Shown one piece after another: positions 1 to 48,033 of a stretch of DNA of 48,033 nt. Below the pieces are notes generated by a model. That model ran no database searches and was not told the origin of the DNA. It saw only the letters and a list, made by a program, of their open reading frames with translations. Position 1 is the first letter of the stretch. Every line of letters begins with the position of its first letter. Position numbers and translations under genes: made by a program. The DNA is from an uncultured Woeseia sp. (lineage in GTDB: Bacteria; Pseudomonadota; Gammaproteobacteria; Steroidobacterales; UBA11654): NCBI GenBank assembly GCA_964629335.1, contig CAZVRH010000006.1:1-48033 (forward strand), given 5' to 3'.

Positions 1-197
1 TCTGCTTACTTCCAGAGTTTATGATTTTGTACTTTAACGTACCATTTTACTTTGGTGGAACGTCACTACTTATTATTGTGGTTGTCACAATGGACTTTAT
101 GGCACAAATGCAAGCCTTAATGATGTCAAAGCAGTATGAAGGGCTTTTGAAAAAAGCTAATTTAAAAAGTTACGGCAAAAGCGGGCAAATAAGATAA
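1..197 (+). CDS. secY: Preprotein translocase SecY, 3' end (partial)
   Basis: Frame from nt 3 reads [32 protein letters not shown]...[12 protein letters not shown]...*, the SecY C-terminus; precedes rpmJ. Not in ORF track. Confidence 0.97.
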
Positions 198-209
198 ATA
201 ATTGAAAAA

Positions 210-323
210 ATGAAAGTTAGAGCATCAGTTAAAAAAATTTGTAGGAATTGCAAAATCATTCGAAGGAAAGGTGTTGTTCGAGTAATTTGTAAAGATCCTA
301 GACATAAACAAAGGCAGGGCTAA
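210..323 (+). CDS. rpmJ: 50S ribosomal protein L36 (Zn-ribbon form)
   Basis: Manual translation [37 protein letters not shown]; not in ORF track. Confidence 0.98.
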
Positions 324-324
324 T

Positions 325-681
325 ATGGCTAGAATAGCAGGAATTAATATACCCGATAACAAGCATGTAAGAGTTTCTCTGACATACATTTATGGTGTAG
401 GCAATTCACTATCAATAGCTCTTTGTAACAAATTAGGTATCTCTACAGATAAAAAGGTCATGGACCTTACTGAACAAGAGCTTGAAAGCTTGAGAACAGA
501 AATCAATAACTATGTTGTAGAGGGTGATTTAAGGAGAGAAGTTTCGACTAATATTAAAAGATTAATGGATTTAGGGTGTTACAGAGGTATAAGACATAGG
601 CGAGGATTACCTGTTAGAGGACAAAAAAGTAAGACTAATGCTAGGACAAGAAAAGGCCCAAAGAAGCCTATGAGAGCTTAG
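325..681 (+). CDS. rpsM: 30S ribosomal protein S13
   Basis: [10 protein letters not shown]...[17 protein letters not shown] signature; alpha-operon position. Confidence 0.99.
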
Positions 682-693
682 TAGGGATTTTTT

Positions 694-1074
694 ATGGCAG
701 TTAGTAAAAAGAAAAAGACGAAGAAGAATGTTATTGAGGGTGTAGCGCATATTCATGCGACATTTAATAACACGATAATAACAATTACTGATAGAGCAGG
801 AAATGCAATAGCATGGGCCACAGCAGGAGGCTCTGGATTCAGGGGCTCAAGAAAAAGCACGCCCTTTGCTGCTCAAGTTGCAGCTGAAAAGGCAGGCACA
901 AAAGCCCAAGAGTTCGGCCTAAAAGATATACTCGTAAAAGTTAAGGGACCGGGACCGGGTAGAGATTCTGCATTAAGAGCATTAAATGCGCTTGGGCTTA
1001 ATATTATTTCTATCGAAGATGTAACACCGCTCCCACATAATGGTTGCAGGCCACCAAAACAAAGGAGAGTTTAG
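694..1074 (+). CDS. rpsK: 30S ribosomal protein S11
   Basis: [32 protein letters not shown] motifs. Confidence 0.99.
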
Positions 1075-1085
1075 AGGTATTAATT

Positions 1086-1709
1086 ATGGCAAGGTATTTA
1101 GGACCCAAATGTAAATTATCTCGTAGGGAAGGAACAGACCTCTTTCTTAAAAGTGGTATAAAACCTATAGAGAACAAATGCAAATTAAATACAATTCCTG
1201 GCTCAATGGTGGGCTCAAGGAGAGAAAGATTATCGGATTACGGTATTCAGCTCAGAGAAAAGCAAAAATTAAGAAGAATGTATGGAGTTCTCGAAAAACA
1301 ATTCAGAAATTATTACAAGAAAGCATCTAAGAGAAAAGGATCAACAGGCGAGAATTTATTGAAATTATTAGAGACAAGGCTAGACAACATGGTCTATAGA
1401 ATGGGTTTTGCTGTTACGAGAGCTGAAGCAAGACAATTAGTTAATCATAAAGCAATTAAGGTTAATGGATCTGTAATTAATATTCCTTCATATGAGGTAT
1501 TGGCTAACGATGAAATTTCGGTTACAGAAAAGGCGCAACAACAATTAAGAGTAAAAAATGCTGTGAATATAGCTTCACAATTAGGAATTAGCGAGTGGCT
1601 TTCTGTAGATTTGAAAGAATTGAAGGGTACCGTCAGTTCTATTCCTGAAAGAGAAGATATACTTCCAGATATTAATGAAAATTTGGTAGTGGAATATTAT
1701 TCCAAATAA
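1086..1709 (+). CDS. rpsD: 30S ribosomal protein S4
   Basis: [23 protein letters not shown] motifs; start moved to ATG 1086 (GAGG upstream), avoiding overlap with rpsK. Confidence 0.98.
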
Positions 1710-1727
1710 TTTAGGAGACTATTTAAA

Positions 1728-2789
1728 ATGTCAGATGATGAAAATAAAATTATTTTAGAAGAAACAATAGAAGAAGAGCAAGTTGTAGAAGAAGATGACA
1801 GAGAAGAAATTGTTATAGATCTTCTCAACCCATTAGTTATCAAGCTGGAGTCTCAGAATGAACTGCATTCTAAGGTTTCAATAGAGCCGTTTGAAAGAGG
1901 TTTTGGTTATACTTTGGGAAATGCATTAAGACGAGTCCTGCTTTCTAGCTTACCTGGCTATGCTATAACTGAAGCACAGATTGATGGTGTATTGCATGAG
2001 TACACAACGATAGAAGGTGTCCAAGAAGATGTAGTTGAAATTTTACTCAACTTAAAAGGTGTTGCAATTAATATGCCAGGAAAAGACACTGCAGATTATG
2101 TTTTAAGCAAGAAGGGACCCTGCACAGTAACTGCAGGTGACATTCAAGTCGATGGAGATACAGAAATCGTTAATCCAGATCATCATATTGCAACCATAAG
2201 TGCAAAAAAAGAACTAAAAATGCATTTGAAAGTAGAGCAGGGTACTGGTTATAGGCCTGTAGCTGTTCAAAGCAAAGAAGCAGATGTGACAATTGGTCTT
2301 TTGAAGCTTGATGCCTCTTTTAGCCCTATTAGGACCGTTACCTATAGCGTTGAGGCAGCTAGGGTAGAAAATAGAACAGACCTAGACAAACTCATTGTTG
2401 ATCTAGAAACAGATGGGACAATTGATCCTGAAAGAGCAATCAAATATGCAGGAGCGATACTTCAGAATCAATTAAGCATATTTACTAATTTAACTAGAGT
2501 TCAAGAACAACAAAAAGAAGAAGAAGAGGTGTTAATCGATCCTATTATGCTTAGACCTGTGGATGAATTAGAGCTTACTGTTCGCTCAGCAAATTGCCTT
2601 AAAGCTGAAAATGCCAATTATATTGGTGACTTAGTGCAAAAGACGGAAAATGAACTTTTAAGAACTCCAAATCTTGGGAAAAAATCATTGAATGAGATTA
2701 AAGAAATTTTATCTAGCCATGGTTTATCGCTTGGAATGGAGCTAGATAATTGGCCTCCAAAAGAAATAGCTGTTGATGATTTAAGCTAA
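1728..2789 (+). CDS. rpoA: RNA polymerase subunit alpha, with acidic N-terminal extension
   Basis: [53 protein letters not shown]; AGGAG upstream. Confidence 0.99.
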
Positions 2790-2821
2790 CAAGGTTTATA
2801 TTGTTAATTAAGGACTAAAAA

Positions 2822-3211
2822 ATGCGACATAGGAAAACAGGAAGGCGTTTAGGAAGAACCGGCAGTCATAGGAGATCTATGTATCGCAATATGGCTTCAT
2901 CTTTAATAGAGCATGAATCAATATCAACTACATTACCTAAAGCAAAGGAGCTTAGAAAGACACTTGAGCCATTAATTACTCTTGCTAAAGAGGACGGTGT
3001 TTCAAGAAGACGAAGAGCTTTCAATTTATTGAGAAATAAGCAAGCAGTAGGAAAGTTATTCAATGAAATAGGTCCAAGGCTTAAAGACAGACCTGGAGGT
3101 TATTTAAGAATACTAAAAAAAGGTCTCAGAAATGGGGACACAGCACCCATGGCAATAGTTCAGCTTGTTGACTACCAAATTGAAACAGATTCAAGTGAGC
3201 TTTCCGAGTAG
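2822..3211 (+). CDS. rplQ: 50S ribosomal protein L17
   Basis: [24 protein letters not shown] motifs. Confidence 0.99.
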
Positions 3212-3219
3212 TTCATATT

Positions 3220-4221
3220 TTGCATAAGAAGACGATATTAACAGGCATCACTACAACGGGGACCCCTCATCTTGGCAATTATGCTGGAGCGATAAGGCAG
3301 GCCATAAGATCAAGTAAAAAAGATGATTGTGGCTCTTTTCTTTTTTTAGCTGATTACCACTCATTAATTAAAAATAAGAATCCTAAAGAAATAAAACAAT
3401 CCTGTCTCGAGGTTGCAGCAACTTGGATTGCCTTAGGTCTTGATACCAGCAAAACCATTTTCTATAGACAATCTGATATTCCTGAGATCCTTGAATTAAA
3501 TTGGATTTTGAGTACTTTTACAGCCAAGGGACTGATGAATAGAGCTCATGCTTATAAATCAGCAGTTAGTCAGAACGAAGGTAATTCAGATCATGACAAG
3601 GGCATTACTATGGGTTTATATTCTTATCCTATATTGATGGCAGCTGATATATTAATGTTTAAGGCATCCTATGTGCCAGTAGGACAAGATCAGGTTCAAC
3701 ACCTTGAAATGACTAGAGATATAGCACAAAGATTTAATCATAAATATGGAGAGATTTTTGTAATACCTGAAGCTATCTTAGAGAAGAATGCAACAATTCT
3801 TCCAGGTTTAGACGGTAGAAAAATGAGTAAAAGCTATAATAATTTTATTCCTCTTTTTTCTTCATCAGATGAACTAAGGCGGAAAGTTATGAAAATTAAG
3901 ACGAATTCTTTAGAGCCAGGCGTTCCTAAACCAACAGAGTGCAGCTTATATGATATATACAAGGCTTTTGCTAGTGTTGATGAATCAACGGCTTTTAGGA
4001 AAAAGTTAGAAGAAGGAATTAGCTGGGGTGACGCTAAAGAGGATTTGTTCCAGTTACTAGATAGCCATTTATCAGCCCCTAGGAAAGAATACCAAAAACT
4101 CATTAAGGACCCTGAAAACTTAAATCAAGAACTACTTGTAGGCGCTAAAAGAGCAAGAGAATGGTCAGTGCCTTATATGTCCGAAATTAGGGGTGTTCTA
4201 GGAATAGGCTCACTCGTTTAA
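3220..4221 (+). CDS. trpS: Tryptophan--tRNA ligase
   Basis: HLGN and KMSKS motifs, [20 protein letters not shown]; TTG start. Confidence 0.96.
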
Positions 4222-7032
4222 AACTTTTTTTAGATATCTTCCTGTAAAAGAAGATTTAGATTTAGCCACTTCTTCAGGTGCTCCTTCAGCAATTATTTTT
4301 CCTCCTTTATCTCCCCCTTCCGGTCCAAGATCTATAATCCAATCTGCAGTTTTAATAACATCTAAGTTGTGTTCGATGATTATTATTGTATTTCCTTCAT
4401 CTCTGAGCCTCAGCAAGACTTTTATTAATTGATTAACATCATGAAAATGGAGACCAGTTGTCGGCTCATCAAGTAGATATAAAGTGTTTTGATTTGTTCT
4501 CTTTGATAGTTCTTTAGATAATTTAATTCTCTGAGCTTCTCCACCAGAAAGAGTTACTGCATTTTGACCTAACTTTATATACCCAAGCCCTACATCAATC
4601 AGTGTTTCTAATTTATTTTTTAAAACCGGTATATTTTTGAAAAACGAGCAGGCCTCGTCTACTGACATTTCAAGGACTTCATATATATTTCTATCCTTAT
4701 AGAGAATTTCCAATGTTTCTCTATTAAATCGTTTACCTTTACAGACATCACAGGTGACATAAATATCAGCAAGGAAATTCATTTCAACTTTAATTAAACC
4801 ACCACCATGGCATGTTTCGCATCGACCTCCTTTAACATTGAAGCTGAATCTACCTGGTTTATAACCTCTCGATCTAGCTTCTTGAGTTGATGAAAATAGT
4901 TCTCTTACTGTTGTGAATAAACCTGTGTAGGTAGCTGGATTAGAGCGAGGGGTTCTTCCTATTGGGCTTTGACTGATATTGATAATTCTCTTAATATCTT
5001 CATAGTTTGTTATTGTAGTTTCTTCTATTTGATCAGAAATTTTATGTTCCAATTTTGCTCTAAGTAAAGGCTTAAGAGTGCCATTAATCAAGGTTGATTT
5101 ACCTGATCCTGAAACTCCAGTGATACAAGTCAACAGATTAAGAGGGATTTCAACATCCAACGATTTCAAATTATTTTTGCTTGCGTTCTCAATACAAATT
5201 AATTTTGATTTATTTACTGGGGTCCTTTTCTTTGGAATCGGAATTTTTTTTGCACCAGTTAAATATTTTGCAGTTAATGAGGTTTGATTTTTTAGTATCT
5301 TATCTAAGCTGCCTTGACAGACAATTTCTCCGCCTTCACCGCCAGCTCCTGGCCCAAGATCTACAATATGATTTGCTGATCTAATCAACTCTTCATCATG
5401 CTCCACTACAATCACACTATTACCAAGATCTCTTAATTTTGTGAGCGTTTTAATCAGCCTTATATTATCTCTTTGATGCAGGCCAATAGTGGGTTCATCT
5501 AAAACATACATAACTCCCACAAGGCCAGAACCAATTTGGCTTGCAAGTCTAATGCGTTGTGACTCCCCTCCTGAAAGAGTTTCAGCGCTTCTTTCAAGAT
5601 TTAGATAGTTTAATCCTACATTTGATAGGAACTCTAAACGGTCAGCAATCTCTTTGATCACACTCTTTGCGATTTCACCTCGGTTTCCTTTTAGTTTCAA
5701 TTGTTTGAAAAAAGAGAAAATTTCATCAATATTCAGTTGTGTAAGATCAGAAATATTCGAACGATTCACAAAGACATTTCTTGCTGTTTCATTTAATCTT
5801 GATCCTTCACATAATGCGCAAGGTTTTGTGCTCATGAATTTAGACAATGCATCCTTAACTCTTTGTGATTCAGTTTCTTTGTATCGTCTTTTTAAATTAG
5901 GTATCACACCTTCAAAAGGGTGCTTTCTAGAAATTCTTTTACCTCCTCTACCAGGGTAATAAAATTGAATTTTTTCATTGCCGCTTCCATTTAGAAGAAG
6001 ACTTTTGATTTCTTTTTTATAGGATACATAGGGCATTTCAATGTCAAAGTTATAGTGCCTTGATAAACTTCTTATAAGATGAAAATAATAAAAATTTCTT
6101 TTATCCCAACCTCTTATGGCACCTTCTGCAATACTTAATTTTTCATTTTTTATTACTAAATCTGGACTGAAGTAATGCTCAACACCGAGTCCATCACATT
6201 TGGAGCAAGCACCAGCAGGATTATTGAATGAGAAAGTTCTTGGCTCAAGTTCAGGAATAGAGTAACCACATTCAGGACATGCAAACCGGTCAGAAAAAAG
6301 ATAATTTATTTTGGTATCCCCAATAGAAACCACTTTTGCTATTCCATTGGATAAATTAAGCGCCGTTTCAAACGATTCCGAAAGTCTTGATTCAACTTGT
6401 GGCTTAACTGTAAATCTGTCGACTACGACTTCAATGGTGTTATTCTTTTTAGCATCAATAATTGGTATGTCTTCAATATCGAAAATTAATCCATTAATCC
6501 TAAGACGAACAAAACCTCTAGATCTAATATTTTTAATTAATTCTACATGTTCACCTTTACGGTCGTTGACTAAAGGAGATAACAACAATAATTTCTCTCC
6601 CTCCTTGAGTAACATGATTTTATCAACCATTTCACTGATGTTTTGGATGCCTAATGTTCTTTTATGAACAGGGCATTTGGGAATGCCAACTCTCGCAAAA
6701 AGTAATCTCAGGTAATCGTATATTTCTGTGACTGTACCAACAGTGGATCTTGGATTATGAGATGTTGTTTTTTGCTCTATAGAAATAGCAGGAGATAATC
6801 CCTCAATGAGGTCTACATCAGGTTTCTCCATCATAGATAGAAATTGTCTTGCGTAGGCTGATAATGATTCGACATAACGTCTTTGCCCTTCAGCATAGAT
6901 AGTGTCAAAAGCTAAAGATGATTTCCCAGAACCGGAAAGACCTGTCAACACTATCAGTTGATCTCTAGGAAGATCAAGATCGATGTTTTTTAAATTGTGT
7001 GTTCTTGCACCTTTTATTTTTATTTGATCCAT
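4210..7032 (-). CDS. uvrA: Excinuclease ABC subunit A
   Basis: GARTHNLKN, two Walker A motifs ([18 protein letters not shown]), LSGGE twice, Zn-finger Cys pairs. Confidence 0.99.
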
Positions 7033-7101
7033 AACAAAAAGAATTTTCCAAACATTCCATTGTAAATCTTTTTTTGATTAAGAGCTAAAACCAATGCTTT
7101 T

Positions 7102-7110
7102 TGATACAAT
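7102..7110 (+). promoter_or_regulatory. Putative extended -10 promoter element for ssb
   Basis: TGaTACAAT at 7102-7110; a second TACAAT on the minus strand at 7059-7064 could serve uvrA. Confidence 0.45.
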
Positions 7111-7157
7111 TAATTTCTGTTTAAATTTACATTTCGTTTGAGAAAAAAAGGAAAATT

Positions 7158-7592
7158 ATGGCTAGAGGTATCAACAAAGTAATCATAGTTGGCAATTTAG
7201 GAGCAGACCCTGACAGTAGAGCTATGCCGAATGGTAATTCGGTCACCAACATCAGTGTTGCGACATCAGAATCTTGGAATGACAGGACAACAGGGGAGAA
7301 ACAGGAAAAAACAGAATGGCATAGAGTGGTCTTTTTTAATCGATTGGCTGAAATAGCAGCTCAGTATCTAAAAAAAGGTTCACAAGTCTATGTCGAAGGC
7401 AAACTTCAAACGAGGAAATGGGAAGATAAAGAAGGCAATGAGCGATGGACAACTGAAGTTGTTGCTAACCAAATGCAGATGCTGGGTGAAAGGATGAATC
7501 AGGATATGTCTAATGAAAATCCATCAAGTTCCCAATCTGCCACTGATAATAATTTTGTATCCGATGAATTCGACGACGATATACCTTTCTAA
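7158..7592 (+). CDS. ssb: Single-stranded DNA-binding protein
   Basis: [22 protein letters not shown]-terminal DDDIPF; divergent from uvrA. Confidence 0.99.
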
Positions 7593-7620
7593 TAGAACCC
7601 TATATAAACTCTAAAATCAC

Positions 7621-8943
7621 GTGTCTAAAAAGATCTTTATTAAATCTTTTGGTTGTCAGATGAATGAATACGATTCATCAAAGATGTTAGATTTGATGAG
7701 AGAAAAAAGAAACATGGTGAATACTGAAGATGTCTTCAAGGCCGATCTTATTTTACTCAATACTTGCTCAATTAGAGAAAAACCACAAGAGAAAGTCTTT
7801 TCCCAACTAGGGCGATGGAAGGACTATAAAAAAAATAACCCGAATGTCGTTATCGGTGTAGGAGGTTGTGTTGCCACTCAAGAAGGAGCAAATATTTTAA
7901 ATAGAGCGCCGTATGTTGATATTGTTTTTGGGCCACAAACTCTCCATCGTCTGCCAGAAATGTATGATTCAGTTATTCATTCTAGGAAATCTTTAGTTGA
8001 TGTCAGTTTTCCGAAAGCAGAGAAATTCTCACTTCTTCCAAAGACGCTAGATATTAAGCCCTCTGCTTTTGTCTCTATAATGGAAGGGTGCAGCAAGTTT
8101 TGCAGCTTTTGTGTCGTCCCTTATACACGCGGTCTTGAAATTAGTCGCGATCCAGAAGGAATTTTAGATGAAATCAAAGATCTTGCAGATCGAGGCACGA
8201 AAGAGATTAACTTATTAGGTCAGAATGTTAACGCCTATCGAGCTAAAGATAGGAATGGTAAAAAACTGAAATTAGCTGATTTAATTGATCGTGTTAGCTT
8301 AATAGACGGAGTTCAAAGAATTCGTTTCACTACCTCGCATCCCCTTCAGTTTACGGACGATTTGATAAATGCTTTTGAGAATCCAAAATTAGCTAATTAT
8401 TTACATCTTCCTGTGCAAAGTGGATCGAATAAGATACTTCAACTCATGGAAAGGAAGCATAAGGTTGAGCTGTATATTGATCGAATAAATAAATTAAGAT
8501 CATTAAGACCGGATATTAGTGTCGCTTCGGACTTTATTGTGGGCTTTCCTGGCGAAACAGATTCAGATTTTAGGCAAACTCTAGACTTAATTGATACTAT
8601 CGGCTTTGACCAGTCATTTAGTTTTATTTTTAGTCCTAGGCCGAATACACCAGCATCTGAAATGAAAGACACAACAGATTATAGAATAAAGCTAGAGCGC
8701 TTAGATCGATTGCAATCTAGGATTAATAAGAATTCGCAAATCATTAGCGAAGCCATGGTGGGGTCAGACCAAATGATATTAGTCGAAAAAAATTCAAAAA
8801 GAAAAAATAACCAACTATCAGGAAGAACAGAAAATAATCGTTGGGTCAATTTTGATGGGTATGAAAACCTAATAGGTCAAATGGTTCAGCTTAGAATTAC
8901 GGAGGCATTACCTAATTCACTCCGTGGAAGGATTATCAACTAA
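7621..8943 (+). CDS. miaB: tRNA methylthiotransferase MiaB
   Basis: [17 protein letters not shown], radical [12 protein letters not shown]-terminal TRAM region. Confidence 0.97.
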
Positions 8944-8951
8944 GGCAAAAC

Positions 8952-9914
8952 TTGAGCACCACAAAAGAATTTAAAATTGAATCTTTAGAGAACTCTACTC
9001 TAGTAAACTTACTGGGTATATTTGATACGCATATTCGGTCAATTGAAATAGAGCTTGATATTAACATAAAAACTAGAGGTAATATTTTTGTTCTCCGTGG
9101 AGAGGAGTCAAAAATTATTGCTGGTGAGAAGATTATTAAAGATTTATGTTCCGTTGCAAAGAATGAAGACTTAGATCAAGAAAAAGTTCATTTAATTATT
9201 AAGAAATATCTCAATAAAAGTAACAATCAATCTAACGGATCAATAGTAACTGAAACTATAATAAACACGCCCAATAAGGAGATAAAAACTCGCACGGAAA
9301 ATCAATTTAAGTACATAGAGTCAATCAGAAGCAATGATTTATCATTTGGTATTGGTCCAGCTGGTACAGGAAAGACCTACTTGGCTGTTGCTGCAGCAAT
9401 AGAGTCACTGCAACGTGAAGAAGTAAAAAGAATAGTTCTTGTTAGGCCTGCTGTTGAGGCTGGAGAAAATTTAGGCTTTCTGCCAGGAGACTTATCACAA
9501 AAAGTAGATCCTTATCTAAGACCTATGTATGACGCTCTGTATGAGATGCTTGGTTTTGATCAGGTGAACAGCTTAATAGAAAGACGTGCAATAGAATTGG
9601 CACCACTAGCATTCATGAGGGGCAGGTCTCTTAATGAAAGCTTCATTATTTTGGATGAAGCACAAAATACCACTACTGAACAAATGAAAATGTTTTTAAC
9701 AAGAATGGGCTTTGGATCAAAATCTGTTGTGAATGGTGATGTGACTCAAATCGACCTACCTCCTGAAAAGGAATCTGGGCTTAAGCATGCCCTAGATGTC
9801 TTATCTGGAATAGAGAATATATCCATAATTAATTTTGATCATCAAGATATTGTTCGTCATCGTATTGTGCAGAAGATTGTGGAGGCTTACGAAAAATTTA
9901 AAAGCTCAAGATGA
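8952..9914 (+). CDS. ybeZ: PhoH-family ATPase
   Basis: GPAGTGKT, RPAVEAGE.LGFLPG, LDEAQN; miaB-ybeZ-ybeY synteny. Confidence 0.95.
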   Translation: MSTTKEFKIESLENSTLVNLLGIFDTHIRSIEIELDINIKTRGNIFVLRGEESKIIAGEKIIKDLCSVAKNEDLDQEKVHLIIKKYLNKSNNQSNGSIVTETIINTPNKEIKTRTENQFKYIESIRSNDLSFGIGPAGTGKTYLAVAAAIESLQREEVKRIVLVRPAVEAGENLGFLPGDLSQKVDPYLRPMYDALYEMLGFDQVNSLIERRAIELAPLAFMRGRSLNESFIILDEAQNTTTEQMKMFLTRMGFGSKSVVNGDVTQIDLPPEKESGLKHALDVLSGIENISIINFDHQDIVRHRIVQKIVEAYEKFKSSR

Positions 9915-10399
9915 TTGAAAACAATAACTCTTTTGTTATAGATATCCAAACGTCTGGCGATCTTGTGTTCCCTAGCTCAATTGAATTAATCAACAGAGCT
10001 ATTGCGATTACCTATGAAATATCAGATAAAAGCTATAACTATTGCATAGGAATGACAATCAGGTTGGTAGATTTTGATGAAGGTTTAAGTATTAATAAGA
10101 AGTTTAAGAAGAAGAATAAACCAACAAATGTCTTAGCTTTTTTAGGCGAACTAGAAAAGGAGAAAGCTCTAGGAGTTTCGCCTCCATTTATAGGTGATAT
10201 TATCGTTTGTCAGACAGTCGTTGAGGAAGAGGCTAAATCCTTAGATATAGAGGTGTCTTCTCACTTTATTCATATGGTAGTGCATGGATTTCTTCATTTG
10301 TTAGGTTATGATCATTTAAATGATGAGCAGGAGAATAAAATGAAGTCCATAGAGAATAAAGTTTTGGCTGAATTGGGAATAAAAAAAGAGCCAAGTTAA
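9911..10399 (+). CDS. ybeY: rRNA maturation RNase YbeY
   Basis: PTNVLAF, GDI, HGFLHLLGYDH metal motif. Confidence 0.96.
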   Translation: MIENNNSFVIDIQTSGDLVFPSSIELINRAIAITYEISDKSYNYCIGMTIRLVDFDEGLSINKKFKKKNKPTNVLAFLGELEKEKALGVSPPFIGDIIVCQTVVEEEAKSLDIEVSSHFIHMVVHGFLHLLGYDHLNDEQENKMKSIENKVLAELGIKKEPS

Positions 10400-10403
10400 A
10401 GTT

Positions 10404-11198
10404 ATGAATTTCTTAAAAAAATATTTAAAATCAAAGAAACAAGATATCGAAAGTTTCTATTCAGTGATCAATCAGGACGACTGGAAAGATTTTATCGGTA
10501 AGGATGAGGTCAAAATGATCAAAGGAGTGATAGAGGTCTCTGAACTCCAAGTTAAAGATATAATGATACCTCGATCAAACATGACCCTTTTAGAGTCCTC
10601 TCATAATATTGATCAGCTTCTCAAAATTATTATAGATTCTGGTCATTCAAGATTTCCTGTTATTGCTGATAACCAGGATGAGGTAATAGGGATACTTCTG
10701 GCTAAAGACTTATTAAAATTTTCAAAAGAGGGAGAAGAAAACTTTGATATGAATAGTTTCCTTAGGTCACCAACATTTATTCCAGAAAGTAAGAGATTAA
10801 AAACACTTTTAAAGGATTTTAGAAAAAGTAGAAATCATATCGCAATCGTTGTTGATGAGTATGGGAGAACTGCAGGTCTATTAACTATTGAAGATGTTTT
10901 GGAACAAATCGTTGGAGATATTGAGGATGAATACGATATTGAGGATGTTCCTATGATTAAAAAGATAAGTAAAAATAAATATATTGTTGATGCTCTGATC
11001 AGAATTGAAGATTTTAATGAATTTTTTGAAACAGATTATCTTGATGAAGACTATGACACATTAGGGGGGTTACTAATTAAGATAATTGGTAGATTGCCAA
11101 ACAAAAATGAAATTATCGATTTGAAGTCTATAAAATGCAAAATCACAGAATCAAATACAAGACGCATAGATACTATAGAAGTAACGAAAATTGATTAA
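10404..11198 (+). CDS. corC: CBS-domain Mg/Co efflux protein CorC (YbeX)
   Basis: SGHSRFPV, VVDEYG..AGL.TIEDVLEQIVGDIEDE; synteny. Confidence 0.93.
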   Translation: MNFLKKYLKSKKQDIESFYSVINQDDWKDFIGKDEVKMIKGVIEVSELQVKDIMIPRSNMTLLESSHNIDQLLKIIIDSGHSRFPVIADNQDEVIGILLAKDLLKFSKEGEENFDMNSFLRSPTFIPESKRLKTLLKDFRKSRNHIAIVVDEYGRTAGLLTIEDVLEQIVGDIEDEYDIEDVPMIKKISKNKYIVDALIRIEDFNEFFETDYLDEDYDTLGGLLIKIIGRLPNKNEIIDLKSIKCKITESNTRRIDTIEVTKID

Positions 11199-12681
11199 AA
11201 AGATTATAGGCTCTGGCTTAACTGCTTTATTTTTCTTATTAGGTTTTGAGCCATTTGGCATTAGTTTTTTCCCGATTCTATGTCTAATGTTTCTTTTTTA
11301 TTACGCGAAGGAAAATACACCAAAAGAAACCGCAGGTTTCTTTTACCTTTTTGGTGTCTTTGTGTTTGCCGGCGGCTTATATTGGCTCTATATTAGTATT
11401 CATAGCGTTAGCGGGGCCCCGCCGTGGCTAGCAATTACATTGATATGCTTATTATCACTAGTCATGGCTATTTATTACCTGATAACAGGCTATTTTATCA
11501 GCTTAGCTTTTAGGAAATTTAAGTTCGATGTTTTAGTGCTTACTTTTATTTCACCCTCTATTTGGGCTTTATTAGAATTATTAAGAGCTTATGCTATTAC
11601 AGGATTTCCATGGTTTACCTTAGGGTACAGTCAGGTAACTAATTTCTTAGTTGCTTGGGCACCGATTGGCGGTGTTTTTATGGTTTCCTTTTTCTCAGCC
11701 TTGATCGCTGGTTTCTTATTACTGATAGTTATGAAGAAAAAGCCTTACCTAGCCATAAGCTGTTTACTTGTCATTTGTTTTGCTTCATTGTATCTACGTT
11801 CAATTGAATGGACGGAACCGATGGGTGATGAACACAGTGTTGCTCTAGTTCAAGGCGGCATTGCTCAAGACAAGAAGTGGTTAAGCAGTGAATTTGTAAA
11901 AACGCTCGAACTTTATCGTAATACATTATCATCAATGAAGAATACTGATCTTGTTATTTGGCCAGAGGTTTCAATTCCAGCTTTTGCATCTAATGTTCAA
12001 CCCTATCTTGGGGAATTAGAGACTATACTTGAGGAGGAAAATATAGGTCTTTTGTTATTGGGTATCAATACTAGAGGCAAGAATGGAGAAATATACAATT
12101 CTGTGATCTCTCTAGGTAATGATGAAGTGATATATAACAAAAGACATCTAGTACCTTTTGGTGAATATTTTCCGGTGCCTAACTCAATAAGGACATGGTT
12201 GAAAGAAATGAGATTACCCAGTAATGATATTTCAAAAGGTGCTAAAACTCAGAGAATGCCAAGAATAAATCAAATGTATCTATCCATATCAATATGTTAC
12301 GAAGATATTTTTGGGTCAGAAGTCATAGATTATCAACCTGCTGCTAATGTTTTAGTTAATGCAACAAATAATGCATGGTTTGGAAGATCCATCGCTTCTG
12401 CCCAACATTTTCAGATGTCTAGAATGAGAGCAATAGAGACCGGTAGATATCTTCTGAGATCTACTAATACAGGCATTACGGCTATCGTTAAACCGAACGG
12501 TGAAGTGCAACAACAGCTAAATCCTTATGAATATTCCATTTTAAGAGGTGTTTTTATACCAATGGGTGGCTCCACGCCTTATTCAAATTTCGGGGACCAA
12601 TTGTGTTTAATATTAGTCATAATGATTATGACATCGGGGGTTTTTATAGGTATCCTTCGATTAAAAAATAAAAATGACTGA
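11191..12681 (+). CDS. lnt: Apolipoprotein N-acyltransferase
   Basis: Multi-TM N-terminus, GFPW, WPE / [10 protein letters not shown] / ICYE nitrilase-fold triad. Confidence 0.96.
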
Positions 12682-15127
12682 AAATAAATATAACCCAAGG
12701 GAAATAGAAACCGAGGCTCAGAAATTTTGGGAAGAAAACAAAATTTTTGAAGTTTCTGAAGATCCTAATAAGGAAAAATTCTATTGTTTATGCATGTTTC
12801 CATACCCAAGTGGACGACTGCATATGGGTCATGTCAGAAATTACACCATTGGCGATGTTATCAGTCGATATCAAAGAATGCTTGGAAAAAATGTTCTTCA
12901 ACCTATGGGTTGGGATGCTTTTGGTTTGCCTGCTGAAGGTGCCGCAATTAAAAACAACATGCCGCCTGCACAATGGACTCGAGAGAACGTAAGTTACATG
13001 AAAAATCAGCTTAAGATCCTAGGTTTTGGCTACGATTGGACTCGAGAAATAACAACCTGTGATCCTGATTATTATCGTTGGGAGCAATGGATGTTTACTC
13101 GTCTTTTTAAAAAAGGATTAGCTTATCGAGATAAAGCACTGGTTAATTGGGATCCGGTTGAGAATACAGTGCTTGCAAACGAACAAGTTATCGATGGAAA
13201 AGGATGGAGATCTGGAGCAATAGTTGAACGAAGAGAGTTACCTCAGTGGTTTCTTAAAATTACAAATTATTGTGAAGAATTATTGTCAGGATTGGACGAT
13301 CTTGATTGGCCAGAGCAGGTAAAAGTCATGCAGCGAAACTGGATTGGTCGATCAGAGGGCGTTGAAATTGATTTTAAGGTTTCTGAGACCAATGATGTTA
13401 TTAGCGTCTATACAACCAGGCCAGATACTCTGTTTGGGGCAACATATATGGCTTTAGCACCAGAACACCCATTGGTACAGTCCGTAGCTGAAGACAATCC
13501 CAAGGTCATGGAATTTATAGACAATACAAAAGCACAGTCTGTTTCTGAGGAAGCGTTGGAGAAGATGGAAAAACTTGGTGTTCCATTGAACATTAAGGTG
13601 ATTAATCCGATTAATAATGAGCCGATACCCGTATGGACAGCTAATTTTGTTCTCATGACCTATGGAACTGGAGCCATAATGTCAGTCCCAGCTCATGATC
13701 AAAGAGATTTTGAGTTTGCAAAGAAATTTGACTTGGAGATCAAACCAGTGATTGTCCCTAAAGATAACCAGCCTCATGATTTTGACTCTTCAGCTTTTAT
13801 TGAGGAGGGGGTATTAATAGACTCAGAGGATTTTACTTCCTTGGATTCCATAGAAGCAATAACCAAAATAAGCGACACTTTAGAGAAAAAGAAATCAGGA
13901 AGAAGGGTAGTGAATTACCGACTAAGAGATTGGTTGGTATCAAGGCAAAGATACTGGGGCGCACCAATACCCATGTTGATTGATGAGGAACAGGAAATTA
14001 TTGCAGAGAAGGATCAAAATCTTCCAGTAATTTTACCTGAGGAGGTTAAATTTGATGGTGTCAAGTCACCCATAAAGTCGATGAAAACTTTCTATGAGGT
14101 CAACGGCCGTGACGGAGGCGATCTGAAAAGAGAAACCGATACATTTGATACCTTTATGGAGTCGTCTTGGTATTACGCAAGATTTTGCTCCAGTGATTCA
14201 GAGAACAAGATGCTGGATGATAGAGCCAAGTATTGGCTACCTGTTGATTTATACATTGGCGGTATTGAGCATGCTATTCTCCATTTGCTCTATGCTCGTT
14301 TTTATCATCGATTACTTCGAGATGAAGGGCTAGTTGAAGGAGATGAACCATTTAAGCGTCTTCTGACCCAAGGCATGGTGTTAAATAATGGCGCTAAAAT
14401 GTCTAAGTCCATGGGAAACACCGTTGACCCTGAAGAAATGATCAATAATTATGGTGCTGACACTGTTCGGTTATTTATGATGTTTACTGCACCGCCTGAA
14501 CAATCTCTTGAGTGGTCTGATAAAGCGATTAATGGATCCTTCAGATTTCTCAAACGACTTTGGTCAACGGTTCAGTCTAGGAAAGATCAAATAACAGGTA
14601 TTGATGATCTTAACAAAGAAGATAATTTATCAGATAAGCAAAAGGGTTTGAGAAGAAAAACCCATCATACCATAGCCAAAGTTAGTGATGATATTGGTCG
14701 GAGATACACCTTTAATACAGCCATTGCTGCTGTTATGGAGTTGGTTAATGAGTTGAATGCTTTTGATATTAAAGACGATGTAGATAAAAAGGTCGCAAAG
14801 GAAGCAATCAGAGCAGTTATTTTACTCTTGTCTCCAATAGTGCCTCATATTTGTAACAGATTATGGCTTGATCTTGGTTATGACTCATCAATTATTGATG
14901 AAAATTGGCCTACACATGAGCCTGAACTCATGGTTCAAGATACGGTTGAGATAGTGATACAGGTTAACGGAAAACTTAGATCCAAACTCAGCGTTGATCA
15001 ATCGATTGATGATCAATCACTGGAGGCATTGGTGTTGATGGATGAGAAGATAAAGAAGCACACTGACGGCAAAGAAATCAAAAAGATTATCATAGTTCCA
15101 AAAAAGTTAGTTAATATCGTTATCTAA
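12674..15127 (+). CDS. leuS: Leucine--tRNA ligase
   Basis: [19 protein letters not shown] editing motif, GGIEHA, KMSKS. Confidence 0.99.
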
Positions 15128-15612
15128 TGAGCATCTTCAAACAACTAGTCTGTTTAATTTGTTTTCTGTTATTGAGCGGATGTGGATTTGAACTTCAGAA
15201 CACGGGCAAGCTCAATCAGAAAATTGACTCCGTGTATATCCAGACTGCAGATCCTTATTCATCTTTCTATAGAAGCATAAAAGATGCCTTAAGGAACAAT
15301 GGGGTAATTGTTTCAGAGAAAAGAGACAGGGCTTCGTACATCTTAATCATCAAAAAAGACATTTCTAGCGACAGAATATTAAGTATTTCTGCTAATAATA
15401 CTCCCATGGAATATGAAATAGCCTACCAAGTTGAATGGTCTTTATATAAAGAGAGTGAAGAAGTAATTTCTAATACAAAACATATTGAGACACAAGATTA
15501 TAGTTTTGATCAGAACAAGTTATTGGGTAAGAGCAAAGAGGCAAAATTTTTAAGAGACTCCCTTGCATTAAGAATAAGTAATGGTGTTTTATCAAAGTTA
15601 GGAACTATTTAA
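15127..15612 (+). CDS. lptE: LPS assembly lipoprotein LptE
   Basis: Lipobox LSGC followed by GFEL; directly after leuS. Confidence 0.88.
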   Translation: MSIFKQLVCLICFLLLSGCGFELQNTGKLNQKIDSVYIQTADPYSSFYRSIKDALRNNGVIVSEKRDRASYILIIKKDISSDRILSISANNTPMEYEIAYQVEWSLYKESEEVISNTKHIETQDYSFDQNKLLGKSKEAKFLRDSLALRISNGVLSKLGTI

Positions 15613-15614
15613 TT

Positions 15615-16193
15615 ATGGCTACACTTCATTTTACATATTCAACCATGAACGCCGGTAAATCCACTGCACTTTTACAAGCCAATCATGGCTACAAGGAACG
15701 AGGCATGAATACCATGATCTTCACTTCCTCAAAAGACGATCGTTATGGAGATTCTGAGATTGTTTCTCGAATTGGCCTAAGAGCTGAAGCTGAAACCTTT
15801 TCAGAAACAGATAATTTATTTGAAGCGGTTAAAGCACATCATGCAAAGCAAACTTTAAATTGTGTTTTAATCGATGAGGCTCAATTCCTGACTAAGAATC
15901 AGGTTATTGAACTTGGACAGATCGTCGATCAGCTAAAGATTACTGTGATGGCATACGGGATTAGGACGGATTTTCAAGGGGAATTATTTGATGGAAGCAA
16001 ATACCTTTTAGCTTGGGCAGATCGATTGAAAGAATTAAGAGCTGTTTGTCACTGTGGAAAGAAAGCAACCATGATTGTAAGAGTCAATGATGACGGTGAG
16101 ATACTTCGAGAGGGTGAGCAAATTGATATTGGCGGTAATGAGAAATATCTCTCTTTATGCAGAAAGCATTTTTACTCTGGAGAGATTGAATAG
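15615..16193 (+). CDS. tdk: Thymidine kinase
   Basis: MNAGKST, DEAQF, YGIRTDF, CHCG and LCRKH Zn ligands. Confidence 0.97.
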   Translation: MATLHFTYSTMNAGKSTALLQANHGYKERGMNTMIFTSSKDDRYGDSEIVSRIGLRAEAETFSETDNLFEAVKAHHAKQTLNCVLIDEAQFLTKNQVIELGQIVDQLKITVMAYGIRTDFQGELFDGSKYLLAWADRLKELRAVCHCGKKATMIVRVNDDGEILREGEQIDIGGNEKYLSLCRKHFYSGEIE

Positions 16194-16202
16194 GAGGAAG
16201 AT

Positions 16203-16580
16203 ATGATTGCAAGAATATTATCGGGCATAGTAGGTGCCTTAATGCTAATGAATTGTTTATGGTGGATACTGGATCCAGCCACTGCAGCTAAAGAAATGGC
16301 AATGCCATTGCTTGTCGGTCTAGAATCAAATAGCCAGATAGGAGATTTTACCGCTTTCTTTTTTACCGCAGGACTATTTGCTTCTATCGGTGCTTATCGG
16401 GCAGAACATATCTGGCTTTATCCAACCATATCATTGATTGGCTCAGCGGCAATTTTTAGGCTATACGCAGTCTTAGCTCATGACTCAGAACCTTTAGTGG
16501 CAACCATAATTTTTGAAATCATTGTCTCAGCAATTCTGATGTTTTGTGTAATCTTAATGAAAAAGGAAAAAGTGAATTAA
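16203..16580 (+). CDS. Small four-TM membrane protein (DUF4345-like, tentative)
   Basis: Four hydrophobic segments; AGGAGG Shine-Dalgarno; coupled to tdk. Confidence 0.7.
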   Translation: MIARILSGIVGALMLMNCLWWILDPATAAKEMAMPLLVGLESNSQIGDFTAFFFTAGLFASIGAYRAEHIWLYPTISLIGSAAIFRLYAVLAHDSEPLVATIIFEIIVSAILMFCVILMKKEKVN

Positions 16581-17830
16581 GAGATCACGCCAACCACTAA
16601 TCCAGTAAAACAAGAAGCTAATGTGGCTCCAATTAGAGCCTTACCACTGACTGCTATCAGATCATCTTTTCTTTCAGGAATCATTGTTCCAATACCGCTA
16701 AGTAATATCCCAACACTGGATAAGTTGGCAAACCCACATAATCCATAAAGCATGATAAGGCGACTTTTTTCTGAGAGTTGACTGGCATCAATGGCGGCTA
16801 AATTAACGTATGCCACAAATTCATTTAGAATTGTTTTTACCCCTAACAAAGACCCAGCTAACTGAGCTTCTGCCCATGAGACGCCCATACACCAGGCAAT
16901 GGGAGCAAAGATCCAACCAGCAATTCTTTCCAGGGTAATAGCTTCACCGCCAACAAAAGGTAGTGCTGCTAGGCCAAAATTAACCAGAGTAACCAGTGCT
17001 ATCAAGACCAGTAAAAGAGCTGCAATATTTAACGTAATATTTAACCCATCTTGTGTGCCCCGTGTTAAAGCATCCATGGTGCTTTTATAGAGACTGGATT
17101 CTTCAATTTGACTCTGGTCTTCAGTTTTTTGATTACTCGGCATCATAATGTTTGCATACATGATTGCTGCTGGCACCGAAATAATTGAAGCCGTCAGAAA
17201 GTGCCCAATCAATGAAGTCCCATAAAGATCATTGAGCATCGTGGTATAGACCACCATGACCCCCCCTGAGATGGTCGACATACCTACAGTCATCAGTGTG
17301 AGCAACTCATGTCTCGACATTTGTTTGAGGTATGGTTTAATCAACAAGGGCGCTTCAACTTGTCCAAAAATAATGTTTGCTGTGGCACTTAGACCAACTG
17401 GGCCTCCCACATTTAAAGGTTTTTTGAAAAGACTAGAAATCAACTTGATAACAATTGGTAGTACTCGCCAATGCCAGAAAATTGCTGACAAGGCTGAGAC
17501 TACAATAATGAGCATCAGTCCTGAGAATATAAATATATTTGCGCTAGCAGGGTTTATAACTTCAAATGGCTTGGGAGCACCGTCAGCCAGATAACCAAAG
17601 ACAAAACCTGTTCCTTGATCTGTAGCTGATTTTAATGCTAAAACACCTTGAGATAGCGATTCAAAAAATGAGGTGACCGGAGGAACTTTAATCAAGAGAA
17701 CTGCCAGTAAAAATTGCAAAACAATAGCGTTAGCTAGATAAAACAAATTAATTTTCTTCATGTTTGATGAGAATAGTACACCTAAAACGATAAGAATGAA
17801 TCCGCCTAAAATTGTTTGTGTGTAGTCCAT
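16577..17830 (-). CDS. Concentrative nucleoside transporter (CNT/NupC family)
   Basis: GQVEAPL, NEFVAY, LCGFANLSS motifs of the CNT family. Confidence 0.93.
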   Translation of the reverse strand: MDYTQTILGGFILIVLGVLFSSNMKKINLFYLANAIVLQFLLAVLLIKVPPVTSFFESLSQGVLALKSATDQGTGFVFGYLADGAPKPFEVINPASANIFIFSGLMLIIVVSALSAIFWHWRVLPIVIKLISSLFKKPLNVGGPVGLSATANIIFGQVEAPLLIKPYLKQMSRHELLTLMTVGMSTISGGVMVVYTTMLNDLYGTSLIGHFLTASIISVPAAIMYANIMMPSNQKTEDQSQIEESSLYKSTMDALTRGTQDGLNITLNIAALLLVLIALVTLVNFGLAALPFVGGEAITLERIAGWIFAPIAWCMGVSWAEAQLAGSLLGVKTILNEFVAYVNLAAIDASQLSEKSRLIMLYGLCGFANLSSVGILLSGIGTMIPERKDDLIAVSGKALIGATLASCFTGLVVGVIS

Positions 17831-17843
17831 GCTGTTATTAAGT

Positions 17844-18770
17844 TTACAATAGTTTTATTTCATATAGTCGTTGTTGAAGAAAATCATCTGCCATAATGCC
17901 TTGTGGATAGAGGTCTGGGTGTTCCTCATCAATGCAGGATGGCAAAGTTTCAATGAACCAATCAGGATTGGGGTGTAAAAAGAAGGGAATGGAATAACGG
18001 GATGAACCTTTAACCGCATCTGAAGGAGTTGTGACTCGATGCAACACAGAGGGCAGCCGATTATTTGTGAACCTCTCTAGCATATCTCCTACATTACAGA
18101 CTACTGTACTCTGAGGAGTGTCTATTGGGTGCCATTTATTTTGGACAAAAATTTCTAGCCCCGGTTTATTTCCCCCAATGAGAAGAGTAATGAGGTTAAT
18201 GTCACCATGAGCGCCAGATCTTTCTCCTATGTCCTGATCCACGGGAGGATAATGTATTGTTCTGAGTACACTGTTGCCTTCATTAATATGTGATTCAAAA
18301 TAGTTATTCTCAAGCTCTAAATATATCGCTATAGCTTCCATCAGTTGCTGCCCGAAACTATCAAAAGCATGAAAAAGTTCAGTAATTATTTTTTTGAATT
18401 CCGGAACTTCTTCAGCAACTATGTTTTCAAACATAAATTTTGTGTACGGATGATTTTCCGGTAGATTTCTACCTGTTTGCCAGAACTCTTTTAAATCTGC
18501 ATGTTTGCCACCTTTTGGCGTTTCGATTCTGTAGGGTGTATAACCTCTTGCCCCACCAATAGCTTTGATGAAGTATTTCATTTTAATCTCTTGAGACAAT
18601 GCAAAAAATTCTTCAAACATTTTTATTGAATCACTTACCATTTTTTGTGGTATTGGGTGATCTTCTATCCCACAAAATCCAGTAGTTTTATGGTTTTTAC
18701 CCAATTGATTGGCAAAGGCTTCCGGGTCCTTATCCCAGAGTTCATAACTGATTGTATCTACTATGCTCAT
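17844..18770 (-). CDS. 2-oxoglutarate/Fe(II) oxygenase, isopenicillin N synthase family
   Basis: RGY, LR..HYPP, HGD...HRV facial triad, RYS 2OG-binding motif. Confidence 0.92.
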   Translation of the reverse strand: MSIVDTISYELWDKDPEAFANQLGKNHKTTGFCGIEDHPIPQKMVSDSIKMFEEFFALSQEIKMKYFIKAIGGARGYTPYRIETPKGGKHADLKEFWQTGRNLPENHPYTKFMFENIVAEEVPEFKKIITELFHAFDSFGQQLMEAIAIYLELENNYFESHINEGNSVLRTIHYPPVDQDIGERSGAHGDINLITLLIGGNKPGLEIFVQNKWHPIDTPQSTVVCNVGDMLERFTNNRLPSVLHRVTTPSDAVKGSSRYSIPFFLHPNPDWFIETLPSCIDEEHPDLYPQGIMADDFLQQRLYEIKLL

Positions 18771-18918
18771 TTATAATTTAGATACTAACTCAAATCCTTT
18801 CCCAAATTATTATATGGTTGTTCTTGAAGAAAAAATGTCTTTTGTATTCAACATGAACTTCAGAATCTTATTTAAACATTAGGTATTATAACTTTCATAA
18901 ATGCAATAAAAACAATTA

Positions 18919-20286
18919 ATGGATATCAAACTTTACAATACATTAACTGGGAAGAAACAGAATTTTAAACCGATTCACCTTAATCAGGTGAATATGTATG
19001 TGTGCGGTCCTACTGTTTACAGTCATCCACATATTGGAAACGCAAGAGGGCCGGTAATTTTTGATATTCTCGCAGACCTTCTAAGAAGAAACTACAACTT
19101 AAGATACGTTAGAAATATCACAGATCTTGATGACAAAATTTACGATGCAGCTAAGGAAGAAGAAACTAAAGTTTCTGTAATTACAGACCGCTACACAAAA
19201 ATATACCATGAGGATATTTTGGCTCTCGGTGTCAGGGATCCAGATGTTGAGCCTAGGGCAACTGATCATATTGATGAAATGATTGAGATGATAAAAGATT
19301 TAATAGAAAAAGGTCACGCTTATGAAAACCAGAAACATGTGTTATTCAATGTCGAGTCATACAAAGATTACGGTATTCTATCTAATAGACAAGAAGATGA
19401 TCAGATAGCAGGCTCAAGAATTGAGGTAGCTAAATACAAGAACAATCCTAGAGATTTTGTTTTATGGAAACCTTCGACTCCAGATTTGCCTGGCTGGGAG
19501 AGTCCTTGGGGGGTTGGTAGACCCGGCTGGCATCTTGAATGTTCAACCATGGCAAAGAAATATCTAGGAGAAACTTTAGATATTCATGGAGGCGGTTCTG
19601 ATTTAATTTTCCCTCATCATGAAAATGAATGTGCTCAAAGCATATGTTCCCATGGCGGCAAAGCCTTTGCTAATTATTGGGTGCATCACGGAATGATTGA
19701 TTTTAAAAACACGAAAATGTCGAAATCCGAAGGCAACTTGTTATTAATTAGAGATCTACTCAACGATACTCCAGGGGAGGTAATCAGGATGGCTCTCATC
19801 AGCACACATTATAGAAAACCTATAAATTGGTCTGAAGCCTTAGTTGAGGATTCTAAGAAGAAATTAGACCGTCTGTATGGAGCAATTAGACAAGTCAATA
19901 ATTTAAGAGAGATCGAGCCATCAGACAAAGTGTTGAAGGCGCTAACTGATGATTTAAATACACCTAAAGCTCTTAGCGAGTTATTTGATATTGTTAAGAT
20001 CATTAATCGCAGCAAAGATGAGGGTGAAAGAATTGAGCAAGCATCAATTTTAGTGTCGTCGGCTTCGCTTCTAGGGCTACTTAAAACAGATGCAGATCAC
20101 TGGTTTAGAAATGCATCTAATCAGAAACTTAAAATCTCTGAAATTGAACTAATGATCCAAGAAAGAGAACAAGCAAGGCAAACCAATGATTTTGCAAGGG
20201 CTGATAAAATCAGGAACGACCTTTTAGAACAAGGGGTGATTATTGAGGACGGTCCAGAAGGACCTGTGTGGAGATATGATAACTAG
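18919..20286 (+). CDS. cysS: Cysteine--tRNA ligase
   Basis: CGPTVY...HIGN, GRPGWHLEC, FPHHENE, KMSKS. Confidence 0.99.
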   Translation: MDIKLYNTLTGKKQNFKPIHLNQVNMYVCGPTVYSHPHIGNARGPVIFDILADLLRRNYNLRYVRNITDLDDKIYDAAKEEETKVSVITDRYTKIYHEDILALGVRDPDVEPRATDHIDEMIEMIKDLIEKGHAYENQKHVLFNVESYKDYGILSNRQEDDQIAGSRIEVAKYKNNPRDFVLWKPSTPDLPGWESPWGVGRPGWHLECSTMAKKYLGETLDIHGGGSDLIFPHHENECAQSICSHGGKAFANYWVHHGMIDFKNTKMSKSEGNLLLIRDLLNDTPGEVIRMALISTHYRKPINWSEALVEDSKKKLDRLYGAIRQVNNLREIEPSDKVLKALTDDLNTPKALSELFDIVKIINRSKDEGERIEQASILVSSASLLGLLKTDADHWFRNASNQKLKISEIELMIQEREQARQTNDFARADKIRNDLLEQGVIIEDGPEGPVWRYDN

Positions 20287-20307
20287 ATATATTGGGTTAA
20301 CTAAAGA

Positions 20308-20721
20308 TTGAACTCAATAACAGACATAGAGAAGTCAATCTCAGAAGAATTTGAGATGTTTGATACTTGGATGGAGAAATATGAGTATATTATTGATTTG
20401 GGTAAACAACTGGACAGTTTTCCTGAAGATTGGAAGGTAGAGGGGAATCTGGTTCATGGATGCCAATCCAAAGTTTGGTTTAAGACTGCTCATAAAGAAG
20501 GTTTGTTTGTTTGTCATGCCATCAGTGATTCAGCTATTGTTTCAGGATTAATTGCATTACTGTTAAGAATTTATAATGATAAAACACCAATAGATATAGT
20601 TCAGGCGGAGCCAAGATTTATTGGGATGATAGGACTAAATGAACACCTTAGTCCAACTCGTAATAATGGGTTGAATGTTATGATTCAGAGAATCAAACAA
20701 GACGCTGCATCAATGCTTTAA
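20308..20721 (+). CDS. sufE: SufE-family sulfur acceptor
   Basis: GCQS.VW, SDSAIVSGL, LSPTR.NGL motifs. Confidence 0.93.
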   Translation: MNSITDIEKSISEEFEMFDTWMEKYEYIIDLGKQLDSFPEDWKVEGNLVHGCQSKVWFKTAHKEGLFVCHAISDSAIVSGLIALLLRIYNDKTPIDIVQAEPRFIGMIGLNEHLSPTRNNGLNVMIQRIKQDAASML

Positions 20722-20744
20722 TCATTAAAGATATATAGGAATAA

Positions 20745-20984
20745 TTGTTGATGAGATTTTTGATACGTTTATATCGTAATTATATTTCACCCTTGTTTAA
20801 ACCTAGTTGTAGATTCCAACCAACCTGCTCAGAATATGCTCTTCAAAGCATAGAGCGTTTTGGCTCTATAAAGGGTTCGTACCTTATGATCTTGAGGATT
20901 GCAAGATGCAACCCTTTGTTTAAATCTGGTTACGACCCAGTCCCAGAAGAGTTTAATTTATTTCATAAGCCAAAAGGCCTCTAA
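20745..20984 (+). CDS. yidD: Membrane protein insertion efficiency factor YidD
   Basis: ISP...[12 protein letters not shown]...RCNP...GYDPVP; ATG at 20751 is an alternative start. Confidence 0.95.
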
Positions 20985-21248
20985 TTGATGAAAGCTGAAT
21001 TTATCGAACTACTTCGTTGTCCAAATACTGGGGAGGAATTAAAATTGTTTGTATTAAGGAACGCTATCCATGAGGATCAAGAGGTCGCTGATAAAGGTCT
21101 CCAAAGTATAAAAAAATATTGCTTAAATAATGATTGTTCCAAGGTTTTATACAATACCAGTTTTAGTTTCATCTACCCGGTCATTAATGAAACCCCATTG
21201 CTGGACCCATCCAAAGCCTATTCCATAAGAGATAATTCATGCGACTAG
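20985..21248 (+). CDS. Trm112-like protein (long form)
   Basis: LLRCP.T...L at N-terminus and YPV....P.L....A at C-terminus. Confidence 0.65.
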   Translation: MMKAEFIELLRCPNTGEELKLFVLRNAIHEDQEVADKGLQSIKKYCLNNDCSKVLYNTSFSFIYPVINETPLLDPSKAYSIRDNSCD

Positions 21249-22255
21249 ATAATGAAGAATTAGATGGGCATCTGAAGACGGGGTTAGATCTAGTTTACTT
21301 CGTTCACGGTGCTGAGGATTTATTGCTAATCGAGAGTTTAGATAAGCTTCGAGCGGTGGCTTATGAAAACGGTTTTGAGGATAAATCTAGATTTACAGTC
21401 AGCGGTCGATTTAATTGGGATCATGTGTTCAGCGATTTAAAAACACAATCATTGTTTGCGGAGAAAAAGTTAATTGAAATACACATACCTAGCTCCAGAC
21501 CCGGGAAACAAGGATCCGATGCTTTGATCAAACTTTTAGATGAACTGTCTAATGATCAGCTTTTAATCATTGTTTGCGGGAAATTAGAAAAAGATATACA
21601 ACGAACTAAATGGGTTAAGAGTTTAAGTAAAAGAGCAGTCAACATTGAGTGTAAGAAGGTATATTCATCTCAAATGCCAGCTTGGATTAAATTGAGATTA
21701 AGAGATAAAGGGTTATCAATTAGTCAAGAAGCATTAGACATGTTTGTGGCACTTACAGAGGGAAACCTTTTTGTTGCTATGCAATCTATTGACAGGTTAG
21801 GACTAATGGAAGTTAAGAACGAAGTGAGCATGCATGATATTAATGATTGTGTAGCAGATGGTGCACACTTCGATCTGTTTCAACTCACTGATGCAGCAAT
21901 TATGAGAAAGCCTGCCCGAGTGCTAAGAATTTTTAACCGATTGCAAAAGGAAGGCACGCAGCCATTTGAATTAATGAGAGTTGTCAATTGGGAGATCAAG
22001 AATCTCAGTGAGTTAATGGTGGATATTGGTGATGGTATTTCAATTAACAAGGCAATGCAAAAAGCTAAAATCTGGCCCAGTAAACAAAAAATTATAAGTG
22101 CTTTCTTACGGTCAATAAATTCAAGTCAGATGAATGATATTCTTGAACAAGCGTGCAAGGTAGACAAAGTTATTAAAGGAATTAACAAGGGTAATCCTTG
22201 GGATGAGATTGGACAATTACTGTTCATGTTTACCTCAAAAGGAACTAGTCAATGA
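21239..22255 (+). CDS. holA: DNA polymerase III subunit delta
   Basis: VY.V.G.E.LL, SLFAEKKLIE, EGNL, F.L.DA, D..IKG; 338 aa. Confidence 0.93.
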   Translation: MRLDNEELDGHLKTGLDLVYFVHGAEDLLLIESLDKLRAVAYENGFEDKSRFTVSGRFNWDHVFSDLKTQSLFAEKKLIEIHIPSSRPGKQGSDALIKLLDELSNDQLLIIVCGKLEKDIQRTKWVKSLSKRAVNIECKKVYSSQMPAWIKLRLRDKGLSISQEALDMFVALTEGNLFVAMQSIDRLGLMEVKNEVSMHDINDCVADGAHFDLFQLTDAAIMRKPARVLRIFNRLQKEGTQPFELMRVVNWEIKNLSELMVDIGDGISINKAMQKAKIWPSKQKIISAFLRSINSSQMNDILEQACKVDKVIKGINKGNPWDEIGQLLFMFTSKGTSQ

Positions 22256-22590
22256 ACCAGAAAGAGCTTTTGGATTTGTCTTTGCTGGTGCTCGAGGACA
22301 TGAAAGCAAAAACTATTAATAGCATTAACGTTAGTGAGCTAACTTCAATTAGCGACTATATGATCTTTTGCACAGGGACATCCAGTCGACATGCGCGCTC
22401 AATCATTGATAAATTAAGGGAAGAGGCCAAGGAGCATGAGCACCAAGTATTAGGTATGGAGGGATATGATTCGGGTCAATGGATCCTGATTGACTTAGGG
22501 GTTGTTATCGTGCATGTAATGCTTGATGAAATAAGATCATTTTATAAATTAGATGATCTATGGAGCGTTGGAACAAGTGATAATTCATGA
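22252..22590 (+). CDS. rsfS: Ribosome silencing factor
   Basis: D.KA, TG.S.RH, WILIDLG.VIVHVM...R.FY.L..LW. Confidence 0.95.
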   Translation: MNQKELLDLSLLVLEDMKAKTINSINVSELTSISDYMIFCTGTSSRHARSIIDKLREEAKEHEHQVLGMEGYDSGQWILIDLGVVIVHVMLDEIRSFYKLDDLWSVGTSDNS

Positions 22591-23054
22591 ACATTAAGAT
22601 TATTTCAATTGCCTCCAAGAAGACAGATTATGAATCCATTGTTTCAAGTTATCTTAAGAGATTCCCATCGAAAATTACTCTCCAGCATACAAAAATTCCC
22701 ATTATGAAAAGAACCAAGACAAAATCCATAGAACAAATTATTGCCGCAGAGGGTGAAAGTTTTTTAAAGCAGATTAATGATAAGGATACTTTGATAATTT
22801 TGGATCAGACGGGGAGTTTAATTTCATCTAAAGAATTGTCAATCTGGATGAAATCCTGGCTTGATAATTCAATTGACCCTATTTTTGGGATTGGAGGTCC
22901 AGACGGTTTCTCAGAATCTGTTTTAAATAGGGCAGACAAAATTCTTTCACTTTCACCCATGACTTTTCCCCACAGCCTAGTCCCTGTGATTGTTGTCGAA
23001 CAGCTATACAGGGCTTGGAGTATATTAAACCATCTGCCATATCATCGATCGTGA
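22587..23054 (+). CDS. rlmH: 23S rRNA pseudouridine-1915 methyltransferase RlmH
   Basis: IGGPDG, LSLSPMTFPH, EQLYRA, PYHR. Confidence 0.96.
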   Translation: MNIKIISIASKKTDYESIVSSYLKRFPSKITLQHTKIPIMKRTKTKSIEQIIAAEGESFLKQINDKDTLIILDQTGSLISSKELSIWMKSWLDNSIDPIFGIGGPDGFSESVLNRADKILSLSPMTFPHSLVPVIVVEQLYRAWSILNHLPYHRS

Positions 23055-23118
23055 ATTCACGATAGATTCATATTTATTGACTACACTTAGGTTTTAAAAT
23101 AGATACTATTTAATCTTA

Positions 23119-24276
23119 ATGAAAAAAATACAGACATTACTGGTATTGTTAGCCGCTGTTTGGCTTTCATTTATATACTATTCAGAGCCCTTGATTAACC
23201 AGATTATCGCAAAGGAAAGAGAGTTTATCCGAACGAGTATGCAAGATTTGTTAGGGCTAGAGATACAGTTTGAAAATGTTGAAATGAATTACACAATTCA
23301 AAGTTACATCATTTTGAGGCCTGTTTTAAGTTTTAAGCAAATTGTATTAAAACAAGGAGCAAATGACCTTTCACCTCTGTCTATTGAGACGTTTAGTCTT
23401 GAGCTGAATCTATGGAAGAGTCTTAAAAATCAGAATGTGGCACTCAATTCAATTATCGTAGATGGCAGCAATCTTGATTTTAGTCACGAAGATAAGAATG
23501 GGTTTTTATTTAATAATATACCAATTAAACAGCTTTTCATTTTTCCTAAATCTGGAGGAAAAAGACCGTCCTTAGAAATTAAGAATATTTCCTCTAAAGC
23601 CCTAGATATAGAAAGAATACAAACAAAAATTGGAATGGCCAATATTTTTGATAGTGATGATGTTAATTTCAAAACCGATTATTTTTGGGATGAAATACCT
23701 CAAAAAAAAGACATTACCTCAGGCAACGGTCTAGTAAGCATTAAAGTTAAAGACGGTCGTATTAATAGTGAGGAAAGAGTTCCGGGCAAGGTTTTTTCTC
23801 TTTTTAGCTTTTCAGAACTGCCAAAACGCCTGCTGCTCGACTTCAGAGATGTCTTTGGGGAAGGCTTCCCTTTTGATCGATTGGAGGCAGATGTTGTTTT
23901 TGCTAATAATATTGCTTACACCTGTAATTTATCTATTAGTTCGACCACATCCGATGTCATCATTGTTGGAGCAACTAATATTTCAAAACGAACATACAAT
24001 CAGATGGTTATTGTGCAACCGCTGGTCTCTGATCTCCTTTCTGGTGGAGCTGCTGTTGTTGCTGGGCCAGCTGCAGCTGCTTCAGTTTTTCTTCTAACAA
24101 AAATTTTGAGACGACCATTGAAAAATGCTGGTATCGCTTATTATTCAGTGAATGGAAGTTGGGATCAGCCTGAGATTCAACAATTAACTGAATCGGAGGT
24201 TGATTTTAGTTTGATAGAAGATTGTTCTAATTTTCTTCCCGATATCGATCAGAAGATACAATCTCTTACTAATTAA
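23119..24276 (+). CDS. yhdP: Shortened YhdP/AsmA-like phospholipid bridge protein
   Basis: N-terminal TM anchor, LNLWKSL segment, C-terminal LPKRLLLDFRDVFGEGFPFD and Y.V.GSW..P; precedes nit-tldD. Confidence 0.8.
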   Translation: MKKIQTLLVLLAAVWLSFIYYSEPLINQIIAKEREFIRTSMQDLLGLEIQFENVEMNYTIQSYIILRPVLSFKQIVLKQGANDLSPLSIETFSLELNLWKSLKNQNVALNSIIVDGSNLDFSHEDKNGFLFNNIPIKQLFIFPKSGGKRPSLEIKNISSKALDIERIQTKIGMANIFDSDDVNFKTDYFWDEIPQKKDITSGNGLVSIKVKDGRINSEERVPGKVFSLFSFSELPKRLLLDFRDVFGEGFPFDRLEADVVFANNIAYTCNLSISSTTSDVIIVGATNISKRTYNQMVIVQPLVSDLLSGGAAVVAGPAAAASVFLLTKILRRPLKNAGIAYYSVNGSWDQPEIQQLTESEVDFSLIEDCSNFLPDIDQKIQSLTN

Positions 24277-24301
24277 ATAGAAATTTATTACTATTACCAA
24301 C

Positions 24302-25111
24302 ATGAAATTTGCTGCTGTTCAGATGAATTCAACCGATTGTGTCGAAGATAATCTGTTATTGGTAAAAACGCTTATAACAGAAGCTAAGGAGCAAGGTGCT
24401 TCTATTGTCTTGCTGCCTGAGAATTTTGCGTTTATGGGTTACCCAAAACAAATGGTTGAGGAAATTATGGAAGATTTTGAAGACGGTCCCATTCAAAGTG
24501 CGATCTCGCATTTAGCTAACCAATTAGATATATGGATTATTGCTGGATCTGTTCCTATAAAAAGCCCAATTTCTGATCTAAGTTTTGCTCGCTCAATTGT
24601 CTACGATGATCAAGGAAGTGTTAAAAATTTCTACGATAAAATTCATCTCTTTGATGTTGAAATCGAAGGCAAGCAATACAACGAATCCTTTTCAATCACT
24701 CCAGGACAAGATCCAGTTACGGTGAAAACTCCTTGGTGCACAATTGGTCTTTCTATTTGCTATGATCTAAGGTTCCCAGAACTCTATAGAACCTATTCCG
24801 ATTTGGGCGTTGATGTTGTAACTGTCCCATCAGCATTTACAAAAGAGACAGGCCTGGCGCATTGGGAAACCTTGCTATCTTCAAGAGCTATTGAGAATCT
24901 GTCATATGTTGTGGCATCTGCTCAGTGGGGAAAGCATTATGGAAGCAGACAAACTTTTGGGCATAGCTTGATTATAAATTCTTGGGGTAAAATTATGGAT
25001 CAACTTGAAACCGGAAATGGTATTGTTATCTCTGATATTGATTTGGAAGAGTTACGATCTATCCGTACATCCTTTCCAGCTTTACAACATAAGATTTTAA
25101 ATAATGACTGA
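24302..25111 (+). CDS. Carbon-nitrogen hydrolase, Nit1-like (deaminated glutathione amidase)
   Basis: LPEN, YDKIHLFDV, ICYDLRFPE triad, RAIEN. Confidence 0.92.
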   Translation: MKFAAVQMNSTDCVEDNLLLVKTLITEAKEQGASIVLLPENFAFMGYPKQMVEEIMEDFEDGPIQSAISHLANQLDIWIIAGSVPIKSPISDLSFARSIVYDDQGSVKNFYDKIHLFDVEIEGKQYNESFSITPGQDPVTVKTPWCTIGLSICYDLRFPELYRTYSDLGVDVVTVPSAFTKETGLAHWETLLSSRAIENLSYVVASAQWGKHYGSRQTFGHSLIINSWGKIMDQLETGNGIVISDIDLEELRSIRTSFPALQHKILNND

Positions 25112-26552
25112 TAAACAAGAATCTACTTTTTCACAAGTAAAATCTAACTTGTTGGATCCTTATAACATTTCTACTCAGGATTTAGATCTTATGATGGGTG
25201 AAATGCTCTCTCAGGGTATAGATATGGGGGATATATACTTTCAGAATATGAGCCAAGAATCGTGGACTTTAGAGGACGGTTTAGTGAAGAAATCTTCGTA
25301 TGCAAGTCGACAAGGTGTAGGTTTTCGTTCAGTTATTGATGAGCAATCAGGGCTTGCTTATTCAGAATCATTCGACAAAGACGCACTGTTCAAAGCAGCC
25401 AAAGCCTCTTCATCAATAGCAACAGCAGGTAAAACAGGAGTGTCTAAGATAAAAGAATCATCAGATATTCAGCATTATTATCATTTCATTAACCCCATTT
25501 CATCATTGGAAGACAAATCAAAAATTGAACTGTTACAAAATATTGATTCTCTAGCTAGAGCCAGAGATCATCGAGTCAAAGAGGTTATAGCCTCGTTATC
25601 AGGTAACTTTCAGAATATCTTGATTATCAATAATCTAGGCCGCTTAGCAGCCGATATTAGGCCAATGGTTAGACTCAGTCTTAGCGTTATTGTTGAGGAA
25701 AACGATAGAAGAGAACGAGGCACGAGCGGTGGCGGTGGCAGAGTAGACTATACATTCTTTGATCAATCAAGGATTAAAAATTATGCTGAAGAGGCTGTCG
25801 ATCAAGCATTAATCAATTTGGAAGCTATTGAGGCACCGGCTGGAGAGATGACTGTTGTTTTGGGCTCAGGATGGCCAGGTGTGCTTGTTCATGAGGCCAT
25901 TGGGCACGGGCTTGAGGGAGACTTCAATCGAAAGAAAACTTCAGCATTTTCAGGCCTCATGGGAGAAAAAGTTGCTTCTTCAATATGCACGATAATAGAC
26001 GATGGCACTATAGAAGGTGCTAGAGGATCACTGAATATTGATGATGAGGGAGAGCCTACCCAAAGAACCGTTTTAATTGAAAATGGCAAACTTTGTAACT
26101 ACATGCAAGACCAATTAAATGCGAAACTTATGAATTCAAAATCTACAGGCAACGGGAGACGAGAATCTTATTCTTCACAAACGATCCCTCGAATGACCAA
26201 TACTTTCATGTTGGGAGGTAAACATAAGCATCAAGAAATTATTGAATCAGTTGAGAAAGGGATTTATGCAAAGAATTTTGGTGGAGGCCAAGTGGATATA
26301 ACCTCTGGTAAATTTGTTTTTTCTGCCAATGAAGCTTATTTGATAAAAAATGGGAAATTGGAGCAACCTATTAAAGGCGCCATGCTAATTGGTGATGGCC
26401 CTTCAGCTCTTAATAAGGTCAGCATGGTTGCAGATGATCTAGCTCTTGATCCTGGCATTGGAAATTGCGGCAAGGACGGTCAAACTGTGCCAGTGAATGT
26501 GGGTCAACCAACAATGAAAATAGAGAACTTAACCGTGGGGGGGACGGCTTAG
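25104..26552 (+). CDS. tldD: Metalloprotease TldD
   Basis: GWPGVL.HEAIGHGLEGDFNRK, PRMTNT, CGK.GQ. Confidence 0.98.
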   Translation: MTDKQESTFSQVKSNLLDPYNISTQDLDLMMGEMLSQGIDMGDIYFQNMSQESWTLEDGLVKKSSYASRQGVGFRSVIDEQSGLAYSESFDKDALFKAAKASSSIATAGKTGVSKIKESSDIQHYYHFINPISSLEDKSKIELLQNIDSLARARDHRVKEVIASLSGNFQNILIINNLGRLAADIRPMVRLSLSVIVEENDRRERGTSGGGGRVDYTFFDQSRIKNYAEEAVDQALINLEAIEAPAGEMTVVLGSGWPGVLVHEAIGHGLEGDFNRKKTSAFSGLMGEKVASSICTIIDDGTIEGARGSLNIDDEGEPTQRTVLIENGKLCNYMQDQLNAKLMNSKSTGNGRRESYSSQTIPRMTNTFMLGGKHKHQEIIESVEKGIYAKNFGGGQVDITSGKFVFSANEAYLIKNGKLEQPIKGAMLIGDGPSALNKVSMVADDLALDPGIGNCGKDGQTVPVNVGQPTMKIENLTVGGTA

Positions 26553-27031
26553 TCAAGTTTTGCAGAAAGCACCTTCTCGGCTTGTGTTTTTCTATAATTT
26601 TTCAATTGCTCAGCAATAAACTCATCCTTCAATGCAAGAATTGCTATTGCATAGAGAGCAGCATTAATTGCTCCCGGCTTTCCTATAGCGACTGTTCCAA
26701 CAGGTATACCTGGAGGCATTTGAACAATTGACATCAAGGCATCCATTCCATCTAGCGAACCAGCGATTAGTGGTACACCGATTACAGGAATCGTAGTTTG
26801 TGCAGCCACAACACCCGGTAAAGCAGCAGAGAGTCCAGCTCCAGTGATAAAGACCTGAACCCCATCTTGTTGAGCCTGGATAATAAAAGCCTCTAATTCT
26901 TTCGGTGTTCTGTGAGCCGAAAGAACTCTAGATTCATGAGAAATCTCAAAATCTTTAAGTGTTTTAGCGCAATGTGACATCACATCCCAATCAGATGCAG
27001 AGCCCATGACGATAGCTACTTGAATACCCAT
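26549..27031 (-). CDS. purE: PurE (N5-CAIR mutase / AIR carboxylase)
   Basis: MGS.SD, SAHRTP, PVIGVP, QMP.GIPV.TV. Confidence 0.96.
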   Translation of the reverse strand: MGIQVAIVMGSASDWDVMSHCAKTLKDFEISHESRVLSAHRTPKELEAFIIQAQQDGVQVFITGAGLSAALPGVVAAQTTIPVIGVPLIAGSLDGMDALMSIVQMPPGIPVGTVAIGKPGAINAALYAIAILALKDEFIAEQLKNYRKTQAEKVLSAKLD

Positions 27032-27105
27032 AGCGTAATTCTACAATGTCTTATTTACGGTGTCTAAGTAAGTTAGAATAAAGATATAACAATTATTTGA
27101 GAATT

Positions 27106-28428
27106 ATGAAATTAGACCAACATCACAATAAAGCAGAAAGGGCATTGAAATACGCCAAATCCATTGGAGTGGATGAAGTCAGTTTGAGCTTTGCTGATGG
27201 TAAAGGGTTTTCAGTGACAGCTAGGAATGGATCTATAGAGACGGTTCAGGATTATAAGGATCAAAGTTTCAATATTACGGTTTATCTTGGAAAATCAGTT
27301 GGGGGTGCAAGCTCAAATGATTTATCTGAAGGGGCTATTCAATCAACCATAGATAAGGCGTATAGTCTTTCAAGTCTGACGGCCAGTGATGAATGCAATG
27401 GTCTGGCCGATAAAGAGCGGATGGCGTCAACACCAATAGATCTTGATCTATACAACCCTTGGAACTTAGACATCAACCAAGCCAAGAGTATGGCTATTGA
27501 ATGCGAAGCGTCTGCCTTAGAGTTCGATAAAAAAGTTGTTAACTCAGAAGGGGCAACGGTTGGCAGCTATCTCAACCAATCTCTATATGCAAACTCTCAT
27601 GGTTTTATAGGGGAATCTATATCCACAGGTCACTCAATCAGTTGTACTGCTATTGCAACCGATAACGGCGCCATGGAGATGGATTATGATTACACAAGCG
27701 CTCGGCATCATGAAGATCTTCAAGATCATAAAGAAATAGGCATGCTTGCAGGAAAACAAGCTGTTGAGCATTTAGGATCAAGAAAGATTAAAACAACTAA
27801 AGCGCCAGTGATCTTCTCTCCCAGAGTATCAAGCAGTTTAATTAGCCATCTCATGACAGCTATTAGTGGGTCAAGTCTATATCGAAATGCATCTTTCTTA
27901 GTTAACTCAAAGGGCAAAAAAATTTGCCCTCAATTTATAAACATCAAAGAAGAACCGCATCTGAAAAGAGGTTTTTCTAGTTGTTATTTTGATGCGGAAG
28001 GAGTCGAAACTAAACCAAGACTGATTGTTGAGAATGGAGTACTAAAAGGCTATTTGTTATCGAGTTATTCAGCAAGGCGCTTGGGCCTTGATACTAGTGG
28101 TAACGCCGGAGGTCATCATAATCTGATTGTTGAACCTACAGCCGAAGAGGATATGCAATCTATGATAAAAAGTATGGAGTCTGGATTTCTTGTTACTGGT
28201 TTAATTGGCTATGGAGTGAATGTAGTTAACGGAGATTACTCAAGAGGTGCCAATGGTTTTTGGATTGAGAATGGTGAGATTGCGTTTCCTGTCAGTGAGG
28301 TAACAGTCGCTGGAAATCTGAAAGATATGTTCATGCAAATTATTACGGTGGGAAACGATCCTGAAACAAAGGGCTCTATTTATGCAGGTTCTATTTTAAT
28401 GGACAATTTAATGATAGCCGGAGAATAA
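27106..28428 (+). CDS. pmbA: Metalloprotease partner PmbA/TldE
   Basis: NSEGA, FDAEGV, YSARRLG...GNAGG, GDYSRGA.GFW; TTG 27097 is an alternative start. Confidence 0.96.
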   Translation: MKLDQHHNKAERALKYAKSIGVDEVSLSFADGKGFSVTARNGSIETVQDYKDQSFNITVYLGKSVGGASSNDLSEGAIQSTIDKAYSLSSLTASDECNGLADKERMASTPIDLDLYNPWNLDINQAKSMAIECEASALEFDKKVVNSEGATVGSYLNQSLYANSHGFIGESISTGHSISCTAIATDNGAMEMDYDYTSARHHEDLQDHKEIGMLAGKQAVEHLGSRKIKTTKAPVIFSPRVSSSLISHLMTAISGSSLYRNASFLVNSKGKKICPQFINIKEEPHLKRGFSSCYFDAEGVETKPRLIVENGVLKGYLLSSYSARRLGLDTSGNAGGHHNLIVEPTAEEDMQSMIKSMESGFLVTGLIGYGVNVVNGDYSRGANGFWIENGEIAFPVSEVTVAGNLKDMFMQIITVGNDPETKGSIYAGSILMDNLMIAGE

Positions 28429-29667
28429 ATGAGTATCAGGATAATAAGCTTCATATTTTTGTGTCTGTTTTATACACCCAATCAGGTTTTTGCACATGGA
28501 GCAGTACAAAGAGCATCAGAGCTAAAAGACAGTGAAGTTCGTTTATTTATTGCTGACAATATGGATGGATCGGTTGTGGTTATTGATTTTCCAAACGGTG
28601 AAATTACCCACAGAGTTTCCACTTCTCCTTCAATCATGATTCTGGCCCTGAGTAGAAATAACCAATATATTTATGCCATGCGAGGTAGAGACACGGATGA
28701 AGATCTTACCAGCATTATAAGTACCGGTTTTGATGTGAAGGAAAATCAATTCAGGAAACCGCATGTTATTCGAACAATTAAAACCGATACTCCAGGCGGT
28801 CCTAGGGACAATAAAATGGCAACTGTTGGCGGTTATGACGCCATCTTGACAGAAGGTGAGGCAGAAGTAGTAGTCATAATATCAGATGATATCGATGGTT
28901 ATTCTGAGCTAAAAACAAAACGATACAAGATTGCTGCACCCGATCACTATCATTACTTAGAGGGTGAGGATTATCTGTATATTGGACATCTTTTTAATGG
29001 TTTTGTTCAAGTTTTGAATCGGTCAACTGGTGAGGAGGTAAAAAGGATTCAGGGATGTCCTAGGCTACATGGCATGACAGACGATAAAGTATCCGGGAGA
29101 TTAATTTTCTCATGCGCTAGAGATGTTATTGTGGTCGGAACATTAGGAGAAGAAAAAGCAAAACTCATCACAAGAATCCCCTATCCAGAGAACACAGGGA
29201 GAGGTTGTGCCGCATTTCTAAAAGGAAAGGGACGCGTGCAATGGTGTTACACAGAGGGCGTCATTCCAAGGCTCTACCGAGTGGATTTCGCACAAGAACC
29301 TTATCAATTTACTACCCTATCGGTTGAATCCTCAATTCAACAAAATGCAACCGACGATGGACAATATTTAATGGTGTTGTCCAAACAAGGTGTTTTGTAT
29401 TTATACGATGGTGGGAACGGTAAGCTAATTAAAACAATTAGAGTCTCAGAGCCTTTTCTTGGAGACTGGTTTGAGGATGTGGGTAAAGCTATACTTCCTG
29501 ACATTGCATCGCATCATGGCACGGCATACATCACGCTGACCCATGAAGGAAGAATTGCTGAGATTGATTTAGAGCAAGGGGAGGTTAAAAGATATATTGA
29601 CATAGACGGTTTTCCCACAAGGATAGTGCTTCTTGCTAAAGAAACGTTAGTCCAGAACACCAATTAA
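28429..29667 (+). CDS. Secreted beta-propeller protein, AztD/YncE-like
   Basis: Signal peptide ending VFA|H; repeated beta blades; CPRLHG, PYP, VSEPF, G.P..I resemble AztD as recalled. Confidence 0.7.
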   Translation: MSIRIISFIFLCLFYTPNQVFAHGAVQRASELKDSEVRLFIADNMDGSVVVIDFPNGEITHRVSTSPSIMILALSRNNQYIYAMRGRDTDEDLTSIISTGFDVKENQFRKPHVIRTIKTDTPGGPRDNKMATVGGYDAILTEGEAEVVVIISDDIDGYSELKTKRYKIAAPDHYHYLEGEDYLYIGHLFNGFVQVLNRSTGEEVKRIQGCPRLHGMTDDKVSGRLIFSCARDVIVVGTLGEEKAKLITRIPYPENTGRGCAAFLKGKGRVQWCYTEGVIPRLYRVDFAQEPYQFTTLSVESSIQQNATDDGQYLMVLSKQGVLYLYDGGNGKLIKTIRVSEPFLGDWFEDVGKAILPDIASHHGTAYITLTHEGRIAEIDLEQGEVKRYIDIDGFPTRIVLLAKETLVQNTN

Positions 29668-29679
29668 GAGGAGATTATT

Positions 29680-30090
29680 ATGAGGAAGAACAGAAAAATT
29701 TTATTTTTAGGCGTGTTTGCACTATGTATTGGGACTTTTTTTCAGTCCAATGTATTTGCCCACGCCGATCATGATAAGGACGCTATGATAATAAAAATGG
29801 CTGACATTATGATTAACCTCGAGCATTTTCCTACTGAGGATGAGAAGCAAAAATTACAATCAATCCTGGATTCTGACTCATCGACTGATCAAGAGAAAAT
29901 TATTGCCAATTCGATAATGAATATACAACATTCACCAAATGCGGAAGATCAAGATAAGTTACAGCTCATTATCGACAATACAACTGCAACTTCTACAGTC
30001 AATACACTAGCAAGAATTGTTCAGAGTTTTTCTCACGGGATTTCAAAAACTGATAAAAGAAAATTACAGACCATAAAATTTAAGGGATAA
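29680..30090 (+). CDS. Secreted hypothetical protein with three 35-aa His-containing repeats
   Basis: GAGGAG SD, signal peptide ending VFA|HADH, His49/84/119 and KLQ at 35-aa period. Confidence 0.85.
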   Translation: MRKNRKILFLGVFALCIGTFFQSNVFAHADHDKDAMIIKMADIMINLEHFPTEDEKQKLQSILDSDSSTDQEKIIANSIMNIQHSPNAEDQDKLQLIIDNTTATSTVNTLARIVQSFSHGISKTDKRKLQTIKFKG

Positions 30091-30125
30091 GCCTATAATT
30101 TACTAGACTTATAGTCTCATTTTAA

Positions 30126-31004
30126 TCACTTAAGCTCGGTGATGATGTTATAGGCGCTTTTGTATTTCTTTGCAGTATTATCGATAATTTCTTTCGGTAA
30201 TTCAGGGCCAGGCGCAGTTTTATCCCAGTCAAGTGTTTCCAGATAATCTCTTAAATACTGTTTGTCAAAACTAGGTGGACTGGTTCCTATCGCATAATTC
30301 TCAACTGCCCAAAAGCGAGAAGAATCAGGCGTTAGAACTTCATCAATGAGATACAAGTTATTGTCATGATCCTGTCCAAATTCAAATTTAGTGTCCGCAA
30401 TAATAATGCCACGTTCTTTTGCGTGAGAGACTCCATAGTTATAAATTTCAATGGCTTTATCTCTTACAGTTGCAGCCAGTTCTTTGCCTAAGAGATCTAT
30501 GGTTTTCTGATATGAAATGTTTTCATCATGATCACCAGCTTCAGCTTTAGTTGCAGGGGTATAAATTGGTTCAGGCAATTGTGCAGCCATTTTTAGATTT
30601 TCTTCTAGTCTGATGCCGCAAACCGAACCTGTTTGTTGATAATCTTTCCAACCTGAACCAATTAAATAACCTCTAACAACAGCTTCTATCGGTAGCGGAT
30701 TCAGTCGTTTCACAATCATGCTTCTGTTTTGAAAATAACCGAGTTGATCCAAAGGAACAATGTCTTCAAGATTGAGATCATCAGTAAGGTGATTAATGGC
30801 AATGTGTTTTGTTTTGTTGAACCAGAATTCTGAGAGTTGTGTTAATACTTCTCCTTTACCAGGTATTGGATTAGGTAGCACAACATCGAAAGCAGACATT
30901 CGGTCTGTGGTTACAATAAGTAGATGATCTTCATCAACAGAGTAAATATCTCTGACTTTACCCTGAGCAATGAGTTCTAGATTTTGTAGTATTGGCGCTT
31001 CCAC
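30126..31004 (-). CDS. purC: SAICAR synthase (long Ade1-like type)
   Basis: GKVRDIY, DRMSAFD, VRGYL.GSGW, ADTKFEFG, DEVLTPDSSRFW. Confidence 0.97.
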   Translation of the reverse strand: MEAPILQNLELIAQGKVRDIYSVDEDHLLIVTTDRMSAFDVVLPNPIPGKGEVLTQLSEFWFNKTKHIAINHLTDDLNLEDIVPLDQLGYFQNRSMIVKRLNPLPIEAVVRGYLIGSGWKDYQQTGSVCGIRLEENLKMAAQLPEPIYTPATKAEAGDHDENISYQKTIDLLGKELAATVRDKAIEIYNYGVSHAKERGIIIADTKFEFGQDHDNNLYLIDEVLTPDSSRFWAVENYAIGTSPPSFDKQYLRDYLETLDWDKTAPGPELPKEIIDNTAKKYKSAYNIITELK

Positions 31005-31106
31005 CGTATTATTCTATGAATTGAAAAAGCTTTTATCAATAAGGATTTTTTTTGTATCTAAGGCAAAAGTCGGGAGATAATGAGCTGAGATAATAATTAA
31101 AGAAAT

Positions 31107-31778
31107 ATGGACAGAAATTTTAAAATTGCACCCTCAATTCTTTCGGCCGATTTTGCCCAATTAGGCCAAGAAGTTGTGGACGTGATTAATGCTGGTGCTG
31201 ACTTTATACATTTTGACGTCATGGACAATCATTTTGTACCTAACCTAACTTTTGGACCAGTGATCTGTGAGTCTTTGAGAAAGTTTGGTGTGGAGGCACC
31301 AATTGATGTGCATTTAATGGTTGAGCCTGTTGATCGAATTATTTCTGATTTTGCTGATGCTGGCGCAACTTTTATTACTTTTCACCCTGAGGCAACGCAA
31401 GATGTTTCAAGCACACTTGAATTAATAAAAGCAGCCGGTTGTCAACCCGGTCTAGCCATCAATCCAGACACTCCACTAAGCCATATTGAAGATCATATTG
31501 AATCGCTTGACATTATTACAATGATGTCTGTTTATCCTGGGTTTGCAGGACAAAAATTTATCCCTGAAGTCCTTAATAAATTAGCTTCAACTAGACAATT
31601 GATAGACGATTCCAGCAAAGACGTTTTTCTTGAGATCGATGGTGGTGTTAAGGCCGATAATATTGCTGATATTGCTCAGTACGGCGCCGATGTTTTTGTT
31701 TCTGGTTCAGGAATTTTTGGAACAGAAAACTATCAGGAAACCATTGATTTGATGAGAGATAATTTAAGCGCTGCTTAG
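31107..31778 (+). CDS. rpe: Ribulose-phosphate 3-epimerase
   Basis: IAPSILSADF, HFDVMD.HFVPNLT.G, DVHLM, EIDGG. Confidence 0.98.
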   Translation: MDRNFKIAPSILSADFAQLGQEVVDVINAGADFIHFDVMDNHFVPNLTFGPVICESLRKFGVEAPIDVHLMVEPVDRIISDFADAGATFITFHPEATQDVSSTLELIKAAGCQPGLAINPDTPLSHIEDHIESLDIITMMSVYPGFAGQKFIPEVLNKLASTRQLIDDSSKDVFLEIDGGVKADNIADIAQYGADVFVSGSGIFGTENYQETIDLMRDNLSAA

Positions 31779-31800
31779 ATCTTAATTATCGAAGAATTCA

Positions 31801-31829
31801 TTGAAAAAATAAGCTCAGATGAGTAGACT
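31801..31829 (+). promoter_or_regulatory. Putative sigma70 promoter of rplM-rpsI
   Basis: TTGAAA (31801-31806), 17 bp, TAGACT (31824-31829). Confidence 0.6.
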
Positions 31830-31861
31830 AGCTTCCTTTTATAATGATAAAGAGCTGGTTA

Positions 31862-32290
31862 ATGAAGACTATTTCAGCAAAAACAGAAGATGTAGTAAGA
31901 GTTTGGTATCTAGTTGATGCTAAAAATAAAACGCTTGGCAGATTATCTACCGAGATCGCTACAAGATTAAGAGGCAAACACAAGCCTATATATACTCCTC
32001 ATGTTGATACAGGAGATTATATTGTTGTTATAAATGCCTCAGAAATAAGCGTTACCGGGAATAAAATGAAAGACAAAATGTATTATAAGCATACCGGTTA
32101 TATCGGTAATATGAAGTCCTCAAATTTAGAAACGATGATGAAAAAGAGTCCAGAAACGGTTCTTATGAAATCTGTCAGAGGGATGCTGCCTAAAACAAAA
32201 CTAGGCAATGCCATGATAAAAAAATTAAGAGTATTTGCAGGACCTGATCATACTCATGAGGCACAGTCTCCGAAACTCTTAGAGGTTTAG
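31862..32290 (+). CDS. rplM: 50S ribosomal protein L13
   Basis: [27 protein letters not shown]; start set at MKT. Confidence 0.98.
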
Positions 32291-32297
32291 TACAAAG

Positions 32298-32690
32298 ATG
32301 GCAACAGAAGTGCATTACGGAACCGGAAGAAGAAAGACCTCTACAGCCAGAGTCTTTATCAAAAAAGGTAAAGGCAATATCACTGTAAATAAAAAACCCA
32401 TTGATGAATTTTTCGATCGTGAAACAGCACGAATGATTGTAAGACAGCCTTTGGAGCACACAGAATTGATTGGTAAAATTGATGTTCATGCAACTGTTAA
32501 AGGCGGCGGGGGAAGCGGCCAGGCAGGTGCAATAAGACATGGTTTAAGCAGGGCTTTACTTAGTTATGATGAGAATTTACGTTTAGCACTTAGAGAAAAA
32601 GGATTCTTAACGCGAGATGCTCGAAGGGTGGAGCGAAAAAAAGTTGGCTTGAAGAAGGCCCGGAAGGCAACTCAGTATTCCAAACGATAG
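32298..32690 (+). CDS. rpsI: 30S ribosomal protein S9
   Basis: [21 protein letters not shown]-terminal QYSKR. Confidence 0.99.
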
Positions 32691-32697
32691 TTTGACT

Positions 32698-33609
32698 TTA
32701 AAAGATCTTTAACATTCTTTTTTGAATATCAAGATCAGCAACTTTCCCAATTCCCGCAAAACTGTTGTCGAGCATATTTTTTGATTTAGAGGTTGCTGGA
32801 ATAATATTAGTCACTGCTGGGTTTGCGATTATGTATTTTAGAAAGAATTGTCCCCAACTGTTGATATCGTAATCTTTGCACCAATGAGGCAGAGTTTGAT
32901 TTTTGAATGAACGAAACAATTTTCCCCTCATAAACGGTCTATTGATAATTGTTGCAACACCGTATTCTTGACAGATTGGCAACAGCCTTTCCTCAGCATC
33001 TCGTTCTCCTATGGAGTAATTAAATTGTGCAAAATCAATGGGTTCTTTTTTTATAATATCTTCCATTTCTTTAAAAGCACTGGATTTATAATGTGTTATT
33101 CCTATATAACTGATTTTCCCAGATTCCTTCATTTGCCTGAGAGTTCTGATTTGTGTTTTCCAATCAAGCAGATTGTGGATTTGAATCAACTCTATCTTGG
33201 TAGTGTTCATTTTTTTGAATGATTCAGTGATCTGTTGCTCACCCTCTGTTTTCCCTTTAATCCATACTTTAGTGGCTAAGAACAATTCATTTCTTCTCGG
33301 ATAATCATCAAGGATGTGACCAATGACTTCTTCGGACTGTCCATACATTGGCGATGTGTCGACTAAGCTGCCTCCATTATTGAGTAAGACTTCAATGATT
33401 GCTTTCCTGATCTTTAGCTCTTCTCTATCTTTTGGATCTATATCAAACACTCTCGATGTTCCTAAGCCAATAATAGGTAGAGATTCACCGCTGGAGGGGA
33501 TGGTCCTTCTTAGCATTTGATTTTGAGCCATGACAGACCTGGATTTTAGACTCGATAATAAAACAGAGGTACTCATCAGTTTCAAAAAATTTCTTTTTGT
33601 TTGTTTCAC
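32698..33609 (-). CDS. Aldo/keto reductase with Tat-like leader
   Basis: IGLGT, DTSPMYG, ATKV, IHNL, IPATSK; N-terminal TKRNFLK. Confidence 0.9.
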
Positions 33610-34268
33610 GTGTTCGTGATAACTTCGATCGTTTCAGCGTTTCCGATGATAATTACATCAGCTGGTCTTAAGGCAAAAATCCCATTAGTAACCACACCCG
33701 GTATATTATTAATTTCTTTTTCTAGTGAAGGAGGGTCAATGATTTTAAGATTATGTACATCTAGGATTAAATTGCCATTATCTGTTTTAAAATCATGTCT
33801 TAATTCTGACTGACCTCCCAATTTAGCAATTTCTCTAGAGACCATTGATTTAGCCATGGGAATAACTTCAATAGGCAAGGGAAAGTTACCCAGTACATCC
33901 ACAATCTTTGAGTTATCCACTATGCAAACAAATTGTTTAGAAGCATGAGCAATAATTTTTTCTCTTGTCAGAGCGCCACCACCGCCTTTAATCATGTGAA
34001 AATTTTTTGTGATTTCATCCGCTCCGTCTATATATAAATCTGGACTTCCAGTTGATGAGAGTTCTTCAACCATAAAGCCTTCTTCTAAGAGAAGTTTGGT
34101 GCTGGCTTCGGAGCTCGAAGCAATAGATTTTATCTTATGTTTAATTTGGCACAATTCAGAGATTAAGAAATTTACGGTTGATCCAGTGCCGACACCTAGA
34201 ACACAATCGTCTTCTATGTATTCTAACGATTTTAGTGCTGCAGCTTTTTTTTCGTCTTCTGAGATCAT
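33606..34268 (-). CDS. rpiA: Ribose-5-phosphate isomerase A
   Basis: [24 protein letters not shown]. Confidence 0.98.
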
Positions 34269-34293
34269 AATGTATTGATTCTTATTAACTTAT

Positions 34294-34860
34294 TTATGAA
34301 AAATATGTTTCTTTTTCCGTGATGATAACATCCATCGGTATATCCCAATCATTTTTTTCTATTTGTTCAACTTTTTGTAATTCATAAGCAAGGCCAACCA
34401 GTTTGGGTTTTTTAGTGTCTTGTATGTGCTTTATGAATGACAATGTTTTGTCATAATAGCCACCACCCATTCCCACACGATTGCATTTTGTATCAAAGGC
34501 AACTAAAGGTATAAACATGAGATCAAACTCTTCCGCCGTTATTAACGCTTCCTCATTTACTGGTTCAGGAATATTAAAGGCGTTCAAAGATAGCGTTTGA
34601 TCTATATCGTATGCTGAAAAGAATAGCTCTTTACTCTTAATTTTAGGTAGAAACAGTTTTTTGTCTTGTTCCCACAAGTAGCGATTAAGATCAGCGGTAT
34701 TGACCTCCTGGTTAACAGAGAAATAGGTGGCTATGGTCGAATAGTCTTTAAGAGAAATCGATCTTTGAATATTATTTAAAATAGCCTGTGCTAGAAACTT
34801 TAGGCTTTCACTTGAAAGCTGGCTTCTTTTTTCTTTGATTTTAGTTCTAAGACTGTTCAT
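34294..34860 (-). CDS. fau: 5-formyltetrahydrofolate cyclo-ligase
   Basis: IPEP, PLVAFD...NRVGMGGGYYD, WDIP.D; start moved to ATG 34860, downstream of 6S RNA. Confidence 0.95.
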   Translation of the reverse strand: MNSLRTKIKEKRSQLSSESLKFLAQAILNNIQRSISLKDYSTIATYFSVNQEVNTADLNRYLWEQDKKLFLPKIKSKELFFSAYDIDQTLSLNAFNIPEPVNEEALITAEEFDLMFIPLVAFDTKCNRVGMGGGYYDKTLSFIKHIQDTKKPKLVGLAYELQKVEQIEKNDWDIPMDVIITEKETYFS

Positions 34861-34870
34861 TTTGCCAGAT

Positions 34871-35055
34871 GAAGATACCCACAATGACGTTTCTCATTTG
34901 TTGCTCTCAGGCCGGAGCAATAAGGTGGGTTCAGACGTAATGGCGCAGGCTTCCCGATTTGGTAATGCTCAAAACCAATACAGACATTGATCCCGAAATT
35001 AATAATTAAGGGCCGAGAGTCCTTTAATGATCTTCGTTCATCGCAGGCGATCTTC
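34871..35055 (-). ncRNA. ssrS: 6S RNA
   Basis: 185 nt between zapA and fau (canonical locus); ends pair (GAAGAU/AUCUUC, CCUGCGAUGA/UCAUUGUGGG); GAGCAU, GGAAGCC and CCACCUU motifs as in gammaproteobacterial 6S. Confidence 0.9.
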
Positions 35056-35059
35056 TCAA

Positions 35060-35398
35060 CTATTGTAGCTTTAAATCTTTATCTGCGTTAAGTGAATTTT
35101 CAACTTGGCTACGAATTTGTTCTAGTTTTTTTTGAACTTCAGAGAGGTCAAGTTCTGAGTCATATTCAGTTCTAATCTTTGTCGCCATTTCCGAACTGCC
35201 AGTTATTGCATCATTGGCAATGTTTAAAGCCGCCATGACTGCTATTCTGTTCAAACCAAATGCTGTTCCTTGTTGATCGATCTTTTTCATTGTTTCATGA
35301 ACCAATGAAGCTGCTTTTATTAGATTCGCTTTCTGTTCTGGAGAACACTGGATTGTGAAGGGTTCACCCATTATTTCAATGGTGACAGGTTCACTCAT
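35060..35398 (-). CDS. zapA: Cell division protein ZapA
   Basis: V.I.I.G..F.I.C, L..AA..V...M, RIAVMAALNIA. Confidence 0.93.
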   Translation of the reverse strand: MSEPVTIEIMGEPFTIQCSPEQKANLIKAASLVHETMKKIDQQGTAFGLNRIAVMAALNIANDAITGSSEMATKIRTEYDSELDLSEVQKKLEQIRSQVENSLNADKDLKLQ

Positions 35399-35634
35399 GC
35401 GCTGGTCTCAATTTGGTTTAGACGTTCCAGTATATCTTCAACCTTGTTTTTAGCTCGCTCTTTTTGTGTTTCAAGCTTCTGTAATTCTGCTTCAAAAATT
35501 TGATTCTCTTCTTTAAGTGATTGATATTCAACATAAAGCTGATCTTTTTCCTTAATTAAGCTTTTGATTCTGGATTCCAGAGATTCTACGGATTCTAAGA
35601 CTTGTTTTTCAGATACTTTAGGCACAATACACAC
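35395..35634 (-). CDS. Coiled-coil ZapB-like/TIGR02449 protein
   Basis: Heptad coiled coil ending A..KVE.IL.RL; directly upstream of zapA; start uncertain. Confidence 0.75.
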   Translation of the reverse strand: MCIVPKVSEKQVLESVESLESRIKSLIKEKDQLYVEYQSLKEENQIFEAELQKLETQKERAKNKVEDILERLNQIETSA

Positions 35635-35697
35635 TATAATTTGTCATGAGCAATCGGTCAAATCGGTATAATATTTTACAAACTAGGTATTATTCAA

Positions 35698-36246
35698 TTG
35701 AGCTATACAAACTTAGATAAATTAAGAAAAGCCGCATCATTGACCATCAGTGTTGCAGAATATCATGGTCTTGTTAGTTCTCGAGTGTGTTTTGGAATCA
35801 ATAATTTTGAAGATTTAACTTTACAAGACAGTTCCGATGATAATTCTGTGGTCTCAATACAAATTCAAGAGTTTAATAAAGCTTTTTCTAAATTGACTGA
35901 TCAAGTTATAGATCAACTTAATGAGAATGAACTCAATTTTGAGCTCCTGTTACCCAGTGACTCAGAGCCCATTGAGTATCGTGCGCTTGGACTTGCTTCT
36001 TGGTGCCAGGGTTTTATTGATGGATACGGAATGTCTATTGCTGAATTGGACATTGATATGGATAGGCTTGGCAAAGGCGAGGCTGCTGAAATTATTGAAG
36101 ATTTTGCTCAAATCTCTACACTGGATTCTAATTCAATCGTACATGGTGAAGATGAAGAAATTGCTTTTATGGAGATAGTTGAATATGTTCGAGTAAGCGT
36201 GCAATTATTATATGAAAGCTTTAGAGAGTATAAGTATGAGTCTTGA
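35698..36246 (+). CDS. ygfB: UPF0149 family protein YgfB
   Basis: AE.HG, F.LLLP.D, L..WCQGF..G.G, E..EYVRV; upstream of pepP. Confidence 0.9.
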   Translation: MSYTNLDKLRKAASLTISVAEYHGLVSSRVCFGINNFEDLTLQDSSDDNSVVSIQIQEFNKAFSKLTDQVIDQLNENELNFELLLPSDSEPIEYRALGLASWCQGFIDGYGMSIAELDIDMDRLGKGEAAEIIEDFAQISTLDSNSIVHGEDEEIAFMEIVEYVRVSVQLLYESFREYKYES

Positions 36247-37543
36247 ATACAAAAAGAGGCGAAGAAAATTAAGTAAATTGATTGGTAAAGATAGTATAGC
36301 TATCTTACCTACATCTTCTATTAAGATGAGAAGTCGAGACACCGACTACCCGTTTAGAGCCAATAGTGATTTTTATTACTTTACAGGTTTTTCTGAGCCT
36401 GAAGCCTTGATGATTTTAGCCCCAGGAAGACCAGAGGGTGAATTCACTCTTTTTGTGAGACCCAAGGATCCCTTAAAAGAAATCTGGGACGGACATATGG
36501 AGGGAGTTTCTGGTGCAAAAAGAAATTACCAAGCTGATCAAGCCTTTAAAATACAAGATATCGACAGACAGCTATCTGAAATGTTTCAAAATCGTCAGAA
36601 AGTGTTCTATACCTTAGGTAACGATGAGAGTTTTGATAAGAGTATTGTTAATGCCTTTAATCAGGTAAGAGCTAACCAAAGAAGGGGAGGAGTGGTTCCT
36701 ACAGAAATTGTTTCTTTAGAGCCTTTAATACATGAAATGCGGCTAATTAAATCTAGAGAAGAGATTCGATTAATGAAGAAATCTGCAAAAATTAGCGTGG
36801 AAGCTCACCATCGTGTGATGGATGAATGCAGAGACGGTGTTTTTGAATATCAAATCGATGCTTCAATCAATCATCAATTTGGGAAATATGGAGCTGTTCC
36901 TGCTTATCACAGCATAGTGGCTTCTGGAGCCAATGCTTGTACTTTGCACTACATTGAAAACAAAGATAAATTAAAAGCAGGCGACCTTCTGCTTACAGAC
37001 GCAGGATGTGAGCACCTTATGTATGCTGCAGATATCACTCGTACAATTCCCGTGTCCGGTTCTTTCACCGAGGAACAAAAAGCTGTTTATACAATTGTCT
37101 TAGAGACCCAGAAAAAAGCTATTAGCTCTGTAAAACCAGGGCAAACATTTGAGAAATTACAAGCAGATGCTATTGAAAGTATTACTCTAGGCTTAAAAAA
37201 GTTAGGACTTCTCTCTGGCTCACTTAAATCATTGATAGAGCAGGAAGCTTTTAAGGATTTCTATATGCACGGAATCGGTCACTGGCTGGGCATGGATGTT
37301 CACGATGTTGGCTCTTATATGAATAAAAAGGGTAAAGCTAAGAAGTTTGAACCCGGCATGGTTTTAACTATAGAACCAGGCATTTACATTTCAAAGAAAA
37401 ATAAGAACGTAGAAAAAAATTGGCGCGGAATAGGCGTAAGAATTGAAGACGATGTCTTGGTTACGACCAAAGGTTGCGAGGTTTTATCGGGAAAGCTTCC
37501 AAAAGAAATTAAAGACATTGAAACCAGAATGTCTTTGAATTAA
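36236..37543 (+). CDS. pepP: Xaa-Pro aminopeptidase
   Basis: FR.NSDFYY.TGF.EP, LHY, DAG.E...YAADITRT, HWLG.DVHD, EPG, RIEDD; start at MSLEY. Confidence 0.96.
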   Translation: MSLEYKKRRRKLSKLIGKDSIAILPTSSIKMRSRDTDYPFRANSDFYYFTGFSEPEALMILAPGRPEGEFTLFVRPKDPLKEIWDGHMEGVSGAKRNYQADQAFKIQDIDRQLSEMFQNRQKVFYTLGNDESFDKSIVNAFNQVRANQRRGGVVPTEIVSLEPLIHEMRLIKSREEIRLMKKSAKISVEAHHRVMDECRDGVFEYQIDASINHQFGKYGAVPAYHSIVASGANACTLHYIENKDKLKAGDLLLTDAGCEHLMYAADITRTIPVSGSFTEEQKAVYTIVLETQKKAISSVKPGQTFEKLQADAIESITLGLKKLGLLSGSLKSLIEQEAFKDFYMHGIGHWLGMDVHDVGSYMNKKGKAKKFEPGMVLTIEPGIYISKKNKNVEKNWRGIGVRIEDDVLVTTKGCEVLSGKLPKEIKDIETRMSLN

Positions 37544-37558
37544 TAAAGGTAAAATTTT

Positions 37559-38467
37559 ATGTCAGTTATTGTTTGTGGTTCCGTCGCATACGACTTTCTA
37601 ATGGAGTTTGATGGTGAATTTGGGGATTTTATTCTCCCTGATCAAATTCATATTCTCAGTGTTGCATTTAATGTTCCAAGGCTTAGAAAAGAATTCGGTG
37701 GTTGTGCTGGAAACATAGGGTTTAATATGAAGATGCTGGGCATGGACCCAATCATTTGTGCCACTGTGGGTAAAGATTTTGGTGATTATCAAGCCTGGCT
37801 TGAATCAAATCAGATATCGACGTCAGGTATAAAAGTTATCGATCATATGTACACAGCTCAATGTTTTATTACGACCGATCAAAAAAATAATCAATTGACC
37901 TCATTTCATCCTGGAGCAATGGAAGAAGGGCACAATAATTCTATCCCGAATATAGAGGGGATAGAGATGGTTATACTCTCACCTGATGGAAAAGAGAGCA
38001 CTCTTTTGCATGCAAATGAGATGCATAAAAAAGGAATTCCCATTATGTACGATCCTGGTCAGGGGCTTCCTATGTTTGACAAGTCAGAAATCCTCAATTT
38101 TATTGATCAGGCTGAATGGATTATTCTCAATGAATATGAGGCAAACCTTCTTTCTGAAATTACGGAGCTGGATCGAGACGAGATCAAAAGAAGAGTGTCC
38201 GCGATGATTGTCACCAAAGGAGGCAAAGGTTCGGATATCTTCATTCACGATCAAGTCATCTCTATTGCCCCCATCCCTGTTGAAAATGAAGCCGACCCAA
38301 CCGGTTGTGGGGATGCATATCGGGCAGGGCTGATCTATGGAATGATCAATGATCTTGGTTGGGAGAAGTCCGGTAAACTTGCATCGGTCTTGGGCTCTAT
38401 CAAAGTTCAGTCACACGGGACTCAGAATCATACATTCGAACTGGAAGCTCTTCTCTCGAGATTATAG
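37559..38467 (+). CDS. PfkB-family kinase, adenosine kinase-like
   Basis: GS.AYD, GGCAGN, DPGQ, NEYE, DPTGCGDAYRAG. Confidence 0.88.
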   Translation: MSVIVCGSVAYDFLMEFDGEFGDFILPDQIHILSVAFNVPRLRKEFGGCAGNIGFNMKMLGMDPIICATVGKDFGDYQAWLESNQISTSGIKVIDHMYTAQCFITTDQKNNQLTSFHPGAMEEGHNNSIPNIEGIEMVILSPDGKESTLLHANEMHKKGIPIMYDPGQGLPMFDKSEILNFIDQAEWIILNEYEANLLSEITELDRDEIKRRVSAMIVTKGGKGSDIFIHDQVISIAPIPVENEADPTGCGDAYRAGLIYGMINDLGWEKSGKLASVLGSIKVQSHGTQNHTFELEALLSRL

Positions 38468-41400
38468 AGTCGTTTTCTTAGTTTTCTTTTTTCTGCCCAT
38501 GAGTAAACAATGGGCACAATCACCAATGTAAGAAAAGTTGAGCTGATCATACCACCGACAACGGCAATGGCCAGTGGTTGACTTAATTCGACTCCAGAAC
38601 CAATACCAAGCGCAGGCGTCATCATGGCCAATATCAATGTTAGAGAAGTCATCAAGATGGGTCTCAATCTTCTCGGGCAGGCACTCAACAAGGCTTCATC
38701 AATTTCAAGTCCTTTTTGTCTTTCCTGGTTTGTTCGGTCAATCAATAAGATAGAGTTTTTCGCCACTAGACCTGTCAGCAAGACCAGCCCTGTCATTGAA
38801 AATATATTTAGGTCTGATCCCACTAACCAGATCCCCAGTGTCCCTCCAATCACTGCCAATGGCTGAGAGATCATAACGATCAATGGTTGTCTGAATGAGT
38901 TGAATTGACTTGCAAGGACCATATAGACAAGTATTAAGCCTGTGAGAAAGGCGAAGAGCATTTGATTGCTGGTTCTCTTAAACTCTTTGGCTCTTGCAAA
39001 AAAGCCAACTTCATAACCCAGAGGTAGAGTTTCTGCTGCAGCATTTTCAATGAGTGCTATTGCATTACTGAGAGAGGTTGTGGGGTCACTATAAAAGTAT
39101 GCACTATACATCCTATCGAGCCTTGTAATTTCCGATGGCCCTATTGTTTGTCTGAATTGTGCAACCGTATCCAGTCGAACCAATTCTTTAGAAGGGGTTC
39201 TGAGATAGATTTTATCTAAATCATCAACAGACATATCATATTCACCTTTTAACCTAATTTTATATCGTTCACCATCCCCGATTGCATCGTTATAGCGAGC
39301 AACATCGATACCACCTGCAAAGATATTTGCTGCCTCTGCGATTAGTCTTGTTGATAAGCCCATTTCTGAGGCAAGTTCCCTGTTAATCTCCAGGTCTACT
39401 TGAGGCAGGTTTAACTCAATGCTTGAATCGATATCACCCAGCTCTGGTGTTTCTGCAAGCTTGCGAAGAAAGGCATTAATGGATTCATTTAAGATATTAA
39501 GATCTGGTCCTGAAACTGTGAATTGCATGGCTTCACCTCTAGTCCCAGTGGCAAATGACATGGGGGCAGGGAATGCTTTAATGCCAGGAATTTTATTCAG
39601 TCTTTCTCTAAGAATGGGGATGAGTTCATATTGTTTATTTTCCCTTATATTGCTGGGTTGAAGTCTTATGTAGATAACTCCAATGTTCACTGCTTGGCTT
39701 TCAATTCCAGAACCCATAATGGTGAAATAAGATTCTATGTCTTCATATTCCTCTAAAAGGCTCTCAACCATTGATAGACGATCAATTGTATATTCAATAC
39801 CTGTTCCAACAGGGGTTTTTACTGTAATGGTAAATTGACCCTCATCTTCTTCAGGAAAAAAACCACCACTCAACTGTGTAAAACCTACAAACGATAAAGC
39901 GACAACTAGACCGCCGTACGATAATACTTTTTTCTTATGATTCAGTGACCATTCAATCAGTCCACGATAACGATTTTCAATTTCAGCAAATCTTCGATTA
40001 AAGCCGTCAAAAATTCGATTAGACTCTCTCTTCGTTTTGAGAAATTTTGATGCGAGAGTGGGGGTTAAGGTTAATGCAACGAATGTTGACACCAATACTC
40101 CAGTGGACACTACAATCCCAAATGATCTGAAAAATCTTGCAGCAATGCCTTCCATGAAAAATACTACTGTAAACAGTGAGACAAGAACGAGTGTCGATGA
40201 AACAATCGGTAAAAAGACTTCATTAGCACCAGTAATACTGGCTCTAGTGCGATCTTCTGGCGTATCTTCATTCAGATTTCTCTGGGCATTTTCAAGAACA
40301 ACGATGGCATCATCCACCACAATCCCAATCAGTAAGAGGAGTGCGAGCATGGTCATGGTATTCAGTGTAAGACCAAATGCATACATGATAAAAATTGCAC
40401 CAAAAAGGGAGACAGGAATTGTGATGCTCACAATTGCCATGCTTGAATAACTTCTCAAGAAAAGGAGAACGATTAGTGATGCAACAATAAAGCCAATAAA
40501 TATATTCTGTCCAAGCCCGCTAATTAATTCATAGATATAGCTGCTGTCATCGGTTCCAATATCGAGCGTAATGCCTTCTGGTAATGTTGGCCTAATATCT
40601 GATTCGATTTTGGCTTTAACCTTCTCGATGATCTCAACTGTATTCTCTCCCCTTATCTTGGTTACACCAATACCTATTGAAGGGTCACCATTGAATCGAC
40701 CTAAGCTTCTTAGATCTCTGACGTCATCTTTGACTTCAGCAATATCTTTTAATTTGATTGCACGATTACGATCATAGGTGATTATGATGTCTTCAATCTC
40801 TTCAACATTATGTGATTCAAGATCAAGCTTCAGTAGATCCTCTTTACTGTTATCAATTAAGAATCCCCCAGGGAGTTTTATATGCTCGTTTCTGAAAGCC
40901 ATGACAATATCTTGAACAGTGATTCCAAAAGCACTCATTCGATCAAAATCTAAATTGACCCTTATGTTTCGTTCTTGTTCACCACCAATGACTACACTCC
41001 CAACACCATTAATAGTTTCTATTTTTCTTTTTAGAACATTTTTTGCATAAACGCTTAGGTCTTGCAGTGTTCGATTTCCTCTCAGAGCCAGCCAGATAAT
41101 AGGTATCTCACCTGTTTCAATTTTGCTGATGATTGGGGTTTCAGCATCATCAGGTAATTGAGAATTGATTTGACCAACCTTGGATTGAACCTCGTTGAAG
41201 GCAATATCTAGGTCTTTCTCCAAAAGAAACTGGATGAAAACATTGGATACCCCAGGTGCGGATCTCGATCTAACGTCATCGACCCCAGAAATACTGTTAA
41301 CCGCACCCTCAATGAAGTTGGTGACGCTGGAATCCACTACATCAGGATTGGCCCCTGGCAAAATCGTTGTGACTGAAATCAAGGAAAAGTCGACATCGGG

Positions 41401-41511
41401 TGAACGATCGATTGAGATTCGATTAACCGATATTAACCCAAAGAGAACAATGACCAAGTTGATCATTACTGCGAAAACAAAACGTCTAACAGATACCTCA
41501 GGTAAGCTCAT
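38428..41511 (-). CDS. RND efflux permease (AcrB/HAE1 family)
   Basis: 1027 aa; GIVVDDAIVV.EN, KNSILL, RLRPILMT proton-relay motifs. Confidence 0.96.
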   Translation of the reverse strand: MSLPEVSVRRFVFAVMINLVIVLFGLISVNRISIDRSPDVDFSLISVTTILPGANPDVVDSSVTNFIEGAVNSISGVDDVRSRSAPGVSNVFIQFLLEKDLDIAFNEVQSKVGQINSQLPDDAETPIISKIETGEIPIIWLALRGNRTLQDLSVYAKNVLKRKIETINGVGSVVIGGEQERNIRVNLDFDRMSAFGITVQDIVMAFRNEHIKLPGGFLIDNSKEDLLKLDLESHNVEEIEDIIITYDRNRAIKLKDIAEVKDDVRDLRSLGRFNGDPSIGIGVTKIRGENTVEIIEKVKAKIESDIRPTLPEGITLDIGTDDSSYIYELISGLGQNIFIGFIVASLIVLLFLRSYSSMAIVSITIPVSLFGAIFIMYAFGLTLNTMTMLALLLLIGIVVDDAIVVLENAQRNLNEDTPEDRTRASITGANEVFLPIVSSTLVLVSLFTVVFFMEGIAARFFRSFGIVVSTGVLVSTFVALTLTPTLASKFLKTKRESNRIFDGFNRRFAEIENRYRGLIEWSLNHKKKVLSYGGLVVALSFVGFTQLSGGFFPEEDEGQFTITVKTPVGTGIEYTIDRLSMVESLLEEYEDIESYFTIMGSGIESQAVNIGVIYIRLQPSNIRENKQYELIPILRERLNKIPGIKAFPAPMSFATGTRGEAMQFTVSGPDLNILNESINAFLRKLAETPELGDIDSSIELNLPQVDLEINRELASEMGLSTRLIAEAANIFAGGIDVARYNDAIGDGERYKIRLKGEYDMSVDDLDKIYLRTPSKELVRLDTVAQFRQTIGPSEITRLDRMYSAYFYSDPTTSLSNAIALIENAAAETLPLGYEVGFFARAKEFKRTSNQMLFAFLTGLILVYMVLASQFNSFRQPLIVMISQPLAVIGGTLGIWLVGSDLNIFSMTGLVLLTGLVAKNSILLIDRTNQERQKGLEIDEALLSACPRRLRPILMTSLTLILAMMTPALGIGSGVELSQPLAIAVVGGMISSTFLTLVIVPIVYSWAEKRKLRKRLYNLERRASSSNV

Positions 41512-41512
41512 C

Positions 41513-42559
41513 TTAGTTTATGATTTCAATCTCTGAATTATTGGTTAGAAAGCCAGCACCATCTTTGACAATTTCATCATCCAATGAGATGCCATTCAAT
41601 ATTTGAATATACCCTGCTTTTCTCAGCCCAGTTTCTACTGGAATTTCTTTGACAATGTTGTCTTTGACAACATAAACAACTTCCCCAACAGATCTTCTTA
41701 CTACACTGATTTGAGGTACCACAACTGCACTTTCAAACTTAGAGAACACCACAGTGGCTCGTGAACTTGCTCCTGGCAACCAAGTGCCCGGATTTTCAAA
41801 ATCGATGATGGTTGTTAATGACTTATTTCGAGCATCAATATTTGGTTTAATATCTTTGATCTTTGATATCACAATTTCATTTGGATTTGCTGGCGAAGTG
41901 ATGCGTACTTCTAGGTCTTTTTTTAACTTGGGACTTAAATATTCAGGAAAAGATAAATCAACTTTCAAATTTTTTGTGTCCACCAGTTCATATACAACCA
42001 TTCCTGGTTGGACATAATCACCTGCATCGATATTTTTGATCGCTACCTCCGATTGAATAGGCGCCTTGACATTGGTTTCTTCAATCAGTCTTTTTGCATT
42101 TCTCAGCTGAGCATCTGCAGCATTCATTTGTTCTTTCAATGCATTGAATTGCGCTCTGGTCCGGTCCATCATTTCCTCAGAAACCAGGTTGTCTTTAAAA
42201 AGTTTTTCGGCACGCTTCAGATCCAATTCTTGATTAATTAGTAAGGCACTAAGTCTGGCAATTTCAGCTTTGGCTTGCGAGTACTGGAGATTATATTTCT
42301 CAGAATCAATTCTGGCCAATACATCACCAGCACTAACTTCATCACCAACATCGGCAATGATTTCAATCACTCGCCCAGAAACTTCCACCGCTACACTTGG
42401 TGAAGACTGACTATAAATGAGACCCATCAGGTTTTCTTCCTCATTCATTTCCATAGTGCTTGGATAGGTCGTGCTGACAACGATTTGTGAATTTACATTC
42501 CATGCCACAAAAAACAAAGGCAAAGCGATCAAAATGATGTTTTTTTGAGAATTAATCAT
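41513..42559 (-). CDS. RND periplasmic adaptor (membrane fusion protein)
   Basis: EVSGRV...VGD.V..GD.L lipoyl half-motif, helical hairpin, V.API, VP...V. Confidence 0.93.
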   Translation of the reverse strand: MINSQKNIILIALPLFFVAWNVNSQIVVSTTYPSTMEMNEEENLMGLIYSQSSPSVAVEVSGRVIEIIADVGDEVSAGDVLARIDSEKYNLQYSQAKAEIARLSALLINQELDLKRAEKLFKDNLVSEEMMDRTRAQFNALKEQMNAADAQLRNAKRLIEETNVKAPIQSEVAIKNIDAGDYVQPGMVVYELVDTKNLKVDLSFPEYLSPKLKKDLEVRITSPANPNEIVISKIKDIKPNIDARNKSLTTIIDFENPGTWLPGASSRATVVFSKFESAVVVPQISVVRRSVGEVVYVVKDNIVKEIPVETGLRKAGYIQILNGISLDDEIVKDGAGFLTNNSEIEIIN

Positions 42560-43148
42560 TTCTCGCCACTCCTTTGAGTAAATTAGTCGTTAATATTTTA
42601 GAAAAGTTTTTATTTGAAGAAGGTCCGAGCCCTTCAAAAACAGTCTCAATAATTTTTTGGTGGGTAATGTAAGTCAAATTTGGTGCAAGTAATTGATAAG
42701 CGAGCAGATGACTGTCGCACGTCTCAATAATTTCATTATTTCTTTTGGCTTGGTTAATCAAGTCAACAATCTGTGATAAATTTTGTTCCATTAAACCAAT
42801 ACTCGGCATTGAGCGAGACGAGAGACCATGATCAGAAAACTCTCTTGCTAATAACTTATATTTCATTGGGTCTTTAAGCATTTGATTTAAATGCTCATTG
42901 ACGAAAAATTCTATCTTTTCGATAGACGTCCCAGCTATTTTTTTAGTTTTTTCTAAGATGTTCTGAGTGTTTTTTTGAGCTCTTACAAGAATTTGTGTAT
43001 AGAGATCTTCCTTTGATGAAAAATGATGGTATAGATTTGCCTTACTCATGTTGCAGGCATTGGCAATATTAGTCATTGATACTGATCCAAAATCGAGATC
43101 TGCGAACAATTTCTCTGCTTTATTTAATATGATTTCTGTACTTTCCAT
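42552..43148 (-). CDS. TetR/AcrR-family regulator
   Basis: HTH IA....MSKANLYHHFSSKEDL; ATG 43148 follows AAGGTGA (GTG 43157 is the alternative). Confidence 0.95.
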   Translation of the reverse strand: MESTEIILNKAEKLFADLDFGSVSMTNIANACNMSKANLYHHFSSKEDLYTQILVRAQKNTQNILEKTKKIAGTSIEKIEFFVNEHLNQMLKDPMKYKLLAREFSDHGLSSRSMPSIGLMEQNLSQIVDLINQAKRNNEIIETCDSHLLAYQLLAPNLTYITHQKIIETVFEGLGPSSNKNFSKILTTNLLKGVARND

Positions 43149-43157
43149 AAAACTCAC

Positions 43158-43177
43158 CTTACCGATCGGTCGGTCAG
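43158..43177. promoter_or_regulatory. Putative TetR operator
   Basis: CTTACCGATCGGTCGGTCAG, 16/20 positions dyad-symmetric, GC-rich in AT-rich DNA, directly downstream of the -10. Confidence 0.75.
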
Positions 43178-43204
43178 TATATAGATTAAAAAAAAGTTTT
43201 ACAA
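43176..43204 (-). promoter_or_regulatory. Sigma70 promoter of tetR-MFP-RND operon
   Basis: Minus strand TTGTAA, 17 bp, TATACT. Confidence 0.75.
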
Positions 43205-43206
43205 GT

Positions 43207-43908
43207 TCAGTACTTAAGCTGGGTTAAATTGGCCTCGAAATTTGTTTTATTGTTTTCGATTTGTGTCAGTTTTATAGGAATAAAATTTAACTCTGGTGCG
43301 AGCCATAAAGAATTTATCTGGTCTGAATCCTTGGCTTGGTGACTAATCTTTATTGCTTGGTATTTACCGAAAGGAACGCTGATTTCTCCCATGTTTTCTT
43401 CTTTAATAATGCTAATCGTATTGAGTTCATCTTTATCTAAAACAATGAAGTTATTCATTTCAAGCTGTTGTTCTTTGGCATGCATTATTTGTAGTTGCAG
43501 AACAATTCTAGTAAGGGTGTTTTGTTCTAGATCAATTGTAAACTTCCTGTCCTTATAAAAGCCTGATAGTGAACTATTAGACCAAGAAAATGTAGCTTTT
43601 GATTCTCGTGGTTTCTTTCTTATCTTATCAATTAAATGATAATCTTCTACCTTAAGCAATGCGTCTTCAATCTTAAATGAGCTTCGTTCTACAAGACTGC
43701 CACCAATAACAACTTTCCAAATCCCAGTGGCCTGAGTGATCATTTCATAACTATAGATTTCTCCTTCTTTCGTTAGCTTTGTTGTCAATAAACCATCTGC
43801 TTGTTTTAATTTCACTGAATAAACAGCTTTGTATGGGTCGGGTATCGCATATGAAATATCTGCAGAGCAAACAAACAGTAACAGAAAAGATGTCAGGGTT
43901 TTTTTCAT
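43207..43908 (-). CDS. Secreted DUF3108-like protein
   Basis: Signal peptide, beta-rich, VPFG.Y.A and WLAPELNFIPIKL.Q motifs. Confidence 0.75.
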   Translation of the reverse strand: MKKTLTSFLLLFVCSADISYAIPDPYKAVYSVKLKQADGLLTTKLTKEGEIYSYEMITQATGIWKVVIGGSLVERSSFKIEDALLKVEDYHLIDKIRKKPRESKATFSWSNSSLSGFYKDRKFTIDLEQNTLTRIVLQLQIMHAKEQQLEMNNFIVLDKDELNTISIIKEENMGEISVPFGKYQAIKISHQAKDSDQINSLWLAPELNFIPIKLTQIENNKTNFEANLTQLKY

Positions 43909-44037
43909 TTCTATGACTTAGTATAAGACTTACAATAAATAAAATTAAGATTGGAATTATATCAATGGTGACACAGTGAGTCATTTCAAGAATGTTATTA
44001 ACCTTTTCAGCGACTATATCGGGAGCTTTTAAAGGCA

Positions 44038-44949
44038 ATGTATCTCTACACTCACCCTGATTGTGAAAACCACAAACTTGCTCAACACCCGGAAAGGCCT
44101 GAACGTTTAAAAGCAGTGATCAATCGCCTGGTAGAGACTGGTATGACTGAGGACATGCAGGTCAAATTGGCAGAGGAACTTGCTGATGATGTCATAACTC
44201 AGGTGCATCCTGAGAAGTACGTGTTAACCATTAATCAGAGTGAACCGACGAACTCAATCGCTCGCCTTGACCCAGACACCTACATGAGTGTCGGTAGCCT
44301 GAGGGCTGCAAAACTGGCTGCTGGCGCTTGTGTCAAGGCAGTCGACGATATTCTTCAAGATAAGACAGAACGGGCTTTTTGTGCGATTAGACCGCCTGGC
44401 CATCATGCAGAAGTTGCAGCTGCTATGGGTTTCTGTATTTTTAATAATATTGCTCTAGCAGCAGAGACAGCTTTGACCCATCCGGACATCAAGCGAGTCG
44501 CCATCGTGGATTTTGATGTTCATCATTGCAACGGTACCGTTGATATTTTTAAGAACAGGCCTGAAGTATTGGTTTGTTCCAGCTTCCAGGAAAACTTCTA
44601 TCCTTATCGTTATTTGGATTTTAGTAATAATCACATTATTAATACCCCTTTACCGAAGGGAACTGATGGCAAGAGTTTTCGAACAGCAATTGAAAGAGAT
44701 TGGTTACCAGAACTGGATGCCCATCGACCCGACTTCCTCTTAATTAGTGCTGGGTTTGATGCCCATGAACAGGATCCTTTAGCAGACTTGTGTTTGTGTG
44801 AAGAAGATTATGTTTGGATCACAACGCAGCTACTATCTATCGCCTCCAATCATTCCCAAGGAAGAGTTATATCAACTTTGGAGGGTGGCTACGATCTATC
44901 TTCACTGGCCAACAGCGTTGAAGCTCACGTCTCGGTATTAATGCAGTAG
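44038..44949 (+). CDS. Histone deacetylase-family Zn amidohydrolase
   Basis: HPERPERL, RPPGHHA, GFC, DFDVHH, SAGFDAH..DPL, LEGGY. Confidence 0.95.
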   Translation: MYLYTHPDCENHKLAQHPERPERLKAVINRLVETGMTEDMQVKLAEELADDVITQVHPEKYVLTINQSEPTNSIARLDPDTYMSVGSLRAAKLAAGACVKAVDDILQDKTERAFCAIRPPGHHAEVAAAMGFCIFNNIALAAETALTHPDIKRVAIVDFDVHHCNGTVDIFKNRPEVLVCSSFQENFYPYRYLDFSNNHIINTPLPKGTDGKSFRTAIERDWLPELDAHRPDFLLISAGFDAHEQDPLADLCLCEEDYVWITTQLLSIASNHSQGRVISTLEGGYDLSSLANSVEAHVSVLMQ

Positions 44950-45009
44950 CTATTTAAGCTTTTTTAAATAAACTTTATAAACTGAGTGGCTCATGGTCAA
45001 TATGGGCAT

Positions 45010-45038
45010 TTGATTAACTCTTCAATCGGTAAGATAAT
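45010..45038 (+). promoter_or_regulatory. Putative sigma70 promoter of the PhyH gene with overlapping dyad
   Basis: TTGATT, 17 bp, GATAAT; imperfect inverted repeat GATTAACTCTTCAATC at 45012-45027. Confidence 0.5.
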
Positions 45039-45067
45039 TATGTTGTTTAAAATCAAGAGGTAAAAAC

Positions 45068-45925
45068 ATGGCTAAGCTAACTCATCTCCCCTCAAACTGT
45101 TCAACCGACGATATAATCGAAGTTCTGGAACGTGAGGGTGCCGCTATTGTCGATGATTTTGTCAGTCAAACATGGTTGAAGGACTTCAATGCTGCGATTC
45201 AAACCGCCATCGATAACTATATCCCGTATGACTACGGTGAGCCTGAAGCACAGGATTTTCTGGGCTTTCAGACAGTTAGATTGAATGGCTTAATCAGCAA
45301 AGCGCCGAACTATATTGATCTGATATCTGATGAGCGACTGCTCAGCATAATGGACCACTTTCTCGCTCCAAATTGTGGTCAATACCGTCTAAATTCCAGT
45401 GAAATAATTGAGATCCATGGTGGTGAGACTGCTCAAGTGCTACATTGGGACGATGTTATCTGGCCCGCACATTTTTGGGCACCTGATCGATTGTTGCAAT
45501 TCAATGTGATGGTGGCAGCGACTGATTTTACGAAGTCCAATGGGGCAACACAGGTCGTGCCTGGAAGTCATAAATGGGATCATACCAAACGTCAGGTAAA
45601 GCCAAATGAAATTACTCAGGCAATCATGAGTGCAGGTAGTGCTGTATTTATACCAGGTAAAACTTTACACGGTGGTGGCGACAATACGGATGGAAGCAAA
45701 CGCAGGGCAATTGTTGCCTCTTATGTGCTCGGTTGGCTTCGTTCCCAGGAGAACCATTTTCTTCATACTACACTTGAACAGGCTCATAGTTGGCCTGAGC
45801 GTGTACGCCAACTTCTAGGATACGATCTGTTTGCACATTATGACGAAAATATAGAAGCCGGTCCTCTAGGTTATTATGAGTATGGTAGCCCCAGTGTGTT
45901 ATTCGAAACGGACATTGACGACTAG
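45068..45925 (+). CDS. PhyH-family 2OG/Fe(II) dioxygenase
   Basis: Q.LHWD, DFT..NGAT.V.PGSH, HGGG.N, GWLR..EN. Confidence 0.92.
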   Translation: MAKLTHLPSNCSTDDIIEVLEREGAAIVDDFVSQTWLKDFNAAIQTAIDNYIPYDYGEPEAQDFLGFQTVRLNGLISKAPNYIDLISDERLLSIMDHFLAPNCGQYRLNSSEIIEIHGGETAQVLHWDDVIWPAHFWAPDRLLQFNVMVAATDFTKSNGATQVVPGSHKWDHTKRQVKPNEITQAIMSAGSAVFIPGKTLHGGGDNTDGSKRRAIVASYVLGWLRSQENHFLHTTLEQAHSWPERVRQLLGYDLFAHYDENIEAGPLGYYEYGSPSVLFETDIDD

Positions 45926-45936
45926 ATAAATGACCA

Positions 45937-47472
45937 CTAGATTTTATTGGAATCAATCTTTAATTTTTTATACAAATTTCTTGCGGCAACAAAGGCAATC
46001 ATCGCAAAAGGTAGGCCAGTTACAATAACAGATGTCTGTAATGCCAATAATCCTCCACCCATCAAGAGAATAATAGCTATTATCCCAAGAGTTAATGCCC
46101 AAACTACCCGAGTAATTATTGCAGGATCGCTATGCTCGGAACCTTCTTGATTTGAAGAAGTCATCATCGCGGATACTAACGCACCCGAATCAGAGGAAGT
46201 TACAAAAAATGTAAGAATATTGATTAAAGAGAGACCCATTAAAAGAGTTGCACCAGGATACTGTTCTAAAAAAACGAAAAGCGATACTGAAATATTTTCA
46301 TTGATAGCATTGGCTAGTGATCCAGTGGCCATAAATTCTTGATATATAGCGGCATTTCCAAACACACTCAACCAAATGAAAACAATCAATGAGGGTAAAA
46401 AAACAACCCCAAGGATGAATTCCTTGATGGTTCTACCATAAGAAATTCTTGCTATAAAAAGACCTACAAAAGGTGACCATGCAAACCACCAGCAGTAATA
46501 GAATAATGTCCATGCATTTTGCCACTCAGAGTCACTGTAGGTGTTTACATTTGTAGACAGACTAATAAAATTTTGAATGTAAGACCCGATATTTTCTATA
46601 AATCCATCCAGAATATATCCAGTAGGTCCAAATAAAAATATAGTCATCAAAAAACAACCGCACAACATCATATTTAATTGCGAGAGTCTTTTTATGCCAG
46701 CGTTCAGACCCAAAACCACACTTATAAGCCCTAACATAGTAATAAAGATAATCACAACTAACTGCCCAGGAGAGGCATCAGAACTTAATGTTTCTATGGG
46801 TTGCCAATAACTGTTTGCAATATCCAGATATTCAAGTCCTGCACTTATCTGACTTGCTCCCAAACCTAATGATGTAGCTATACCAAAGACTGTTGCAAGA
46901 ATAGCAAACACATCAACTATCACCCGGCTCCAGGCGCTCTCGAGCCCAGCATCTAAAAAGAAGGAGCTGACTCTAAAAGGTCTTCCTAAATTAAATGCAA
47001 AATATGCAAAGCATAATCCGACGACACCGTATATAGCCCAAGCGTGAAACCCCCAATGTAAAAATGTTAGATTCATTGATAAAGTAGCCCGCTCATTGAA
47101 AGAAACACCTTCTTCAAAGAGTGCCGATGAGCTCAGATGCGAAACAGGTTCTGCGACCGAGTAAAATATTACTCCAATACCTAATCCAGCACTAAATAGC
47201 ATAGCGATCCAGTTTATAAAATTAAATTCTGGTTTCGCATCAGTTCCACCCAATCTAATTTCTCCAAACTGACTAATAGCTATCCATATACAAAAAATTA
47301 GAAAACCATTTGCACTTAAAATAATTAGCCATCCGAAGTTGTTAGCTATAAATGATTGTGTGCTATTAAAAAGATTGCTGGCAGTATCAAGGTTAACTAG
47401 GGTAACCCCTATAAAAGTTGAGATAAGAAATAAAGAAATGAAGAATCTCTTATAATCTATACTTTTAAACAT
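45937..47472 (-). CDS. BCCT-family transporter
   Basis: W.AMLFSAGLGIG, HWG.H.WAIY, WW..WSPFVG.FIARIS.GRTI.EF, FFVTSSDSG. Confidence 0.95.
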   Translation of the reverse strand: MFKSIDYKRFFISLFLISTFIGVTLVNLDTASNLFNSTQSFIANNFGWLIILSANGFLIFCIWIAISQFGEIRLGGTDAKPEFNFINWIAMLFSAGLGIGVIFYSVAEPVSHLSSSALFEEGVSFNERATLSMNLTFLHWGFHAWAIYGVVGLCFAYFAFNLGRPFRVSSFFLDAGLESAWSRVIVDVFAILATVFGIATSLGLGASQISAGLEYLDIANSYWQPIETLSSDASPGQLVVIIFITMLGLISVVLGLNAGIKRLSQLNMMLCGCFLMTIFLFGPTGYILDGFIENIGSYIQNFISLSTNVNTYSDSEWQNAWTLFYYCWWFAWSPFVGLFIARISYGRTIKEFILGVVFLPSLIVFIWLSVFGNAAIYQEFMATGSLANAINENISVSLFVFLEQYPGATLLMGLSLINILTFFVTSSDSGALVSAMMTSSNQEGSEHSDPAIITRVVWALTLGIIAIILLMGGGLLALQTSVIVTGLPFAMIAFVAARNLYKKLKIDSNKI

Positions 47473-47609
47473 AATCTACGTAATACGAAAATAATTTTTT
47501 TACCCAAAAAACCTTAATTTTAATGACTTCTACAAATTTAAGATAAAATATACTACAATTTACGTCATAATTATTGGATACTTACTTATCTAATCGGGGG
47601 ATATAAAAG

Positions 47610-48033
47610 ATGACAAGAAAACAACAGAAAGCCTTAAACAGATCAAAGGCTGTTAAAAGAAGACAAAATATAATTAAAAACGGAGCGAAATCTGCCGCCG
47701 CTGTCGCAGTTGCAAGTGCCGCCATTGCTGCTCCTAATATCAGTGCTCAAGATTCAAGTGCTCAAGCAACCATCGAAGAAATTGTTGTAACATCAAGAAA
47801 GAAATCGGAGAGTCTGCAAGACGTTCCTTTGTCGGTTTCTACACTAACTGAGGAATCGCTTGAACAATCAGGAATCAATACCTTCGAGGACTATCTCTTG
47901 CAATTACCAGGAGTTACCGCAGGAGGATCAGGTCCTGGTCAAAATACAATATACATTCGAGGCCTTGCATCGACTACTCCAAACCTCACAACAGCAGGTG
48001 TTGCTGGCCTAGCACCTAACGTATCTTTCTACC
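47610..48033 (+). CDS. TonB-dependent receptor, N-terminal part (runs off window)
   Basis: Manual translation: signal peptide, TonB box IEEIVVTSRK, ESLQDVPLSVS, LPGV, IYIRG plug motifs. Not in ORF track. Confidence 0.93.
   Translation, partial: MTRKQQKALNRSKAVKRRQNIIKNGAKSAAAVAVASAAIAAPNISAQDSSAQATIEEIVVTSRKKSESLQDVPLSVSTLTEESLEQSGINTFEDYLLQLPGVTAGGSGPGQNTIYIRGLASTTPNLTTAGVAGLAPNVSFY

Follow-up and report, generated by a model that had tools for sequence, protein, structure and literature searches.

An AztD-like beta-propeller and a small helical-repeat protein as a candidate periplasmic zinc pair in a marine Woeseia lineage

Open-ocean waters hold little zinc, and the means by which small-genome marine bacteria acquire it are poorly known. 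In the genome of an uncultured Woeseia sp. (assembly GCA_964629335.1; 1.48 Mb in 106 contigs, 93.9% complete), two adjacent genes for predicted secreted proteins, here called ORF1 and ORF2, stand between pmbA and purC, and the question that they raise is whether their products handle a metal in the periplasm and, if so, which metal and by what arrangement. The genome belongs to a water-column lineage whose relatives are labelled Woeseia or Woeseiaceae. The explanation towards which we lean, with confidence only a little better than even, is that ORF1 and ORF2 constitute a periplasmic zinc capture and hand-off pair. Within that explanation we infer which metal is handled, which residues bind it, that ORF1 and ORF2 make contact, which way the metal passes and where it ends up; the term donor/acceptor pair, used in an earlier sequence-only reading of this DNA, likewise describes what the two proteins would be. 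Published literature on AztD and zinc, on N-terminal histidine and on BPSL0761 yielded nothing on the ORF1 subfamily or the ORF2 family, and the word 'zinc' appears nowhere in the text of a paper on planktonic Woeseiaceae (PMC12175321).

The locus and its genomic setting

The window analysed is the whole stretch of 48,033 nucleotides at the start of contig CAZVRH010000006.1, and all features described here lie on its forward strand unless otherwise stated. The gene pmbA (tldE; 27097..28428), recognised by its Pfam PmbA_TldD domains, lies upstream of ORF1 (28429..29667), which encodes a predicted secreted AztD-like beta-propeller of 412 aa and is followed by ORF2 (29680..30090), encoding a predicted secreted protein of 136 aa composed of three 35-residue helix-loop-helix repeats. 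The pmbA stop codon (TAA, 28426-28428) is succeeded directly by the ORF1 ATG at 28429, with zero intergenic space, and 12 nt (29668-29679) separate ORF1 from ORF2; these coordinates agree with the earlier description of two adjacent genes with a 12-bp gap, the first abutting the pmbA stop. Shine-Dalgarno-like sequences precede both genes (GGAG at 28420-28423 for ORF1 and GAGGAG at 29668-29673 for ORF2). The downstream neighbour, assigned by Pfam, is the convergent SAICAR synthetase gene purC. In same-family genomes without the pair, convergent purC comes within approximately 12 bp after pmbA (5/5 examined), and because this junction is clean in all five, the earlier statement that the pair was inserted between pmbA and purC is justified. 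The GC content of the module (0.38-0.43) is the same as that of its flanks. It had also been claimed that no ABC transporter, oxidase or regulator is adjacent, and a Pfam survey agrees, with no metal transporter or regulator within about 9 kb of the pair and housekeeping functions for the remaining genes. A promoter and terminator scan of 26900-30400 gave counts at or below chance.

Both predicted signal peptides have a basic start, a hydrophobic core, V at -3 and A at -1, and both end in VFA followed by His, as had been noted. That of ORF1 (aa 1-22; 28429..28494) is read as MSIRIISFIFLCLFYTPNQVFA, followed by HGAVQ, with the alignment boundary kept before an invariant His; that of ORF2 (aa 1-27; 29680..29760) is read as MRKNRKILFLGVFALCIGTFFQSNVFA, followed by HADHDKD.

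ORF1 as a divergent relative of AztD

In the AztABCD system, known from Paracoccus denitrificans and Citrobacter koseri, AztD serves as a zinc metallochaperone of the periplasm (PDB 6CK1, 6CMK, and 6N01; PMC6689063), and the membership criteria used here are those of NCBIfam NF038015 and Neupane et al. (2019). ORF1 aligns with NF038015 over its full length at an E-value of 2.2e-12 and 46.4-46.7 bits, a score of about 46 bits that does not reach the curated cut-off of 400, and 33 of 34 members of the ORF1 family match the same model at E<=0.001, the best at 6.4e-47. A profile of the family matches two AztD chains of known crystal structure, 6cmk at E 4.6e-23 and 6ck1 at E 7.3e-14, and when the AF2 model of ORF1 (pLDDT 93) is used in Foldseek, ranks 1-9 are all AztD chains (TM 0.73-0.80, E 4.5e-20 to 8.4e-17), with E 1.9e-12 for the family ranked after them. 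Identity to AztD is 17-20%. ORF1 is a divergent AztD-like beta-propeller, AztD being by a clear margin its nearest relative whether judged by sequence or by fold; the comparison with AztD drawn in the sequence-only reading was right, ORF1 being an AztD homolog by NCBIfam, by profile and by Foldseek.

Other beta-propellers of this fold appear among the second-tier Foldseek matches: cd1 nitrite reductase, NirN/NirF, lactonases, and YncE, to which ORF1 also has a weak profile match. These matches are consistent with an explanation that we regard as unlikely, namely that no metal is trafficked at this locus: ORF1 would be a propeller enzyme or binding protein using its His, Cys, and Glu residues, and ORF2 a TPR-like adaptor, chaperone or inhibitor whose His residues serve as structural helix caps. 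Against it stand the closeness of AztD in sequence and fold and the retention of pore histidines.

In PdAztD, site 1 is formed by the pore residues His124, His167, and His218, and zinc transfer is reported to have been demonstrated for site 2 alone (PMC6689063). H173 of ORF1, within the motif P171-D-H173-Y-H175-Y (28939..28956), corresponds to site-1 His167 by profile alignment, and H214, within C210-P-R-L-H214-G (29056..29073), aligns with site-1 His218, while the position of His124 is occupied by Lys. Among ORF1 relatives, H173, C210, H214, and C229 are invariant in the alignments and H175 is kept in at least 90% of sequences; C210 and C229 match the conserved disulfide Cys pair of AztD, C210 aligning with the Cys of CTGIHGEA (6ck1)/CPGLHGSA. 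ORF1 resembles AztD as a predicted secreted beta-propeller of about 400 aa that keeps two pore histidines and the Cys pair. Site 2 of AztD, a hairpin bearing His99, His102, and Asp104 together with a C-terminal His, is absent: the corresponding segment of ORF1, TGFDVKENQFRKP, contains no His, and the C-terminus reads ...LVQNTN.

Three invariant features set ORF1 apart from AztD: a His at the mature N-terminus, the HxH motif, and an E-[H/D] pair. The codon of His23, predicted residue 1 of the mature protein, lies at 28495..28497, and a His follows the signal peptide in 34/34 aligned relatives whose N-termini are complete, among them sequences as distant as those of Thermaceae (alignment A4), as well as in 31/33 sequences of the first alignment (A1), the other two being N-terminally truncated gene calls; the proposal that homologs of ORF1 would keep this residue has therefore held. 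At E349-D350 (29473..29478; A1 and A4), which are candidate ligands, E349 is invariant in the 33 sequences of A1 and nearly so in A4, and most relatives have His at position 350, where ORF1 and Thermaceae have Asp, the A1 consensus HEHVDKA corresponding to FEDVGKA in the query clade. Such His/Asp interchange is typical of a metal ligand and counts against the absence of metal trafficking. In our preferred explanation, ORF1 would hold Zn(II) in its central pore through H173 and H214, together with H175 and/or the free His23, either of which may substitute for the third site-1 His; it has lost the surface hairpin (site 2) by which AztD hands zinc to the binding protein of its ABC transporter.

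Gene neighbourhoods of the ORF1 family and the choice of metal

An N-terminal His can also signify a copper site. In the histidine brace of LPMO, CopC and the CuB site of PmoB, Cu is coordinated by the amine and imidazole of an N-terminal His and by one further His. ORF1 resembles such proteins in its N-terminal His, left free by predicted signal-peptide cleavage, and in its HxH motif; it differs from them in fold, since they are of Ig-like or cupredoxin type and ORF1 is a beta-propeller with AztD as its top fold match. It is conceivable, if improbable, that the same architecture serves another metal, either Cu in a brace-like centre (His23 with H173-x-H175) or Ni, Co, Mn or Fe, with ORF2 buffering or passing that metal. 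The invariance of the N-terminal His and the H173/H175 motif agree with this alternative, as does the fact that ZnuA-family binding proteins include Mn and Fe carriers; the kinship of ORF1 with AztD, a zinc protein, opposes it.

The gene context of the wider family bears on the same choice. Genes for ZnuA-family binding proteins and CobW-type GTPases are frequent neighbours of AztD itself, as PMC6689063 reports, and the wider ORF1 family is likewise often found beside both. Among 46 distant loci sampled (19 + 27), ZnuA directly adjoins the ORF1 relative in 12, and ZIP, ZrgA, a CobW/COG0523-type GTPase or a TonB receptor with DUF1826 occurs in five more, so that 17/46 carry ZnuA or another zinc-uptake gene and 29/46 have no zinc gene. 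One homolog (P0046) is fused to a ZnuA domain, and several carry His-rich tails. A cytochrome c or c' gene lies directly upstream in 6/46 loci, and in one homolog cytochrome c is fused to the C-terminus; these cases suggest that some members of the family may have a redox function, and such cytochromes could, were another metal involved, supply electrons to a redox metal. In a quick tree, however, the cytochrome-linked rows fall outside the 24-row group (SH-aLRT 92) in which the query clade joins ZnuA-linked and other zinc-linked clades. CopC/CopD, PCuAC, SCO and multicopper oxidase occur in 0/46 loci and DUF305 in one, and the accompanying genes that do occur (ZIP, ZrgA, CobW-type GTPases, and DUF1826) are zinc-specific markers. 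The comparative context favours zinc over the Cu and Ni analogies, and those drawn in the sequence-only reading with LPMO, CopC and NiSOD found no support in fold or gene context.

The query clade departs from AztD in its setting, the fixed neighbour of ORF1 being a small helical protein and aztABC and znuABC not having been found in searches of the clade. ZnuA (PF01297) was found in 0/20 genomes of the family, and neither ABC-3 (ZnuB) nor ZIP was found in this genome; these absences are given as 'not found' because the genome is only 94% complete. TonB receptors, by profile, have 13 matches in this genome. A clear Zur gene was also not found, the window holds no match to a Zur-box consensus at <=3 mismatches, and a looser half-site scan detected none near pmbA, ORF1 or ORF2 and hits in 3/21 ORF2-family upstream regions vs 2.5 expected from shuffles.

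ORF2, its family and its association with ORF1

The AF2 model of mature ORF2 (pLDDT 89.5, pTM 0.83) consists of six helices, and each 35-residue repeat of the family is defined by a loop His and a Leu of the second helix. The loop histidines are His49 in repeat 1 (29824..29826; between helices 1 and 2 of the model), His84 in repeat 2 (29929..29931) and His119 in repeat 3 (30034..30036); together with L59, L94, and L129 they are invariant in 19/19 aligned sequences, and a larger alignment (A5) keeps all three of these His, two of these Leu, and also D90 in 57/57. Ahead of the repeats is the predicted mature N-terminus H28-A-D-H31 (29761..29772), an H-x-x-H tail modelled with pLDDT <50 at residues 1-4. 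The tail is present in 46/46 full-length close homologs, is missing from two relatives unlinked to ORF1 (G021 and G017), and has a counterpart in the wider family only insofar as 13/51 sampled members outside the clade bear any N-terminal-tail His. The H-x-x-H is a clade-specific addition and not a trait of the ORF2 family; the expectation of an N-terminal His in ORF2 homologs stands for the close ones and fails for the wider family.

ORF2 has no Pfam or NCBIfam membership, its sole match at E<=1 being DUF4094 (E 0.047), and it matches none of the ZinT, ZrgA, PA4063, Zcp/DUF4198 or Spy-CpxP-ZraP profiles of those collections. Foldseek against the PDB returned nothing at E<=0.001 (best 0.26), and a wide VIA structure search returned only generic helical-repeat matches, the best with a Z of 6.7, which is below a meaningful level for helical proteins. 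It may be compared with ZinT (YodA) and with other periplasmic zinc accessories of the Zur regulon (ZrgA, PA4063, and Zcp/DUF4198): ORF2 is small and predicted to be secreted, its relatives are znuABC-linked in some lineages, and its proposed role would be that of an accessory zinc binder. Like ZinT, ORF2 has a His-bearing N-terminus that is predicted to be flexible. The folds of ZinT and ZrgA are beta-rich and that of PA4063 is ferredoxin-like, whereas ORF2 is predicted to be all-helical with three repeats. A second resemblance is to Spy/CpxP/ZraP (LTXXQ, Metal_resist PF13801), of which ZraP is zinc-associated: these proteins too are small, secreted and all-helical, and the '[ST]-x-x-[DE]-K-x-x-L' repeats of ORF2 recall LTxxQ. 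Spy and CpxP chains are not among the structure matches listed for ORF2; PF13801 matches one of 14 ORF2-family members below threshold (21.1 vs 29.2 bits), and BPSL0761_fam gives sub-threshold matches in 5/12.

A profile of the ORF2 family gathers 511 cluster representatives at E<=0.001. Atlas clusters that resemble ORF2 are labelled 'hypothetical protein' only. In one gammaproteobacterial family an ORF2 homolog is the last gene of the arrangement znuA|zur-znuC-znuB-X (L178), and in a second family it is the last gene of znuBC|znuA-X (L177); the occurrence of two ORF2 relatives in operons with a Fur-family regulator and znuCB also argues against a metal other than zinc. The znu genes adjoin only these 2 of 26 diverse ORF2-family loci, most of which stand alone in unrelated contexts, and in a further sample, phylum-wide in scope but with all 40 matching genomes from one family, 0/29 loci lie near ZnuA, ZnuB, Zur or ORF1 relatives by tblastn. 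ORF2-like domains are found, in addition, within large surface proteins of RTX, FG-GAP or cadherin type, a setting that suits a general binding module. Several of these observations would suit an ORF2 without a metal: its structural neighbours are generic helical repeats, its modules recur in adhesin-type proteins, the neighbours at most family loci are unrelated, and the invariant H-x-P-[ST]-x-x-D may be a helix N-cap, which it resembles. They are opposed by the recurrence of zinc-uptake genes beside both the ORF1 and ORF2 families in unrelated lineages and by His-rich tails in both families.

ORF1 and ORF2 are adjacent in 14/14 genomes and in 40/40 metagenome contigs with room downstream, all of which belong to one marine clade, and among 20 genomes of the family six have neither gene and none has one alone. 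At 22 ORF1-family loci outside the clade with room for the gene, a profile search found no ORF2 relative, and no ORF1 match was obtained at the ORF2-family loci searched with ORF1. Small ORFs beside distant ORF1 relatives (Thermaceae and others) were considered as ORF2-like and, when read by eye, proved unrelated. The linkage expected from the sequence-only reading is complete within the clade and was not found at the loci searched beyond it, and as the evidence is confined to one clade, one event in the ancestry of that clade could account for it.

In the zinc hand-off explanation, ORF2, with one invariant His in each equivalent loop and a flexible H-x-x-H tail, would receive zinc from the ORF1 pore or give zinc to it, and would stand in for the missing ZnuA/AztC-type binding protein. 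A more specific version, which we hold to be possible though doubtful, is a ZnuABC-independent zinc relay in which His23 would close a three-His pore in an AztD offshoot, ORF2 would bind one ion with one His per repeat, and the H-x-x-H tail would enter the pore, as modelled for the AztC His loop. Prediction of a complex of ORF1, ORF2 and Zn gave ipSAE values of 0.02 and 0.00 and was returned as 'no answer'. If the hand-off explanation is true, AztD-type chaperones are not confined to ABC-transporter systems, the ORF2 family of more than 500 clusters gains its first functional hypothesis, with two znu-operon cases behind it, and the roles of the N-terminal His and of the AztD pore site, for which the AztD literature has not settled a function, become testable on a small soluble pair. 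If the relay is also true, several hundred ORF2 relatives, including the modules in RTX-type surface proteins, are metal-binding domains, ORF2 founds a new class of zinc proteins, and streamlined ocean bacteria use a hitherto unknown zinc route.

Near-identical pieces of pmbA, ORF1 and ORF2 occur in marine RNA libraries from two studies, for which DNA carry-over is possible. Because no contig in these libraries bridges the pmbA-ORF1 junction, it is the missing intergenic space by itself that suggests that pmbA probably shares a transcript with ORF1 and ORF2; the pair, so co-transcribed, would be expressed constitutively in chronically zinc-poor seawater. A last alternative, and in our judgement a very unlikely one, is that the two proteins act independently, each scavenging or buffering zinc without passing it to the other, and that their genes arrived together and have stayed neighbours through common descent only. 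It would account for two families that were never found together outside the clade and for linked cases that all come from one lineage. It is less easily reconciled with the tight spacing kept while ORF2 falls to 34% identity, with the failure to find either gene singly in the 20 family genomes, with an H-x-x-H tail that is fixed only where ORF1 adjoins, or with one 299-nt RNA-library contig that, DNA carry-over being again possible, spans the junction of ORF1 and ORF2.

Arrangement and conservation of the gene pair

ORF1 (28429-29667, + strand, 412 aa) and ORF2 (29680-30090, + strand, 136 aa) encode a secreted AztD-like beta-propeller and a secreted three-repeat protein, respectively. Their coordinates agree with the sequence-only reading, which had described neighbouring genes 12 nt apart with no gap between pmbA and ORF1, the ATG of ORF1 directly following the pmbA TAA. 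Shine-Dalgarno-like sequences precede both genes. Both N-termini start with basic residues, continue into a hydrophobic core and, as had been proposed, reach V-F-A just before a His, giving predicted mature starts of HGAVQ (ORF1) and HADHDKD (ORF2), with cleavage sites placed by sequence reading and alignment boundaries. Pfam assigns the flanking genes to TldD, PurE, PmbA, PurC, Rpe, L13 and S9, and across about 9 kb around the pair Pfam likewise found no transporter, oxidase or regulator, as first described. The GC content of the pair resembles that of its flanks. An exported-looking aldo/keto reductase lies at 32698-33609 (- strand), with an N-terminal extension resembling a twin-arginine-type (KR variant) signal; export of such a reductase would be unusual. 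The host genome, 1.48 Mb in size, has a completeness of 93.9%, and records of its relatives are labelled uncultured Woeseia or Woeseiaceae, a family whose water-column members are described as having small genomes (PMC12175321).

A rival explanation holds that ORF1 and ORF2 act independently of each other. ORF1 was present in 14 of 61 genomes (the host and 60 relatives), each of which carries ORF2 within about 15-70 nt further along the same strand. Both genes were found in 14 of the 20 genomes of the family and neither in six; in the five pair-less genomes examined, convergent purC stands directly after pmbA, in keeping with the proposed insertion between these genes. At least 450 nt of downstream sequence is available in 40 of the 45 close metagenome loci, and ORF2 lies there in every one of the 40 (39 by filter, plus L121, where the overlap is 3 nt). 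Over the same span, ORF2 diverges down to 34% identity while ORF1 remains at about 62%. The order tldD-purE-pmbA-ORF1-ORF2 of Woeseiaceae-labelled genomes also occurs in a locus labelled Dehalococcoidia bacterium (L032), which is probably a mis-binned contig. Marine RNA libraries from two studies contain contigs near-identical to pieces of pmbA, ORF1 and ORF2, one of which (299 nt, 29488-29783) spans the ORF1-ORF2 junction, DNA carry-over being possible throughout; none of these contigs bridges pmbA and ORF1.

ORF1 as a relative of AztD

Searches of ORF1 against Pfam yielded weak propeller matches and nothing else. The NCBIfam AztD model aligned over its full length at 46 bits, below the cut-off of 400, and was matched at E<=0.001 by 33 of 34 ORF1 relatives. 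A profile of 34 relatives matched AztD crystal chains (6cmk, E 4.6e-23; 6ck1, E 7.3e-14), and a Foldseek search with the AF2 model (pLDDT 93) returned AztD chains as its best nine matches (TM 0.73-0.80), far ahead of other propellers. The earlier comparison with AztD is thus upheld by both profile and Foldseek.

According to PMC6689063, AztD of Paracoccus denitrificans (PdAztD) has two sites, a pore site 1 (His124, His167 and His218) and a surface site 2 (His99, His102, Asp104 and His408), of which only site 2 passes zinc to AztC. In the profile alignment, ORF1 H173 and H214 occupy the positions of His167 and His218, and the Cys of CPRLHG matches an AztD Cys, whereas ORF1 has Lys at the His124 position, TGFDVKENQFRKP at the site-2 hairpin, and lacks the C-terminal His. 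The N-terminal His anticipated for ORF1 homologs was recovered as His23, directly behind the signal peptide, in all 34 sequences of one alignment (A4) and in 31 of 33 in another (A1), the other two being truncated gene calls. Besides His23, two more new conserved features emerged: H175, part of an HxH motif together with H173, and E349, invariant in A1 and nearly so in A4, with His or Asp at the next position.

ORF2 and its family

ORF2 reached no Pfam or NCBIfam threshold, and all its close homologs come from marine metagenomes. A profile search of 1.84 billion representatives gave 511 clusters at E<=0.001, mostly of 120-135 aa with a signal peptide; those named are all 'hypothetical', and the Atlas agrees. 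The protein comprises three 35-residue repeats, and H49, H84, H119, two repeat Leu and D90 do not vary among the 57 family sequences aligned. The AF2 model (pLDDT 89.5) has six helices with the three His in equivalent loops, and a structure search gave no convincing match among solved structures. The N-terminal His expected of ORF2 homologs held as H-x-x-H in all 46 full-length close homologs but not across the wider family, where any tail His was found in 13 of 51 other members. The H-x-x-H tail is missing from both unlinked relatives close in taxonomy, a stand-alone gene (G021) and a domain of an RTX-like protein (G017). The latter is an ORF2-like three-repeat domain, 49% identical over residues 34-131, in a protein of >550 aa with GGxGxD-type repeats (L052, from G017:C22, 2202-3854, - strand), encoded next to genes for a TolC-like outer-membrane protein and an ABC exporter. 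Proteins of FG-GAP/dockerin or He_PIG/cadherin type contain further members of the family (P0128, P0124). The C-terminal tripeptide F-K-G (30079-30087) is kept in all aligned ORF1-linked homologs and absent from unlinked ones.

A function without relation to metals is another rival reading of ORF1 and ORF2. Of 400 genomes sampled from the class, 24 contain ORF2 relatives. At most of 26 loci the neighbours are unrelated; at two, from different families, the homolog (X) is the terminal gene of a znu locus, arranged as znuA / zur-znuC-znuB-X (L178) and znuB-znuC / znuA-X (L177). A second, phylum-wide sample matched 40 genomes, all of one family (f286) with small genomes (1.2-3.0 Mb) and a stand-alone ORF2 relative, and znu genes were near none of the 29 loci examined.

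Zinc-linked relatives and the proposed function

A further rival invokes a metal other than zinc, for example copper bound by a His-brace-like centre. Among distant ORF1 relatives, outside the clade, ZnuA adjoins the gene in five of 19 genome loci (L034, L036, L039, L048 and L040, the last with two CobW genes besides). Others carry ZIP, an Rrf2 regulator and ZrgA (L038), a TonB receptor and a CobW-type GTPase (L044), or ZIP, a TonB receptor, DUF1826 and MerC (L051). ZnuA is directly downstream in seven of the 27 metagenome loci left once two near-duplicates and three ~1.1-kb contigs had been dropped ahead of the search, and other zinc-linked genes occur in two (L138, L170). In sum, zinc genes accompany 17 of 46 distant loci, some of which may share an organism. 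A cytochrome c or c' gene stands directly upstream in six of the 46 (L033, L045, L137, L140, L154 and L161); in one homolog (P0040) a cytochrome c domain is fused to the C-terminus, and a second homolog includes a ZnuA domain. In a 44-row quick maximum-likelihood tree, the query clade (support 100) falls inside a 24-row group (SH-aLRT 92) that also holds ZnuA-linked, other zinc-linked and Paenibacillaceae clades. This grouping is a lead only, because its placement comes from the quick tree. The cytochrome-linked rows fall outside the 24-row group, and these relatives hint that one branch of the family is redox-linked.

Searches for ZnuA (PF01297) in the host genome and across the 20 family genomes found none, and ABC-3 (ZnuB) and ZIP were not found in the host genome; at 94% completeness, 'not found' does not equal 'absent'. 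The host has thirteen TonB-receptor matches, and only two Fur-family genes were found in it (G000:C82:468-827 and G000:C14:6169-6456; L056, L057). Zur proteins carry paired CxxC motifs; since neither Fur-family product has them, a zinc-sensing regulator is not evident.

The best-supported reading takes ORF1 and ORF2 as a pair that would capture zinc and hand it on. In this view ORF1 would be an AztD-type propeller with a retained pore site, formed by H173 and H214 according to the AztD alignment and possibly by H175 and/or His23, and ORF2 a triple-His helical protein with a clade-specific H-x-x-H tail. This tail may enter the ORF1 pore, much as the His loop of AztC enters that of AztD in a docking model (PMC6689063).

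Two distant ORF1 loci also encode, after ZnuA and downstream of the ORF1 relative, a conserved protein of ~122 aa that contains the motifs HEHPGT and HSHEFF (L034, 4028-4489; L036, 10289-10654), without a Pfam match at E<=1e-5. At L048 (Thermus sp. MAG, 5704-9155), two AztD-like genes stand in tandem behind ZnuA, the first encoding a 386-aa paralog (6717-7874) that begins ...VHGEKVHGEG after its signal peptide and the second (7974-9155) the ORF1-family member.
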